Source: an uncultured Syntrophomonas sp. (lineage in GTDB: Bacteria; Bacillota; Syntrophomonadia; Syntrophomonadales; Syntrophomonadaceae). Taken from it: a stretch of 62,015 nt of DNA. Of this stretch, positions 1 to 62,015 are shown one piece after another; position 1 is the first letter of the stretch, and each line of letters begins with the position of its first letter. The stretch covers positions 1 through 62,015 of the forward strand of contig CAZOZX010000001.1 of NCBI GenBank assembly GCA_964584415.1, written 5' to 3'. The notes under the pieces were generated by a model that worked only from the letters and a program-made list of their open reading frames with translations, had not been told where the DNA came from and did no database searches. The translations under genes and the position numbers were made by a program.

Positions 1-166
1 TAATGCCCAGTGTCTGCAGATGCTCCAGAATATCATCAAGCATATCTGGCTCCAGGCTATAATTCTGAAGTTCTTCCATTATCTCTTCATACGTCAGGTT
101 TTTCTTCTTTTTACCCTTTTCGGCCAGACTACTTATGCTCTCCGCAATCTTATTTTCCAGTTTCAC
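1..166 (-). CDS. rpoD: RNA polymerase sigma factor RpoD/SigA, N-terminal fragment (continues beyond window start)
   Basis: GTG start at 166-164 preceded by GAAGGAGG. Translation VKLENKIAESISSLAEKGKKKKNLTYEEIMEELQNYSLEPDMLDDILEHLQTLGI looks like sigma-70 region 1.1. Start overlaps the dnaG stop (GTGA). Classic dnaG-rpoD synteny. Confidence 0.75.
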   Translation of the reverse strand, partial: MKLENKIAESISSLAEKGKKKKNLTYEEIMEELQNYSLEPDMLDDILEHLQTLGI

Positions 167-1938
167 AGTGAACCTCCTTCCCGGGCCAAATTTTCTACTT
201 TGGTAATATTGATTATATACTTAAGTATGGAGTGAAAATCTCCTTGATCTCCTAACAATGTCACTTGTCCGTATGTTTTTTCCCAGTGCTGTTCGGCTTT
301 TTTTTGTTCGACCCGCATTATAAATTCTTCCACTTCTCTATCCAGATCATAATTTTCTTCATCCATAAACATGGCAATCATCGCCTGGGTTGCAGATGTT
401 AATTCTAAATCTACCTTGGCTGCGATTTTCTTGATTCTTTCGTTTGGTTCCCCTTCTGTCTGGTCGTATGCAGATATAAATGCCTGGTATTCTGGATTGG
501 CAAAAAAATTTATACCAATACTCGACTTAATTTTCTTATATAGTAATGGGTCTTTTAACATTGCTGCCAGAATTTTCTCTTGAAGACCATATTTACCGTA
601 TTTAATATTATCCCGGATTCTTATGTTATTATTCCTATACTGATGTTGATTATTGCCGGACCGAAATTCCCTATAGATGATATTTTCTTCAACTTTTAGT
701 TTGCGAGCCAGCATCTTAATATATGAATCCTTCTCGACCCAACTGTTGAGATTGTCAATCTCGTCTTTGAACGTATTTATGATTCGGATTTTAGTGTCCA
801 AATCCAACAACGGGGCAGATTGGATTTGTCGTTTAAGGTTGAATTCTAAATAACTAGATACATTATTCTCGATATAATGTAAAAATCCCTCTTTCCCTAA
901 AGAATCAATAAAATCATCTGGGTCTTTGCCCGCAGGAAGACTTATGATTTCGATTTTAATCCCTGCTTGGCGTAGAATTCCTGCCGCGCGCATGGTTGCG
1001 TTCTGCCCGGCTTCATCACCATCATAGATTACGGTGACCTTTTCCGTATATCGGCGCAGCAACTGAGCTTGTTCGGCAGTAAGAGCAGTCCCAAGTGTAG
1101 CTACTACATTCATAATGCCTGCTTGGTGCAGCTTGATACAGTCCATGTATCCTTCCACTATTATGGCATTGTTTTTCTCTCTTATATTCTCTCTTGCCTG
1201 AGCCAAACCGTATAAGTTTTTTCGCTTCGAAAACAATTCGGTCTCAGGGGTATTTAGATATTTTGGCAGGACATCCCCCAAACTTCTGCCTCCAAACCCT
1301 ATAACATCACGGTTGTAAAGCATAATTGGGAAAATAACCCTGTTCCTGAATAGATCATAGAAACGGTCCTGATTATCACTGCGTTTAATAAGCCCGGAAA
1401 CTTTGAGGATCTCAGTACTATAACCCTTGGCCAACAGAAAATCAATCAGACCCTGCCAATCATCACTGGCATAACCTAGAACATAGGTTTTAATTGTTTG
1501 CTCATTTACTCCTCGCTTATCTAAATATGAACGCGCCATTTTCCCTGGAGGTCCCAGCAAATTCTGGTGATAGAATTGGGCAGCGGCATTATTTATGCCA
1601 GCAATTGTTTTGTTTAAATCAGCTTTAGATCGATCCTTGGGCCGGGTAAGTTCTACTCCTGCTTTAGCCGCCAGTAATTCCAGGGCTTCCTTGAATTCCA
1701 AACCATTTTTCTTCATGACGTAGGTAAATATATTACCGCCGGTGTGACAACCGAAGCAATAAAACATTTGCTTATCCCGGCTTACACTGAAGGAAGGAGT
1801 TTTTTCTCCATGAAACGGACACAAGCCCCAGTAATTATTTCCCCTACGGCTCAGCGGTACTGTTTCTGATATCAGTTCTACTATATCCACCTGGTCTTGG
1901 ATTTGGAGAATTTTTTGATCATCTTCGTAATACGTCAT
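163..1938 (-). CDS. dnaG: DNA primase
   Basis: 591 aa. CHC2 zinc finger CPFHGEKTPSFSVS...FYCFGCHTGG, Toprim region (IVEGYMD...YDGDEAG), C-terminal helicase-interaction domain. Confidence 0.95.
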   Translation of the reverse strand: MTYYEDDQKILQIQDQVDIVELISETVPLSRRGNNYWGLCPFHGEKTPSFSVSRDKQMFYCFGCHTGGNIFTYVMKKNGLEFKEALELLAAKAGVELTRPKDRSKADLNKTIAGINNAAAQFYHQNLLGPPGKMARSYLDKRGVNEQTIKTYVLGYASDDWQGLIDFLLAKGYSTEILKVSGLIKRSDNQDRFYDLFRNRVIFPIMLYNRDVIGFGGRSLGDVLPKYLNTPETELFSKRKNLYGLAQARENIREKNNAIIVEGYMDCIKLHQAGIMNVVATLGTALTAEQAQLLRRYTEKVTVIYDGDEAGQNATMRAAGILRQAGIKIEIISLPAGKDPDDFIDSLGKEGFLHYIENNVSSYLEFNLKRQIQSAPLLDLDTKIRIINTFKDEIDNLNSWVEKDSYIKMLARKLKVEENIIYREFRSGNNQHQYRNNNIRIRDNIKYGKYGLQEKILAAMLKDPLLYKKIKSSIGINFFANPEYQAFISAYDQTEGEPNERIKKIAAKVDLELTSATQAMIAMFMDEENYDLDREVEEFIMRVEQKKAEQHWEKTYGQVTLLGDQGDFHSILKYIINITKVENLAREGGSL

Positions 1939-2016
1939 GATATCAACCTACTATTCTATACAGCTAGTGAAATACCTCTTTAGCTGTTGAAAAAAATCGC
2001 AATTACATTGAAACTA

Positions 2017-3090
2017 TTAGCCTGCACGATAGGGGCTGAAAATCTTTCCCGTCTCCGGAACCATAGACTGAGGTATATAAATATCCTGGAAAAGATTTAT
2101 ACAATATGCATCGCTCATACCAGAGATATAATCCAAAACCGCCCTTTCCCTACCCTCTTCATCCGCTATTTGGAGGTATAGCGGGCTCATCTTATCGGGA
2201 TATTTCATGTAATACTCGTAAAGATGGGATATTATGAACATGGCTCGATTACGCTCCTCCAAGCATACGGATCCCCGGTATATGTTTTCAAACATGAATT
2301 CCCTTAGTCCCCATAAAGCTCTTTCTATCTCCTTACTCGGTTCAACTACGACCGACTCCTCGGCATCAATCAGCTTACGCGTATGGAATATAGTATCTAT
2401 TACCAGGGTAGCTATCCTTTGGCTATGGGTAACACCCAAAATATCTAATAGTTCTTTGGGAATCTCATCCAGGGTCAATAATCCTGCCCGGATAGCGTCA
2501 TCTATGTCGTGCTGAACGTAGGCTATCTTGTCACTTATTCGGATAACCTGCCCTTCCAGGGTTGAGGCCAATGGCCCACCTTGACCATAACCACTATGAT
2601 GGATGACCCCGTCCAAAACTTCAGCAGTCAGATTTAAACCGCTATGCTCTTTGTGTTGTTCCACCCGGGTCAGAACCCTGATGCTATTCTCGCTGTGGCG
2701 AAAATGACCGCAGCTGATCTCATTTAATATTTGTTCGCCGGCATGGGCAAACGGGGTATGACCAACATCGTGAGCCAGGGCGATAGCTTCAATAAGATCA
2801 AGGTTGAGATTCAGTCCTGCACCTATAGTACGAGCGATTTGGCTCACTTCCAGGGTATGGGTTAGACGAGTTCGGTAATGGTCACCCGGGGGAGCAACAA
2901 ATACCTGGGTTTTGTGTTTTAGACGCCGGAAAGACTTAGAATGGATTATCCGGTCCCTATCTATCATAAAACAGGTACGGATAGGGTCAGGTTCTTCCCT
3001 CTTCTGCCGTCCACCCGAACATTTGGATGGTACCGCCAGTTTGCTAAGACTTGCCGATTCCCTAGCTTCTATTTCCTCCCTTACGGTCAT
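2017..3090 (-). CDS. dGTP triphosphohydrolase-like HD-domain protein
   Basis: 357 aa. FRRLKHKTQVF...DHYRTRLTHTLEVSQIAR...LAHDVGHTPFAHAGE motifs of the dGTPase/HD family. RBS AAGGGGTGA. Confidence 0.85.
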   Translation of the reverse strand: MTVREEIEARESASLSKLAVPSKCSGGRQKREEPDPIRTCFMIDRDRIIHSKSFRRLKHKTQVFVAPPGDHYRTRLTHTLEVSQIARTIGAGLNLNLDLIEAIALAHDVGHTPFAHAGEQILNEISCGHFRHSENSIRVLTRVEQHKEHSGLNLTAEVLDGVIHHSGYGQGGPLASTLEGQVIRISDKIAYVQHDIDDAIRAGLLTLDEIPKELLDILGVTHSQRIATLVIDTIFHTRKLIDAEESVVVEPSKEIERALWGLREFMFENIYRGSVCLEERNRAMFIISHLYEYYMKYPDKMSPLYLQIADEEGRERAVLDYISGMSDAYCINLFQDIYIPQSMVPETGKIFSPYRAG

Positions 3091-3221
3091 TTAATCACCC
3101 CTTTTCAAGACCGAAAATTCAGCTGCACCGGTTTATTAATTTATACTCTTCCCAACAAAATGGTTTAAAGACCGTCGTAATTTTCATTTTTTGATATCAA
3201 ACAAATTGTATTGGTAGGCAT

Positions 3222-3250
3222 ATTATACCAGAAATATATTCATCCACAAA
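3222..3250 (-). promoter_or_regulatory. candidate extended -10 promoter for the dGTPase-like gene
   Basis: Minus strand reads TTTGTG-17 nt-(TGG)TATAAT. The TGnTATAAT extended -10 is at 3230-3222. It would give a 5' UTR of about 125 nt. Confidence 0.4.
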
Positions 3251-3400
3251 CATATGTTCTCAGCTAAACACTTTATATTCTTAATTACGTTTGGGTACTC
3301 AGATATCTTTCTACTACTCTTTATACTACAAGGTCGCCTTAATTCCTTTTGAGTCAATTACCAGAACACCCGGGTGAGAAGCCTAACATATATACCCAAC

Positions 3401-3429
3401 AAAAAAGGAGCTCCTTTCTATGGAGCTCC
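3401..3429 (-). terminator. intrinsic terminator after ppdK
   Basis: Minus-strand RNA GGAGCUCC-AUAGAAA-GGAGCUCC followed by UUUUUU, 22 nt after the ppdK stop. Confidence 0.7.
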
Positions 3430-3451
3430 TGTGAGAGGTTCATAGAAACGT

Positions 3452-6097
3452 TTAACCGTTCTTTATTTTTGCCTGAGCTGCTGACAACCGGGCAATTGGA
3501 ATTCTATAAGGTGAACAGCTTACATAATTAAGCCCGATGAGGTGACAAAATTCTACAGAACTTGGTTCTCCACCATGCTCCCCGCAAATACCCATTAGGA
3601 TATCCGGACGTACCGCGCGGGCTTTCTCGACCGCTATTTTCATTAACGCCCCCACCCCTTTTCGATCCAGAACCGCAAATGGATTATCTTTCATAATTTT
3701 TCTTTCCAGATAAACCGGTATAAATTTGCCTTCAGCATCGTCACGGCTAAATCCCAAGGTTGTCTGGGTTAAATCGTTGGTACCAAACGAGAAGAACTCA
3801 GCTTGTTGGGCAATTTCATCAGCAACTATACAAGCCCGCGGCAATTCCAACATTGTACCCAAAACAAAATCCAGTTCTTTTTGCTTGGTTTGTTTAAGTT
3901 GGGCATATACAGTTAGTATGTCTTCCCGTAGCAAGGTGAATTCCATCTGGTCCATTACTAAGGGGATTTCAACCTCGGTGAAGGTATTAATGCCTTCATC
4001 CTGGAGTTGGTACATTGCTTCAAAAATGGCCCGGGCCTGCATAATATAAATTTCAGGATAGGTTAGTCCCAGTCGGCAGCCTCTATGGCCAAGCATAGGA
4101 TTCGCTTCCGACAATTGATGTACCTTTTTGGCCAGCTGTTCTTTAGCATAGATCTCGTAAGGATTAGCATTTTTGTATTTCATGTCGGCAATTTCCAACA
4201 ACAAGGATTCATGATCGGGGAGGAACTCATGTAAAGGCGGATCCAGCAGTCTGATTGTTACCGGGTAGGGCGCCATCGCTTTAAGGATTCCGTAAAAGTC
4301 TTCGCGCTGGAATGGCAGCAATTTGGTCAGGGCAATCTCCCGGTCACCTAAATTATCGGCTAGAATCATTTCTTGAACAATTGGCAGGCGTTCTTGGGCC
4401 ATAAACATATGCTCGGTACGGCACAGACCTATTCCCTGCGCACCGAATTCTCTTGCCTTGGATGCATCTTCTGGAGTATCAGCATTAGCCCGAACCCCTA
4501 TCTTTTTAACCTCATCAGCCCAACTGAGTAATGTTTGGAACTCTTCCGATAAAGTCGGTTCGATCATAGGAACTTCACCCAACATTACATTACCGCTAGA
4601 TCCGTCGAGTGTAATAATGTCCCCTTCTTTAACCACTATACCGTTAACACTAAACTGCTTAGCCTCAAAATCTATCTTTATAGCCTCACAACCGCACACG
4701 CAAGGTTTTCCCATCCCACGAGCGACCACTGCTGCGTGCGATGTCATGCCCCCGCGAGCGGTCAAAACTCCCTGCGAATGAACAATCCCGTGAATATCGT
4801 CGGGGGCAGTTTCATTGCGCACCAACACGACTCTCTCCCCGGATTCGCCTAATTTCTCAGCCAAGTCTGCATCCAAGACTACTTTACCACTTGCCGCTCC
4901 CGGAGAGGCAGGAAGTCCTTTTGCTATAGGATCCAATTGGGCACTTGTATCAATCTGTCTATGTAGAAGCTGATCGATCTGTTCAGGGTCGATCCTCAGG
5001 AGAGCTTCATCCTTACTTATAAGTCCCTCACCAACCATATCCACCGCTATTTTAACCGCTGCTTTGGTTGTTCTTTTGCCGGTCCTGGTCTGCAGCATAT
5101 ACAGAACGCCTTTTTCTACGGTGAACTCTATGTCTTGCATATCGCGATAATGTTTTTCCAGATTAGTACAAGTATCCACAAACTGTTTAAATACGGAAGG
5201 GAGATTTTCCTGCAATTTTGATATAGGCAGAGGGGTTCTGATTCCCGCCACCACATCTTCTCCTTGGGCATTGACCAGGAATTCACCGTATAATTCTCGC
5301 TCGCCAGTCGACGGACTCCGAGTAAAGGCAACGCCAGTACCGCAATCTTCGCCCAGATTTCCAAAAGCCATACATTGAACATTTACTGCCGTCCCAAGGT
5401 CATCACCTATTTTATTGATACGACGGTATACGATAGCCCTCTGATTATTCCAGGAACCAAATACGGCTTTGATGGCCATTATCAACTGTTCCCGTACATC
5501 TTGCGGAAATTCTATTGCCTTATCTTGTTTTACCTGCCGTTTGTATTCGATAATTATCTCCTTCAATTCGGAGGCTGGTATCTCATAATCAAAAATCAAC
5601 CCTAATTTGCGTTTATGTCTCTCTATAACCTCATCAAAATGAGAGTGTTCCATCTCCAGGACCACATTGCCGAACATTTGGATAAATCTGCGATAGCAAT
5701 CATAGGCGAATCTCTCATCACCAGATAAGGAAGCCAGTCCTTGGACAGACTCATCATTAAGTCCCAAGTTCAATATAGTATCCATCATCCCCGGCATAGA
5801 GACTGCCGCTCCAGAACGCACTGAAACTAACAGGGGGTTTTGCTTATCACCAAATTTTTTCCCGGTTTTCTCTTCCAATGTACTTAAGGCTGCAAATGTC
5901 TGTTCCAGGGTACCTTCCGGGAAGTCCTGATTGAGGGATAGATATTCATTACAGGCTTCAGCTGTAATTGTAAATCCGGGGGGCACCGGTAATCCGATAT
6001 TGGTCATCTCGGCCAGATTTGCACCCTTTCCTCCCAACAGGGCACGCATATCGGATTTTCCTTCCTCAAACAGGTAGACATATTTCTTACTAGACAT
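3452..6097 (-). CDS. ppdK: pyruvate, phosphate dikinase
   Basis: 881 aa. ATP-grasp N-terminus, swivel phosphohistidine region GGMTSHAAVVARGMGKPCV, PEP-utilizing C-terminal TIM barrel (FFSFGTNDLTQ, GICGEHGG). Confidence 0.95.
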   Translation of the reverse strand: MSSKKYVYLFEEGKSDMRALLGGKGANLAEMTNIGLPVPPGFTITAEACNEYLSLNQDFPEGTLEQTFAALSTLEEKTGKKFGDKQNPLLVSVRSGAAVSMPGMMDTILNLGLNDESVQGLASLSGDERFAYDCYRRFIQMFGNVVLEMEHSHFDEVIERHKRKLGLIFDYEIPASELKEIIIEYKRQVKQDKAIEFPQDVREQLIMAIKAVFGSWNNQRAIVYRRINKIGDDLGTAVNVQCMAFGNLGEDCGTGVAFTRSPSTGERELYGEFLVNAQGEDVVAGIRTPLPISKLQENLPSVFKQFVDTCTNLEKHYRDMQDIEFTVEKGVLYMLQTRTGKRTTKAAVKIAVDMVGEGLISKDEALLRIDPEQIDQLLHRQIDTSAQLDPIAKGLPASPGAASGKVVLDADLAEKLGESGERVVLVRNETAPDDIHGIVHSQGVLTARGGMTSHAAVVARGMGKPCVCGCEAIKIDFEAKQFSVNGIVVKEGDIITLDGSSGNVMLGEVPMIEPTLSEEFQTLLSWADEVKKIGVRANADTPEDASKAREFGAQGIGLCRTEHMFMAQERLPIVQEMILADNLGDREIALTKLLPFQREDFYGILKAMAPYPVTIRLLDPPLHEFLPDHESLLLEIADMKYKNANPYEIYAKEQLAKKVHQLSEANPMLGHRGCRLGLTYPEIYIMQARAIFEAMYQLQDEGINTFTEVEIPLVMDQMEFTLLREDILTVYAQLKQTKQKELDFVLGTMLELPRACIVADEIAQQAEFFSFGTNDLTQTTLGFSRDDAEGKFIPVYLERKIMKDNPFAVLDRKGVGALMKIAVEKARAVRPDILMGICGEHGGEPSSVEFCHLIGLNYVSCSPYRIPIARLSAAQAKIKNG

Positions 6098-6911
6098 TAC
6101 TTAACCTCCTATAGTAGATTTCAAGTATTTTGCTGGCAGTCTCTTCAACAGCCCGGTTGGTTACATCTATTACAGGGCATCCTAGCCTTTTCATAATGGA
6201 ATCGGCAAATTCCAGCTCTTCTACAATTCTTTCGTAGTTTGCATAGCTGGCTTGTCCAGTTAATCCCAGGGTTTTAAGTCTTTCAATACGGATACTGTTC
6301 AATAAATCGGGTTTGATAACCAGACCAATCACTTTACCCCGCTCTAATTGAAACAATTCTTCGGGAGGTGTTACCTCAGGTACCAGCGGGACATTAGCCA
6401 CTTTCACGCGTTTATGTGCCAGGTACATGGAAAGCGGCGTTTTGGACGTTCGGGAAACCCCGACCAGAACGATATCAGCCAGAGTAATTCCTTTAGGATC
6501 TTTGCCGTCATCATAACGCACCGCAAATTCCACTGCTTCAACTCGTCGGTAATACATTTCATCTACCCTGCGTAAAAGGCCAGGTTCTCTTTTAGGGGCC
6601 AGATGACTGGCTTCTTCGAAGGCCAAAATAATAGGTCCTAATATATCTACACATACGACTCCGACTCTTCGGGCTTCCTGACGCAAAAATTCCGCTAGTT
6701 CATCCAAAACCAGGGTGTAAGCAATCATAAAATTACTTTCCATAGCCTGATGGACAACCTCGGCGATGGTTCCTTTATCAGAAATATTGGGTATCTGCCT
6801 TATTTCCATGGTACCAGAATTAAATTGGCTGGCTGCCGCCCTAACCACCATCTCAGCTGTTTCACCAATCGAATCTGATACTATAAACACCCCGGGTAAG
6901 TGATCCGTCAA
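6090..6911 (-). CDS. pyruvate phosphate dikinase / PEP synthetase regulatory protein (PDRP, DUF299; YqfL-like kinase/phosphorylase)
   Basis: 273 aa. VSDSIGETAE N-terminus and P-loop VGVSRTSKTPLS typical of PDRP. TTG start with GAGGAGG RBS. 8-nt overlap with ppdK. Confidence 0.9.
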   Translation of the reverse strand: MTDHLPGVFIVSDSIGETAEMVVRAAASQFNSGTMEIRQIPNISDKGTIAEVVHQAMESNFMIAYTLVLDELAEFLRQEARRVGVVCVDILGPIILAFEEASHLAPKREPGLLRRVDEMYYRRVEAVEFAVRYDDGKDPKGITLADIVLVGVSRTSKTPLSMYLAHKRVKVANVPLVPEVTPPEELFQLERGKVIGLVIKPDLLNSIRIERLKTLGLTGQASYANYERIVEELEFADSIMKRLGCPVIDVTNRAVEETASKILEIYYRRLSNV

Positions 6912-6928
6912 ATTAATACCTCCTCGTT

Positions 6929-7576
6929 TTATTTCAAGGCTAGGTCAAGAAACAGACGGGTAATGTTGGTCTTGGTAATCCGCCCCAATACTTCCTGACT
7001 TTCTTCTCCGGAACTGCCAATGTTCATTCTAAGCACTGGCAAGGAATCCACTTCGTGTTCAACCAATTTTTTTACCGCCTCAACTACTGTATCATCGCTA
7101 TTCACTGTAATAACATTAGGCATACGGGTCATTATTACTGTAACCGGCACCTTGTGAATGTCCACCTGACCCATGGTGGCTTTGAGAAGATCCTTCCTCG
7201 AAGCTACTCCAGCCAAGGAATTGTCTTCTTCAACAATAAAAATGGTTCCGGTATCTTCTATAAATAAGGTTACGATGGCGTCATATATACTGCATTTTTC
7301 TTTAATCACCACCGGCATGGACATTATGTCTTTGACCCGGTATTGATTGAGTATCTTTTTCACCTTATTACTGAAACCATCAGCTTTATACGTATATCCG
7401 ACCCTGGGTTTTGCCTCCAGATAACCAGACATGGTCAAAACAGCCAGGTCCGGTCGCAAAGCTGCCCTGGTAACTTCAAGAAGTTCAGCAATACTCTCGC
7501 CGGTAATAGGGCCGTGGCTTTTCACTATATCCAGAATTTTCTCTTGCCGCTCATTAAGCTCGATTTTTTTCACCAC
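6929..7576 (-). CDS. ccpN: CcpN-like transcriptional repressor (HTH + tandem CBS domains)
   Basis: 215 aa. N-terminal HTH (ERQEKILDIVKSHGPITGESIAELLEVTRAALRPDL) followed by CBS pair. Same position relative to glyS and yqfL as B. subtilis ccpN. Confidence 0.75.
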   Translation of the reverse strand: MVKKIELNERQEKILDIVKSHGPITGESIAELLEVTRAALRPDLAVLTMSGYLEAKPRVGYTYKADGFSNKVKKILNQYRVKDIMSMPVVIKEKCSIYDAIVTLFIEDTGTIFIVEEDNSLAGVASRKDLLKATMGQVDIHKVPVTVIMTRMPNVITVNSDDTVVEAVKKLVEHEVDSLPVLRMNIGSSGEESQEVLGRITKTNITRLFLDLALK

Positions 7577-7661
7577 CCAATTATGCTATACTTTTTGGGT
7601 AATTACACACCAATTACATATACTATATAGACTAAAAAAATCCTGTTGGCAAGGAAAATTT

Positions 7662-9719
7662 TTAAGATACCACTCTGGTAAAATCTGCTATTGAGTTGCA
7701 TAAGCCAGCTATAGATTTCAATATACCAAGTCTGGCAGCCCTTAATTCTTCATCCTCGACCATTACCATAACTGCCTCAAAAAAGCTATCTACATCCATA
7801 CGCAATTCGGCGAGCAGCTTTAATCCATCAGTGTATCCGCCTTCCTGGATCAACTTTTCTAATACGGGTTTGACTTGCAGGTAATGATTATAAAGAACCT
7901 TCTCACTTTCATCTATAAGGACTTCGGGGACCACTGCCCGGCTTTCCCATTTCTTACTCAGATTGTGGGAGCGGTTAAATACCACTAAGAAGTCCTCCCA
8001 CTCAGCTGCGTTCTTGAATTGACTGACAGCCTCCGCTTGGTCGACAATCTGGAGTAAATTGTTGTTCCCCTGGTATAAGACGGCATCGATTACGTCATAG
8101 GAATAGCCCTTGTCCAGCATAAATCCCCGCATTCTTTGCAAAATAAAATCCATTAGGTCAGCTGCTGTGTTGTCTGCACTGACATCAAGCTTAAAACTAT
8201 CCATCAAGTTATGGGTTTTAACTATCAAAGACCGGAGATCAATTCTAATTCCTGCGTCCAGAATTATATTAACGATACCGAGTGCTTGACGTCTCAAGGC
8301 ATAGGGATCCTGGGAACCAGATGGTTTTATGCCCAGGGCAAAGAACGCAGTTAGGTTAAAGAGCTTCTCCGCTAAAGCTAGAGCAATACCGGTAGCCGAC
8401 CTGGGATTACCATCACCGGCAAACCTGGGAAGGTAGTGTTCAACAATGGCTTCAGCGACTTCCTTATCTTCATTACCATGGAGAGCATAATATCTTCCCA
8501 TGATTCCCTGTAATTCCGGGAATTCGTAAACCATGTTGCTGAGCAGGTCAGCTTTACAGAGTAAAGCTGCTCGGTCCAGTTTGTCAGGGCTGCTGAGCCC
8601 AAGTTCATTCCCTAAAATAACAGCCAATTTACGCAGGCATTCTACTTTTTCGAATACGCTGCCGAGCCTTTCATGGAAAAGGACGTCTTTGAGTCCTGGC
8701 ACCAATTCAGATAGTGGTTGGGAGGTATCTTCCTTCCAGAAGAAAAGGGCATCCTCTAAGCGGGCTTTAAGAACTCTTTCGTTACCAGACCTGACCTGGT
8801 CCAAATAATAATCTGTTCCATTCCTGACCCCGATAAAACCAGCCATAAGCTGGTCATTTTTATCGAATACTGGGAAATAACGTTGGTTGCCAATCATGCT
8901 GGTTGTAAGAACCTCGGGAGGAACCTCCAGGTACGATTCCGAAAAGCGTCCATAAAAAGCGGTGGGATACTCGACTAAAAAGGTTACTTCCTCAAGCAGG
9001 TCTTCGTTTTCCTTAGCCGCACCCCCAGCTATATCTGCCACTTCCTTAACCTGAGACCAGATTCTTTCCATTCTCTCCTTATGGTCAACAATCACAAAAT
9101 TGTCACGCAATACCGCAAAATAATCACTTATACTATTCACCGGAATTGGTTCAGGAGCCAGGAAACGGTGTCCCATGGTCCAGCCGGCACTGCCCACATT
9201 TTCGATAGTGATATTAATCATTTTATCTCCGAACATAACCAGTAACCATCTGATAGGACGGGCAAAGCGGGTAAGATAATATCCCCACCGCATCGATCGC
9301 GGGAAGTTCAATGAACAGATAACTTCGGTGATAAGATTCGGCAATAACTCTTCTGTCAGTACTCCAGTTTCTTGTTTTACTGCATAAACATACTCATCTT
9401 TGACTCGTAATTCCGATACATCAATCCCCTGGCTGCGGGCAAAGCCTTGTGCCGCCTTGCTGGGAGTGCCGTCTGGATTGTAGGCACTGCTTTTTTTGGG
9501 CCCCCGGCTCTCGGCTACACTGTCTTCCTGCCTTTCTTCCAGGCCTTTAACGTGTAATACCAATCGGCGGGGAGTACCCATAGTGGCAATATCAGTAAAA
9601 CCTATACGGCTGGATTGGAACTTGGTTACAGCAATAGACTTTAGATCATCCAGGGCTGCCTTCATCAATGCCGAAGGTATCTCTTCTACACCGATCTCAA
9701 GAAGCATGTCTTTGCTCAT
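7662..9719 (-). CDS. glyS: glycine--tRNA ligase beta subunit
   Basis: 685 aa, typical GlyS sequence. Start overlaps the glyQ stop by 1 nt (TAATG). Confidence 0.95.
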   Translation of the reverse strand: MSKDMLLEIGVEEIPSALMKAALDDLKSIAVTKFQSSRIGFTDIATMGTPRRLVLHVKGLEERQEDSVAESRGPKKSSAYNPDGTPSKAAQGFARSQGIDVSELRVKDEYVYAVKQETGVLTEELLPNLITEVICSLNFPRSMRWGYYLTRFARPIRWLLVMFGDKMINITIENVGSAGWTMGHRFLAPEPIPVNSISDYFAVLRDNFVIVDHKERMERIWSQVKEVADIAGGAAKENEDLLEEVTFLVEYPTAFYGRFSESYLEVPPEVLTTSMIGNQRYFPVFDKNDQLMAGFIGVRNGTDYYLDQVRSGNERVLKARLEDALFFWKEDTSQPLSELVPGLKDVLFHERLGSVFEKVECLRKLAVILGNELGLSSPDKLDRAALLCKADLLSNMVYEFPELQGIMGRYYALHGNEDKEVAEAIVEHYLPRFAGDGNPRSATGIALALAEKLFNLTAFFALGIKPSGSQDPYALRRQALGIVNIILDAGIRIDLRSLIVKTHNLMDSFKLDVSADNTAADLMDFILQRMRGFMLDKGYSYDVIDAVLYQGNNNLLQIVDQAEAVSQFKNAAEWEDFLVVFNRSHNLSKKWESRAVVPEVLIDESEKVLYNHYLQVKPVLEKLIQEGGYTDGLKLLAELRMDVDSFFEAVMVMVEDEELRAARLGILKSIAGLCNSIADFTRVVS

Positions 9720-10633
9720 TAAGCTTGGACCTCCTTTGTTTGTAAGAGTTCTCGCCTCAGCTTTTCATCCTTAATAAGCGGGTAACCCATCCTTTCTCTC
9801 TGTTCGAGGTACTCACGGGCCACCATCCGGGCGAGGTTGCGTACCCTGCCAATATAACCCGTACGTTCAGTAACGCTAATTGCCCCGCGGGCATCAAGCA
9901 GATTAAAAAGATGCGAGCATTTCAAAACATAATCATAAGCTGGTTGAGGCAGCTTAAGTTCCGAAACTCTACGTGCCTCTTCTTCGCACATATTAAACAT
10001 AGTTGTCAAGGTTGGCACATCAGCAATGGTGAAATTGTAGTGAGAATAATCTACCTCAGATTGATGGTGCACATCGGCATAGGTAATGTCATCCACCCAT
10101 TCAACATCGAAAACATTTTCTTTATTCTGGATGTACATAGCGATCCGTTCGATACCATAAGTAATCTCGGCGCACACCGGGTGACAATCGAATCCGCCAC
10201 ATTGTTGGAAGTAGGTAAATTGGGTTACTTCCATACCATCAAGCCAGATTTCCCAACCTAATCCCCATGCTCCGAGGGTAGGAGACTCCCAGTTGTCCTC
10301 TACCAACCGGATATCATGCTTTTCCGGTTCTATTCCCAACCGGCGCAGGCTGTCAAGATAAAGCTCGATCACATTGTCTGGAGATGGTTTTAAGATTACC
10401 TGAAACTGATAATAATGCTGCAAACGGTTCGGATTTTCTCCATAACGGCCGTCTGTTGGCCGCCGAGATGGTTCTACATAAGCCACGTTCCATGGCTCTG
10501 GACCTAAACAGCGGAGGAAAGTAGCCGGGTTCATGGTCCCCGCACCCTTTTCCAAGTCGTAAGGCTGCTGAATAATACATCCCTGTTGACCCCAATATTC
10601 CTGTAGATTCATAATGATTTGCTGGAAATTCAT
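9719..10633 (-). CDS. glyQ: glycine--tRNA ligase alpha subunit
   Basis: Highly conserved GlyQ sequence. I place the start at ATG 10633 (MNFQQII...) because AGGAGGG lies 7 nt upstream. The ORF track extends to 10657. Confidence 0.95.
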
Positions 10634-10711
10634 TAAAGCACCCTCCTGTTTAATCAATATCTAAAGGATGATTAACTATAGTATTAACTAAAACGATCCA
10701 ACTCCTGGATC

Positions 10712-10912
10712 CCAAAATAAAAAACGCCCGTAACATAACAGGGACGGGGTTTTCCCGCGGTTCCACCCTGCTTGACACGTGGCCCACTTCCTTAATGCCT
10801 TTTACTCCGAAGTGCCCTTCAGATTTAGCCCCTACCGGTTCACATCCTTCCCGGCTTTCTGGGAGAGACCGTTCATCTTACTCTTCTTCATCATTGCTCG
10901 GCTATTAAATTC
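10712..10912 (-). promoter_or_regulatory. T-box riboswitch leader, glycine specifier, controlling glyQS
   Basis: Minus strand shows a Stem I specifier loop GAAGGGCA (GGC at 10816-10814), the T-box sequence CAGGGUGGAACCGCGGG (10770-10754, with UGGA matching the U73 of tRNA-Gly), then a terminator hairpin plus U6. Confidence 0.8.
10714..10750 (-). terminator. T-box terminator of the glyQS leader
   Basis: CCCGU...ACGGG hairpin followed by UUUUUUAUUUU. Its 5' arm overlaps the antiterminator 3' arm. Confidence 0.6.
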
Positions 10913-10918
10913 ATTGAT

Positions 10919-10947
10919 AGTTTAACAACTGGTTCCAAGCTTGTCAA
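10919..10947 (-). promoter_or_regulatory. sigma-A type promoter of the glyQS leader
   Basis: TTGACA (10947-10942), 17-nt spacer, TAAACT (10924-10919). Overlaps the recO stop codon. Confidence 0.5.
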
Positions 10948-11702
10948 ATGGGTGCCAGTATGGTTTGTTTAAGCCAGAGGATTGTGTTTTTGACTCGAAA
11001 CTTTCTTTCCACATGATACTCCAAGTAAGCCTCCAGAAATACCTCCAATTGCTGTGTTGCTGCTGATGATGCCTTGACTCTGCGGACAGCTTGAAATGAA
11101 CCTTCAAAAAGCAATTTGATTAAAGCCAAGCAGTCCCCGCGCAGGCTCATTTGTGTTCCGGTCGTTTCCCGGCAAGAATCACATATTAATCCGCCATCAG
11201 CCATACTGAAGTCAATGGTCTTGGATTCGGGACGGCTACACCGCGCACAACGGTCGAGCACAGGTTTGTATCCCAGGTTCACTAAAAGCCGGCTTTCAAA
11301 GTATCGTATCAGCATAGGATTGAATCCCTCTTTATTCATAGCCTGTAGGACCTCCAGACAAACTGCAAATAAATTAGGCATCGGCACCTTTTCCATAAGG
11401 CTCTTGTCCATAAGTTCCATCATATATATACAGTAGAGAGTGCGGTTAATATCCTCACGGGAATTGCCAAAGAAATCAATAATTTTCCCTTGTGTAATTA
11501 GATCCATGTCACGTCCTTTGCTGAAAAATAGGTGTGAATAACAAAACGGCTGTACGCAACCCCGCAGACTGCTTTTGGGCTTTTTTACACCCTTGGCCAC
11601 GGCCGTTATCTTACCCTCTTTTTCCGTGAATGTAGAAACGATTTGATCACTCTCGCGAAGGTTCCGGGTTTTTAATATGATGGAAGGACTGCGGAAATAC
11701 AT
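10944..11702 (-). CDS. recO: DNA repair protein RecO
   Basis: 252 aa. OB-fold N-terminus plus CxxC...CxxC zinc motif (CARCSRP...CDSC). RBS AAGGAG. Confidence 0.9.
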   Translation of the reverse strand: MYFRSPSIILKTRNLRESDQIVSTFTEKEGKITAVAKGVKKPKSSLRGCVQPFCYSHLFFSKGRDMDLITQGKIIDFFGNSREDINRTLYCIYMMELMDKSLMEKVPMPNLFAVCLEVLQAMNKEGFNPMLIRYFESRLLVNLGYKPVLDRCARCSRPESKTIDFSMADGGLICDSCRETTGTQMSLRGDCLALIKLLFEGSFQAVRRVKASSAATQQLEVFLEAYLEYHVERKFRVKNTILWLKQTILAPI

Positions 11703-11728
11703 TCAATCTCCTTAACCTGTAGCCATGG

Positions 11729-12418
11729 TTAATCATTCAGCATTTGTTGTCGAGTATTGTATGCCTGTATTATCTGGGCAGCACTGCTGGTTCCAAGCCG
11801 AACCGCACCTGACCTAATTAAAGATAGGGCAAAATCGAGGTCTTTAATGCCGCCAGAGGCTTTAACCTTGAGAGACGGCCGTTTGTGTTGGTTAATGATA
11901 ATCAAATCCTCCAGGCTGGCACCCCGGCTGGAAAATCCGGTTGAGGTCTTAATAAAATCTGCATCGGTCTGATTTATGAGTTCTGTTATGTTAGCCAACT
12001 CCAATTGATTCAATAGAGCAGTCTCGACGATGAGCTTAAGAACAAAATCGGTTTGCTGTTTTAGCACCACCACCGACTCAATTTCTTTGCGTACTACAGT
12101 GTAGTCCTGATCCTTAACGGCTCCAATGTTAATCACCATGTCCAGCTCATTGGCACCGAGTTCCAGTGCCTTGGCAGCCTCATATGCTTTACTGGCCAGA
12201 CCCACGGCCCCTAATGGAAAACCAATTACGGTACCAATGTGAACCGGGCTTCCATATAAGCAGCGGTACGCCCAGGGAAGACGGTAGGGATGAACGCAAA
12301 CAGCAGCCATGTTATATTCAATCGCTTCTTGGCATAAAGCCTCAATTTCCTCTCCCCGGGCTTCCGGCTTAAGATTGGTACTATCCAGATAAGATGCCAA
12401 TGCGATGCTATCCATCAA
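11729..12418 (-). CDS. deoC: deoxyribose-phosphate aldolase
   Basis: 229 aa. DSTNLKPEA, AAVCVHP, DFIKTSTGF (Schiff-base Lys region), KASGGI motifs. Confidence 0.9.
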   Translation of the reverse strand: MMDSIALASYLDSTNLKPEARGEEIEALCQEAIEYNMAAVCVHPYRLPWAYRCLYGSPVHIGTVIGFPLGAVGLASKAYEAAKALELGANELDMVINIGAVKDQDYTVVRKEIESVVVLKQQTDFVLKLIVETALLNQLELANITELINQTDADFIKTSTGFSSRGASLEDLIIINQHKRPSLKVKASGGIKDLDFALSLIRSGAVRLGTSSAAQIIQAYNTRQQMLND

Positions 12419-12458
12419 ACTCTACTCCTCGTAGTCTGCTATTTGAACCTGGTTTCAA

Positions 12459-13361
12459 TCAGTTTCGATAACCCAGTTGGTTAAGATTGTTCTGGTTGTC
12501 CCGCCAGTTCTTTTTAACCTTTATCCATAAATCGAGATATACGGAAGCATTCATCATCTTTTCAATGTCAGCCCGGGCTTGCTCTCCAATCTGCTTCAAC
12601 ATCTGGCCCTTTTTCCCGATAATGATACCTTTCTGCGAATCTCTCTCGGTATTGATGACCGCTCTAATGTAGACTTTGCCAGATTCCTGGTTCTTAAATT
12701 CCTCTATCTCCACTGCCAGCGAATGAGGCACCTCATCCCGGGTCAATAAAAGTGCTTTTTCTCTTATTAATTCGGCAACAATGAAAGAAACCGGCTGGTC
12801 GGTCAGGTCTTCTTCCGGATAATACAAGGGGCCTTCTGGTAAATATTTATAGGTGGTTTCCAACAATTCAGTCAGGTTGGTTCCCTTAACTGCGGCTATG
12901 GAAATACACTCGGTAAATTTCATCTGGTTACAAAACGGCTGGATAAACCGCTGAATCTCTTCATTATCTACCAGGTCGATTTTATTAACTAACAGAAATA
13001 CCGGTACTGTGCTGTTTTTTAACTGGTCTATAATGTACTGTTCTCCTGGTCCAAAAGGATGAGTGACGTCGGTGATATAGTAAACTAAATCAACCTCATC
13101 CAAACTTTGGGTAGAAACCTTCATCATATATTCACCTAAAAGGTGCTTGGGTTTATGCATCCCTGGGGTATCAATAAAAATAATCTGTCCCTGATCGGAT
13201 GTCAGAATTCCCTGTATTCTGGTTCTGGTCGTCTGAGGTTTATCAGATACAATTGCTATCTTGGAGCCGATCAGTTTGTTGACCAGGGTCGATTTTCCTA
13301 CATTGGGTCTGCCTACGATACTAACAAATCCAGATTTCAAAACTATTATTCCCTTCTGCAT
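12459..13361 (-). CDS. era: GTPase Era
   Basis: 300 aa. G1 GRPNVGKST, G3 DTPG, G4 NKID, C-terminal KH domain. Confidence 0.95.
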   Translation of the reverse strand: MQKGIIVLKSGFVSIVGRPNVGKSTLVNKLIGSKIAIVSDKPQTTRTRIQGILTSDQGQIIFIDTPGMHKPKHLLGEYMMKVSTQSLDEVDLVYYITDVTHPFGPGEQYIIDQLKNSTVPVFLLVNKIDLVDNEEIQRFIQPFCNQMKFTECISIAAVKGTNLTELLETTYKYLPEGPLYYPEEDLTDQPVSFIVAELIREKALLLTRDEVPHSLAVEIEEFKNQESGKVYIRAVINTERDSQKGIIIGKKGQMLKQIGEQARADIEKMMNASVYLDLWIKVKKNWRDNQNNLNQLGYRN

Positions 13362-13413
13362 GGATTCCGCAGTGCATTATACATATTTTAAGATTAACTA
13401 ATCAAGTGATATT

Positions 13414-13800
13414 TTATCCCTCTAACGAAAAAGCGTAGGGTAGCATTTCGTTTAGGCGATATTCCTTTAAATCTCCTTGGTCATCGCTGGTGATAATTTT
13501 AACTGCATTGGCAAACTCGGCCAAAACCTGAAGACAAGCCCCACAAGGAGTAACTCTGCCAACTCCACTACTGGATATGGCTAAAACTGCAAACTCTCTT
13601 TCCCCAGCTAATATTGCCTTAAATATCGCCACGCGTTCGGCACAAATAGTCAGACTGTATGAGGCGTTTTCGATATTAGCGCCGGTATACACGTTTCCCC
13701 CAACCGTTAAGAGAGCCGCTCCAACCCGGTAATTTGAATAGGGAGCATATGCCATGTCCTGAGCTTGACGGGCTAAGCCAACCAAATCTTCTGCTCTCAT
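13414..13800 (-). CDS. cdd: cytidine deaminase
   Basis: 128 aa. CAER...PCGACLQ zinc-binding motifs. Confidence 0.9.
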   Translation of the reverse strand: MRAEDLVGLARQAQDMAYAPYSNYRVGAALLTVGGNVYTGANIENASYSLTICAERVAIFKAILAGEREFAVLAISSSGVGRVTPCGACLQVLAEFANAVKIITSDDQGDLKEYRLNEMLPYAFSLEG

Positions 13801-13811
13801 TTTTCTCCTCC

Positions 13812-14171
13812 CTAGCCAAGCAGTCCGATTAAAGCAGGACCAAACAAAAAAACTGCTACTACAACAGCGTTGAGAGCGGTCAGGAATACTCCTCCCGCGG
13901 CCATGTCTTTGGCCAGTTTAGCCATTGGATGACTTTCCGAACAGGCTAGATCGACTGTTTTCTCAATGGCACTGTTTATTGTTTCTGCAGAAAGAACCAT
14001 AAATATGGTTATGCTTAAAATTGCCCACTCGATGGCGGAAAGGTCCACCATGATTCCCGCCGCAATTGCCGCTATCGCAGCCAACAGGTGAATTTTCATA
14101 TTCTCCCCGTGGACGATAGCGTAATATAATCCCTGAATAGCGTAGGAGAAACTTCTCAACAGCCTGCTCAT
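13812..14171 (-). CDS. dgkA: diacylglycerol/undecaprenol kinase
   Basis: 119 aa, three TM segments, DgkA family. Conserved position between cdd and ybeY. Confidence 0.85.
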   Translation of the reverse strand: MSRLLRSFSYAIQGLYYAIVHGENMKIHLLAAIAAIAAGIMVDLSAIEWAILSITIFMVLSAETINSAIEKTVDLACSESHPMAKLAKDMAAGGVFLTALNAVVVAVFLFGPALIGLLG

Positions 14172-14176
14172 AATAT

Positions 14177-14647
14177 TTATCGTTCCAGGCTTACGCTTTG
14201 CAAAATTTTTTCCTGCAAATCTTGCATTACTTTGTCCCCGGTGTCCGAATCGTGTTCATAACCCAGTAAATGGAGTATGCCGTGAGCAGTCAGAAAACCA
14301 ACCTCCCGGGCCAGGCTATGACCATAATCCTCACTCTGGGATTGGGCCTTTTCCATGGAAATAATTATATCTCCTAAAATATTGGGCTCCCCAGGAAAGT
14401 CCATATCGGGTTCATCCTCGCCCAGTTCATTCATGGCAAAAGATAGTACATCAGTAGCCACGTTTTGACCGCGGTACATCGAGTTTAACTTCTTTATATA
14501 AGCATTGTCCACCAGTAAAATACTTAATTCTGTTTCAGTGGATAGATTGTGCAGCTTAGCAGCAGCATTGACAACTGCCAGGATTTTATTCTCTAACTGT
14601 GCATCAAATTCAACCTTAGTCTGCTGGTTTATAATCATGGTTTCCAA
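14177..14647 (-). CDS. ybeY: rRNA maturation endoribonuclease YbeY
   Basis: 156 aa. HGILHLLGYEHD metal-binding motif. Confidence 0.9.
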   Translation of the reverse strand: METMIINQQTKVEFDAQLENKILAVVNAAAKLHNLSTETELSILLVDNAYIKKLNSMYRGQNVATDVLSFAMNELGEDEPDMDFPGEPNILGDIIISMEKAQSQSEDYGHSLAREVGFLTAHGILHLLGYEHDSDTGDKVMQDLQEKILQSVSLER

Positions 14648-16805
14648 GCTGCTCTCTCCTTTTCGTAAACTCCTGTACTATATCAGGGTATTCAATCCTT
14701 TTATGATAAACCCCTTCCAAGACCTTGCAAAAGCTTGCACTTAGCACGTCCAAATCCTTAAAAGTCAGGTCACATTCTTCGAGCTGGTGATCGTTTAATT
14801 TATCCCGAATTATTTTCTCAACCATTATCCGAATATTATTCATATTAGGATTAGGTAATGACCGAACCGCTGCCTCCACGGCATCAGCCAGCATAACCAG
14901 GGCTACTTCCTTGGTTTGAGGTTTCGGCCCTTCGTATCTAAAGCTATCCTCGTTGACCATCCCTTCCCCTTCTTCAGCAATAGCCTGATTATAGAAATAC
15001 TTGGCCAGGCTCGTTCCATGATGGCAGGCGATAAAGTCAATTATTACCTGAGGTAGATGAGCCTCTTTGGCCAGCTCTACCCCTTCCTTTACATGGGATA
15101 TTATAATTAAGGCGCTTAAAGCCGGGGCTATTTTATTATGCGGTTCATCACAGCCGCGCTGGTTTTCCACGAAGTACTCCGCCCTTTTGATCTTGCCAAT
15201 GTCGTGAAAATAGGACCCTACCCTTACTAACAAGGGATTGGCACCGATCACCTGCGCAGACGCTTCGGCCAGATTGCCAACCATTAAGCTGTGGTGATAA
15301 GTCCCGGGGGCCTCTATCAGCAGCCGTTTCAGAAGGTCATGATTAGGGTTGGAAAGTTCCAGTAAACGAATCATACTAGTTATAGAGAAAGCGCTTTCCA
15401 GGTAAGGCAGAGCCCCTATTGTCAGTACAGCTGATAAAATTCCGCTTATAACCCCAAGTAAAACCCCTACCAAAGCTACCGCAATATTTATGTTCCCGCT
15501 CAATAATTCCATCGCCAGGATCGCTGCCACATTAGCAGTAGCAATATAAAATCCAGCCCGGGCCAGATCTCCTGTCTGACTTAACCTGGTTACTCGATAA
15601 ACACCAACTGTACCTCCAACAAAGGCAACTGTAATGAGGGCTAATTGATTACTCTCGGTTAATAAACCAACAAACAAAGACATTACAACGGTAACAAAGT
15701 AAGCCAGGCGGTTATCGACCAGAATAGCTATAAGCATTGACCCGGCAGCAACAGGAGCCAGGTACCCAGCCATAATATTGATTTCCGGTCGGTCAGCTAT
15801 TTTTACCGCGGTTAATACCCTGGCCAGGACAATAACGATGATTACAATCAATCCGATTAAGATCAACAACTTATCATTTAATAAGATATCGCGGTAATAG
15901 CGTTTGAGGTATTCTCTGAGCAGCCAAATAGCTACTAACACAAAAAGAGCTAAGCCCAATAACATTAGAGCATAACTTTTAGTACGCTGAATTCCCAATT
16001 GTTCGAGGACTGAAATCTGTTCAGCGGTAACTCGATCCCCTTCTCGAACTATAACCTCACCGGCTAGAACGTTTTTACGTACCGGTTCTACTGCTTCCCG
16101 GGCTTGCTGGATGGCGGCCTCAGTAGCTTGTTGGTCATAAATGAGGTTAGGACGGATGGCATCAACTGCAATTATTTGGACGATTTGCTGAGCGGCTGGA
16201 TTAAATGCCAGTTTAGCAGCCTGGTCGGCAATTTCATCATAAATACCCGGTAAAGCTTCCTGGGTAATCGGCTTATCCATGGATTGGTCCACGATGCTGA
16301 TGCTGGCTTCCCGCATCTTGGTTACATCTTCAGGGGTAGCGGTCAGCAAATAGTTAGTTAAATTGGTCAAATTAAATCCTGTATTAAAGTCTTTGCGTTT
16401 GACCAAGTCTTCCAACAAGTTTCTCATGGGCGTTCTTTTATCAGCGGTCGTGGAAATCAAAATATTGTTTATATTATCGAAAGCGCCATTTACGTCAGAA
16501 CGTGCAGAATTGAGTGCTATGCGATCCTCTTGGTAGGACTTTTGTACCCGGGAGGCGGCTTGGTCGCGGAGAGCCTCGGTCTGTTTTTCGTCTACAACCA
16601 CGGCGTTAGTCTCTGACACTATATTTCGTTTAGCTACTTCATCTTCCCGCAACGATACCTGCTGCGGATTAGAAGCACTGAACATGGTCGTGGTCATTAT
16701 TGCCACAAACACAAAAACCACCACGGCTCTTATGAAAGCAGCATTTCTCCATAGTCCGCTTGTCCTACCATCAAAAAAATATTTGAAGATCTGGGAAAAC
16801 TTCAT
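14616..16805 (-). CDS. pgpH: 7TM-HD membrane phosphohydrolase (PgpH/YqfF family, c-di-AMP phosphodiesterase-like)
   Basis: 729 aa. Extracellular N-domain, 7 TM helices, C-terminal HD domain (HHSLMVGNLA...FHDIGK). Confidence 0.85.
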   Translation of the reverse strand: MKFSQIFKYFFDGRTSGLWRNAAFIRAVVVFVFVAIMTTTMFSASNPQQVSLREDEVAKRNIVSETNAVVVDEKQTEALRDQAASRVQKSYQEDRIALNSARSDVNGAFDNINNILISTTADKRTPMRNLLEDLVKRKDFNTGFNLTNLTNYLLTATPEDVTKMREASISIVDQSMDKPITQEALPGIYDEIADQAAKLAFNPAAQQIVQIIAVDAIRPNLIYDQQATEAAIQQAREAVEPVRKNVLAGEVIVREGDRVTAEQISVLEQLGIQRTKSYALMLLGLALFVLVAIWLLREYLKRYYRDILLNDKLLILIGLIVIIVIVLARVLTAVKIADRPEINIMAGYLAPVAAGSMLIAILVDNRLAYFVTVVMSLFVGLLTESNQLALITVAFVGGTVGVYRVTRLSQTGDLARAGFYIATANVAAILAMELLSGNINIAVALVGVLLGVISGILSAVLTIGALPYLESAFSITSMIRLLELSNPNHDLLKRLLIEAPGTYHHSLMVGNLAEASAQVIGANPLLVRVGSYFHDIGKIKRAEYFVENQRGCDEPHNKIAPALSALIIISHVKEGVELAKEAHLPQVIIDFIACHHGTSLAKYFYNQAIAEEGEGMVNEDSFRYEGPKPQTKEVALVMLADAVEAAVRSLPNPNMNNIRIMVEKIIRDKLNDHQLEECDLTFKDLDVLSASFCKVLEGVYHKRIEYPDIVQEFTKRREQLGNHDYKPAD

Positions 16806-16832
16806 GTTATTCGCCTCAACATCTTGATCTGT

Positions 16833-17822
16833 CTATTGTTTCGCTTCGTATAACTCGTAAGCATTAATAATCTTTTGCACCAGCGGGTGCCTGACAACAT
16901 CTTCTTTCCCCAAATACTCAAAGGATATTCCCTTGATGCCGCTTAAAATTTTCTGAATTTCTATCAGTCCTGAATATTCTTCAGGGGGCAAATCCACCTG
17001 AGTAATATCACCGGTTATTACAGTCTGGGATCCGAAACCCAAGCGGGTCAGGAACATCTTCATTTGCTGCGGAGTGGTATTCTGGGCTTCGTCCAGTATT
17101 ATAAAAGCACTATTGAGCGTCCTTCCTCTCATATAGGCCAAAGGGGCGATCTCAATAATATTCTTTTCTAAATATCGTTGGGTAATATCAACTCCTAAGA
17201 TGTCAAAAAGGCCATCATAAAGCGGTCGCAGATATGGATTTACCTTTTCTATCAAATCTCCAGGCAGAAAACCAAGCTTCTCCCCAGCTTCCACTGCTGG
17301 CCTAACCAGTATAATACGTTCTACTTCTTTGTTGCGCAGTGCCCTCACTGCCATCGCTACAGCCAGATAAGTTTTGCCGGTCCCCGCCGGACCAATACTA
17401 AAAACAACATCATCTTTCAAGATGGCTTGCACGTACCTTTTTTGGCCCATTGTCTTAGCTTTGATAGCCTTCCCCCGAGCTGTAGTAATCAGCGTCCCGG
17501 AAACAATGGCCTTATAGCCCGGCCTCTCACCTTTTTTAAGCAACTTGTCTACATAGCCGATATCATTTTGGTTAAGCTGACCCTCGCTATCGACTATTTC
17601 CATTAAATCTTCTATCAATTGTATAGCATAATCGACCTGCTCTTCATTCCCCCGCACATAAACGTCTGCTCCCCGAGCAGACAAGTCGGCACCACTGATC
17701 TCCTGCAGATATCGAAAATTTTCATCCCCGGCTCCAAAGAAAATGGCCGCCTGCTGGTTGTTCTTGATAGCGTATTTACTCTCTTTTTCGGCCAAAAGCC
17801 AAAGTCCTCCCAGTTTTATCAA
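16833..17822 (-). CDS. phoH: PhoH-like ATPase
   Basis: 329 aa. Walker A GPAGTGKTYLA, Walker B ILDEAQN. Confidence 0.9.
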   Translation of the reverse strand: MIKLGGLWLLAEKESKYAIKNNQQAAIFFGAGDENFRYLQEISGADLSARGADVYVRGNEEQVDYAIQLIEDLMEIVDSEGQLNQNDIGYVDKLLKKGERPGYKAIVSGTLITTARGKAIKAKTMGQKRYVQAILKDDVVFSIGPAGTGKTYLAVAMAVRALRNKEVERIILVRPAVEAGEKLGFLPGDLIEKVNPYLRPLYDGLFDILGVDITQRYLEKNIIEIAPLAYMRGRTLNSAFIILDEAQNTTPQQMKMFLTRLGFGSQTVITGDITQVDLPPEEYSGLIEIQKILSGIKGISFEYLGKEDVVRHPLVQKIINAYELYEAKQ

Positions 17823-17866
17823 TATTTCCTGATAAGTATAGCATATGTAGCCTTTTATTTACTAAT

Positions 17867-19075
17867 CTAGCCACCTGCAATCGGCTGCGGTGTTCCTATG
17901 TCTTCAATCCCTTCAACGAACACTTTTATTCTTACAATTGAATCGCTGGGTGAAGATAAAACTTCTAAATGGGAATCAACCATTTTTACATTACTGTCCA
18001 TGATTAAACGCAGATTTTCCATGGCTTGTTCCCGCGCTATTTCTACGGCCTCATTCTCAGTATACTGGGTCGTCTTCACCACTCTTTCCTGGAACTTCTG
18101 ATACGTTATGCCCCATCGATAGCCATGCACAAGCCAGTTCTTTTCGCTTTGTTCATAATCTGGATAGGGGATCATACCCCTGCCAATAAGCAAGTACTGT
18201 CTCCACGGAGATGTCAGATATAGGCGGGAATACTTTGACTTGGTCAGAATAGTCTCGTCCCATGCCCTTCTGCTTTCGCCATATCCCTCATACCAAGTCC
18301 TGGCTTTGACCTGTCCTCGCGCCCTTACTTGAGTAGGTTCCATTGCCGGTAAAGGAGCAGGCATAGTAATATTGTCCGGAGGAACAGGGGGCAGCATGAT
18401 ACCTGAAATCAGCAAATCTCCCTTCACTACTACATCACCGGATTTTACTATGGCCTGACCATTAAGCACGAGAACCTCATCTACTACTCCATCCCGTTTG
18501 GCAACTATATTACATGGCTCAGTGGTCTCCCGGTCAGGCAATATCTTTTCAACCACTTTAATGTTGGCTCTGACTCCTTTTATGTCACATTCGATGTAAG
18601 AAATCTCATTCAGTTCCCTAAGCATGGCTTCTTCGACTTCTGTGCGACTAAAAGACCATTTAGCAGCCCCGGGATAAATCCCATGACGAGCCGCTGACAG
18701 CAGTATCCTGGTGCGGTCGACATTTTGATTGCCGCTTACCTCCACAAACCACAGAAAGGAGGACATAATATAGAGCGCAGTGACAAAAATAATTGCCCCC
18801 ACCGAAAAGCCCATCCTCCTTTTTAATATTTTCTTGTAAAAAGGAAGACCATCTCTTTTGAGTATTTCAAGATCGAAATCGTACTCGTCTACTATTGTTT
18901 TGAAAGCTTCATATCCACTATTCCTAACTTTCAGATATATAAATTCCTTATCTCTTTTGATATCCCAAATATAAATGCCTCGAGCTAAAGCCAGGTTAAT
19001 AATCCTTTCCAGATTATTACCCCGTAGTCGCAGGGAAATAAAGCCACCCACTTGATCTGAAAATCTATTGGTCAT
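17867..19075 (-). CDS. yqfD: sporulation protein YqfD
   Basis: YqfD family with one TM segment. I place the start at ATG 19075 (MTNRFSD...) behind GGTGGGGG. The ORF track start at 19123 would overlap yqfC by 35 nt. Confidence 0.85.
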   Translation of the reverse strand: MTNRFSDQVGGFISLRLRGNNLERIINLALARGIYIWDIKRDKEFIYLKVRNSGYEAFKTIVDEYDFDLEILKRDGLPFYKKILKRRMGFSVGAIIFVTALYIMSSFLWFVEVSGNQNVDRTRILLSAARHGIYPGAAKWSFSRTEVEEAMLRELNEISYIECDIKGVRANIKVVEKILPDRETTEPCNIVAKRDGVVDEVLVLNGQAIVKSGDVVVKGDLLISGIMLPPVPPDNITMPAPLPAMEPTQVRARGQVKARTWYEGYGESRRAWDETILTKSKYSRLYLTSPWRQYLLIGRGMIPYPDYEQSEKNWLVHGYRWGITYQKFQERVVKTTQYTENEAVEIAREQAMENLRLIMDSNVKMVDSHLEVLSSPSDSIVRIKVFVEGIEDIGTPQPIAGG

Positions 19076-19088
19076 CTTAACCCCCACC

Positions 19089-19367
19089 TTAATCCAGGTA
19101 TCTGACGCTTGATATTTCGCCAATCACCCTCATTTCATCAGGCATCAGAGCTTGTATCTCCAGCTTCTCTCCATTTACTTCAAGGTACCCCCGACTAAGG
19201 TTAATACGCATGCGTTCGGTAGAGTACTCAATAATACCTTTATGGTTCTCCAGGTATAACTCGTTTCTGCCGGTTATAGTCAATCGAGGTAAATCCAGTA
19301 CGAGATCAGCGGGGATTTCCAGAAAATCAGCCATTGCTCTGCTTATCGTTTCTCGTTTTGATTCCAC
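19089..19367 (-). CDS. yqfC: sporulation protein YqfC
   Basis: 92 aa YqfC family. GTG start with AAGGAGG RBS. Synteny with yqfD. Confidence 0.85.
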   Translation of the reverse strand: MESKRETISRAMADFLEIPADLVLDLPRLTITGRNELYLENHKGIIEYSTERMRINLSRGYLEVNGEKLEIQALMPDEMRVIGEISSVRYLD

Positions 19368-19533
19368 AGATAATCCTCCTTATCAACCGGCTATTGGCTT
19401 TGTAATCCCCAACGTAGCCTTGTATCGAGCAGCAAGGGCATTCACATATCACTAAAAAATATATGCTCACTAAATCCAGTAAATGCTCTAATATCAGCGA
19501 CAAAAATACTGTGCCAGCTCCTTCCGATAAGAC

Positions 19534-19563
19534 AAAAAAAACGTGCCTGCTGTGCAGACACGT
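19534..19563 (-). terminator. intrinsic terminator
   Basis: Minus-strand RNA ACGUGUCUGC-ACA-GCAGGCACGU (10 bp) followed by U7-8. Confidence 0.65.
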
Positions 19564-19581
19564 CTAGCTAAATACTATTCG

Positions 19582-19698
19582 CTAGCCGATAGCAATCGCC
19601 ACGATACTTAATAAAAATGAAGCCAAAACCACTCCGACAATAACTAAAGTCACATTTCTCTGCCGTTTATTTTGCATACCTCTATTCATAAATGACAT
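19582..19698 (-). CDS. hypothetical 38-aa single-TM peptide (below ORF-track cutoff)
   Basis: ATG at 19698 preceded by GGGGGAA. Translation MSFMNRGMQNKRQRNVTLVIVGVVLASFLLSIVAIAIG has a basic N-terminus and a hydrophobic helix. Bracketed by two terminators. Confidence 0.3.
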   Translation of the reverse strand: MSFMNRGMQNKRQRNVTLVIVGVVLASFLLSIVAIAIG

Positions 19699-19730
19699 CC
19701 GGCGTTCCCCCAATATGGTTCTTATTAGCG

Positions 19731-19762
19731 AAAAAGTCTGGTAACCAGATACCAGACTTTTT
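19731..19762 (-). terminator. intrinsic terminator after rpsU
   Basis: AGUCUGGUA-loop-UACCAGACU hairpin followed by UUUUU, 13 nt after the rpsU stop. Confidence 0.6.
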
Positions 19763-19774
19763 ATTTTCTAGTTT

Positions 19775-19951
19775 TTAAAATTTCTTCTTCTTACGGGCAG
19801 CCTCTGATTTCTTTTTCTTCCGAATACTTGGTTTCTCATAGTGTTCGTGTTTTCTAATATCTTGCATAACCCCTGACTTCTGGCAAGTACGTTTAAACCT
19901 CTTCAGAGCACTATCCAGGGATTCGTTTTTTCCTACTTTTACTTCGCTCAT
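19775..19951 (-). CDS. rpsU: 30S ribosomal protein S21 (below ORF-track cutoff)
   Basis: Hand translation [58 protein letters not shown] (58 aa). RBS GGGGAGGG. Confidence 0.9.
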
Positions 19952-19994
19952 TATTTCCCTCCCCTCACCTGACCGGGATGATAGACGCCATTAT

Positions 19995-20024
19995 ATTTTA
20001 CAATCCTTAATGGCTTAAAGTCAA
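19995..20024 (-). promoter_or_regulatory. candidate sigma-A promoter of rpsU
   Basis: TTGACT (20024-20019), 18 nt, TAAAAT (20000-19995). Confidence 0.5.
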
Positions 20025-20026
20025 GA

Positions 20027-20377
20027 TTATTCGGGAGGCCAACCCATAGGTTTGCCGCCCAGCAAATGATAATGCAGGTGGAAAATAGACTGCCCCCCCC
20101 AGGGACCACAGTTATTTACCAGGCGATAACCATTTTCATCGATACCCTCTTTTTGAGCTAGGCGAGAGGCTAACAACTGTATACGTCCCAATATGTCTGC
20201 ATGTTCCGGACCAGCTGCGTTTAGCGAGGAAACGTGAATTTTAGGAATTATCAATAGATGTACCGGTGCAGCGGGGTTTATGTCTTTTATGGCAACCATA
20301 TATTCGTCTTCGTAAATAAAGTCTGCCGGTATATCCTTGGCCAAAATCCTGCAGAACAAACAATCAGGCGCAGTCAC
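20027..20377 (-). CDS. histidine triad (HIT) nucleotide-binding protein
   Basis: 116 aa. HLHYHLLGG histidine triad. GTG start with GGAGGTG RBS. Confidence 0.9.
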   Translation of the reverse strand: MTAPDCLFCRILAKDIPADFIYEDEYMVAIKDINPAAPVHLLIIPKIHVSSLNAAGPEHADILGRIQLLASRLAQKEGIDENGYRLVNNCGPWGGQSIFHLHYHLLGGKPMGWPPE

Positions 20378-20559
20378 AGTTTTTCACCTCCCTCTGATCA
20401 CCGTAGGCTATATTGTAGAATGGCTCCTAAGAGCAAAAAAAGCTTAATTATAACTTAAAAGGCCATTACTTCTTACATTTTATCAAATAATAGCCGTATT
20501 TCAATAGGCAAGTGTAAATGTTATCCATTACCTATAAATAATCATATCAATGTCTCTTA

Positions 20560-20802
20560 TTAACCCATTCTGGTATCTGAAGAGAGATTTAATCCTTCAA
20601 CTATCTCCTTGAGTTTTTTCACTTCTTCAAAACTCAAACTAACTCCCTTACCTATTTTCTGGTGGTCTGGACCCCAATCGCGGATATCCAATTTTGCCGG
20701 CCGCTGATTCCAACTCACCACGTTAACTTCTTTCTGCCAGCCCTTTGTGCTTTCCGATAAAACACCCAAATTTCTGGTTATTTCATACTGAAAATCTGAC
20801 AC
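20560..20802 (-). CDS. ydbC: YdbC-like PC4-fold ssDNA-binding protein (DUF2128)
   Basis: 80 aa. LSESTKGWQKEVNVVSWNQRPAKLDIRDWGPDHQKIGKGVSLSFEE closely parallels my recollection of B. subtilis YdbC (LSENAKGWRKELNRVSWNDAEPKYDIRTWSPDHEKMGKGITLSEEE). Confidence 0.8.
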   Translation of the reverse strand: MSDFQYEITRNLGVLSESTKGWQKEVNVVSWNQRPAKLDIRDWGPDHQKIGKGVSLSFEEVKKLKEIVEGLNLSSDTRMG

Positions 20803-20930
20803 CGCCGTTCCTCCTTTTCTACCTTTTGGTTAGAGTCACTTCCCGATGGTGACTCCATTAATCATTTCCATTGTTTTTATTTTATTACATTATTCTCCAT
20901 GTGTCATCATTTTTTCCGAACCTACGTTCC

Positions 20931-20959
20931 AAAAAAACACCCGACCAAAATGGCGGGTG
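20931..20959 (-). terminator. intrinsic terminator after the toxin gene
   Basis: CACCCG...CGGGUG hairpin followed by U7, about 30 nt after the toxin stop. Confidence 0.55.
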
Positions 20960-20989
20960 TGATGAAAATATATTCATGATAAGGGCAGT

Positions 20990-21304
20990 TTACAATAGGC
21001 CCGCCCAAATACGCTGCGGCGGTAATATTCGCAGCAGTGAAACGGTTTTGTCTTTTTCCGAGGCAACAAAGAAGATAATATAATTATCCAAACTTAATTT
21101 CCGTATCCCGGCGGTAACTAGTTTCTCGTCATTCACCAAAGAATAGCCAAATGGTCTCAAGGATAGATCGTCATGTGCGTTTTCCAGATCGGCCAGCAAG
21201 CGCTGAGTTAAAATGTCATCCTTACGAACCTTAATAAATTGCTCCATCAATTCCCGCAGATCTCCTCCAGCCGGCTCAGTAACTAAGACCTTAAATTTGC
21301 TCAC
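20990..21304 (-). CDS. type II toxin, RelE/ParE family
   Basis: 104 aa with ParE-like layout (N-terminal DLRELxxF helix, C-terminal VSLLRILPPQR). 4-nt overlap with the upstream antitoxin gene. Confidence 0.8.
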   Translation of the reverse strand: MSKFKVLVTEPAGGDLRELMEQFIKVRKDDILTQRLLADLENAHDDLSLRPFGYSLVNDEKLVTAGIRKLSLDNYIIFFVASEKDKTVSLLRILPPQRIWAGLL

Positions 21305-21564
21305 TCGGTAAGATCCTTCTTTATGTCCTGAAAAGCGCTGCCAAAGGGTTTCAACTTACCCGCCTTAATTGAATCCATGCCTTCATCGAGAAGTTTATAC
21401 AACTCGAATTTGCCAAGCAGATTTTCAAAAGTCTCGATGCTCATGATCACTAAATCCCCATGGCCATTCTTGGTGACGTAAACTGGTTCACTGTACTTGT
21501 GACAAAAATCAGATATTTCATTATATTTGTTCCTGAGGTCGGAACTGGGCCGAATAGATGGCAT
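21301..21564 (-). CDS. type II antitoxin, Phd/YefM family
   Basis: MPSIRPSSDLRNKYNEISDFCHKYSEPVYVTKNGHGDLVIMSIETFENL is typical of Phd/YefM. Start placed at ATG 21564 behind GGGAGGG. The ORF-track start at 21579 lies inside the operator palindrome. Confidence 0.8.
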   Translation of the reverse strand: MPSIRPSSDLRNKYNEISDFCHKYSEPVYVTKNGHGDLVIMSIETFENLLGKFELYKLLDEGMDSIKAGKLKPFGSAFQDIKKDLTE

Positions 21565-21577
21565 AATAAGCCCTCCC

Positions 21578-21623
21578 ATCTGCAGATATGCATATTATAT
21601 CGTTCTTATGATAAAAGAGACAA
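21578..21623 (-). promoter_or_regulatory. TA-operon promoter with tandem palindromic operator candidates
   Basis: TTGTCT (21623-21618), 18 nt, TATAAT (21599-21594). Overlapping or immediately downstream are two perfect 10-bp palindromes, ATATGCATAT (21586-21595) and ATCTGCAGAT (21578-21587). Confidence 0.5.
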
Positions 21624-21683
21624 GCTTATCGGCCCAATTTTTGCAGCAAACTAAACCGGCTTACGATTAGTGTAAGAATGCTT

Positions 21684-22982
21684 TTATTTTCCCGAGCCTA
21701 CTGCAAAATCTGTCGTTGCGGCAATGAGCTTTTGTTTTATTATCTGCCCGATCACATCATCTGGAAATGGAAAATGAACCTCAATATAGTTGTCACTAAG
21801 ACCTGAATAGATATCATCCCGTAAACGTTTCTCGACCAATAGCTCCACTTCTTGTCCTACTGCACCCTGAATATACTGGAGTTTCTTTGCTTGACCCAAG
21901 GCTAAAAGATCCTGGCTGCGCCGGTGTTTGTCCAATGATTCCACCTGGGGCATGATTTCCGCGGCCCTGGTACCCGCCCGGGGTGAATACTGGAAGACAT
22001 GCAGTTCATATATAGGCAGTTCCTCGATCAAGCTGTATGTGTCGGCAAAATCCCGGTCATCCTCGGTTGGGTAACCTACCATTACATCAGCCGTAAAAGC
22101 TGCTCCTGGAATAAGGCTAGCCGTTTTAAGGACCAAACTCCGGTAATACTCATTATTGTAACGGCGGCCCATTGACTTAAGAATTCGATCGCTGCCGCTT
22201 TGTAAAGGAATATGAAAATGCCGGCATATCCTCGTTTCACGCGCGGCCAGCTCCAACAGATTATCATTAATTTCCAAAGGTTCCATAGAGCTCAGCCGAA
22301 TCCGGTATTGACCAGCAACCTCCTGGAGTATCTTCTCCAGTAACCGGGTTACATCCCATCCCCGTATATCCAATCCATACTGGCCGGTATGGATGCCAGT
22401 CAATACTATCTCTTTATACCCTAAGTCAACCAAATTATTTACTTCCGCTATCACATCGCCTGGGATCTTACTGCGTACCGGGCCCCGTGCAAACGGCACA
22501 ATACAATAAGAGCAATAGCTCTGACAACCGTCCTGGATTTTCACGAAGGCCCGGGCACGTTGATGATGGCAGGAATAGAGTTGTGGTTTAAGCCCGGAAT
22601 TTTCTGCCGATGGTGTCAGCCATAGCTTTCGGGCTGGGCTGGCTAAATGTTTATCCACAATCGCACCGATTTGATCTTTACATTGATTGCCTACAATAAG
22701 GTCCAGGCCTTCAATTGCAGAAAGCTGCTCGGCATTAACTTGTGCCATACAACCGGTAGCTACCACCAGCATTCGGGGATTGGTGCGTATTGACCTGCGT
22801 ATCATGGCCCGTGATTTACGGTCACTTATATGGGTAACAGTACAAGTGTTAATGACACAGACATCAGCAGGGTCACCAAATTTAACGATCTGGTAACCCC
22901 GCCTCATGAAATCTTCTATTAGTTGTTCAGTTTCAACCTGGTTCACTTTACAACCCAAGGTGTAAAAAGATACTCGCTTCAT
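21684..22982 (-). CDS. mtaB: tRNA (N6-threonylcarbamoyladenosine-37) methylthiotransferase MtaB
   Basis: 432 aa. UPF0004 N-domain (YTLGCKVNQ), radical SAM CQSYCSYC, TRAM-like C-terminus. YqeV synteny. Confidence 0.9.
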   Translation of the reverse strand: MKRVSFYTLGCKVNQVETEQLIEDFMRRGYQIVKFGDPADVCVINTCTVTHISDRKSRAMIRRSIRTNPRMLVVATGCMAQVNAEQLSAIEGLDLIVGNQCKDQIGAIVDKHLASPARKLWLTPSAENSGLKPQLYSCHHQRARAFVKIQDGCQSYCSYCIVPFARGPVRSKIPGDVIAEVNNLVDLGYKEIVLTGIHTGQYGLDIRGWDVTRLLEKILQEVAGQYRIRLSSMEPLEINDNLLELAARETRICRHFHIPLQSGSDRILKSMGRRYNNEYYRSLVLKTASLIPGAAFTADVMVGYPTEDDRDFADTYSLIEELPIYELHVFQYSPRAGTRAAEIMPQVESLDKHRRSQDLLALGQAKKLQYIQGAVGQEVELLVEKRLRDDIYSGLSDNYIEVHFPFPDDVIGQIIKQKLIAATTDFAVGSGK

Positions 22983-23034
22983 TCTCTCTTCCTTGCCGGG
23001 CTTTATATCCTGGATGACTGTTTATCCTGCCAGT

Positions 23035-23958
23035 CTACAACCGGCGCGCAGCTACTCCAATCCAATCTATATCCTGCAGCACTTGCTCTATTGTTAAACC
23101 GTTGTCTTCCAGGGCTTGTTTTACTGATGGCCAGCGGCTGTCAACGATGCCGGAGCCAAAGAAATACCCCCCACTGGTCAGAACCTGAGCAGCCTCTGGT
23201 ATCAGTTCTGCGACCACTTCCGCGGTTATATTGGCCAGAACCATATCAGCCTTCCGCCCCCGGATACTCTCTACAATATCCCCGGCCTGTACCTCGATCC
23301 GGTCCGTCAGATCATTTAAAGCTGCATTTTCTCGAGCTATTCGAACCGCCAAATCATCTATATCCATGGCAAATACACCAATTGCCCCCAATTTCATGGC
23401 TGCAATCGATAGTATTCCCGATCCGCATCCGGCATCAATAACCTGTTCCCCGCCCTTTACGTATTGATCCAGAAACCGCAGGCAAAAGCGAGTGGAAGCA
23501 TGAATGCCGGTACCAAACGCCATCCCCGGATCTATGTTTACTACCACTTCACCCTTACTGGTCAGGTATTCCTCCCAGGACGGTTTTATAACCAGGCGTT
23601 CACCTATTTTGAAGGCATGATAATACTTTTTCCAGGTCTCTTCCCAGTCTTCATTTCGGACCTCATCAACAAATACCGGGCATTTCACCTGGAAATTGCT
23701 TTCTACGGCTTCGATTGCTTTGGTAAAAGACTCGAGAACATCCCGCTCTTCCGGGAAATACGCTTTTACCACTACAAATTCATGACTCAGAAAATCTTCC
23801 GACACCAACTCGGGTTTCCACTTTCCTTCGTTTACATACTTCCGAGCCGCCTGCGGGTCTTCTATAATTACACCACCTGAACCCATATTGTGGAATATTC
23901 CTGCAATTGCTTCCACACATACGCCTTCAGTAAGTACACTAAATTCTTTCCAATTCAC
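23035..23958 (-). CDS. prmA: ribosomal protein L11 methyltransferase
   Basis: 307 aa. SAM-binding VIDAGCGSGILS. Conserved position after dnaJ. Confidence 0.95.
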   Translation of the reverse strand: MNWKEFSVLTEGVCVEAIAGIFHNMGSGGVIIEDPQAARKYVNEGKWKPELVSEDFLSHEFVVVKAYFPEERDVLESFTKAIEAVESNFQVKCPVFVDEVRNEDWEETWKKYYHAFKIGERLVIKPSWEEYLTSKGEVVVNIDPGMAFGTGIHASTRFCLRFLDQYVKGGEQVIDAGCGSGILSIAAMKLGAIGVFAMDIDDLAVRIARENAALNDLTDRIEVQAGDIVESIRGRKADMVLANITAEVVAELIPEAAQVLTSGGYFFGSGIVDSRWPSVKQALEDNGLTIEQVLQDIDWIGVAARRL

Positions 23959-23973
23959 AGTACCCGACTCCTT

Positions 23974-25089
23974 TTAACCCATAGCATCTTTCAATTTATC
24001 AAACAAACCCTTCTTGGATTCCTTGTCTTCGCCTTCATTGAATAACGAGGATAAAAGATCCTTTTGCCTTTTATTCAGGCGGGTCGGTATTTTTACATTG
24101 ATCCGCACTTTCAAGTCGCCATTGCGGTGACCCTGTAGATGGGGTATTCCTTTGTTTTTTACAGTCAGTATATCCCCTGGCTGGGTTCCTTCCGGGACAT
24201 GCAGAATATGGCTATCACCCCGTAATAATGGCACCTCTATTTCAGCTCCTAAAGCTGCCTGGACCATATTTACCTCGAGATCGCACAACAAAGTATAACG
24301 GTCTCTCTTAAACCGAGCATGGCTCTTAACGACCACCACAATATACAGATCCCCCGGCGGACCACCCAGAATACCTTCTTCTCCTTCACCCTGTATTCTT
24401 AACCGAGCCCCGGTGTCTATACCAGCTGGTATTCTTACATTAATATTGCGTTTGCGTTTGACCTTGCCCCTACCCTTGCATGCGGTACATGGTTTTTCAA
24501 TGATTTGGCCTTCTCCATTACACCGGCTGCAGGTATGAGTAGTCTCAAACCGTCCGAACGGTGTGTTTTGCACTGATCGCACCTTCCCGGTGCCATTGCA
24601 CTGGGGACAGGTATTCACATTGGATCCTGGTTCGGCTCCGGTCCCATCGCACTTTTCGCAGCTTTCTACCCGCATGATATCCATCTCTTTTTCCGCTCCG
24701 AAAACGGCATCCTCAAAAGTGATATCCAAACGGATTTCCCGGTCTGCGCCTCGCTGTGGGCCTCTCCGGCGTTGGCCTCCACCCCCAAAGAACATATCGA
24801 ATATATCGCCAAATCCACCCATGCCGCCAAAGTCCGTGAAACCGCCGCCCATGCGGTTGGGATCAAAAGCATCATGTCCATATTGATCATAGGCTGCTTT
24901 CTTCTGCGGATCACTCAAGACTTCATAAGCTTCAGCAACTTCCTTGAACTTCTCGGCAGCATTCTCATCCTCTTTATTGACATCGGGATGATATTTTTTG
25001 GCTTTCTGCCGATAAGCTTTTTTTATTTCCTCCGGCGAAGCCGTTTTGGCAATCCCCAAAACCTCATAATAGTCACGCTTGGAGGCCAT
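23974..25089 (-). CDS. dnaJ: molecular chaperone DnaJ
   Basis: 371 aa. J domain with HPD, G/F region, four CxxCxGxG zinc repeats. Confidence 0.95.
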
Positions 25090-25119
25090 TATTACCCACC
25101 TTCCTGATAAACCTTAAAC

Positions 25120-26937
25120 CTATTTCCCGCCCTTTTCATCGTCTGAGATATTGTAATCGGCGTCAATAATATCTTCTTCTTCGCTACTGCTGCCCGGTTC
25201 CGGATTGGCATTCTGATACATTTTGCTGGTAAAAGCATACATAGCCTTCGTCAACGCCTCAGTCTTGGCTTCGATATCGTCAATATCGTCCCCTGCCAAA
25301 GCCTTTTGCAGCTCTTCTTTGGCGTTATTAACCGCGGTCCGGTCGGCTTCGTCTATTTTATCTTCAAACTCTTTCAGATTTTTGTCAACTTGGTAAATGA
25401 TGCTGTCGGCAGCATTGCGAGCCTCAATTTCCTTGAAGCGTTGGCTGTCTTCCTCGGCAAATTTTTCAGCATCTTTGACCATACGTTCAATATCATCATC
25501 GCTTAGGCCACTTGATGATGTTATGGTAATTTTCTGCTCTTTGTTGGTAGCCATATCCTTGGCAGTTACATTGACGATGCCGTTAACATCGATGTCGAAC
25601 TTGACTTCTATTTGCGGTACTCCCCGCGGAGCCGGGGGAATTCCTGTCAATTGGAACCGGCCCAGGGTTACATTATGTTGTGCCAGTTTTCTTTCTCCCT
25701 GCAGAACATGGATGTCAACCGATGGTTGGTTGTCAGCTGCGGTTGTAAACACCTGACTCTTGGAGACCGGGATGGTGGTATTGCGTTCAATAATCCTGGT
25801 AAATACTCCCCCCAGAGTCTCAATCCCCAATGACAAGGGGGTAACGTCCAACAGCACGACATCGGTAACCTCACCAGTCAATACCCCGGCTTGAATAGCC
25901 GCCCCTAAGGCCACTACCTCGTCCGGATTGATGCCCTTAAAAGGCTCTTTGCCGGTATAAGTTTTAACCGCTTCCTGCACTGCAGGTACCCGGGTTGATC
26001 CTCCCACCAGGATAACCTTATCCAAATCAGATGCCTTGAGATTGGCATCCTTCATCGCCTGTTTCATCGGCCCGACCGTTTTTTCTACCAGATCAGCAGT
26101 CATTTCATTAAAACGAGCCCTGGTCAGGGTTCTTTCCAGATGCAGAGGGCCATCCTGGTTGGCTGTGATATAAGGTATGTTAATATCTACACTCATTAGA
26201 CTGGATAATTCATGTTTGGCTTTCTCGGCCGCTTCTTTAAGGCGGTGCATAGCCATTTTATCTTTGGTTAAATCAACCCCGTTATCTTTCTTGAATTCAT
26301 CTGCCAGCCAATTTATGACTCTCTCATCAAAATCATCACCACCCAAGCGGTTGTTGCCGCTGGTAGCTTTAACCTCGAAGGTGCCGTCCCCGATCTCCAA
26401 TATGGATACGTCAAAGGTGCCTCCGCCCAAATCAAATACCATAATGGTCTGGCTTTCTTCTTTATCCATCCCATAAGCGAGCGCTGCCGCCGTCGGTTCG
26501 TTGATTATGCGCAATACTTCCAGTCCGGCAATTGTTCCGGCATCCTTGGTAGCCTGGCGCTGGGCATCAGTAAAATAGGCCGGAACCGTAATAACCGCCT
26601 GGGTTATTTTTTGACCTAAATAACTCTCCGCATCTGTTTTCAATTTTTGCAATATCATTGCGGATATTTCAGGGGGGGAATACTTTTTACCTTCGATGCT
26701 GACTTTATAGTCGGTACCCATATGTCTTTTAATAGAAGAAACCGTTCTTTCCGGATTGGTGGTAGCTTGCCTTTTAGCCACCCGGCCTACCAACCGCTCT
26801 CCGGTTTTTGAAAAACCAACTACCGACGGGGTAATTCTTTCCCCCTCGATGTTGTTAATTACTACTGCTTCTCCACCTTCCATTACTGCTATGACCGAGT
26901 TCGTGGTACCCAGGTCAATTCCGACAACTCTTCCCAT
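25120..26937 (-). CDS. dnaK: molecular chaperone DnaK (Hsp70)
   Basis: 605 aa. [17 protein letters not shown] and other Hsp70 signatures. Confidence 0.97.
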
Positions 26938-26956
26938 TTGAAGACACCTCCAATAT

Positions 26957-27499
26957 TTATGAGCTAACCTTCACCAGGCTAGGTCTAATTACCCTATCAT
27001 GCATCACATATCCGGTTTGAAATTGTTCAATGACGGTATTTTGCGGATGCTGGTCACTTTCTTCTACGGTTAATGCCTCATGGTACTGGGGATCGAAAGG
27101 TTGACCCACACTCTGTATCGCGGTTACCCCCTCACCCTTTAATACCTCGTCCAGCCTATTGGCTATCATCTCCACACCTTTTACTATAGCTTCCATATCT
27201 CTCGTGGAATGTGCTCCTTCCATTGCTCGGTGCAGGTCATCGATGATAGGCAGGATTTTCTTAACCATACTGACATTAGCATATTTTAAGTATTCCTCCC
27301 GGTCCCGGGCACTTCGTTTCTTGGTATTCTCTACTTCCGCCAGGGCCCGAAGGTAATTATCGTAGTTTTTCTGGGCTGTTTCCTTTTGCCTTAACAATTC
27401 CTCTTTAAGGATTTCCTCGGGGCTCTTATCTACAGTCGGTTTTATGTCCTGCCCGGTCTCATTTTCCTCAACTGTTTTCTCTTGTAAGTTTTCTTCCAT
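26957..27499 (-). CDS. grpE: nucleotide exchange factor GrpE
   Basis: 180 aa. Coiled-coil N-terminus, conserved C-terminal GYxxxDRVIRPSxV. Confidence 0.95.
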
Positions 27500-27514
27500 T
27501 TTCTATAGTCACCT

Positions 27515-29071
27515 CTATTCTATTGAATCCTCGTTGTTAAATTCCTCATTCTTCATTTTGATAATGGAATCGATCCTTAAAATTGCGGTAGCTACCTCCC
27601 CAGCGGTTTTTACTGCTTGAATCTTAACCAGGGTAGGGTCAATAATACCTTGGGCCATGGCATCTATTAAGCCGCCTCCTTCACAATCCAGGGCAATGCT
27701 GTCAAGCCCCTTCCGGTTTTGCTCAGCAATAATCTCACTTATTTTCTCCAAGGGATTATAACCAGCATTAGCTGCTATACAAGCAAACGGTCTCTGCAGC
27801 GCCTCTTTAACCACTGCCACACCATAGGATACCATACCTTTTAACTCCCCGGCCAGGCTATCAAGCTGCTGCGATACCCAAATTTCGATCGTTCCGCCCC
27901 CAGGCACCACACCTTTTTGTACAGCTGCCTGAACTGCGGCAGCGGCGTCCCGGGCAATGCGTTCCTTTTCATCGGCCACTTCCTCGGTAGCGGCTCCAAC
28001 CAGAATGGTGGCTTGAGCTATTCCCTGGCCGCCTAAAATCGCAATACTGCCTAGTTTTTCATTAACCTGTACCTGGTTGGCATGACCCAGGTAACCAGCC
28101 AACTGATCTTCAGGGCGATTTAATCCGCTTCTTTTAATTTTATGAGCCCCGGTATGTTTACATACCCGGTCCAACTCGCGCCTCGATACTCTATGTACTG
28201 CCAGAACATTGTTCTCTGTAAATATTTGCTCACCAATCTCATCTATACTGCGGTCTACTAATACCAGGTTAACACCCATTGAACAAATTTTGCGCAAATT
28301 GGCTTCATATCGCTTCCGATTTTCAAGGTAATGCTGAAATCCGGCTTCAGTCTTTTTGGATTCATTATCTATGTCTTCGGGGCTTAGGGCATCATCAACT
28401 ACTAATATTTTGATTCCTGAAATATCATGGGGCATTTCATTATTAAGCGGGACCCGGTTAATAATGGTTCCCATAAAAACCCGGTTTGTGGCACCTTCTC
28501 GAGCTGACACCGCATCAGCAAATTTGTAGTCGGGATCCAGTAACTTTCCCTGACCCACTATCTTAGCCCCTTCAATAATCAAGGCAGCTAGTTCCTTTTG
28601 ATCGCGGCCGGCGGTGGCAGCCACATTGAGGAGAATAGAATCCTCAACCGAATCAATCACCCGGCTCCGTTCTTCCAGGAGTGCAATACTACGTTCGATT
28701 CCAAGTTTTATACCCTGAATAACCTGGGTGACGGGGACCCCTTTTATCACCTGATTAGCACCCTCAACCACTAGTGCCCCGGCCAGAATAGTAGCCGTGG
28801 TGGTACCATCCCCAACCTCAGCCTGTTGAGCCCGGGCGGCGTTAATTATCATCCGGGCGGCAGGATGATTTACAGCCATAAGTTTTAATATGGTAACCCC
28901 ATCATTACTTATGACAACGTCTCCCAAGTTCCCAACCATCATAATATCCAAGCCTTTGGGGCCTATAGTGCCTTCAATGGTTTGAGCAACCAGACGGGCG
29001 GCATTGGCATTACTCAACAGCGCTTGTACTTTTTCATCTATCTCGCCCTTTGAGTTATTCTTATCAGGCAT
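27515..29071 (-). CDS. thermosome/CCT-like (group II-like, 'group III') chaperonin
   Basis: 518 aa. TIGPKGLDIMMV, ISNDGVTILKLMAVNHPAARM, EVGDGTTTATILAG resemble archaeal thermosome/CCT more than GroEL. Sits 36 nt after hrcA and 15 nt before grpE. Confidence 0.85.
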   Translation of the reverse strand: MPDKNNSKGEIDEKVQALLSNANAARLVAQTIEGTIGPKGLDIMMVGNLGDVVISNDGVTILKLMAVNHPAARMIINAARAQQAEVGDGTTTATILAGALVVEGANQVIKGVPVTQVIQGIKLGIERSIALLEERSRVIDSVEDSILLNVAATAGRDQKELAALIIEGAKIVGQGKLLDPDYKFADAVSAREGATNRVFMGTIINRVPLNNEMPHDISGIKILVVDDALSPEDIDNESKKTEAGFQHYLENRKRYEANLRKICSMGVNLVLVDRSIDEIGEQIFTENNVLAVHRVSRRELDRVCKHTGAHKIKRSGLNRPEDQLAGYLGHANQVQVNEKLGSIAILGGQGIAQATILVGAATEEVADEKERIARDAAAAVQAAVQKGVVPGGGTIEIWVSQQLDSLAGELKGMVSYGVAVVKEALQRPFACIAANAGYNPLEKISEIIAEQNRKGLDSIALDCEGGGLIDAMAQGIIDPTLVKIQAVKTAGEVATAILRIDSIIKMKNEEFNNEDSIE

Positions 29072-29107
29072 AGCTACTCCTTATGATTTCCAATCGAAAA
29101 AGGCTCT

Positions 29108-30139
29108 TTATCTAAGTCCCCTATGATTAAGAATCTCATCTATGATACGACTGACTGATTGTACCGTTCCAGCCGCCTTCCAATATTCCATTCTTACTGG
29201 GCCAATTACACCCATCTTTCCCATTTCACCTGCGGTTTTATAACCTGCAAAAACCAGGCTCATCTCTTTAATTTCCTCGTTTTTGTTTTCTCTGCCAATC
29301 CTGATATCGACCCCTTCGGTTATTTGGTCGGGGATAATATCTTTTAGCTGGCCATCCTCTTCAAAAATGGATAGAACTTTTTTCAGCTTCTCCAAATCCT
29401 TGAATTCAGGTTCTTTAATAATGTTAAGCGCCCCGGTGATTATCACCCGGTCATCCTGCGATTGACCCAGGAGGTTATCGATGGCTTCCAAGGCCTTTTC
29501 AATAACCGTGCGGCGGCTCTTTATCTCATCGCGTAATACCATCAGGTCACTGCGCTGCAGTTCATGCATTTTTTTACCCCTTAGAGCATGATTAAACAAA
29601 TCTCCGATTGTTTTGAGATCATCGGGTTGCAATGAAGATGGGATGGTAATACGGCGATGCAGCATAATACCGATGTCAGTTACCAATAGAACTATCGCCT
29701 GCCCCTCCTGAATAGGAATAATCTGCAGACTGTGAAATTGGCTCAATTTGACTGAAGGGACTATTATAAAGGAAGCGTAATTGGTGACTTGAGACAGAAA
29801 ATGACCTACCCTTTGGACAACGTCATTCCATTCCTGAATGCGGTCATCCAAGGCCTGGTGGAGGAGATCAATTTCCTCATCACTGGGTATCTCGTTTTCC
29901 ATCATAAAGTCTACATAATATCGAAATCCTTTTTCTGAGGGTATCCGCCCAGCTGAGGTATGCGGTTGTTCAAGGTAACCCATTTCCTCCAGGTCAGCCA
30001 TTTCATTCCTGACGGTGGCAGCGCTGATATTCAGCCCGTGCTTTTTAACTACTGCCCGGGATCCTACTGGTTCAGCCGTAAAGACATAGTCCTTAATTAT
30101 TGATTCGAGTATGCGCCTTTGTCTTTCGGTTAATGACAT
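29108..30139 (-). CDS. hrcA: heat-inducible transcription repressor HrcA
   Basis: HrcA family ([18 protein letters not shown]...). Start placed at ATG 30139. The ORF-track GTG at 30163 lies inside the CIRCE element. Confidence 0.9.
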
Positions 30140-30156
30140 CACTTTCACCCGCCCTG

Positions 30157-30183
30157 TTAGCACTCTCTTCCTTCGAGTGCTAA
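30157..30183. promoter_or_regulatory. CIRCE operator (HrcA binding site)
   Basis: Perfect TTAGCACTC-N9-GAGTGCTAA inverted repeat between the promoter and the hrcA start. Confidence 0.92.
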
Positions 30184-30197
30184 TTACAGTTTCTTAA

Positions 30198-30226
30198 AAA
30201 ATATCATGTGCCCGGTTGGTTGTCAA
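30198..30226 (-). promoter_or_regulatory. sigma-A promoter of the hrcA-cpn-grpE-dnaK-dnaJ operon
   Basis: TTGACA (30226-30221), 17 nt, TATTTT (30203-30198), immediately upstream of CIRCE. Confidence 0.6.
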
Positions 30227-30235
30227 GCCATTGTC

Positions 30236-31387
30236 TCAGCCTACAAACTGACTTAGTACCTGATTGGAAATGAAATATGCCCGGGATGACAAGTAAATAT
30301 TGTTATCAACTTCTAACAGACCTTGAGATTGGCACCTGGCAATGGTCTTGTCAAAATAAGTGAGCAGATCGACGCCAAAACGCTTCCGGAAATTCTCCCG
30401 GTTAATCCCATCGGTCAAGCGCAAACCCATCACCACCGCCTCGGCCATTTTCTGTTTAGAATCCATGGTTTCCAGTACCTGCCGGAAGTTTGACTCCTCT
30501 TCCCAAATTGACCTCATATAGGTTTCTAAAGGGGGAGGATTTAGGATTCGCTGCCATCCGTCAAAACTAACCGCGCCAACCCCTATCCCCAAATAGGGCC
30601 CGACGTTCCAGTAAATCAGATTGTGGCGGCAGTGATACCCCGGCAGAGCAAAGTTGGAAATCTCGTATTGTCTATAGCCCCGTTCCTGCAGAAAATCCCT
30701 GGTGAAATAATATATGTCGGATTGAGTTTCATCATCTGGCATAGTCAGTTCCCCCGCAGCTATCTGATGGGCCAAGGGTGTGACCGGATTAAGCTGCAGC
30801 AGATAGGCAGATATATGCTGGGGATAAAGGCTGCCCGCTTTACGCAAGTTAGACTGCCAAACCTCCTTGCTTTGGCCTGGCAAACCGTAGATAAGGTCGA
30901 TGTTTACGTTATGCAGGCCGGCCTGGTCAGCCCAATTTAAACATTCGACCGCCTGCTGGGCATTATGCATGCGCCCCAGAAGCTTTAGCTCCTGGTCAGC
31001 AAAGCTTTGGACTCCTATGGACAGCCGGTTTATTCCCATTCTTCGATAATCCAGCAAGGTTTGGCGGGTAACCGTGGCTGGATTAACCTCAATCGTAATC
31101 TCTGGTTCCCGATCCGGCTGAAAATATCTATATATGGCGGAAATAATTCTTTCCAGCTGTCTTGGATCCATAAGGCTAGGGGTACCGCCGCCGAAATATA
31201 TACTCCTGAAAGGGGATCGGAACTCAAAGGTTCGCCGTGATAATTCAAGAATTAAACAGTCGGCGTACCTCTCATATAACTCTGGATCAACCATGGGCAG
31301 GGAATAAAAATCGCAGTAATTACATTTGTGCAGGCAAAAAGGAACATGAATATATATGCCCATAGAATCGGGACTATTATTCACCAT
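30236..31387 (-). CDS. hemW: radical SAM heme chaperone HemW (HemN-like, oxygen-independent coproporphyrinogen oxidase family)
   Basis: 383 aa. [16 protein letters not shown] radical SAM motif and HemN C-terminal domain. The start could be 31387, 31384 or 31363. Confidence 0.85.
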
Positions 31388-33176
31388 CTATCTCCATTAC
31401 CGACATAAAAGCATCACGGGGCACCTCTATCTTGCCAATCTGCTTCATCCGCTTTTTGCCTTCCTTTTGTTTCTCCAGCAATTTCTTCTTCCGGGTGATA
31501 TCCCCGCCGTAACACTTGGCCAGTACATCTTTACGCAGAGCTTTAACGCTCTCCCGGGCAATTACCCGGTTGCCGATAGATGCTTGGATAGCCACCTCAT
31601 AGAGCTGGCGGGGAATAATTTTGCGGAGCTTCTCGGCTAAAGCCCGAGCCCGGTAATAGGCCTTATCCTTATGGCAAATGGTACTCAAGGCATCAACCGT
31701 CTCTCCGTTTAACATGATATCGAGTTTGACCAGCTCAGAAACCTCAAAACCACGTAAATCATAATCCAGTGATGCATAACCACGGGTTCTTGATTTTAAA
31801 CCATCAAAAAAGTCTACTAAAATCTCTGCCAGTGGCAGGCTATAGCTTAAAACAACCCGGTGAGGCGTAAGGTACTCCATATTAAGGAACTGGCCGCGTT
31901 TCTCCTGACATAGTTCCATAACCGTTCCAACGTAGTCATTGGGAACCATTATTGATGCCTTTACATATGGTTCCATAACCTTATCAATTCTTTGTGGGTC
32001 AGGCCAGCGACTAGGATTACGGACTAATATCTCGCTTCCATCAGTCAGCAACAACCGGTACACAACACTGGGAGCAGTAGCCATGAGGGTCAAGTCGTAC
32101 TCTCTCTCCAGCCTTTCCTTAACAATCTCCAAATGGAGCAATCCTAAAAATCCGCAGCGGAAACCTAATCCCAGGGCGTCTGAAGATTCCGGTTCGTAAA
32201 CCAGGGACGAATCATTCAGTTTCAGTTTTTCAAGAGCATCACGCAGTCTCTCAAAATCATTGTTTTCAAGGGGGTAAAGCCCGCAAAAAACCACCGGTTT
32301 TATCTCCTGGTAACCTTCCAGGGGACCGAGGGCAGGATTGTCACTGAGGGTAATCGTATCCCCGACCTTGGTGTCGGTAACGTTCTTTATTGCCGCAGCT
32401 AAATAACCCACTTCCCCAGCTTTGAGACAATCAACCATGGTCATAAACGGCGACAAGACTCCCAGTTCGGTAACCTCGAAATCTTTACCGCTGGACATCA
32501 TCCTGATCATATCACCCTTGCACAACCGGCCGGAATCAACTCTTATATAAGATATAGCTCCTTTGTACGGATCAAAATAGGAATCGAATATAAGCGCTCT
32601 AAGTTTGTCATTGGCATCACCCCTGGGCGGCGGGACTCTATTTACGATGGCTTCAAGCACTTCCTCGATACCAAGCCCCAATTTGGCTGAAATAGGTATT
32701 ATCTCCTCTTTATCGATACCAAGCACATCTTCCATTTCCTGTTTAACTGCCTCAGGTTCCGCACCGGGCAAGTCTATTTTATTTACAACCCCTATTATCT
32801 CTAGATTCATGTCCATAGCCATGTAGACATTAGCTAAGGTCTGTGCCTCAATCCCTTGGGAAGCGTCTACAACCAGTAATGCTCCTTCACAAGCGGCCAG
32901 GCTCCTTGAGACTTCATATGAAAAGTCAACGTGCCCCGGTGTATCTATAAGGTTCAATATAGAGGTTTGACCGTCACGAGCGGTATAATTGAGGCGGACC
33001 GGCTGAAGTTTAATGGTAATCCCCTTTTCCCGCTCCAGATCCATCTTGTCTAAAAACTGTTCCCGCATCTCCCGGGCACTCAAGGCGCCGGTAATCTGCA
33101 GCAGCCGGTCAGCTAAAGTTGATTTACCATGATCTATATGAGCAATAATACTGAAGTTTCTTATCCGATCCTGCAA
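31377..33176 (-). CDS. lepA: translation elongation factor 4 (LepA)
   Basis: [17 protein letters not shown]1 and DTPGHVDF G3 motifs, plus the LepA C-terminal domain. Start proposed at TTG 33176 (GGAGGG 6 nt upstream), giving [10 protein letters not shown]. The ORF track extends to 33224. Confidence 0.9.
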
Positions 33177-33336
33177 AACAAACCCTCCACAAAACATCCA
33201 TTGGCCAATACAACCGCCCTTCATTATACCCTATCCGAGTTCGTATCATCAATCCGGCCAAATAGAGTGTAAATTTTTATCATGCCCTTACTTCTGCTAT
33301 GATTAGGAATAGAATTTGGCAAGGGGGATTAATAGT

Positions 33337-33582
33337 ATGAGTGATCTTATTTTTGCATTCCTATTCCCTGCGGTTTTAGTGGCATTTTACATCGGGCTAA
33401 ATTGGTCAGTCTTCCAGCAGAGCAGAATACTGCAATTCCTGATCGGTCTGGGCGTTTTACTTTATTTTTCCGGGTTGGTATTTGACCGGGTTAATCCCTC
33501 ATTTGGATCTCTATTAAGGTTATCCGGTGCTTTGCTTTTTGTAGCACTGGTAGTATATCAGGCCATTAAGCGGCGCAAATAA
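33337..33582 (+). CDS. hypothetical small membrane protein (3 predicted TM segments)
   Basis: ATG 33337 behind AAGGGGGA. Translation MSDLIFAFLFPAVLVAFYIGLNW... is hydrophobic. No family recognised. Confidence 0.4.
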   Translation: MSDLIFAFLFPAVLVAFYIGLNWSVFQQSRILQFLIGLGVLLYFSGLVFDRVNPSFGSLLRLSGALLFVALVVYQAIKRRK

Positions 33583-33610
33583 AAACCCGGCCTTATACGG
33601 CCGGGTTATT
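33581..33610. terminator. hairpin terminator between convergent genes
   Basis: ACCCGGCC-UUAUAC-GGCCGGGU. The U-run is strong on the minus strand (UUUUUAUUU) and weaker on the plus strand. Confidence 0.65.
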
Positions 33611-33620
33611 GAGCAATGAC

Positions 33621-33917
33621 TCATTGCATCAAGTTGCTATACGTAGTTAAGGCCCTGCCCATGGATTTGAATGATTTCCAGGCCTGAACTATGATAATAT
33701 GCTCTATTTCTTTAGTTTTTGCCACAGTAGCTTGTCTGCTGATAACATAGTTTTCACCAAGGGTAGAGATTTCAATTACATTACTGTTGGTTTGCAGCAC
33801 CAGGATTGGATCCTGGGATAATGTAAGACTGTTTATACCCCGCGCAGAAAGGTTTAGCCCCATGCAAGCCAGGACCAACACCAGTACAACTAGTGAAGCA
33901 TGATACGCCCTCACCAT
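33621..33917 (-). CDS. hypothetical secreted/membrane-anchored protein downstream of spoIIP (position of B. subtilis yqxA)
   Basis: 98 aa with an N-terminal hydrophobic signal/anchor. 3-nt gap after spoIIP. Only positional similarity to yqxA. Confidence 0.45.
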   Translation of the reverse strand: MVRAYHASLVVLVLVLACMGLNLSARGINSLTLSQDPILVLQTNSNVIEISTLGENYVISRQATVAKTKEIEHIIIVQAWKSFKSMGRALTTYSNLMQ

Positions 33918-33920
33918 TTC

Positions 33921-34973
33921 TTATTTTGCCTCCTTAAGTACCTCTATCAATATTTGGACAAACAATTGGGCTGATTGGGTAACCTCATCCAGCGTATTGG
34001 TATCACTGCCGAATTCTAAAAGCAAAGCCCGGGGATGATATTCCTGATTATATGTTCCAGCCTTAGTTATTACCCCCTTGATTAATCCCGGATACATCTT
34101 TTCGCCCTTGCTATAAATCTTTTGGGCAAAATCATAATTTTGTTTCCAGTTAGGGTGAGGCTTGCGCTCATTAGTACCTACCACAATCAAAATACGAGCA
34201 CATTTTCTGCCATCAACCAATATAGTGGTGGATTTTCCTTCACCTGGTATACTATCCCGGTGGATATCAAACAGACCCAGGATGTTTTTATTAGCGGCAA
34301 CAATTTTACTCACAGTTTGGCGTGACAGGGTATAGCTCTTGTTGTAATCGCTATCGTGAATGGTATCTACAAACTGGGCGGGCAGACCAGAATCTTCCAA
34401 GGAGTTCGTTATCGTGGCAGCCACCTGATTGATCAGCCCTCTTTTTCCGTCCAGACGAGCTTGGCCGCTGTTGGGAGTATAGGTTTCCCCGCTGTGCGTA
34501 CAATAGAGGAATACCTGGCTTTTTTGAAAACGAGCCAGTGTCTCTGGGTCCACAGCCAACGGTTGCTCCATGTCCCCTGGGTTTTCATCAATTGATCCGC
34601 CATCTTCCTCAGAATCGGCAACAATATCGTCTTCACTATATTCGGCGAAAGCCAGAGCCTGTATGTGAGACCCAATTAAACTTTCCGAAATGGCTGAAGC
34701 ATTATACTCATCCTCCAACTTACGGTCGGGCACATTATCTGCTCCCGCCAAAAGAACATTGTTCTCCTGTAAAAGCAGCTCAGCTTGTCTTTCCGTAATT
34801 TGTACCCCGGAAAAAGCCAGGGAAATACGCTCAATACTGAGGAAATTCATTCCCTCAGTGTAGCGGCGGCTGATATCCATACTCAGGCCAATAATCACGA
34901 CAGCCAAAAATAACTGTATGAGTAACATCCCTTTAAAAAAAGAGATTAAGTTTCGTTTTCTCACCCAGATCAC
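33921..34973 (-). CDS. spoIIP: stage II sporulation protein P
   Basis: 350 aa. N-terminal TM, then a SpoIIP amidase-like domain (VFLYCTHSGETY...DIHRD...ILIVVG). Synteny with lepA and rpsT. Confidence 0.85.
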   Translation of the reverse strand: MIWVRKRNLISFFKGMLLIQLFLAVVIIGLSMDISRRYTEGMNFLSIERISLAFSGVQITERQAELLLQENNVLLAGADNVPDRKLEDEYNASAISESLIGSHIQALAFAEYSEDDIVADSEEDGGSIDENPGDMEQPLAVDPETLARFQKSQVFLYCTHSGETYTPNSGQARLDGKRGLINQVAATITNSLEDSGLPAQFVDTIHDSDYNKSYTLSRQTVSKIVAANKNILGLFDIHRDSIPGEGKSTTILVDGRKCARILIVVGTNERKPHPNWKQNYDFAQKIYSKGEKMYPGLIKGVITKAGTYNQEYHPRALLLEFGSDTNTLDEVTQSAQLFVQILIEVLKEAK

Positions 34974-35092
34974 CTCGCCCCCAGTGCTGATAAATTCTAT
35001 TCTGTAAAACCTTAAATAGAACTAAAACTGGGACAAGATGATAATTTAATGTGTTTATAGTATTACGCCGATAAAAAAAGCTATCCCTGGCA

Positions 35093-35121
35093 TTGCAAAA
35101 AATAACCTGTAGTGATATAGT
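35093..35121 (+). promoter_or_regulatory. candidate sigma-A promoter of rpsT
   Basis: TTGCAA (35093-35098), 17 nt, TATAGT (35116-35121). Confidence 0.55.
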
Positions 35122-35158
35122 ATCTCTGTTGACTTTAAATATCCAAGGAGGTGAAAGT

Positions 35159-35425
35159 GTGGCAAAAAGCAAGACTCCTGCCAAGAGAGCCAGGAATGCA
35201 GAGAAGGCCAGAGTAAGAAATAAGGCTTATAAGAGCCAATTAAAAACCAGTATAAAGGGTTTTGAGGCATCTCTGACTTCTGATAGTATGGACGCAAGCA
35301 GGGAGAAACTGTTGCAGGCAACCTCCTTGATAGATAAAAGCGTATCCAAAGGTATTTTGCACAAAAATAATGCCGCCCGGAAAAAATCCCGGCTAACCAA
35401 GAAATTAAACGCTCTGGCACAATAA
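35159..35425 (+). CDS. rpsT: 30S ribosomal protein S20
   Basis: GTG start 35159 behind AAGGAGGTG. Translation VAKSKTPAKRARNAEKARVRNKAYKSQLKT... is typical of S20 (88 aa). The ORF-track N-terminal extension is rejected. Confidence 0.9.
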   Translation: MAKSKTPAKRARNAEKARVRNKAYKSQLKTSIKGFEASLTSDSMDASREKLLQATSLIDKSVSKGILHKNNAARKKSRLTKKLNALAQ

Positions 35426-35440
35426 GCAAAATCGACCTGA

Positions 35441-35467
35441 AACCTGTTCTTTGAACAGGTTTTTTAT
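35441..35467 (+). terminator. intrinsic terminator after rpsT
   Basis: AACCUGUUC-UUUG-GAACAGGUU followed by UUUUUAUUUU. Overlaps the holA stop on the other strand. Confidence 0.7.
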
Positions 35468-36447
35468 TTTCTGGTGCACAGTTCCACCAGCAGGGTTTCC
35501 ATAATAATCTGAGGGTCTTTGGACTCACTCTTAAAGGTTATGTCTGCACCCAGTAATTTTTCAAAAATACGGCGAATGTCCCCTGAGGTGAAACGAGACG
35601 ATTTGTCCAGCATTTTCTTGACCACAAAATCCTTCTGGCCAGTCAACTGGGCTATTTGGGTATTACTTTGGCCGGATTTATGATAGAACATGACCTTACT
35701 CAAAGCAACAAACTGCTGGGTTATCATCGCTAATAACAGTAAATGGGATTGTCCCTGTTCCATAAGTTGGTGGAAAGCGGCCAGCGATAACTTGACGTTG
35801 CGGCTAAGCAAAGCATCGGTCAGCTTGAATATATTGATATCATGCTGACTGTCAAGGTGCTCATCCAAATCGTCCATGCCCAGCGACCCTTCCCCCTTTA
35901 TCAACGACAACTTGTCCAACATATTTTCCAGGTAATACATATCCTGCCCAGAACCGGCGATCCGGCTAATAACAGCGGGGGACGCCTGCATTTTCCGCTG
36001 TTCTATTTCCGTTCGGCACCACTTCTCCAGATCCTTTGGGGATAAGGACTTGATATTTATGACCCGGGCCATCTTACTAAGGAATTTATTTATTGGGTTG
36101 GAGGTATTATTCTCGGTTGCAGTCAGTATAAGCACCTGGCCATTGTTGTCACGCTGAAAATAATCCTCTAACACCTGCAGTCTGTCTTCCATCTTCTTCA
36201 TCTTTCGAGATGACTTTCCCAGCCACCATGGATTTTTAATAATGACTACACGAGACATCGCAAATAGAGGGCTGAACTCCAATATCTGCCCAAATTCGGC
36301 TGCAGATGGCTCATCGGCATCTACCGGTACAATCTCCGGATCCTCACTGGCCGTTACCAGCTCTGAAATCAATTCCCTGATTTTTTTATCAATAAGGTAG
36401 CTTTCTGATCCCCACAAGAAATAAACAACATTATTAACCATCTGCAA
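35464..36447 (-). CDS. holA: DNA polymerase III delta subunit
   Basis: 327 aa HolA family. Conserved position next to comEC and rpsT. Confidence 0.85.
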   Translation of the reverse strand: MQMVNNVVYFLWGSESYLIDKKIRELISELVTASEDPEIVPVDADEPSAAEFGQILEFSPLFAMSRVVIIKNPWWLGKSSRKMKKMEDRLQVLEDYFQRDNNGQVLILTATENNTSNPINKFLSKMARVINIKSLSPKDLEKWCRTEIEQRKMQASPAVISRIAGSGQDMYYLENMLDKLSLIKGEGSLGMDDLDEHLDSQHDINIFKLTDALLSRNVKLSLAAFHQLMEQGQSHLLLLAMITQQFVALSKVMFYHKSGQSNTQIAQLTGQKDFVVKKMLDKSSRFTSGDIRRIFEKLLGADITFKSESKDPQIIMETLLVELCTRK

Positions 36448-36545
36448 TCGTACCTCGGTTTCAATTTGCGAATCGGCTCACCGTATATCATATTCATTAT
36501 AAACATTCCTCTGCGTCAACGGCTAGATATCTGATCCAACAATAA

Positions 36546-37967
36546 TCACCACTTCATCCAGGCTGAAATTCTCCCCAATACGTAACCGCTAGTAAAAAAA
36601 ACTACCTTGCGATGTTGGGCGGGCTTTGGCTGCAGACTATGCCAGAGTCGGGTAAAATAAAGCAAGGCTAGGATGGCAGACAGCAATTCCGAAATCGAGA
36701 ACGCCAACCAAACGCCGTTTATCCCCAGGTAATAGGAAAGGATAAATATAGCCGGCAGGAAAAATCCGATCTGTCTAATTATTGACAGCGCCATAGCGCT
36801 TACTCCCCTGTCTACCGATTGTAAAACGCTGCCCAAGATTATGATCGGGCCCATTACCGGCAGGCAGAGGGTAGCCAATCTTAGGCAGGATATACCCGCC
36901 AGTATCAATTCCCTATCGCTGGTGAAACGGCTCATTAGCCATTCAGAATTAGCCTGCATCGCTAACCAACCTACTAATACAAATATAAAGGAGACAACCG
37001 AAGCCTTGATTATGGCCTCTTTTACTCTTTCATGGTCGCCGGCACCATATGCAAATCCGATAATAGGCATGGCCCCCTGGGTCAGTCCATAAACAGGCAT
37101 ATAGATCAAAGACCGTATTCTTGAGAATATGCCCATAACTGCAACCGCAACGCTGCCAAAACCTAACAGTATTTTATTGAACAATACCAACAGGGCTACG
37201 CTCAACAACTCCATTAGTAAAGCTGGCAGCCCCACCTTGTATATACCGAATAAAACTCTTAAATCAGGTCTAAAATGGTGCCAAGACCAGGACAAATAAA
37301 CCCGCGACCTATACATTGTCTGCAGAGAAATCAGCGAGCAGAAAGCCAGAGCTATAATATCTGCCCAGGCTGCGCCACTCAATCCCATTGGCGGCAAAGG
37401 CCCCAGTCCGAATATCAACACCGGATCCAGAATTACGTTGAACATAATACCAACAACCGCAAGAAGAATTGGCAGGGAGGCATTTCCTTCACCCTGAAGG
37501 ATGTTCCCGCATATCATCGGTATAAACGTGAATAAGCTGCCCATTAATATTATATAGAGATATTGTCTGCACATGGAATAAAGCTCCGCTGTACAGCCAA
37601 ACATCCGCAGGAGTCCGTCAATATTAGCCACTCCCAGGCAAGAAAAAAGCACACCATAGATGACGCATATAATCAGGCCATGCCAGGCAATGTTGTCAGC
37701 CCTTTTATATTCCCTCATCCCTAATGTGCGGGAGAGCAGTGATGTAATTCCGACTCCTGTGGCTGATCCTACCGATACCAATAGTATCTCAATAGGTATA
37801 CATAACGTTATCGCCGCCAAAGCGCCGGTACCTAATTTGGCCACAAAAAAGGTATCAATTAGACCAAACAAGGAGTATATAATCATGCCAGTAATGGCAG
37901 GCAAGGAAAGCCTGAGCATTAACCGGCCCACTCTATCCTCGAAAATCTTATCTTCAGTTCTGTTCAT
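36546..37967 (-). CDS. MATE family efflux transporter
   Basis: 473 aa, about 12 TM helices, MATE-like N-terminus (RLSLPAITGMIIYSLFGLIDTFFVAKLG). Confidence 0.85.
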   Translation of the reverse strand: MNRTEDKIFEDRVGRLMLRLSLPAITGMIIYSLFGLIDTFFVAKLGTGALAAITLCIPIEILLVSVGSATGVGITSLLSRTLGMREYKRADNIAWHGLIICVIYGVLFSCLGVANIDGLLRMFGCTAELYSMCRQYLYIILMGSLFTFIPMICGNILQGEGNASLPILLAVVGIMFNVILDPVLIFGLGPLPPMGLSGAAWADIIALAFCSLISLQTMYRSRVYLSWSWHHFRPDLRVLFGIYKVGLPALLMELLSVALLVLFNKILLGFGSVAVAVMGIFSRIRSLIYMPVYGLTQGAMPIIGFAYGAGDHERVKEAIIKASVVSFIFVLVGWLAMQANSEWLMSRFTSDRELILAGISCLRLATLCLPVMGPIIILGSVLQSVDRGVSAMALSIIRQIGFFLPAIFILSYYLGINGVWLAFSISELLSAILALLYFTRLWHSLQPKPAQHRKVVFFTSGYVLGRISAWMKW

Positions 37968-38025
37968 TTCACCCTCCTGCCTATAGTTATGAAGGCCAGG
38001 GGGATTAGTATGACTTTCTCGGCAC

Positions 38026-40311
38026 TTAACGCGAAACCAGGCGCTGACTGTTAACAGAAATATCCAAACCGTTACTGTTTACCGTTACTGCACCATCTCT
38101 ATCAGTACGCAGCACCTTAACCCTCTCCTCAGCCAAGGATTCCAGCACTAAGGGGTGTGGATGTCCAAATGGATTGTCTGCCCCTACGGAAATCACGGCG
38201 TATTTAGGTTGCATCGACTGATAAAATTCCGGGGATAAAGATCCCTTACTGCCATGATGGGGTATCTTTATTAAAGTCACGGGATGCGGCACATATGCGG
38301 CCAGGTCTGATAAGACCGCAGCCGACACATCACCGGTCAATAAAACCGAGAACTGCTTGAAATCAATACTGATAACTACTGAATCACGATTGTTGTCTAA
38401 ACCATCGGAATCAGGTTGAGGATGAAGAACTTTAATATCGAGTTTATCGTCAATCTGAATCGACTTTCCGGCTTCCAGAAACAAACAGGGAACCTTGTTG
38501 TATCGGGCTGCTTCCCGCAATGGCTGATAATCTTCATCCTTTGCCAAGCTAGAAGATATCCCCAGACTTTTAACCGGCATCTCCTCTATAACCTCGACCA
38601 GTCCCTGTACATGGTCCACATCTGGATGGGTACTGATAACCAGGTCTAACTTGCGAATACCTCTATGATGTAAGTAGGGCAATAATCTTTTAGCCCCGAC
38701 ATCGAAAAGCTGGCTCCCTCCGCCATCTACCAGAATGAACCTTCCCCGGGGACTTTTAATCAGAACAGCATCACCCTGGCCAACATCAATAAAAATTATC
38801 TCCATTTCTCCTCTATTGTAGATACCAGGCGGTAGAAAGAGAATTATCAACCAGATTAATAATAATCCTGCTGCTGGTATACAAAACCGGGAACTATGCA
38901 GGCGTAGTGAATACAATAGCAGAGCCAAAGCTGCATAATATAATCCGACCAAGATTGGGCTGGGGCTGGCTACCCAAATATATGCTCCCGGCATCTTTGC
39001 CACCCAATCGACCAACCTTAAAATGAGTTCAATAGACATACCGGCTGGATATATAAATATGGAAGCAATTAACGGCAGCCATATAGAAAAGATACTGGCT
39101 AAAAAGCCAAGGATGACAGCGGCTCCAGAAAGATAGGTGGTTGCTATATTGGTAAGAATTGAGCTAGGTGTAAAAAGATTAAAATGGTAGGCCACCAAGG
39201 GCAGTATCGCCATTTCAGCGCAAATCGGAACCAGGATTATATCCTTGATAAGACCGCGACCCGGAAGGCAAGAGCGTAAGCACGGGAATATATAAACCAA
39301 CCCTGCAGTAGCCAGCATGGTTAATTGAAAACTAAGGTTAAATAATTGCATCGGATCGAAAAGTAAAATAGCCGATCCGGAAATCGCCAAAGCGTTCAGG
39401 AGACCGTTTTCTCGCCCGCTCAAATAGGCCAACAATCCCAAGATTCCCATAAGAACGGCTCGAATAACCGGGGGTGGCCAACCCACCATAGCACCATATA
39501 CTATTAAGCTGGTCACCCCAGCTACAAACTTACCCTTGTTTTTTGATCCCGTCAAACCAGCCAGCCAATTGACTAGAACCAACAGAAATCCGACATGCAA
39601 TCCGCCTACTGAAAAAAGATGAACTATACCGGTCTTCTGAAAATCCTCATACTGCTGGTCATCCATTCCTGCCCGGCCACCCCACAACATGCCGAGTAAA
39701 ACCGAAGCCTCCTGTGAAGGCAATTCCGTCCGGGTAAATTTTTCAGCTCTACTGCGTAAGGAATCTACCCACCTGATAACGCCGCTGGCTTTTTGGACAT
39801 TCCGGGCCTGGGCCGGATCTTTAACAGTCAAATTGTAGTAAATACCCTGGTTGGCTAAATAGGTTGGAAAATCAAATTCTCCGGGATTTCCCGGGGAGCG
39901 GGGTGGTTTCAACATGCCCTCCAGATTCAAACGATCCCCCCGGGTAAAATCCACCGGGAAAAGACATACAACCCGTATTTTGTGCTGATACGGAGATTCG
40001 CTTTCCGACTCAATTACGAAAACTGTCTTTTGCCCATCAAAATAGGGAATGCTGTCCACTCTTCCGTTTATCTGGACCCCGGTCTGCTCCGGTAGACTGC
40101 CAAGGGGAAGCGGGGCTGCGACCTGGTACAATAGCAGACCTATAAAGATGAAACCCACTATCCAGGCTAGAGAGGGACGTCTTTTAGAACAAAGGCTCAT
40201 ACCTAACACTATTATTAACAACAATGTCAGTAAAAACAGCCAGGCTCTATAATGAGCTAAACAGATGCCCACCGCGAGACAAATAAATATTGCTGACCAT
40301 GAAATCTTCAT
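38026..40311 (-). CDS. comEC: DNA internalization competence protein ComEC/Rec2
   Basis: 761 aa. Polytopic competence domain plus C-terminal metallo-beta-lactamase domain (STHPDVDHVQG). Confidence 0.9.
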   Translation of the reverse strand: MKISWSAIFICLAVGICLAHYRAWLFLLTLLLIIVLGMSLCSKRRPSLAWIVGFIFIGLLLYQVAAPLPLGSLPEQTGVQINGRVDSIPYFDGQKTVFVIESESESPYQHKIRVVCLFPVDFTRGDRLNLEGMLKPPRSPGNPGEFDFPTYLANQGIYYNLTVKDPAQARNVQKASGVIRWVDSLRSRAEKFTRTELPSQEASVLLGMLWGGRAGMDDQQYEDFQKTGIVHLFSVGGLHVGFLLVLVNWLAGLTGSKNKGKFVAGVTSLIVYGAMVGWPPPVIRAVLMGILGLLAYLSGRENGLLNALAISGSAILLFDPMQLFNLSFQLTMLATAGLVYIFPCLRSCLPGRGLIKDIILVPICAEMAILPLVAYHFNLFTPSSILTNIATTYLSGAAVILGFLASIFSIWLPLIASIFIYPAGMSIELILRLVDWVAKMPGAYIWVASPSPILVGLYYAALALLLYSLRLHSSRFCIPAAGLLLIWLIILFLPPGIYNRGEMEIIFIDVGQGDAVLIKSPRGRFILVDGGGSQLFDVGAKRLLPYLHHRGIRKLDLVISTHPDVDHVQGLVEVIEEMPVKSLGISSSLAKDEDYQPLREAARYNKVPCLFLEAGKSIQIDDKLDIKVLHPQPDSDGLDNNRDSVVISIDFKQFSVLLTGDVSAAVLSDLAAYVPHPVTLIKIPHHGSKGSLSPEFYQSMQPKYAVISVGADNPFGHPHPLVLESLAEERVKVLRTDRDGAVTVNSNGLDISVNSQRLVSR

Positions 40312-40315
40312 CTTA

Positions 40316-40948
40316 CTATCTAACCGTTATTAGTTCCTTCAACTCGGCAAATTTTTTATCCCCGATGCCACTGACTTGATTAAGATCCTCTGGCTTGGCA
40401 AATAGGCCGTGGAGGCTGCGATAATCGACAATTCTCTGCGCTATAGTGGGTCCAATACCTGGAAGCTTGTCATCAAGTTCCTGTACACTGGCGGTATTGA
40501 TATTAACCCGTCCCGTTTGTCCCGCCGATAGGGATGCCCCTGATATGATTCCAGTGCTAACCATAGCTGTTGGTTCTTCCCCGGCAAGGGGAACAACAAT
40601 AGCCATTCCATCGTCCAACTTTTGAGCCAGATTAATCATCTGGAGATTGGCCTCCGGCAAAGCCTTAGCCAATTCCACTGCTTCAACCACACGCGCGTCA
40701 ACCGGCAGTTTATATACTCCGGGCTGGGCAACCGCACCGGTTACGTATACCTGGATTATGCTGGATTCCCCCGCATCTTCAACCTTTTGGTCCGAATCAC
40801 TGGTATTCTCCAGTTCAATTTCCTGTTTCTGATTACTGGCATTTCTGAAATCTCCATACTTCATACCCAAAGTAAAAATCAGTATCAATATCAGGATTCC
40901 AGCTGCCCAAAGGTAACGCTTCTCCAAATTAAGCAATTTTACCACCAC
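40316..40948 (-). CDS. comEA: competence protein ComEA (SLBB + helix-hairpin-helix DNA receptor)
   Basis: 210 aa. N-terminal TM, SLBB region (VYVTGAVAQPGVYKL), C-terminal HhH (NINTASVQELDDKLPGIGPTIAQRIVDYR). Confidence 0.85.
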   Translation of the reverse strand: MVVKLLNLEKRYLWAAGILILILIFTLGMKYGDFRNASNQKQEIELENTSDSDQKVEDAGESSIIQVYVTGAVAQPGVYKLPVDARVVEAVELAKALPEANLQMINLAQKLDDGMAIVVPLAGEEPTAMVSTGIISGASLSAGQTGRVNINTASVQELDDKLPGIGPTIAQRIVDYRSLHGLFAKPEDLNQVSGIGDKKFAELKELITVR

Positions 40949-41088
40949 CTTCTACTAATAGTTCTCCGTTTTCCTAATAATCCCTTTTTTGTTATATAGT
41001 TGTTGGTTGAAATTGGGCCGCTTATTGGGTAAAACGCTATGGCCGGGATTTCGGTGCTGGCCATCATCGGACCAAAAATCATAATTGG

Positions 41089-41117
41089 TTGACTTTGAAG
41101 GTTTCTTATCATATAAT
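41089..41117 (+). promoter_or_regulatory. near-consensus sigma-A promoter of the leuS leader
   Basis: TTGACT (41089-41094), exactly 17 nt, TATAAT (41112-41117). Confidence 0.75.
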
Positions 41118-41297
41118 GGCTAATGTCAATTAAAGAAAAAACATGCAATGAGCCGGAGTAGTAGGCAATTCTTAGACAGAGAGTCACCGTTTGGTGGAAG
41201 GTGGCAAGTATATTGTCGAACTCGCCGGGGAGCATCCCAGGTGAATACAGTAGCCTGAGACGGTTTACACCGTTACAAGAATGAGTGGTCAAGTTGT

Positions 41298-41373
41298 GGG
41301 GCTATGGCGAAGTTGGGATCGCGCTTGAATGGCATTCAAGAGGCCGTGGGTTCGAATCCCACTAGCTCCACCA
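41298..41373 (+). tRNA. tRNA-Ala (anticodon GGC), CCA encoded
   Basis: Hand-folded cloverleaf. Acceptor stem GGGGCUA/UAGCUCC with G3:U70. U8. D arm GCGA-AGUUGGGA-UCGC (A14, G18G19, A21). Anticodon arm CUUGA-AUGGCAU-UCAAG. Variable loop AGGCC. T arm GUGGG-UUCGAAU-CCCAC. A73 plus CCA. Closely resembles E. coli tRNA-Ala(GGC), including the A32-U38 anticodon loop. Confidence 0.85.
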
Positions 41374-41415
41374 TATTTAACTTGTCAAACTGGGTGGCAC
41401 CGCGGGAAAACAACT

Positions 41416-41444
41416 CTCGTCCCTATTAGGGATGAGGGTTTTTT
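41416..41444 (+). terminator. T-box terminator of the leuS leader
   Basis: CUCGUCCCU-AUU-AGGGAUGAG (9 bp, one G-U) followed by GGUUUUUU. 30 nt upstream of the leuS ATG. Confidence 0.75.
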
Positions 41445-41474
41445 AGTTTCCTAATAAAAAACAAGGAGGCTTAT

Positions 41475-43952
41475 ATGGACAATAATTATGATTTCAAAAC
41501 AATTGAGCCCAAATGGCAAAACTACTGGTTCGACAACCAATTCTTCAAGGTTACAGAAGATCCTAATAAGCCCAAGTACTACGATTTAGAGATGTTTCCC
41601 TATCCCTCCGGCAACCTCCATATGGGGCATGTACGCAATTACGCCATCGGCGATGTTGTCGCCAGGTTCAAGACCATGAACGGATTTAACGTTTTGCATC
41701 CTATGGGCTGGGATGCCTTTGGTCTTCCCGCTGAAAATGCGGCCATAAAACATGGTCACCATCCTGCCCAATGGACCTATGCCAATATCGAGAACATGAA
41801 AGTGCAGCTCAAGACCCTGGGAATCAGCTATGACTGGGATCGTGAATTAGCCAGCTGCAAGCCCGATTATTATAAATTTACCCAATGGATGTTCTTAAAA
41901 CTATATGAACATGACTTGGCCTATAAAAAGAGCGCGGCGGTTAACTGGTGTCCTTCTTGCGCGACTGTGCTGGCCAATGAGCAGGTTGTGGACGGCGCTT
42001 GTGAGCGGTGTGACACGGTGGTAACCAAGCGCAATCTTACCCAATGGTTCTTCAAAATAACCGACTATGCCCAGAGGCTCCTGGACGACCTGGAAATATT
42101 GCCGGGTTGGCCTGATAAAGTTAAGACCATGCAGCGCAACTGGATAGGTCGCAGCGAGGGTTGTCAGTTCGATCTGGCCATAGAAAACAGCAGTGAAATA
42201 ATGACCGTATTTACGACTCGGCCGGATACTGTTTTCGGAATAACTTATATGGTTTTGTCCCCGGAACATCCGCTAGTAGAAACGATCAGCAAGGGCACTG
42301 CCCAAGAGGAGCAGGTTAAGGAATTCGTACACCGTATGCAGTTTGTCAGTGATATCGACCGGACCTCTAACGAAGCCGAGAAAGAGGGGGTCTTCACGGG
42401 AGCTTATGCTATTAATCCCATGAACGGCGAACGTATACCGATCTGGATAGCCAACTATGTTTTGATCGATTATGGCACCGGCGCCATTATGGCGGTCCCC
42501 GCGCATGATCAACGTGACTTTGAGTTTGCCCGCAAGTATGAACTGCCGATCAAGGTAGTAATTAAAGCTCCGGATTCACCCAGTGATGGTGCAAGTATGA
42601 CCGAAGCTTATGTTGAACATGGCTGCATGGTAAACTCGAGTATTTTTGATGGATTAAGCGTTGAAGATGGTAAAAAGCAGGTTACTGCCCATATGCAAAA
42701 GGAAGGCTTGGGTCAAGCCATGATCAATTTCCGTTTGCGGGACTGGCTGATCTCGCGCCAACGCTACTGGGGCTGTCCAATCCCGATGATCTACTGCGAA
42801 AAATGCGGTTTGAATCCGGTTCCCGAGGCTGACCTGCCGGTATTATTGCCGGAGGACGTAGAGTTCAGGCCTTCCGGGGAATCACCACTTAACTATGTTG
42901 AATCCTTCTATAAAACCGAATGTCCGGTCTGCGGCGGCCCAGCCCGACGGGAAACAGATACCATGGATACCTTTGTATGTTCTTCCTGGTATTTTGATAG
43001 ATTCTGTGATCCCCATAACAGCACCCTGCCCTTCAGTAAAGAAGCGATTGATTACTGGATGCCGGTCGACCAATATATCGGCGGGGTGGAGCATGCCATT
43101 CTGCACCTGATGTACTCCCGGTTTTTCACCAAGTTCTTGCATGACATCAATATCTTATCGTGTGACGAGCCATTTACCAACCTGCTCACCCAGGGTATGG
43201 TTTTGAAAGACGGATCCAAAATGTCCAAATCCAAAGGGAACGTTGTGAGTCCAGAGGATATAATCAACACTTACGGAGCTGATACCGCTCGTCTGTTCAT
43301 CTTGTTTGCCTCTCCTCCCGAACGCGATCTGGAATGGAGTGATCAGGGGGTGGAAGGATCGTCCCGTTTCCTAAACCGGGTATGGCGGGCGGTTACCAGT
43401 TGTGCTGAGGATATCAAGGATATCAGCATCCCAGCCAGTTTCGGCGAACTGGACCCGGAAGCACGTAAGCTGCGCTATAAAACTCATGCTACCATCAAAA
43501 AGGTCAGCGAGGATATCGAACAGCGATTTAACTTCAATACCGCTATTAGTGCCATTATGGAATTGAATAATATGCTCAACACTTATCTGGATCAGGATGA
43601 GCAAGACCTTTCGGTTCTAAAAGAGGCAGTGGAAACCATGATCGTTTTGTTAAGCCCGTTTTCACCGCATATCTGCGAGGAACTCTGGCAAATTTGCGGC
43701 CATTCACAGAGCATATACCATGTAAGCTGGCCTCGTTATGAAGCCGAGGCTTTGGTGCAGGATGAGATTGAAATTGCTATCCAGATAAGCGGCAAAGTAC
43801 GGGATCGCATGGTGGTACCGGCATCGACATCAGAAGAGGAATTGAAAAGCCTGGCCCTGGCCCAGCCCAAAGTACAAGAACTGTTAGCCGGCAAGCAGGT
43901 AATAAAGGCTATTGTAGTCCCGGCAAAACTGGTTAACATTGTAGCCAAATAA
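41475..43952 (+). CDS. leuS: leucine--tRNA ligase
   Basis: 825 aa. HMGH (HIGH) and KMSKS motifs, CP1 editing domain. RBS AAGGAGG. Confidence 0.97.
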
Positions 43953-43976
43953 TACAGAGCGAAGCCAAAATACCAA

Positions 43977-44026
43977 AAGCCCTTTTCAGTCTGGTAGAAG
44001 AACCGGCTGGAAAGGGCTTTGTTTAT
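43977..44026. terminator. long hairpin terminator between convergent leuS and rsfS
   Basis: AAGCCCUUUUCAG ... CUGGAAAGGGCUU stem followed by UGUUUAUUU on the plus strand. Confidence 0.6.
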
Positions 44027-44041
44027 TTAATTCCAATTCAA

Positions 44042-44395
44042 TTACTGCTGATTGTCTATATTCACCTTACGGGCATCAGCCCATAGATGTTCCAGTTTAT
44101 AATATTCACGTTCCTCCTGGCGGAATATGTGCAGGATAGTAGACCCATAGTCCAAAACCACCCAGGTCCCTTGCTGATAGCCTTCCCGGCGCAGCACTGA
44201 GATACCCTGCTCTTCCAGCTTTTTCTCTACATTATCAGCAATGCTGTGAATCTGAACCATATTACGTCCGCTGCAAATAACAAAATAATCCGCAATGATG
44301 GTTTTCTCATTTACATCTAAAACCACCAGGTCCATGGCTTTTTCTTCCAGCGCTGCATCCACGACGAGTTGCATTAACTTTTCCTCGGTTATCAA
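44042..44395 (-). CDS. rsfS: ribosome silencing factor RsfS (Iojap)
   Basis: 117 aa. DYFVICSG...WVVLDYGSTILHIF motifs. Confidence 0.9.
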   Translation of the reverse strand: MITEEKLMQLVVDAALEEKAMDLVVLDVNEKTIIADYFVICSGRNMVQIHSIADNVEKKLEEQGISVLRREGYQQGTWVVLDYGSTILHIFRQEEREYYKLEHLWADARKVNIDNQQ

Positions 44396-44468
44396 AAACA
44401 GCCCTCCTACAGTTTGTATATTTGATAATATCTTTACCCACTGGGGATTACATAAATAATAATTATCT

Positions 44469-45056
44469 TTATAGCATATGGTGTCCTATTTTGCGCAGAA
44501 ATTCGTTTCTTACCTCGACGGTGCGGGGATGAAGTAACCGGCCACGCTCAAGGCAATAAATGATAGTAGATTCTACCCCGAGAAGCATGGCACCGTCTAA
44601 ATCGTATTCTGATAACTGGCGCAGGCGCTCCAAATGCGGGTACTCGCTCCGACCTGGCTCAATCATATCCGCCAGGTAGATTATTTTATCCAGGGTACTC
44701 ATATGGGTCGAACCAATGGTATGAGCTCGAACTGCTTCCAGCATTTCAGCATCATCCACCTCTAAACCAGTCTCCAAAAGGTAGGCTCCTACCGGCGCAT
44801 GCAAGAGATCGGGCGTCTCTTCTTCAGTTCGATCGGTGATCAAGCCAGCTGTTCCGGCAATCTCCAGCAACTTGGCGGAGCCCAGATTTTTGGCATAATC
44901 ATGGAACACACCGGTAATAAAAGCCTTCCGGGGGTCCACTCCGAATCTGGCTGCCATCTTTTCAGCCACCCGGGCTACTCCCATACTGTGCTCATAGCGG
45001 TTTTGGGAAAGCCGGTTTTTTATGATACGTTGAGCCTGCGCAGTTGAATAATTCAT
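44469..45056 (-). CDS. yqeK: HD-domain bis(5'-nucleosyl)-tetraphosphatase YqeK
   Basis: RYEHSMGVARVAEKMA...FHDYAK HD motifs. Start placed at ATG 45056 (MNYSTAQ), 1 nt after the nadD stop. The ORF track extends into nadD. Confidence 0.85.
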   Translation of the reverse strand: MNYSTAQAQRIIKNRLSQNRYEHSMGVARVAEKMAARFGVDPRKAFITGVFHDYAKNLGSAKLLEIAGTAGLITDRTEEETPDLLHAPVGAYLLETGLEVDDAEMLEAVRAHTIGSTHMSTLDKIIYLADMIEPGRSEYPHLERLRQLSEYDLDGAMLLGVESTIIYCLERGRLLHPRTVEVRNEFLRKIGHHML

Positions 45057-45057
45057 G

Positions 45058-45678
45058 TCATAGATCGCCTTTATATAGTATGTGGTCATATATATATTGC
45101 TCAACTTCAGGCGGAAGTAGGTATTTAATAGTCTTTCCCTGCTCGATCCTTTCCCTGATGGTACTTGACGAAATCTCAAAACCGGGGATAGGGATAACCT
45201 CCATCTTCTCCCACATTAAAACCGGTATCCCGGTAAAACGCTCATCTTCAGGATTCATATGGTAGCCAGGACGGGTAACCACGATCATGCTGCATAATTC
45301 GGCCAGTCGATCGGTATCCTTCCAGGTGTTCATAAACATAAATGCGTCTATCCCCAGGATAAAATAAATGTCGGTCCCGGGGTACATACGGTGAAAATCA
45401 GCTACCGTTTCAACCGAATAGGACAAGCCCTTTCTTTCTATTTCCAAATCAGATACGGAAAAATATGAATTGTCCTGTACAGCTAATTCCACCATCTTCA
45501 ACCGGTGCTGACTGTCTAAAATCTCCCCTAAATCCTTATGGGGTGGCCGAGCCGAAGGGATAAATATGATATGGTTCAGGGCAAAAGCCTCCCGGGCAAA
45601 TTCAGCTGCCACCAAGTGCCCATAATGAATCGGGTTGAAGGTTCCGCCCATAATGCCCAGTTTCTTCACCTTAATCAA
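45058..45678 (-). CDS. nadD: nicotinate-nucleotide adenylyltransferase
   Basis: 206 aa. GIMGGTFNPIHYGHL (H/TxGH) and SSTxIR (ISSSTIRERI) motifs. Confidence 0.93.
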   Translation of the reverse strand: MIKVKKLGIMGGTFNPIHYGHLVAAEFAREAFALNHIIFIPSARPPHKDLGEILDSQHRLKMVELAVQDNSYFSVSDLEIERKGLSYSVETVADFHRMYPGTDIYFILGIDAFMFMNTWKDTDRLAELCSMIVVTRPGYHMNPEDERFTGIPVLMWEKMEVIPIPGFEISSSTIRERIEQGKTIKYLLPPEVEQYIYDHILYKGDL

Positions 45679-45825
45679 TCAAATCCCACCCCGTCTGAAA
45701 TACTGCCCTTTGGTAGTCCTTCAGCGGCCAAATTTCTATGCTTAATCATAACTGATTGCAGGCAAATTATGCAAACCTGCCCTGACAGATAAATCAATAA
45801 GCAAAATGAATCGATCTTTTGTATA

Positions 45826-46509
45826 ATGTATAAGTATGATTTAACCCCCCATTTGCTAAAGAGAACTGAAGGGAGACCCGTTCCGATCATGGACATAGAT
45901 ATCACCCTGATCTTTCATAACTATGGGCTGCGCAGCTATATAGAGGTCGATCTTTGCGCCCAGTGTCCCCGGCAGGATGACAAAGGCTGCTGTGGATTTT
46001 ATTCCCCGGTTTTCTATCCGACTGACCTGGTCTACTTGTATTTGCATGAACCAGAATTGCTGCAATACATTTTTTCGCTTGAACATTTGACCGTGCTTGA
46101 TGCATCAGTCACCGTCAACAATATTATTGAAGGTCCCAGTTATCGCTGCCGTTTCCATAGTAAGGAACAGGGATGCATACTGCCCCAATATCTTCGCGAA
46201 TCTGTCTGCCGCCATTTTGTCTGTGCAGGCATCGGTTGGACCGATGAAGAGAGTTTACGAGACTGGCAGGTATTTTTTGAGCGCTTGACGGATTACGAAA
46301 TTGAGATCAACAACCATTGGTCGGGCCTCCTGGCTTCAATGGGTATCACCCTGCGCAATCCTGACTTGCGGGAGCGCTTCTTCACCGAGTTGGTTAAACT
46401 GTATCAGGAAAATCTGAATAATTTACCCGAGTTTATAACTTCTATGCCTGAGCAGGAGACCCGGACTCTTCGTCGTTCCCTGCGATTCGGTCCGGAATGG
46501 ATTTTATAA
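45826..46509 (+). CDS. Cys-rich protein, YkgJ/UPF0153-like putative Zn/Fe-chelating domain
   Basis: CAQCPRQDDKGCCG ... YRCRFHSKEQGCILPQYLRESVCRHFVC resembles the CxxC...CC / C...C...RPxxC pattern of the YkgJ family. The true start is uncertain (45826 or ATG 45889). Confidence 0.5.
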   Translation: MYKYDLTPHLLKRTEGRPVPIMDIDITLIFHNYGLRSYIEVDLCAQCPRQDDKGCCGFYSPVFYPTDLVYLYLHEPELLQYIFSLEHLTVLDASVTVNNIIEGPSYRCRFHSKEQGCILPQYLRESVCRHFVCAGIGWTDEESLRDWQVFFERLTDYEIEINNHWSGLLASMGITLRNPDLRERFFTELVKLYQENLNNLPEFITSMPEQETRTLRRSLRFGPEWIL

Positions 46510-46530
46510 ATAAGAATTGGAGGTCGTTAG

Positions 46531-47565
46531 ATGAAATGGGACGCTAATGCCCATATGGTTGAAAATGTACTGGAGGCGATTGGAAGAACCCCTTTAATTC
46601 GTCTAAATAAAATGAGTGAGGATATAAATCCTGATATTGCAGTAAAACTGGAGTATGTGAATCCCAGCGGCAGTTTGAAGGACCGGATTGCCTACCAGAT
46701 CGTGGAAGAGGCGGAACGGCGCGGGGATCTAAAACCGGGCATGATCCTTTTAGAGGGTACTACCGGGAACACGGGCATCTCGACTGCCATGGTCGGGGCC
46801 TGCAAGGGTTACCGGGTCATGATAGTAATGCCGGAGGGAATGAGTGAGGAACGCAAAAAGACTATCCGTGCTTATGGTGCTGAACTCATTTTAACCCCAG
46901 GAGCCGAAACTGATGTTGACCTGGTTCTGGTGGAGGTCAATCGGATAAAAGATCAGTACGGGGACCAGGTGTTTGAAATCGGCCAGTTTTATCGGACTGA
47001 GAACCTGGCCGCTCATTATAATAATACCGGACCGGAGATATGGGAACAGTCCGGCGGTAACGTAGACGTATTTATTATGTGCCAGGGTACGGGTGGGACT
47101 GTAACTGGCACCGCCAAATACCTAAAGGGAAAAAATCCAGATATTAAGATTTATATCTCTGAACCCAAAGAATCACCAATATTAGCTTGCCAAAAGATTG
47201 GCAAACATATGGTGCAGGGGGTTGCGGATGGATTAATCCCTGATATACTTGACTTGCAGTATGTAGACGGGATAGTTCTGGTCAGTTCCGAAGAGAGTAT
47301 TGCCATCGCCCAGGAAATAGCACGGCGGGAGGGTATATTCTGCGGAATCTCGACGGGCTGTAACGTAGGAGCCGCCAAAAAACTGGCCCGCAAATACCCG
47401 GAAAAGAAATTGATTGTAACCATGGTCAATGATAACGGTTTGCGTTATCTTTCCACCCCCCTGTGCGGAACCATTAGCCAAAGGCAGGAACTAGAGCGGG
47501 AGTATTCGCTGAGTCCTGAAGACGAGGCCAAACTTATCAGTTATAACCTGGAAGTTATAGAATAG
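46531..47565 (+). CDS. cysteine synthase / cystathionine beta-synthase family PLP-dependent enzyme
   Basis: 344 aa. PLP-Lys motif NPSGSLKDRIA, TTGNTG loop, GTGGTVTG, GISTGC. Good RBS (GGAGG). C-terminal extension of about 30 aa. Confidence 0.8.
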   Translation: MKWDANAHMVENVLEAIGRTPLIRLNKMSEDINPDIAVKLEYVNPSGSLKDRIAYQIVEEAERRGDLKPGMILLEGTTGNTGISTAMVGACKGYRVMIVMPEGMSEERKKTIRAYGAELILTPGAETDVDLVLVEVNRIKDQYGDQVFEIGQFYRTENLAAHYNNTGPEIWEQSGGNVDVFIMCQGTGGTVTGTAKYLKGKNPDIKIYISEPKESPILACQKIGKHMVQGVADGLIPDILDLQYVDGIVLVSSEESIAIAQEIARREGIFCGISTGCNVGAAKKLARKYPEKKLIVTMVNDNGLRYLSTPLCGTISQRQELEREYSLSPEDEAKLISYNLEVIE

Positions 47566-47595
47566 TATTTTTGAGCGTTCGGGGAGGATGGAAGG

Positions 47596-48765
47596 TTGGC
47601 TCTTACTAAAGCGGTCATTACCGGCATCAGTGAAATACCTCCCGTCCTGAATTCAGGTGGGAGGTCTACCCTCGACTTTCTGGCTGCAGCGGCTGTTAAA
47701 GCGGTCAAAGACGCTTCCCTCACCAAAGATGATATCGACGGGCTGCTGGTTACCCCTCCCAGCGAGGACACCTATTTCCTGTGGCCTTCCCAAGTAGCCG
47801 AATACCTGCAGCTCTCCCCGGTTTTCATGAATTTGGTTGAATTGGGCGGCGCCAGCGCCGCAGCAACTATTGCCCGGGCAGCTTTGCTGGTTGAGGCTGG
47901 CATATGCCGCCACTGCCTTTGCTTAAGCGGCGGGGTATGGGACTCACAGGTTTTCAATACTCGGGAAAATAAAATCGCGGTAATGTCCCAAGCCGAAATA
48001 GATTATGAACTACCCTACGGGCCCATGGGATTTAATTCCGGTTATGCCTTGATTGCCCGCCGCCATATGTCTGAATACGGAACTAATTCTGAACAATTGG
48101 CTAAAATCGCTGTCGACCAGCGAACCAATGCCCTGCTCAACCCCGATGCTTTATTTAATACCAAGCCCTTAACCATATCCGATGTTCTCGATTCCAAGAT
48201 TATTGTCGATCCCATCCATCTGCTTGAAATTGTCAGACCATGCAGCGGGGCCGCAGCAGTTGTGGTCAGCCGCGCAGAAGATACTCGAAATACTGGCCAC
48301 GATCCAATCAGAGTACGCGGATTTGGCGAAGCCTATACTCATAATTCAATTGTATATTCCCCCCACCTTACCCATGGTCCCATAAAAGCAGCTGCCGAAC
48401 GAGCCTATCAAATGGCCGGGGTTCAAGCCCAAGACATTGACCTGGTCTCGCTCTATGACTGCTACACCATTACTGTCTTAATCAGCCTTGAGGATGCCGG
48501 ATTCTGCAGAAAAGGCGAGGGCGGTGAATTTGTCAGCAATACTGACCTTACCTACCAAGGCGATCTGCCCTGCAATACTCATGGCGGCCAGCTGTCCTGT
48601 GGTCAGGCTTCATTTGCCGGGGGAATGTCACATGTCATTGAAGCGGTGCGTCAGTTACGGGGTGAAGCCGGTTCCAGGCAGGTACGCCGCAACCGTCTGG
48701 CTTTCGTCAACGGTAATGGCGGGGTGATGAGTACCCAATGCAGTTTGATCCTGGGGAGGGTATAA
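47596..48765 (+). CDS. thiolase-like (SCP-x / DUF35-associated type) protein, possibly lacking the nucleophilic cysteine
   Basis: 389 aa with thiolase-fold layout. TTG start 8 nt after GGGGAGG. Reads ELGGASAA where thiolases usually have xCxSG, and NTHGGQLSCGQASFAGG where GHPxGATG is expected. Confidence 0.7.
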   Translation: MALTKAVITGISEIPPVLNSGGRSTLDFLAAAAVKAVKDASLTKDDIDGLLVTPPSEDTYFLWPSQVAEYLQLSPVFMNLVELGGASAAATIARAALLVEAGICRHCLCLSGGVWDSQVFNTRENKIAVMSQAEIDYELPYGPMGFNSGYALIARRHMSEYGTNSEQLAKIAVDQRTNALLNPDALFNTKPLTISDVLDSKIIVDPIHLLEIVRPCSGAAAVVVSRAEDTRNTGHDPIRVRGFGEAYTHNSIVYSPHLTHGPIKAAAERAYQMAGVQAQDIDLVSLYDCYTITVLISLEDAGFCRKGEGGEFVSNTDLTYQGDLPCNTHGGQLSCGQASFAGGMSHVIEAVRQLRGEAGSRQVRRNRLAFVNGNGGVMSTQCSLILGRV

Positions 48766-48766
48766 T

Positions 48767-49138
48767 ATGAATGACTACAAGCAGATCTTCTGGGATCACC
48801 TAAACAAGGGGAACTTATACTTACAGTATTGCCCAACCTGCCAGCGCTTTGTGTTCTACCCACGGGAGCTTTGTCCATATTGCTGGGGCTCCAGTTTGGA
48901 GTGGAGGGAAACGCAAGGTGAAGGCACGGTTTATAGCTATACGGTCGTATATGTAAGTGCCTTGCCGGAGTTTGAACCCCCGTACATCTATGCCCTGGTC
49001 GAACTAGATGAAGGATTAAGATTAGCCACTAACATAGAGAATTGCGGCCTGGATGAAATCAGGGTGGGAATGCCGGTAAAGCTTACCCTTAGACGAAGAG
49101 AGAGCACTGCTGCCCTCCCCATTTTCGCACCTATCTAA
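48767..49138 (+). CDS. DUF35 OB-fold / rubredoxin-like zinc-ribbon protein
   Basis: 123 aa. CPTCQRFVFYPRELCPYC zinc ribbon followed by an OB fold (GTVYSYTVV). Starts 1 nt after the thiolase-like stop, behind GGGAGGG. Confidence 0.8.
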   Translation: MNDYKQIFWDHLNKGNLYLQYCPTCQRFVFYPRELCPYCWGSSLEWRETQGEGTVYSYTVVYVSALPEFEPPYIYALVELDEGLRLATNIENCGLDEIRVGMPVKLTLRRRESTAALPIFAPI

Positions 49139-49176
49139 TTTTCCTGTCAATCAACCTGGATCAAGCGCCTATATAT

Positions 49177-50433
49177 TTACCGTATCTGGCCATCACCTTG
49201 AATGATAAATTTGGTGGTGGTAAGTTCTTTGAGCCCCATAGGCCCGCGGGCATGCAATTTCTGAGTGCTGATTCCCATCTCCGCCCCCAAGCCGAATTCA
49301 CCGCCATCAGTGAAACGGGTAGATGCATTGGCATAAACAGCCGCCGCATCGACTTCATTCAAGAAGCATCTTACATTGGTGTAATTCTCGCTCACAATTG
49401 CTTCGCTGTGGCCAGTGCCATATTGATTAATATGAGCGATGGCCTCGCCGACACTATCCACTACTTTGACGGCCATGATCAGATCAAGGTATTCTTCCGC
49501 CCAATCTTCGTCAGTTGCGGCTTTTATACCGGCAACCAGCTGCTGGGTTATCCCGCATCCGCGTATCTCTACCCCGGCCGACTGCAATTCCCCGATCATG
49601 CCCGGCAAAAACTTCTTAGCTACCGCGGAATGAACCAGCAGGGTTTCGGCAGCATTACATACTGATGGCCTTTGCACCTTGGCATTCATCACTATAGGGC
49701 GGGCTTGGTCCAGATCAGCGAATTCGTCGACATATACGTGACAGTTGCCCATACCCGTCATTATCACTGGTACAACCGCATTCTCCAGAACCACTTGTTT
49801 GAGTCCTTTGCCCCCCCTGGGAATCAGAACATCCAGGTATTCGTGCATCTTCATCATGAAAACTGCTGCCTGGCGATCTTCGCTGTCAACCAGTTGGATG
49901 GCCCCTTCGGGAATGCCGGTTTGAATTGCGGCAGCCGATATTATCCTGGCAATAGCCCGATTGGAGTTTAAGGCTTCCTCGCCTCCCCTTAGCACAATGG
50001 CATTGCCTGATTTTAAGCAAAGCGCAGCGGCGTCAGCAGTTACGTTGGGTCTTGATTCATATATTATCCCGATTACGCCAATAGGGGTTCTTACCCGGCT
50101 GATATCCAGGCCGTTGGGACGCCGAGAGGAATCAATGGTTTCTCCTATCGGATCGGGGAGAGCGGCGATATCGCGCAGCCCTTGGGCCATATCACGAATT
50201 CGGCCCTCGGTCAGGGTTAAACGTTCCAACAAAGCAGCGCTCAGCCCCTGCTTTTTCCCTAACTCGAGATCAAGACCGTTAGCTTTGAGTATTTCCTGGC
50301 TGCCGGCCTCCAGTTGTGCAGCCATTTTCAGCAAAGCCTCGTTCTTAATAGAAGTTGAAGCAGTGGCCAGAAATCTGGCCGCCTGTTTGGCTCTTATCCC
50401 CTGCGCAATCAGATTGTCCTGTATACTCTCCAT
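49177..50433 (-). CDS. proA: glutamate-5-semialdehyde dehydrogenase (gamma-glutamyl phosphate reductase)
   Basis: 418 aa ALDH-like ProA with catalytic Cys region (QRPSVCNAAETLLVH). Confidence 0.93.
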   Translation of the reverse strand: MESIQDNLIAQGIRAKQAARFLATASTSIKNEALLKMAAQLEAGSQEILKANGLDLELGKKQGLSAALLERLTLTEGRIRDMAQGLRDIAALPDPIGETIDSSRRPNGLDISRVRTPIGVIGIIYESRPNVTADAAALCLKSGNAIVLRGGEEALNSNRAIARIISAAAIQTGIPEGAIQLVDSEDRQAAVFMMKMHEYLDVLIPRGGKGLKQVVLENAVVPVIMTGMGNCHVYVDEFADLDQARPIVMNAKVQRPSVCNAAETLLVHSAVAKKFLPGMIGELQSAGVEIRGCGITQQLVAGIKAATDEDWAEEYLDLIMAVKVVDSVGEAIAHINQYGTGHSEAIVSENYTNVRCFLNEVDAAAVYANASTRFTDGGEFGLGAEMGISTQKLHARGPMGLKELTTTKFIIQGDGQIR

Positions 50434-50451
50434 TCCTCTTCCTCCTCATCA

Positions 50452-51588
50452 TTACATCGAACATGCCACCCATAGATTATTGCGATGAATTACCTCATCA
50501 TAATCTTTTTCGCCCAATATTTTTTCAATATCGCTGGATCTCTTCCCGGCGATCCTTCTTATTTCATCAGCACTGTAATTGGCCATTCCCCGGGCTATCT
50601 CCATCCCGTCAGCAGCTAAAACTGCCACTACCGTTCCCCGTTCGAAATCCCCTTCGACTCTGGTTACCCCAGAAGCGAGCAGGCTTTTGCCACGTTTAAG
50701 CAGAGCGTTGGCGGCGCCGGTGTCGACCATTAGCTGGCCATGCAGCACGGTGCCAAAAGCAATCCACTTCTTGCGAGCCTGAAGTTTTTCCTCCCTGGGT
50801 ACGAACAACGTGCCCAGTTTTTCTCCAGCCACGATCCGCCGCAAAACATTGGTCTCTTGGCTGTTGGCAATAACCATCGGGATTCCCGAAGCCATGCAAA
50901 CCCTAGCTCCTTTTAGTTTGGTCAGCATTCCCCCGCTGGAAAAGGCTATCCCGCGATTAGCCGAATTCTCTTCCATCTCGGAGGTAATCTCATAAACCTC
51001 ATTCATGAGGTGGGCGTGATCGTCGGTCCGGGGATCATGGTCATATAAACCATTTACATCCGATAAAATGATAAGCAGGTCGGCATTGACAATGGTGGCT
51101 ATCAAGCTGGACAGCATATCGTTATCTCCAAACTTGATTTCTTCCACGACTACCGTGTCATTTTCATTGATTATGGGAATAACCTTCATGCCTAAAATTG
51201 CCAGAAGTGTGTTGGTGGCATTCAGGTAGCGCATCCGTTCGTCCAGGTCTTCCCGAGTCAGCAATACCTGGGCTACTGTTTTCCCGTATTCGGCAAAAAA
51301 CTTTTCATACATATGCAGAAGGGCTCCCTGGCCTATAGCCGCCAAAGCCTGCTTTTCCGGCAAGGTACGAGGTACCTGTTTTAAACCCATACGATTAGCC
51401 CCGGTTCCAATTGCCCCGGAACTTACCAGCAATACCTCGACATCCTGGTTATGAATATCGGCCAGTTCTCGTACCAGCCGTTCCATCCGGCCCAGGTTAA
51501 GCTGGCCGTTAGGATGAGTCAGGGTACTGGTGCCAACCTTGACCACTATCCTGCGACAGTCTTTAAGCCTCTCCCGCATACACAACAC
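50452..51588 (-). CDS. proB: glutamate 5-kinase (with PUA domain)
   Basis: 378 aa amino-acid kinase fold (IVVKVGTS..., SSGAIG), C-terminal PUA. The start may be ATG 51579 instead of GTG 51588. Confidence 0.93.
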   Translation of the reverse strand: MLCMRERLKDCRRIVVKVGTSTLTHPNGQLNLGRMERLVRELADIHNQDVEVLLVSSGAIGTGANRMGLKQVPRTLPEKQALAAIGQGALLHMYEKFFAEYGKTVAQVLLTREDLDERMRYLNATNTLLAILGMKVIPIINENDTVVVEEIKFGDNDMLSSLIATIVNADLLIILSDVNGLYDHDPRTDDHAHLMNEVYEITSEMEENSANRGIAFSSGGMLTKLKGARVCMASGIPMVIANSQETNVLRRIVAGEKLGTLFVPREEKLQARKKWIAFGTVLHGQLMVDTGAANALLKRGKSLLASGVTRVEGDFERGTVVAVLAADGMEIARGMANYSADEIRRIAGKRSSDIEKILGEKDYDEVIHRNNLWVACSM

Positions 51589-51622
51589 TTCTCTTTCCCC
51601 TGATATAAAAATAGCCTTAACT

Positions 51623-52882
51623 CTATTCGCTGTAGTCGAACTCCATATCTTTGATCCGCACCGTATCCCCAGCTTTGATGCCCTTGGCCTTTAAAGCCTC
51701 GTCCAATCCCATTCGGGCAGTTGTTCGCTGGAACCTCTGTACCGATTCTTCCTGGGCAAAGTTGGTCATTGTGACCAGATTTTCAATACGTTTACCCGTG
51801 ACCTGGTAAACGCCGTTTATGTTCTCAATCTGAAATGGCTCTTCTTCCTCAAAACGGCGAATGATCCGGGCCTCCCCGGTATGCTCCTGGGCAGGAATAC
51901 TCTGTAATATCTGATAAGTCTTCTCAACCAATTCCGCCACCCCTTGACCGGTGACAGCAGAAATCCCATAGACCAGATCACCGTACGTCTCCTGCAACAG
52001 GTTAAAGTTATCTTGAGCCCCGGGAAGGTCAAGCTTATTAGCTACAATTAAATAAGGACGATCCAGAAGTTCGGGATTATAGAACTCCAATTCATTGCGT
52101 AAGGTGATATAGTCTTCCATTACCAGCCGCCCGTCCACCTGGGCAGCATCAAGCATAAACAGCAGCATCCGATTTCTCTCGATGTGACGCAGGAAATCGT
52201 GTCCCAATCCGGTACCTTCATGAGCGCCTTCGATTAAGCCAGGAATATCGGCAATAACAAAGGATTCCTTGTCGCGGGTTAATACCACACCCAGATTCGG
52301 GACCAAGGTGGTAAAAGGATAGTCCGCTATTTTAGGCCGGGCCGCCGAAACTCTTGAAATAAAAGTAGACTTACCCGCGTTGGGGAATCCTACCAGGCCA
52401 ACATCAGCCAGCAGTTTTAGTTCCAGCCGGATCCATTTTTCTTCACCCGGTTCTCCATTTTCAGCCATAGATGGAGCTTTATGAACGGCAGTTGCAAAAC
52501 GGCTGTTACCTCGTCCCCCGCGTCCCCCCCGGGCTACCACTGTTTCCTGATCAGCGGCGGTAAAATCAGCTATAACTTCACCACTATCATCATCTATTAC
52601 AATAGTGCCCACCGGCACCCTGACTACTAAATCTTCTCCCCAGGCACCATGCTGGTTTTTCCCCAGGCCATGGGTACCCCGGTCAGCCTTGAAATGCTTG
52701 CGATATTGAAAATCCATCAAAGTGCTCATACCCTCGTCAGCTACGAAAACAACATTGCCCCCCCGGCCGCCATCGCCACCGTATGGCCCACCCATGGGAA
52801 CGTATTTCTCGCGCCGGAAAGCGACACATCCATTACCGCCGTCTCCGCCTTTGATAAAAATCTTGGCATGATCAATAAACAA
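51623..52882 (-). CDS. obg: GTPase Obg/CgtA
   Basis: 419 aa. Gly-rich Obg fold (GGDGGNG, GGRGG), G domain GFPNAGKST, DIPG, NKLD, C-terminal OCT domain. Confidence 0.95.
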   Translation of the reverse strand: MFIDHAKIFIKGGDGGNGCVAFRREKYVPMGGPYGGDGGRGGNVVFVADEGMSTLMDFQYRKHFKADRGTHGLGKNQHGAWGEDLVVRVPVGTIVIDDDSGEVIADFTAADQETVVARGGRGGRGNSRFATAVHKAPSMAENGEPGEEKWIRLELKLLADVGLVGFPNAGKSTFISRVSAARPKIADYPFTTLVPNLGVVLTRDKESFVIADIPGLIEGAHEGTGLGHDFLRHIERNRMLLFMLDAAQVDGRLVMEDYITLRNELEFYNPELLDRPYLIVANKLDLPGAQDNFNLLQETYGDLVYGISAVTGQGVAELVEKTYQILQSIPAQEHTGEARIIRRFEEEEPFQIENINGVYQVTGKRIENLVTMTNFAQEESVQRFQRTTARMGLDEALKAKGIKAGDTVRIKDMEFDYSE

Positions 52883-52888
52883 AATATC

Positions 52889-53416
52889 TCACTCCTTGTC
52901 AATCCGGAACGTTCTGGTCACAGCGTTATCATCTCCGCTGCAGAACAGCAAATCAATACCTTTCTCTTCTTCATATATGGAAAGGTAAACCACTTGATCA
53001 TCATCCGCCGCGTTCAGGTCCTGCTTCAAGATTGCCAAACCGGCAGCAGGTTCCCCGTTTGCTTTTAATAGTTCCCAGGATTCCAGGTCAATATCCTCAA
53101 AACGGAGTGTGATACCTTGATCGTAAGCTGTTAACAACTGATCGTATAAATATAGACTGGCTGCTCCTGGCAGGGACTGAAAGATAATTCTCTCCGCTGC
53201 CATATCATCCAGGATCTTATGCAGATAATCCTGGACCTGTTCAGGTTGATCCAATTGCAGGTATCCGCTGATTACCTGCAGATGGTTTGCAAAATCATGC
53301 CTGACTCTTCTGAGCAGATCAATCATAAATTCTGCCTTCAAAACCATCGCCTCCATGTCATCCCTAATAATAACAAAAACCCCTGAATCGTGCCAGGGGT
53401 TGGTGTCTGGATGCAA
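52889..53416 (-). CDS. spo0B: Spo0B-like sporulation initiation phosphotransferase
   Basis: LLRRVRHDFANHLQVISGYLQLDQPEQVQDYLHKILDD parallels the B. subtilis Spo0B His-helix (LLGHSRHDWMNKLQLIKGNLSL...). Located between rpmA and obg as in B. subtilis. Start uncertain (TTG 53416, ATG 53356 or a later codon). Confidence 0.65.
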   Translation of the reverse strand: MHPDTNPWHDSGVFVIIRDDMEAMVLKAEFMIDLLRRVRHDFANHLQVISGYLQLDQPEQVQDYLHKILDDMAAERIIFQSLPGAASLYLYDQLLTAYDQGITLRFEDIDLESWELLKANGEPAAGLAILKQDLNAADDDQVVYLSIYEEEKGIDLLFCSGDDNAVTRTFRIDKE

Positions 53417-53428
53417 TTGTACCCTAGT

Positions 53429-53701
53429 TTATACGGTAGCGCTTTCCTCAATCGGGTAAACACTGACTTGTTTCTTGTCTCTACCCTTCCTCTCGAATTT
53501 AACCTTACCGTCTACTGTACAAAATAAAGTATCATCTCCGCCAACCATAACATTATGGCCGGGATGAATCTTGGTGCCTCTCTGCCGCACCAATATATTG
53601 CCAGCTCTTACAAACTGACCATCGCCCCTCTTGACGCCAAGGCGTTTGGATTCACTGTCTCTGCCGTTCCTACTGCTGCCAACACCCTTTTTATGTGCCA
53701 T
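53429..53701 (-). CDS. rpmA: 50S ribosomal protein L27
   Basis: 90 aa. [24 protein letters not shown]... Begins directly at the mature-type N-terminus. Confidence 0.95.
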
Positions 53702-53760
53702 TTGTTTTACCTCCCAGTAAATGCTAACCTGTTAAATGGATAATGTCGTTGCAGGTATAA

Positions 53761-54072
53761 TTAGCCTTCGATCTTTTCGATTTTTATCTTGGTGAAGGCT
53801 TGACGATGTCCTTGTTTGCGGCGATAGTTCTTTCTCTTTTTGTACTTATACACCGTTATCTTTCTATTCCGGCCCTGTTCGATAACTTCCGCTGTCACCC
53901 GCGCCCCGTCGATGACCGGGGAACCAATGCGGACTGCTTGCCCATCACTAATGAGCAGAACCTGTTCAAGAGTTATCTTGTCACCCGCTTCGCCTGCCAG
54001 TTTCTCAACTTTCAGGACTTCTCCTTCATTGACCTTATACTGCTTTCCACCCGTTTGAATTACTGCGTACAT
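53761..54072 (-). CDS. rplU: 50S ribosomal protein L21
   Basis: 103 aa. [14 protein letters not shown]... Confidence 0.95.
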
Positions 54073-54219
54073 TTATACACCTCCACATTTCTTAGACTCG
54101 CCGGTTCCCAGGTAGGCCGGGCAGCCATTTGTAAAAACCTGAACCGAGCGGTTGCAAAAACGTGCAACCATTTATCAAATTAACATATCCGTTGGTTCGA
54201 GTCAAGGTAAAAGAAATTC
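54073..54219 (-). promoter_or_regulatory. structured 5' leader of rplU-rpmA (possible L21-leader-type element)
   Basis: 147-nt gap containing the hairpin GGUUGCA-CGUUUU-UGCAACC and a GC-rich CCGG...CCGG region before the GGAGGUG RBS. The family assignment is not verifiable by eye. Confidence 0.3.
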
Positions 54220-55647
54220 TTAGCCAGGATATATATTATAGTCGTTGAGGCCAAGGTTTTCTGAAGCTACCAATTTTATTTTTTTCCCGATTGATTGTTC
54301 GATATAAGCCAGATTTTTTTCATCGTTCATTATGAAATCCAGCAAATGGGGGTGCATTTCACATACAATTGAATTGCTTTCATAATAACCCAGGTTGGTC
54401 AATTTGCGTTTAACCTGACCGGCCAATGCCATGATATTTATGATATGGCCTCTTCCCTGGCAGTATGGACATTCGTCACCGAATATCTGGTCTATCCCGT
54501 AACGGGATTTCTTGCGGGTCATTTCCAGCAAGCCAAGTCCGGTCATACCGATAATACAAGAGTGCGCCTTATCCTTCTGCAATTCCCGGCGGAGAGCCGC
54601 CACTACCTCATCTTGATTTCGCTGGCATTTCATATCGATAAAATCAATCAAAATTATCCCGCCAATGCTGCGCAGGCGGAGTTGGCGCGGAATCTCTACC
54701 GCTGCTTCCAGGTTTAACTGGCGGACCGTTTCCTCAAAATCTTTCTTGCCGGTAAATTTACCGCTATTGACATCGATAACCGTCATCGCTTCAGTAGTGT
54801 CAAAGATCAGATAACCTCCGCTTTTTAGCCATACCCTGCGCCGCAGAGCTTTGCGCAGGTCTTTCTCGACCCCGTACTTTTCAAAAAGATCCCCTTCACT
54901 ATACTGAATATTGAAGGTCATTCGACTGCCTGACAGGGCAATGAAATGCTCAATCTGTTCCTTGAGATTCAAATTATTGATTATTATCCTCCTGATATCC
55001 CCATCCAGGTAGTCTCTTAAGGCACGTTCAAGAACACCCAAATCCTCGTATATCAGAACTGGGGCCTTGCTAATGTCATAACGATACTTGACCCCATTCC
55101 AGACATCCAGCAAGCGGCGCAGTTCACCCATAATCTCGTTGTCCTCAGCTTCCAGGCAGGCGGTGCGCACAATTATGCCAACCCGCTCAGGTTTGTGCTT
55201 CTCAATCAAGGCCCGTAAATGATCACGTCTTTTATCAATTACGATTTTGCGAGAAATAGAAACATCATTCTGAAATGGCAGTAATACTAAAAAGTGTCCC
55301 GGGATGGTTATGTCCCCGGTCACCCGTGCTCCTTTTTCAGCAAAGGCCTCTTTTTTGACCTGAACCATGACTTCTTGCCCGCTCTTGAGAGCATCATCTA
55401 TAGCCGCGCCCCGGGTAGCAGCTAGCCGCAATATATCGCTGGAATGCAGATAACCGTTTTTAGCCATGCCAATATCGACAAAGGCGCAGGAAAGCCCGGG
55501 AATTACATCTTTCACCCGCCCTTTGTATATATTGCCGACATTCTCTTCCTGATCGGACCAAAATAATTCTACCAGGCGATTCTCTTCCATTATCGCCACC
55601 CGGGTCTCCCAGGGATATTGTTCGGCAATAATGTCTCTAACCAACAA
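54220..55647 (-). CDS. rng: Rne/Rng family ribonuclease (RNase G-like)
   Basis: 475 aa. N-terminal S1 domain (GNIYKGRVKDVIPGLSCAFVDIG), DNase-I-like catalytic region (VIDVNSGKF), Zn-link CPYCQGRG. Confidence 0.85.
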   Translation of the reverse strand: MLVRDIIAEQYPWETRVAIMEENRLVELFWSDQEENVGNIYKGRVKDVIPGLSCAFVDIGMAKNGYLHSSDILRLAATRGAAIDDALKSGQEVMVQVKKEAFAEKGARVTGDITIPGHFLVLLPFQNDVSISRKIVIDKRRDHLRALIEKHKPERVGIIVRTACLEAEDNEIMGELRRLLDVWNGVKYRYDISKAPVLIYEDLGVLERALRDYLDGDIRRIIINNLNLKEQIEHFIALSGSRMTFNIQYSEGDLFEKYGVEKDLRKALRRRVWLKSGGYLIFDTTEAMTVIDVNSGKFTGKKDFEETVRQLNLEAAVEIPRQLRLRSIGGIILIDFIDMKCQRNQDEVVAALRRELQKDKAHSCIIGMTGLGLLEMTRKKSRYGIDQIFGDECPYCQGRGHIINIMALAGQVKRKLTNLGYYESNSIVCEMHPHLLDFIMNDEKNLAYIEQSIGKKIKLVASENLGLNDYNIYPG

Positions 55648-55683
55648 CTACACCTTCTCCTGATTCGGTCTGGATTAATAGCT

Positions 55684-56364
55684 TTAGATAATCTCCAGGG
55701 GAGATAGCAACTGCTCTCCCCGTTTAATATAATTCCCCCGCCGCCAGAAATCCACTATTAAATCTCGGCTTAGACCATGAAGACCGAACATGTCCAGTAA
55801 TTCATCAAACCTAACATTTACGGGTTCATTCACACTGACCAGGGCTCTAATGACCTTGCCTTGCCCGGCCGGTTCAACTGCCAATTCGTATAGTCCAGGG
55901 CGCAGATCTTTCTCGGTACCTTTTTTCTTGCCCCGGTTGGGCACTAGAATTTGCTCCTGGTTTATGATTTCATCCACTAACAAGTCCAGGTTATAGTCCT
56001 GCGGCTTAATCAAGAAAGCATACTCAGCCGTGTTGATTACTTTCATTAGTGAAAGAGTCTCAGCCTTAATAGCACGGCAATCATTGATTCGGATCCCGGT
56101 CGGTAAGGCTTGATTCATTCGGATACTATAGTCGCTGACGCCCATCTCATCCAGTTCCAGGTCGAAATACTCCTTCTCCCCCCAAAGCCCAACCGGCAAT
56201 ACCGTCCCCATCGATAAACGGATGTGGGGATTGAATCCTTCACTAAGATGGTAGGGGATGTCAGCTCTCCGTAAGGCCCGCTCGATAACATGCATCATAT
56301 CAAGGTTGGCCACGAATTTCAGATCTGGACTGACTTTATACTCAGTTCTCAGGCGCATTGACAT
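55684..56364 (-). CDS. radical SAM-associated protein (DUF2344 / TIGR03936-like)
   Basis: 226 aa. Always-paired partner of the upstream B12-binding radical SAM gene. 23-nt overlap with it. Confidence 0.7.
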   Translation of the reverse strand: MSMRLRTEYKVSPDLKFVANLDMMHVIERALRRADIPYHLSEGFNPHIRLSMGTVLPVGLWGEKEYFDLELDEMGVSDYSIRMNQALPTGIRINDCRAIKAETLSLMKVINTAEYAFLIKPQDYNLDLLVDEIINQEQILVPNRGKKKGTEKDLRPGLYELAVEPAGQGKVIRALVSVNEPVNVRFDELLDMFGLHGLSRDLIVDFWRRGNYIKRGEQLLSPLEII

Positions 56365-58207
56365 TGGCCTCCTTTATATCCAGGGCAACCCCAAAATCCA
56401 TACATATCCCACAGTCCAGGCAACCGGCCTGCCGACAGTCGGGAGTAGGCATGGCGGCTTCAGCCATCTGATCCTCCTGGCATAAATATTCCTTGCTGAC
56501 CCCGGTGTCAATAAAGTCCCATGGGAACAGTTCGTCGTAACTTCTCTGCCGATATACATAAAAGGCGGGATCGACATCACAATGTGTAAAAGCCTCGACC
56601 CATCGATCGAATTGAAAATACTCCGACCATCCATCGAATTTACAGCCTCTCTGCCAGGCAGTATAGATCACGTCGTTCAGCCTGCGGTCTCCCCGGGCGA
56701 TTACCCCTTCCAACATGCTGGTCCGACTATCATGAAAGCTTAGTTTGATATTCCTGATCTTGCGCCTGCTCAAATAGCGGCGCTTCTCCTCGAGTTCCTC
56801 TATGGTATTTTGGCAGCGCCACTGGAACGGGGTATGAGCCTTAGGCACAAAACAAGCCAGGCTGGCTCTTACCTCTACCGGACGACGCGAGAAGCGGTTT
56901 CCCACCCCTTTGACCCGGGTCAGCAGTTCCAGGATCCCATCCAAGTCGATTTCAGTCTCGGTGGGCAGTCCCAGCATGAAATACAATTTAACCGAATTCC
57001 AACCTGAGCTGAAAGCTGCCTCAACCGCCTTAAGCAGGTCCTCCTCCGACACATTTTTGTTTATCACATCCCGTAATCTCTGGGTACCTGCTTCGGGGGC
57101 CAGAGTAAGGGTAGTTTTTCGGACCTTCTGAACCTCATTGGCCAATTCAATAGAGAATGCATCAACCCGCAAGGATGGCAGAGAAACCCCAATTCCCTTA
57201 CCTCCATAGGTTCGAACCAGATCCTTCACCAGATTAGTTACCCCTGAATAATCCAGGGTGCTTAAAGAAGCCAGCGATATTTCATCATAGCCGGTACTTT
57301 TTAACTGAGTCTCTGCTTGCTGCTTTAATATCGCAACACTTTTTTCCCTGACCGGCCGATAAATGGTACCAGCGTGACAAAACCGGCAGGCCCGCTGACA
57401 GCCCCGCATGATTTCCAAGACAGCCCGGTCGTGGACTATCTCCATGTATGGCACTATAGGTTTTTCGGGGTAATAAGCAAGGTCGAGATCGCTTATCAAC
57501 CGCTTCCGCACCCTTGAAAGAACCACTGCATTATTAGACTGCATCCGGGCCAGGGTCCCGTCCGGCTTATATTCCACTGTATACAGGGCAGGCACATATA
57601 CTCCCTCAACAGCCGCCAGTTTCTCCAATCTTTCTCTACGGTCCAGTCTGCGGTTGGTCTGGATGTTGGCCAGTAATTCGAGCAGCATCTCTTCCGCTTC
57701 TCCTATTAAAAAGGCATCAAAAAAATCAGTAAATGGTTCTGGATTAAAGACTACCGGCCCACCCGCAATAACCAGGGGATGATCTTCACCGCGTTGGCTG
57801 GCGCGCAAGGGGATGGCGGCCAAATCGAGCATATTTAGTACATTAGTAATGGATAATTCATATTGCAAAGAGAATCCAACCACATCAAAACTGCGCAGGG
57901 GGGTAAAAGATTCCAGCGCATAGAGCTCTATCCCTTCACGGCGCATTATCTCTTCCATATCCGGCCACGGGGCAAAGACTCTTTCCATGAGATGAGGGCT
58001 TTTCTCATTGACCAGGCCATATAGTATCTTGCTGCCGATATGAGCCATCCCAATCTCATAAACGTCCGGAAATGCCATCGCCATTTTGACCTGGCTTTGC
58101 TGCCAGTCTTTTTTAATCATATTCAATTCGCCGCCCACATAGCGTATGGGTTTCGTGACCAGCGGCAATATATCTTTGAAAAGCTTGTCCTTCATACCTG
58201 CCTCCAA
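56342..58207 (-). CDS. B12-binding-domain radical SAM protein (TIGR03960-like), function unknown
   Basis: 621 aa. N-terminal B12-like domain, radical SAM motif CQRACRFCHAG, C-terminal Cys cluster (CRQAGCLDCGIC). Confidence 0.8.
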   Translation of the reverse strand: MEAGMKDKLFKDILPLVTKPIRYVGGELNMIKKDWQQSQVKMAMAFPDVYEIGMAHIGSKILYGLVNEKSPHLMERVFAPWPDMEEIMRREGIELYALESFTPLRSFDVVGFSLQYELSITNVLNMLDLAAIPLRASQRGEDHPLVIAGGPVVFNPEPFTDFFDAFLIGEAEEMLLELLANIQTNRRLDRRERLEKLAAVEGVYVPALYTVEYKPDGTLARMQSNNAVVLSRVRKRLISDLDLAYYPEKPIVPYMEIVHDRAVLEIMRGCQRACRFCHAGTIYRPVREKSVAILKQQAETQLKSTGYDEISLASLSTLDYSGVTNLVKDLVRTYGGKGIGVSLPSLRVDAFSIELANEVQKVRKTTLTLAPEAGTQRLRDVINKNVSEEDLLKAVEAAFSSGWNSVKLYFMLGLPTETEIDLDGILELLTRVKGVGNRFSRRPVEVRASLACFVPKAHTPFQWRCQNTIEELEEKRRYLSRRKIRNIKLSFHDSRTSMLEGVIARGDRRLNDVIYTAWQRGCKFDGWSEYFQFDRWVEAFTHCDVDPAFYVYRQRSYDELFPWDFIDTGVSKEYLCQEDQMAEAAMPTPDCRQAGCLDCGICMDFGVALDIKEANVNAPEN

Positions 58208-58272
58208 TGGGAAAATATCCTTATTATCTTATCATAACCCCCTATAAATTCAAATTGCGGCCCGAAACAGGC

Positions 58273-59133
58273 TTAGCAATCCCGTAATCGGGCCCCAGGG
58301 CCCATTTCCAGGAAACATTCGATGAGTTCGGCCTCCGAGCGCAACCCGACCACATGATCGGCGTCATCTACCGCCATGACTATTAAATAAAAAGTGGGCC
58401 GGGCTGACTCCAATATAAGCTTCAGCAAGGTGTCCTGGCGGCTTATGATTTGCTGGGCTGGCAGCAAACCATGTTTGGCCAAATCACTTTTCTTATTGAC
58501 CAGATAGCGCATAAAAGCATAAGCAAGCAATTTAGCTTCACGGTGGGCAGCCCAAAAAAGTAATATGCCAACCACTATGAAATTTAGTCCGCCTCGAAGC
58601 ATATATAACTGGTATCCCCCCCAGGTTAGAGAGCCCAATGCTATTACTTTACCTAGCAAGGCAGTACGGGAGGTCGCCTTTTTGTAGCCTATAAATTTGG
58701 ATAGAACGGCACGCAGAATATGCCCCCCATCCATAGGTAATCCTGGACACAGGTTAAAGAGACCCAGCCATAGGTTTATATTAATGAACATAGGCAGATG
58801 ATAGTTATTCAGATTTGATTGGAGGAAATAAAAAATACCAGCCACAGAAAGACTGGCAGCTGGTCCAGCGACAGCAACATAAATATCCCGCTCCGGTTCA
58901 AGCCCCGTGTAATCTTCCATTTTAGCCTGGCCGCCAAATGGCAGCAGGTCAATTTCGGCGACCTTCACCCCCTGGATGCGGGCCATTATCACATGGGCAA
59001 TTTCATGAATCAGGACGGCTGCAAATATGAGCAGCACCTCTACACCTAAACCCAGGTAAACATAGAGAGCGCCTAACAGTAAGACGAACAGGTTAATCCT
59101 AATTCGTATCCCACTAATCTTGCCTATCAGCAT
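58273..59133 (-). CDS. spoIVFB: site-2 (M50) intramembrane metalloprotease, SpoIVFB-like
   Basis: 286 aa. HEIAH (HExxH) in TM2, NLCPGLPMDGG (NxxPxxxxDG), C-terminal CBS-like domain. Paired with a SpoIVFA-like gene. Confidence 0.8.
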   Translation of the reverse strand: MLIGKISGIRIRINLFVLLLGALYVYLGLGVEVLLIFAAVLIHEIAHVIMARIQGVKVAEIDLLPFGGQAKMEDYTGLEPERDIYVAVAGPAASLSVAGIFYFLQSNLNNYHLPMFININLWLGLFNLCPGLPMDGGHILRAVLSKFIGYKKATSRTALLGKVIALGSLTWGGYQLYMLRGGLNFIVVGILLFWAAHREAKLLAYAFMRYLVNKKSDLAKHGLLPAQQIISRQDTLLKLILESARPTFYLIVMAVDDADHVVGLRSEAELIECFLEMGPGARLRDC

Positions 59134-59136
59134 ATG

Positions 59137-59727
59137 CTACTCGAATATACTATGCGGATTTATCGGTCCATCCTTACTTCTAACCTCAAAATAGAGACGG
59201 GTTCCGGTGGTGCCCAACTGGTTATCTGCATTTACCGTTTGTCCGGGTTTGACATTGGTCTGGGCCAGCCCGCCATAAAAAGAGTAAAATTCAGTGCCAT
59301 GCTTTATTAATACCGAGCCTTGACCTGCAACATTATTGGTCTCAATCACTTCTCCCGCCACAATCGGCTTTACTGGGGTCCCCTGGTTGACAGACAGGGT
59401 CACCCCGGAGCTGAATTTTTGCCTCCTGGCCGTCTTATCCCAGTACCATCCAAAGTTGCGCTCAATAGATATTATTGGACAAGGAGACTGAAGTACTTGA
59501 CCACCACTGGCTGGTAAAAGAGCGGCTGCATCATTAGTACCGGGGATATGTACATATCTTGAAATTACCGCCCCGATATCGTACTGGTTATGCATTACAT
59601 AGTCTAGCACAGGCTCCAAGACCTGCCGGCTAGACTGCCCGGACTGCATTACGACACCGGTCGCTGCTATGATGAGGATTACAACCAGAAGTTTTATTTT
59701 GAAATTTTGCAGCATACAAAATCCCAC
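59137..59727 (-). CDS. spoIVFA: membrane-anchored degenerate LytM (M23-like) domain protein, SpoIVFA-like
   Basis: N-terminal TM. LytM fold with metal ligands apparently replaced (GVTLS instead of GxDI, RLYFEV instead of HLHFEV). 3 nt upstream of the M50 protease gene. The start may be 59715. Confidence 0.65.
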   Translation of the reverse strand: MGFCMLQNFKIKLLVVILIIAATGVVMQSGQSSRQVLEPVLDYVMHNQYDIGAVISRYVHIPGTNDAAALLPASGGQVLQSPCPIISIERNFGWYWDKTARRQKFSSGVTLSVNQGTPVKPIVAGEVIETNNVAGQGSVLIKHGTEFYSFYGGLAQTNVKPGQTVNADNQLGTTGTRLYFEVRSKDGPINPHSIFE

Positions 59728-59905
59728 CCAGGCTTTTATTTCTTAAAATATATAGCTTTGAGATGAGATTTATTACTAACCCAACACAAAAGTGGAAGGC
59801 TGAGCCTCCATTAAGATGGTTACTGCTGATGGACCAAGTTGTAGTACGCCTGAGGATGCGAATGGCTGCTTCACGAAGAATTAAAGTATGGAACAGGTCT
59901 GGGGC

Positions 59906-60328
59906 TTATTTGAACTCATAATCGGCATCGATGGTATCCACCTGAGCCTTTTTAACAATTTTGTTGTATATCCCGTCCGGCAGCAGGTAACGGGTAAATT
60001 CCAGAATTCTATTAATGGTCAAAAGTAAATCGGCCGGGCCATCCCAGTGGGACAGCAGAATATGATTATCGATACTGTTTAAAAATCTTTTTAGGACCAG
60101 TGCTACCAGCAGGAGATCATCAATCTGACCCAAAAACGGTATGGCATCGGGCAAAAAGTCCAGCGGTGAAAGAACATAGACAACCGTTCCCATCAAAATC
60201 GCCTTCTCGCTGACCTGGACCCGGTTATCGCCGATCAATCGGTAAAGAAGCTTTATAAAATTGGGTATCAATAACAATGTCCGTCGAGCAGTCTCCTGCA
60301 AAGATTGCTTATTTATACCTAGACTCAT
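59906..60328 (-). CDS. DUF1232 (YkvA-like) membrane protein
   Basis: Start placed at ATG 60328 (MSLGINKQ...) behind GAAGGGG. VYVLSPLDFLPDAIPFLGQIDDLLLVALVL is the DUF1232 signature. The ORF-track N-terminal extension overlaps rodA and is rejected. Confidence 0.7.
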   Translation of the reverse strand: MSLGINKQSLQETARRTLLLIPNFIKLLYRLIGDNRVQVSEKAILMGTVVYVLSPLDFLPDAIPFLGQIDDLLLVALVLKRFLNSIDNHILLSHWDGPADLLLTINRILEFTRYLLPDGIYNKIVKKAQVDTIDADYEFK

Positions 60329-60354
60329 GGCACTACCCCTTCCCGTTTCCCCGC

Positions 60355-61491
60355 CTAAAACACAAGCTTCTTGCCCCTGATATTTATGCCCAACACTAAG
60401 CCCACCGCAATCATGTTGGTCAGCATGGAGCTGCCGCCATAACTTACAAAAGGCAGCGGAATGCCCGTGACTGGCATTAATCCTATACACATACCGATGT
60501 TTTCAAAAATATGAAACAACCACATAGCAATGATGCCAGAAATAATCAAGGTCCCAAACATTTCCCGCGATTTGCTGCCAATAATCAAGGCCCTGAATAG
60601 CAACACCCCATACAGGATTATCAGTAGTGCTGCCCCAATGAAACCCAACTCCTCGCCAATTACTGCATAGATGAAATCAGTGTGGTGTTCCGGTAAAAAA
60701 TTGAGCTGCACCTGGGTCCCGTTGAACAAGCCACTGCCAGTGAGACCACCGGCACCTATAGCGATGAGGGATTGGATAGTATTCCAACCGGCACCCCGTC
60801 CCCCCAGGCCGTCCTGGTAAGGATCTACAAAAACGGCCAGCCTCTTAATCTGATAATCATCCAAGGGCAGCCATAGATTGTACTGAAAGTGTAAAAATAC
60901 CCATAAAGATATAAATCCGATCAGCCCAATAATTAATCCTGATAATAAACGAGGGTTGGCGCCGGCCATATACATCATTGCTGCCATTACCACCAGATAA
61001 ACCAAGGCGGTGCCTAAGTCAGGCTGCATCAATATAAAGAGCACCGGCACTCCCATGTAGGCAAAACAAGGCAGGAACTGCGCCAGGGTATTTAGCTCAC
61101 CTTTCCGGCGTCCCAAAAAATCAGCAAAAGCGATGATCAATAGGACTTTAGTGAACTCCGCCGGCTGAACCGGGGGCAGCCCGCCTATACCAATCCAGCC
61201 GGTAGTACCGCGAACCTCGGTACCGAAAATCAGCACAATAATCAGCGTAACCAAAGCAAAGCCATAAATGTAGGTACTGTATTGCTGCAGCAAGGTATAA
61301 TCAAACCACATAATAAAGACCGCTAGGGCAATGCCCAGGATTAAGAAGAATACCTGCTTCTTTAGGTAGTAGTAGGGATCACTGCTCAGACCTACGCTAG
61401 CGCTGGTCAGCATCAAAAGTCCGAATAACAATATAACCGCCAGAGCGGCAACAAAATATTTATCTATCAACCTGAATCGTTTAGCATTCAT
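60355..61491 (-). CDS. rodA: rod shape-determining protein RodA (SEDS family FtsW/RodA/SpoVE)
   Basis: About 10 TM helices, SEDS motifs (LQPAEFTK-like PVQPAEFTK, GLPLPFVSYGGSS). Start proposed at ATG 61491 (MNAKRF...) behind GGAGGG. The ORF track extends to 61551. Confidence 0.85.
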   Translation of the reverse strand: MNAKRFRLIDKYFVAALAVILLFGLLMLTSASVGLSSDPYYYLKKQVFFLILGIALAVFIMWFDYTLLQQYSTYIYGFALVTLIIVLIFGTEVRGTTGWIGIGGLPPVQPAEFTKVLLIIAFADFLGRRKGELNTLAQFLPCFAYMGVPVLFILMQPDLGTALVYLVVMAAMMYMAGANPRLLSGLIIGLIGFISLWVFLHFQYNLWLPLDDYQIKRLAVFVDPYQDGLGGRGAGWNTIQSLIAIGAGGLTGSGLFNGTQVQLNFLPEHHTDFIYAVIGEELGFIGAALLIILYGVLLFRALIIGSKSREMFGTLIISGIIAMWLFHIFENIGMCIGLMPVTGIPLPFVSYGGSSMLTNMIAVGLVLGINIRGKKLVF

Positions 61492-61592
61492 GGAACGAAA
61501 CCCTCCGGGTTTCATTATAAGGGTAGCTAAAATCATATGTCCATAGGGCAAAAATAGGAGGGCAGGATAAGACCCGGTTATTGGCTCTAAAT

Positions 61593-61634
61593 AAAAATGA
61601 AAAGGTAATCCCGGCAGCTAGCAAGGGATTACCT
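61593..61634 (-). terminator. intrinsic terminator after minE
   Basis: AGGUAAUCCC-loop-GGGAUUACCU hairpin followed by UUUUCAUUUUU. Confidence 0.65.
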
Positions 61635-61657
61635 TTTTGAAATCATCCTCGGTTTTT

Positions 61658-61927
61658 CTAAATATTAACTGCCCGTTTCAAACTCCGGACCGGTATATTG
61701 GCTATAAGAGCCATGGTGTCATCTTCATTCTCAAGATTAACGATGAGACTCTCCACATCGATATCCATATACTGTTGGATCACCTCGATAAGGTCGGCTT
61801 TCAACGCACAGATCAATTCCGGCGATACCATGCTGCGGTCATGTATAAGCACTAATCTTAAGCGTTCCCGGGCTACATCCTTGCTGCCCCCGTCCCTGTT
61901 AAAAAACTTGGCGATGAAATCAATCAA
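61658..61927 (-). CDS. minE: cell division topological specificity factor MinE
   Basis: 89 aa. MIDFIAKFFNR...ARERLRLVLIHDR is typical of MinE. TTG start behind AAGGAGGG. Confidence 0.9.
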   Translation of the reverse strand: MIDFIAKFFNRDGGSKDVARERLRLVLIHDRSMVSPELICALKADLIEVIQQYMDIDVESLIVNLENEDDTMALIANIPVRSLKRAVNI

Positions 61928-61944
61928 ATTAGAACCCTCCTTTT

Positions 61945-62015
61945 CTACCGAGCCAATCTTAACCTTTTGATGAATCGGGTCATGATGTTGGCTGAGTCTT
62001 CCAGGGTATACATCG
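61945..62015 (-). CDS. minD: septum site-determining protein MinD, C-terminal fragment (partial at window end)
   Basis: Frame reads ...MYTLEDSANIMTRFIKRLRLAR* and ends in a basic amphipathic tail. Lies directly upstream of minE. The fragment is too short for a firm call. Confidence 0.45.
   Translation of the reverse strand, partial: MYTLEDSANIMTRFIKRLRLAR

What the first reader, a model, noticed from the sequence alone, without database searches (positions are those of the whole stretch)
41089..41474. A canonical tRNA-Ala(GGC) gene is embedded inside the leuS T-box riboswitch, at the Stem III position
Seen directly in the sequence. One transcription unit starts at a near-consensus promoter (TTGACT-17-TATAAT, 41089-41117). 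It then contains, in order: (a) a complete T-box sensing domain, comprising Stem I with specifier loop AGUAGUA / GAA-CUC-G (Leu codon CUC at 41221-41223), an AGAGAG bulge, a GGUGGAAGG distal loop, AGUA at 41249-41252 and the F-box CCGUUA at 41270-41275; (b) a 76-nt textbook cloverleaf at 41298-41373 where a short Stem III hairpin is expected; (c) 13 nt later, the T-box sequence AAACUGGGUGGCACCGCGGG (41387-41406) and the terminator (41416-41444 including the U-run), 30 nt before the leuS ATG. The cloverleaf has G3:U70 (the AlaRS identity pair), U8, A14, G18G19, A21, anticodon loop AUGGCAU (GGC, with the A32-U38 pair known from E. coli tRNA-Ala GGC), T-loop UUCGAAU, A73 and an encoded CCA. It therefore looks like a functional tRNA gene rather than a decayed remnant. 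Inference: the terminator lies downstream of the tRNA, so the tRNA is transcribed in both the OFF (terminated) and ON (read-through) states. The leader would then double as a constitutive tRNA-Ala precursor driven by a strong promoter. RNase P cleavage at 41297/41298 would physically separate the tRNA-Leu-sensing Stem I from the antiterminator, so sensing would have to be strictly co-transcriptional, or processing could act as a timer. The folded tRNA may also stand in structurally for Stem III. I do not know of a described T-box leader that hosts a tRNA gene.
Basis: partly seen in the sequence, partly recalled or inferred. Interest (0 to 1): 0.85.

Follow-up and report, generated by a model that had tools for sequence, protein, structure and literature searches.

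The report
tRNA gene nested inside leucine riboswitch
A complete alanine tRNA gene sits inside one hairpin of the tRNA-sensing riboswitch that controls the leucyl-tRNA synthetase gene; the same nested arrangement occurs in bacteria of at least two or three phyla, and I found no description of it in the papers I could search.

Summary
ARAGORN and Rfam call a tRNA-Ala(GGC) at 41298-41373. A full-length T-box (RF00230, 125.5 bits, threshold 93) spans it at 41139-41427, between a near-consensus promoter and the terminator upstream of leuS.

The tRNA does not replace Stem III. It sits in the apical loop of Stem III, and the basal helix and the flanking RRRxG...AA motif are intact.

The arrangement is not a local accident.
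- All 8 Syntrophomonadaceae relatives chosen only by LeuS similarity have it, including four named species.
- A generic metagenome scan for any tRNA T-arm followed closely by a T-box sequence found 89 true cases. All were tRNA-Ala(GGC) in a Leu (CUC) T-box upstream of leuS or ilvE-leuS.
- Source labels place these cases in Bacillota, Chloroflexota and Armatimonadota.
- G3:U70, A73 and the GGC anticodon never vary. The tRNA stems and Stem III both covary.
- A third of the copies lack an encoded CCA, so they need normal tRNA 3' maturation.

Most likely this is a dual-use leader. The tRNA is made in both the terminated and read-through states, and leuS read-through stays under tRNA-Leu control.

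No expression data were available, and nine literature searches found no prior description.

The parts
41089..41117 (+). Promoter-like site, TTGACT-17-TATAAT
   Evidence: 11 of 12 matches, the best in 40000-42500. No second + strand promoter-like site before the tRNA.
41139..41282 (+). T-box decoding domain: Stem I with the specifier loop (Leu codon CUC at 41221-41223), Stem II (AGUA at 41249-41252), Stem IIA/B with the F-box CCGUUA at 41270-41275
   Evidence: Rfam RF00230 alignment, model positions 1 to about 150, high posterior probability; the Stem I and II pairs covary among 9 Syntrophomonadaceae leaders.
41283..41287 (+). GAGUG, the 5' purine string (RRRxG) that flanks Stem III
   Evidence: Read from the sequence. 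The motif is defined in PMC7583486. GAGUG, GAGCG, AAGUG or AAGAG precedes the helix in most of 89 distinct instances.
41288..41295 (+). Stem III 5' arm, GUCAAGUU
   Evidence: Pairs with 41379-41386: 7 pairs and one U.U mismatch at 41289/41385. The arms covary across loci.
41298..41373 (+). tRNA-Ala gene with anticodon GGC (41331-41333), G3:U70, A73 and encoded CCA; U at position -1
   Evidence: ARAGORN. (RF00005, 66.2 bits); 54 distinct homologues, all stem cells paired, 14 of 21 pairs with compensatory changes. G3:U70 and A73 in 90 of 90.
41379..41386 (+). Stem III 3' arm, AACUUGUC, followed by the conserved AA at 41387-41388
   Evidence: AA follows the helix in 77 of 89 distinct instances.
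41389..41427 (+). T-box sequence and antiterminator; bulge UGGC at 41395-41398
   Evidence: model positions 183-219; the bulge is UGGU in 88 of 90 instances. UGGC occurs only here and in the closest relative L206.
41412..41446 (+). Intrinsic terminator: 13-pair stem plus U-run. It overlaps the 3' half of the antiterminator.
   Evidence: It is part of the minimum-free-energy fold.
41463..43952 (+). Shine-Dalgarno AAGGAGG (41463-41469) and leuS (41475-43952, 825 aa)
   Evidence: Pfam LeuRS editing domain, class I synthetase core and anticodon-binding domain.

Best explanation
This is a dual-use leader. A canonical, transcription-terminating T-box riboswitch specific for tRNA-Leu (specifier CUC) controls leuS. 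A genuine tRNA-Ala(GGC) gene is lodged in the apical loop of its Stem III.

Shown by the sequence:
- There is one promoter, and the only terminator lies downstream of the tRNA. Every transcript, terminated or read-through, therefore contains the tRNA precursor.
- All parts of the T-box that touch its ligand are intact, including the Stem III basal helix and its RRRxG...AA flanks.

Inferred:
- RNase P cuts at 41297/41298. The 3' end is matured by exonucleases here. In the third of homologues without an encoded CCA it would be matured by RNase Z and the CCA-adding enzyme.
- The leader therefore supplies tRNA-Ala(GGC) constitutively from a strong promoter, while leuS read-through still depends on uncharged tRNA-Leu.
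- The Stem III loop is a permissive site. Stem III varies in stem and loop and is known to accept insertions.
- Because the insert sits inside a hairpin, excising it leaves a nicked helix that can still hold the two riboswitch halves together.
- The terminator hairpin remains near the new 5' end of the leuS mRNA. This resembles the processed B. subtilis thrS leader.
For: Anatomy in the window.

The minimum-free-energy fold of the leader contains the Stem III arms, a full cloverleaf and the terminator together.

Conservation without selection bias:
- L001, L002, L201 (Syntrophomonas curvata), L202 (Thermosyntropha lipolytica DSM 11003), L203, L204 (S. palmitatica), L205 (LeuS identical to that of S. 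zehnderi OL-4) and L206 were picked by LeuS similarity alone.
- All 8 have a T-box above Rfam's threshold spanning a tRNA-Ala(GGC).

Breadth:
- 89 are tRNA-Ala(GGC) inside a T-box, 31 are chance hits, and none carries another tRNA.
- leuS, or an ilvE-like gene followed by leuS, lies downstream wherever the contig reaches far enough.
- The specifier is CUC in essentially all instances.
- Source labels give Chloroflexota (Ca. Limnocylindria, Anaerolineae), Armatimonadota and Bacillota including Pelotomaculum. Halonatronum also has it (L033).

The tRNA looks functional:
- G3:U70 in 90 of 90, A73 in 90 of 90, anticodon GGC in all.
- Among 54 distinct sequences, 100% of stem cells are paired and 14 of 21 pairs show compensatory changes.
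- Position -1 is U in 61 of 83.
- CCA is encoded in only 57 of 90. The rest can only become tRNAs through standard 3' maturation.

The riboswitch is kept:
- Stem III arms covary. Duplex energy averages -11.7 kcal/mol, against -8.1 +/- 0.27 for mismatched partners.
- 66 of 89 instances have 5 or more perfect basal pairs anchored at the AA, with several pair types at each position.
- The RRRxG and AA flanks are kept (motif from PMC7583486).

Literature:
- Stem III is integral to the discriminator and is a known site of insertions (PMC7583486).
- Cleavage of a T-box leader upstream of the terminator stabilises thrS mRNA, and RNase P cleaves other riboswitches (PMC7913692).
Against: - There are no expression or processing data. 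Maturation, aminoacylation and riboswitch activity are all inferred.
- I could not test whether this is the genome's only tRNA-Ala(GGC) gene.
- The metagenome instances were found with a pattern that requires a tRNA T-arm and a T-box sequence, and then with ARAGORN. Perfect cloverleaf pairing there is partly a result of how they were selected. The invariant anticodon and G3:U70 are not.
- The window and its nearest relative L206 depart from the family at two functional positions: the bulge is UGGC rather than UGGU, and Stem III has a U.U mismatch. The riboswitch may be weakened in this lineage.
- Nothing explains why the passenger is always tRNA-Ala(GGC) and the host is always the leucine T-box.
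- tRNA-Ala(GGC) also lies next to leuS in genomes with no T-box (L030, L049, L070). The linkage may therefore have a cause beyond a permissive loop.
Confidence: 0.75

Rival explanations
1. Processing is part of the regulation. Excision of the tRNA by RNase P and RNase Z or exonucleases would be a working step of the switch rather than a side effect. It might set a time window for the tRNA-Leu decision, release the tightly bound Stem I-tRNA-Leu complex, or create a leuS mRNA 5' end protected by the terminator hairpin. It might also tie leuS transcription to a growth-rate-controlled tRNA promoter.
For: - The arrangement has persisted across phyla and always with the same tRNA.
- In 13 loci the whole T-box lies between tRNA-Ala(CGC) and tRNA-Ala(GGC), with only 3 nt between the first tRNA and the T-box in L174. 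There the riboswitch RNA itself is a tRNA-operon spacer, delimited by tRNA-processing enzymes.
- Leader cleavage is known to control stability of thrS and met mRNAs, and RNase P cleaves other riboswitches (PMC7913692).
- tRNA-Ala(GGC) stays next to leuS even without a T-box.
Against: - No direct evidence.
- Many leuS T-boxes work with a short Stem III and no tRNA. About 19 of 23 leuS T-boxes in the LeuS-selected genome sample lack it.
- L008, a Pelotomaculum species, has no tRNA and a 60-nt non-tRNA insert in Stem III, while L128 and L142, whose LeuS is about 77% identical to L008's, have the tRNA.
Confidence: 0.2
2. It is a tRNA-shaped structural module only. The cloverleaf would stay in the leader as an extension of Stem III and would never become a working tRNA.
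For: - It sits at a structural position in the riboswitch.
- tRNA-like structures in mRNAs and leaders are known. This rests on general knowledge, not on a test here.
Against: - A purely structural role would not keep the GGC anticodon, G3:U70, A73, U8, A14, G18G19 and the T-loop invariant across phyla.
- The state of the 3' end varies as in ordinary tRNA genes, with CCA encoded in 57 of 90.
- Position -1 is U in 73% of instances. From my own knowledge this matches RNase P substrates.
Confidence: 0.04
3. The embedded tRNA acts in cis as a ligand or competitor. Its acceptor end would pair with the T-box bulge, or its anticodon with the GCC that follows the specifier.
For: - tRNA-Ala and tRNA-Leu both have A73. 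An ACCA 3' end would therefore match a UGGU bulge.
- The bases after the specifier often read GCC.
Against: - 33 of 90 copies have no encoded CCA.
- The 3' end is not free until processed, and from the literature the discriminator senses a free 3' end.
- The 'GCC' is the conserved purine plus the CC of the Stem I helix. It reads GUC or ACC in several instances, both with and without the tRNA.
Confidence: 0.01
4. It is a recent neutral insertion, or two unrelated elements that happen to be adjacent.
For: None found.
Against: - One covariance-model alignment covers both halves of the T-box.
- The Stem III arms pair across the insert and covary.
- The arrangement is present in 8 of 8 family relatives and in other phyla.
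Confidence: 0.01

Closest known systems
Canonical transcriptional T-box riboswitches of aminoacyl-tRNA synthetase genes (Rfam RF00230; for example B. subtilis tyrS, leuS, glyQS)
   Same: - Stem I with specifier loop.
- Stem II, IIA/B and F-box.
- RRRxG-Stem III-AA motif.
- T-box bulge.
- Competing antiterminator and terminator.
- The downstream gene matches the specifier.
(PMC7583486)
   Different: Stem III normally ends in a short loop. Here its loop holds a 76-nt tRNA gene for a different amino acid.
Lineage-specific insertions in T-box discriminator domains (staphylococcal glyS 'stem Sa'; insertions in Stem III and helix A2 of translational T-boxes)
   Same: Extra RNA is tolerated inside the discriminator domain (PMC9177973; PMC7583486).
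   Different: Those insertions are plain helices with no coding role of their own. This one is a separate gene whose product has to be cut out.
tRNA genes co-transcribed with other RNAs: tRNA-Ile and tRNA-Ala in 16S-23S rRNA spacers, and the E. coli thrU-tyrU-glyT-thrT-tufB operon (my own knowledge)
   Same: A tRNA is released by RNase P and 3' processing from a longer precursor that also carries another functional RNA or mRNA.
   Different: Here the tRNA lies inside a folded regulatory RNA, within one of its helices. A conditional terminator sits between the tRNA and the mRNA.
Processing of T-box and other riboswitch leaders (B. subtilis thrS; S. aureus met leader cut by RNase III; RNase P cleavage of the pbuE adenine riboswitch)
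   Same: Endonucleolytic cleavage within or next to the leader decides the fate of the downstream mRNA (PMC7913692).
   Different: In those cases no functional RNA is released. Here cleavage sites would be set by a tRNA fold, and cleavage is inferred, not shown.
Intervening sequences in 23S rRNA helices, excised without religation (my own knowledge)
   Same: An insert in a hairpin loop is removed and the remaining helix holds the fragments together.
   Different: The host RNA is different, the enzyme is RNase III, and the excised piece has no function.

Membership tests
T-box riboswitch (RF00230), transcriptional class | Match to the family covariance model at or above the curated threshold, over the whole model | tested here: met
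   125.5 bits against 93, model positions 1-219, E = 1.9e-27.
T-box riboswitch (RF00230), transcriptional class | Specifier codon in the Stem I loop that matches the amino acid of the regulated gene | tested here: met
   GAA-CUC-G at 41218-41224, with leuS downstream. CUC in essentially all homologues.
T-box riboswitch (RF00230), transcriptional class | Stem III flanked by 5'-RRRxG and AA-3' (discriminator domain) | tested here: met
   GAGUG at 41283-41287, helix 41288-41295 with 41379-41386, AA at 41387-41388. Conserved and covarying. Motif from PMC7583486.
T-box riboswitch (RF00230), transcriptional class | T-box bulge UGGN in which N pairs with the discriminator base of the cognate tRNA | tested here: inconclusive
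   The window has UGGC (41395-41398). 88 of 90 homologues have UGGU, which fits A73 of tRNA-Leu. The organism's tRNA-Leu sequence is not in the window.
T-box riboswitch (RF00230), transcriptional class | Mutually exclusive antiterminator and intrinsic terminator | tested here: met
   Terminator 41412-41440 plus U-run overlaps the 3' strand of the antiterminator.
T-box riboswitch (RF00230), transcriptional class | Read-through induced by uncharged cognate tRNA | not testable with these tools
   Needs in vitro transcription or reporter assays.
Bacterial elongator tRNA-Ala | Cloverleaf with the universal conserved bases (U8, A14, G18G19, A21, T-loop) | tested here: met
   The invariant columns are listed.
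Bacterial elongator tRNA-Ala | G3:U70 identity pair and A73 | tested here: met
   Present in the window and in 90 of 90 instances.
Bacterial elongator tRNA-Ala | Alanine anticodon kept under selection | tested here: met
   GGC in every instance. The anticodon stem varies through compensatory changes at all 5 pairs.
Bacterial elongator tRNA-Ala | Maturation, aminoacylation and use in translation | not testable with these tools
   Needs tRNA-seq, Northern blots or charging assays.
tRNA-like structural mimic (considered) | tRNA shape kept while the anticodon and identity elements are free to drift | tested here: not met
   The anticodon and identity elements are invariant across phyla.

The most novel reading that the evidence does not exclude
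The nested tRNA may be more than a passenger. The link between tRNA-Ala(GGC) and leuS would then be selected for a mechanistic reason across phyla. The riboswitch would be built to be cut: RNase P and 3' processing would turn it into a split T-box held together by Stem III, would release the sensing domain, and would leave a hairpin-protected leuS mRNA. LeuRS synthesis would also be tied to a tRNA-operon promoter. In some Chloroflexota-type loci the whole riboswitch would in effect be a tRNA-operon spacer.
Probability: 0.25. Interest if true: 0.92.

Novelty: new variant of a known kind. Interest (0 to 1): 0.85.

Why it matters
- It is a riboswitch that senses one tRNA (Leu) while containing the gene for another (Ala) inside one of its own functional helices. 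That puts RNase P and RNase Z processing and co-transcriptional riboswitch folding on the same short stretch of RNA.
- It shows that the Stem III loop of the T-box discriminator can accept a 76-nt folded domain. This is useful for structural and engineering work.
- It is a natural test of whether a T-box can work as a nicked or split RNA.
- It raises an unexplained, phylum-spanning link between tRNA-Ala(GGC) and leuS.
- It has practical consequences. Several of these T-boxes fall below Rfam's threshold because of the insert (73-84 bits in L174, L207 and L033), so they may be missed by annotation.
- Cultured strains carry it (Syntrophomonas curvata, S. palmitatica, Thermosyntropha lipolytica; the locus with LeuS identical to that of S. 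zehnderi OL-4 also does), so it can be tested directly.

Tried and rejected
- **Chance or misannotation.** Rejected by two independent detectors and a full-length covariance-model match.
- **Recent insertion.** Rejected: 8 of 8 LeuS-selected relatives and other phyla have it.
- **A general habit of tRNAs sitting in T-boxes.** Rejected: the identity-neutral scan found only tRNA-Ala(GGC). The single Tyr (L150) and Gln (L178) hits have no T-box context and unrelated downstream genes.
- **The embedded CCA pairs in cis with the T-box bulge.** Rejected as a general mechanism, because 33 of 90 copies encode no CCA.
- **A two-codon specifier (CUC followed by GCC) that reads the embedded anticodon.** Rejected. 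The GCC is the conserved purine plus the Stem I CC, and it varies to GUC or ACC.
- **RNAalifold on 9 leaders.** It recovered Stem I, Stem II, the cloverleaf and the terminator but mis-paired the Stem III region. I used anchored pair counting instead.
- **Identifying the source record.** The exact LeuS sequence is in the protein collection (P0121), but no contig is on record. The organism is placed in Syntrophomonadaceae only through the names of related proteins.
- **Literature.** Nine full-text searches and six papers read gave no description of a tRNA gene inside a T-box. Two comparative T-box papers from subscription journals, which I recalled as Vitreschak 2008 and Gutierrez-Preciado 2009, were requested under PMC ids recalled from memory and were not held. 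Prior mention cannot be excluded.
Full report

Yes. ARAGORN finds one tRNA in the whole 62-kb window: tRNA-Ala with anticodon GGC at 41298-41373 on the + strand. Rfam scores the tRNA at 66.2 bits (E = 3.4e-12). It also reports a T-box leader at 41139-41427 with 125.5 bits (gathering score 93, E = 1.9e-27) covering model positions 1-219. In that alignment the tRNA is an insertion of about 95 nt in the loop of the hairpin the model calls Stem III.

The promoter-like site TTGACT-17-TATAAT at 41089-41117 matches 11 of 12 positions and is the best in the region. The only + strand terminator-like site before leuS is 41412-41440 with its U-run. There is no other promoter-like or terminator-like site between them.

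leuS is the ORF 41475-43952, 825 aa, with the LeuRS editing domain, class I core and anticodon-binding domain.

**2. The exact anatomy**

The tRNA does not replace Stem III. The order is:
- GAGUG, 41283-41287
- Stem III 5' arm GUCAAGUU, 41288-41295
- GU linker
- tRNA, 41298-41373
- UAUUU linker
- Stem III 3' arm AACUUGUC, 41379-41386
- AA, 41387-41388
- ACU
- GGGUGGCACCGCG

This is the 5'-RRRxG-Stem III-AA-3' arrangement. The literature describes it as part of the aminoacylation-sensing discriminator domain (PMC7583486). The tRNA therefore occupies the apical loop of an otherwise normal Stem III. The minimum-free-energy fold of the leader contains the Stem III arms, a complete cloverleaf and the terminator at once.

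**3. Close relatives**

A LeuS-based scan of one genome per species placed the window nearest to Syntrophomonadaceae (73% identity). Protein names agree, and an identical LeuS is on record as P0121.

I fetched leuS loci chosen only by LeuS similarity:
- L001 and L002, metagenome-assembled genomes
- L201, Syntrophomonas curvata, complete chromosome
- L202, Thermosyntropha lipolytica DSM 11003
- L203, a 3.78-Mb genome
- L204, S. palmitatica
- L205, LeuS identical to that of S. zehnderi OL-4
- L206, LeuS 86% identical

All eight have a T-box above Rfam's threshold (111-131 bits) spanning a tRNA-Ala(GGC). Aligned, the leaders show compensatory changes in Stem I, Stem II and the tRNA. No close relative lacks the insert.

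**4. Distant relatives and specificity**

I scanned metagenome contigs with a pattern that names no tRNA identity: a generic T-arm (GGTTCRANNCC), 16-46 nt, then the T-box sequence (GGGTGGNAYCGCG).
- 85 have an ARAGORN tRNA-Ala(GGC) at the match.
- 4 more are the same element, cut by a contig end or carrying G33 (L152, L153, L160, L197).
- 31 are chance matches in GC-rich coding DNA. These include the single Tyr and Gln cases, which have no T-box context.
- No other tRNA identity was found inside a T-box.

leuS follows within 57-411 nt in most loci. In about 15 loci another gene comes first, usually a class IV aminotransferase (ilvE-like), and then leuS. The specifier reads GAA-CUC-G in essentially every instance with enough upstream sequence.

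LeuS identity to the window runs from 42% to 83%. Names attached to identical or at least 90% identical proteins give the following placements:
- L088 group: Chloroflexota (Ca. Limnocylindria)
- L100: Anaerolineae
- L124: Armatimonadota
- L115: Bacillota
- L128: a Pelotomaculum thermopropionicum-like organism
- L107: a genome labelled Actinomycetota

An NCBI Limnocylindria contig (L209) and contigs carrying a Chloroflexota-labelled LeuS (L207, L208) show the same layout. Halonatronum saccharophilum (Halanaerobiales; L033) has it with an extra insertion of about 100 nt, and its T-box scores 84 bits.

**5. Is the tRNA a real gene?**

Across 90 instances, G3:U70 and A73 are present in all, and the anticodon is always GGC. 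In 54 distinct sequences every stem cell forms a standard pair, and 14 of 21 pairs show changes on both sides. All five anticodon-stem pairs are among them.

Part of that perfection follows from how the instances were found. The invariant anticodon and identity pair do not.

Position -1 is U in 61 of 83 distinct instances. From my own knowledge this matches bacterial RNase P substrates.

CCA is encoded in 57 of 90. The other 33 have CUA, CCG, CCU and similar at positions 74-76. That is how ordinary tRNA genes vary between lineages. It means those copies can only function after cleavage at the discriminator base and CCA addition.

**6. Is the riboswitch kept?**

The sequence around the tRNA always follows RRRxG, 5' arm, 0 to about 10 nt, tRNA, linker, 3' arm, AA, NNN, GGGUGGUACCGCG.
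- The arms differ widely in sequence but stay complementary. Examples are GGACAAAU/AUUUGUC, GGAGAACGAU/AUCGUUCUC, GGUCGG/CCGGC and GGGUAAAACAC/GUGUUUUAUC.
- Predicted duplex energy averages -11.7 kcal/mol, against -8.1 +/- 0.27 when 5' and 3' flanks from different loci are combined.
- Anchored at the AA, 66 of 89 distinct instances have at least 5 uninterrupted pairs, with several pair types at each position.
- A T-run terminator follows in 70 of 90.
- leuS T-boxes without the tRNA have a short Stem III. They make up about 19 of 23 T-boxes in the LeuS-selected genome sample.

**7. How it most likely works**

Shown: there is one promoter, the tRNA lies upstream of the only terminator, and all ligand-contacting parts of the T-box are intact.

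It follows that both terminated and read-through transcripts carry the tRNA precursor. The leader can therefore serve as a constitutive source of tRNA-Ala(GGC) while leuS expression stays conditional on uncharged tRNA-Leu.

Inferred:
- The Stem III loop is a permissive site. The review notes that Stem III varies in stem and loop and that insertions occur there.
- Because the insert is in a hairpin loop, excision leaves a nicked helix, predicted at -7 to -13 kcal/mol as a duplex. That helix could keep the two halves of the riboswitch together, so cleavage need not abolish sensing.
- After excision the leuS mRNA would begin shortly upstream of the terminator hairpin. This resembles the processed B. 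subtilis thrS leader, where the hairpin stabilises the mRNA (PMC7913692).

**8. Open questions**

- Why always tRNA-Ala(GGC), and why always the leucine T-box? I have no answer.
- In 13 loci a second gene, tRNA-Ala(CGC), lies directly 5' of the T-box. In L174 the order is promoter 2613-2640, tRNA-Ala(CGC) 2660-2735, T-box 2739-3052 with tRNA-Ala(GGC) at 2925-2999. Only 3 nt separate the first tRNA from the riboswitch, so the riboswitch is effectively a spacer in a tRNA operon.
- tRNA-Ala(GGC) also sits just upstream of leuS without any T-box in Desulforudis (L030), a Planctomycetia genome (L049, 18 nt before the ATG) and Omnitrophota (L070). It is divergently oriented in L062 and L071. In total, ten of the 80 LeuS-selected loci have this tRNA within 3 kb of leuS. 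I expect that to be well above chance for a gene present in one or a few copies per genome, but I did not compute an expectation.
- The linkage may therefore be older or more functional than a lucky insertion. I could not decide which came first.

**9. Oddities of this window**

The window and its nearest relative L206 have UGGC in the T-box bulge where 88 of 90 instances have UGGU. They also have a U.U mismatch at the second Stem III pair, where other Syntrophomonadaceae have A-U. Both positions matter for function in the published model. The riboswitch may be tuned differently or weakened in this lineage.

**10. Novelty**

Nine full-text searches and six papers read did not turn up a T-box or other riboswitch that hosts a tRNA gene. 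The papers read include the TBDB database paper, a 2020 structural review and two comparative-genomics papers. Two comparative T-box papers from subscription journals, requested under PMC ids recalled from memory, were not held, so earlier mention cannot be ruled out.

I class the element as a new variant of a known kind: two well-known elements in an arrangement that appears undescribed, is conserved, and is mechanistically provocative.

**11. Limits**

- There are no RNA data of any kind.
- No whole genomes were available to count tRNA-Ala(GGC) copies.
- Taxonomy for the metagenome loci rests on labels attached to similar proteins by their submitters.

Noticed in passing
window 54084-54163 (-): Ribosomal protein L21 leader (RF00559), 53.3 bits against a threshold of 36.
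   Followed up: no
window 41395-41398 and 41289/41385; L206: The window and its closest relative share a T-box bulge of UGGC (UGGU in 88 of 90 other instances) and a U.U mismatch in Stem III. Both are at functionally important positions.
   Followed up: partly
L174 2613-3052; also L084, L089, L097, L098, L100, L102, L106, L130, L132, L164, L177, L190: A second tRNA gene, tRNA-Ala(CGC), lies directly 5' of the T-box on the same strand, with the promoter upstream of it. In L174 only 3 nt separate it from the T-box, so the riboswitch lies between two tRNA-Ala genes.
   Followed up: partly
L030 2854-2928; L049 2909-2982; L070 2889-2962; L062 1684-1760 (-); L071 187-260 (-): tRNA-Ala(GGC) lies next to leuS with no T-box in Desulforudis, a Planctomycetia genome and Omnitrophota. 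It is divergently oriented in two Omnitrophota loci. tRNA-Leu(CAA) is nearby in L049, L062 and L070.
   Followed up: partly
L113 and L168 (upstream of the embedded tRNA): A promoter sits directly before the RRRxG, Stem III and tRNA, and no Stem I or specifier is recognisable. Only the discriminator half of the T-box remains.
   Followed up: no
L033 2712-2830: Halonatronum has about 100 extra nucleotides between the tRNA and the Stem III 3' arm, with AAAATTTCAATTAT occurring twice. Its T-box scores 84.1 bits, below the threshold.
   Followed up: no
L008 about 2770-2835: This Pelotomaculum species has a 60-nt non-tRNA insert in Stem III. L128 and L142, whose LeuS is about 77% identical to L008's, carry the tRNA there. 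This suggests loss or replacement.
   Followed up: no
L160 (embedded tRNA, positions about 470-560 in the orientation that reads toward leuS): An embedded tRNA-Ala with G instead of U at position 33, missed by ARAGORN. It may be a damaged copy or a sequencing error.
   Followed up: no
L088, L104, L141, L185 (just 3' of A73): Limnocylindria-type loci have a mini-hairpin CCGCGAAGCGG immediately after the discriminator base in place of CCA.
   Followed up: no
L084, L113, L144, L146, L161, L174, L193, L195: A class IV aminotransferase (ilvE-like) gene lies between the T-box and leuS. L089 and L130 have an alpha/beta hydrolase there, and L128 has an AMP-binding enzyme.
   Followed up: partly
L099 188-274 (-); L045 6722-6840 (+): A c-di-GMP-I riboswitch and a Moco riboswitch in neighbouring sequence.
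   Followed up: no
L174 2660-2735; L209 603-677: Rfam's tmRNA model gives sub-threshold hits on tRNA-Ala genes. From my own knowledge this is expected from the alanine-tRNA-like domain of tmRNA, so I do not read them as tmRNA genes.
   Followed up: no
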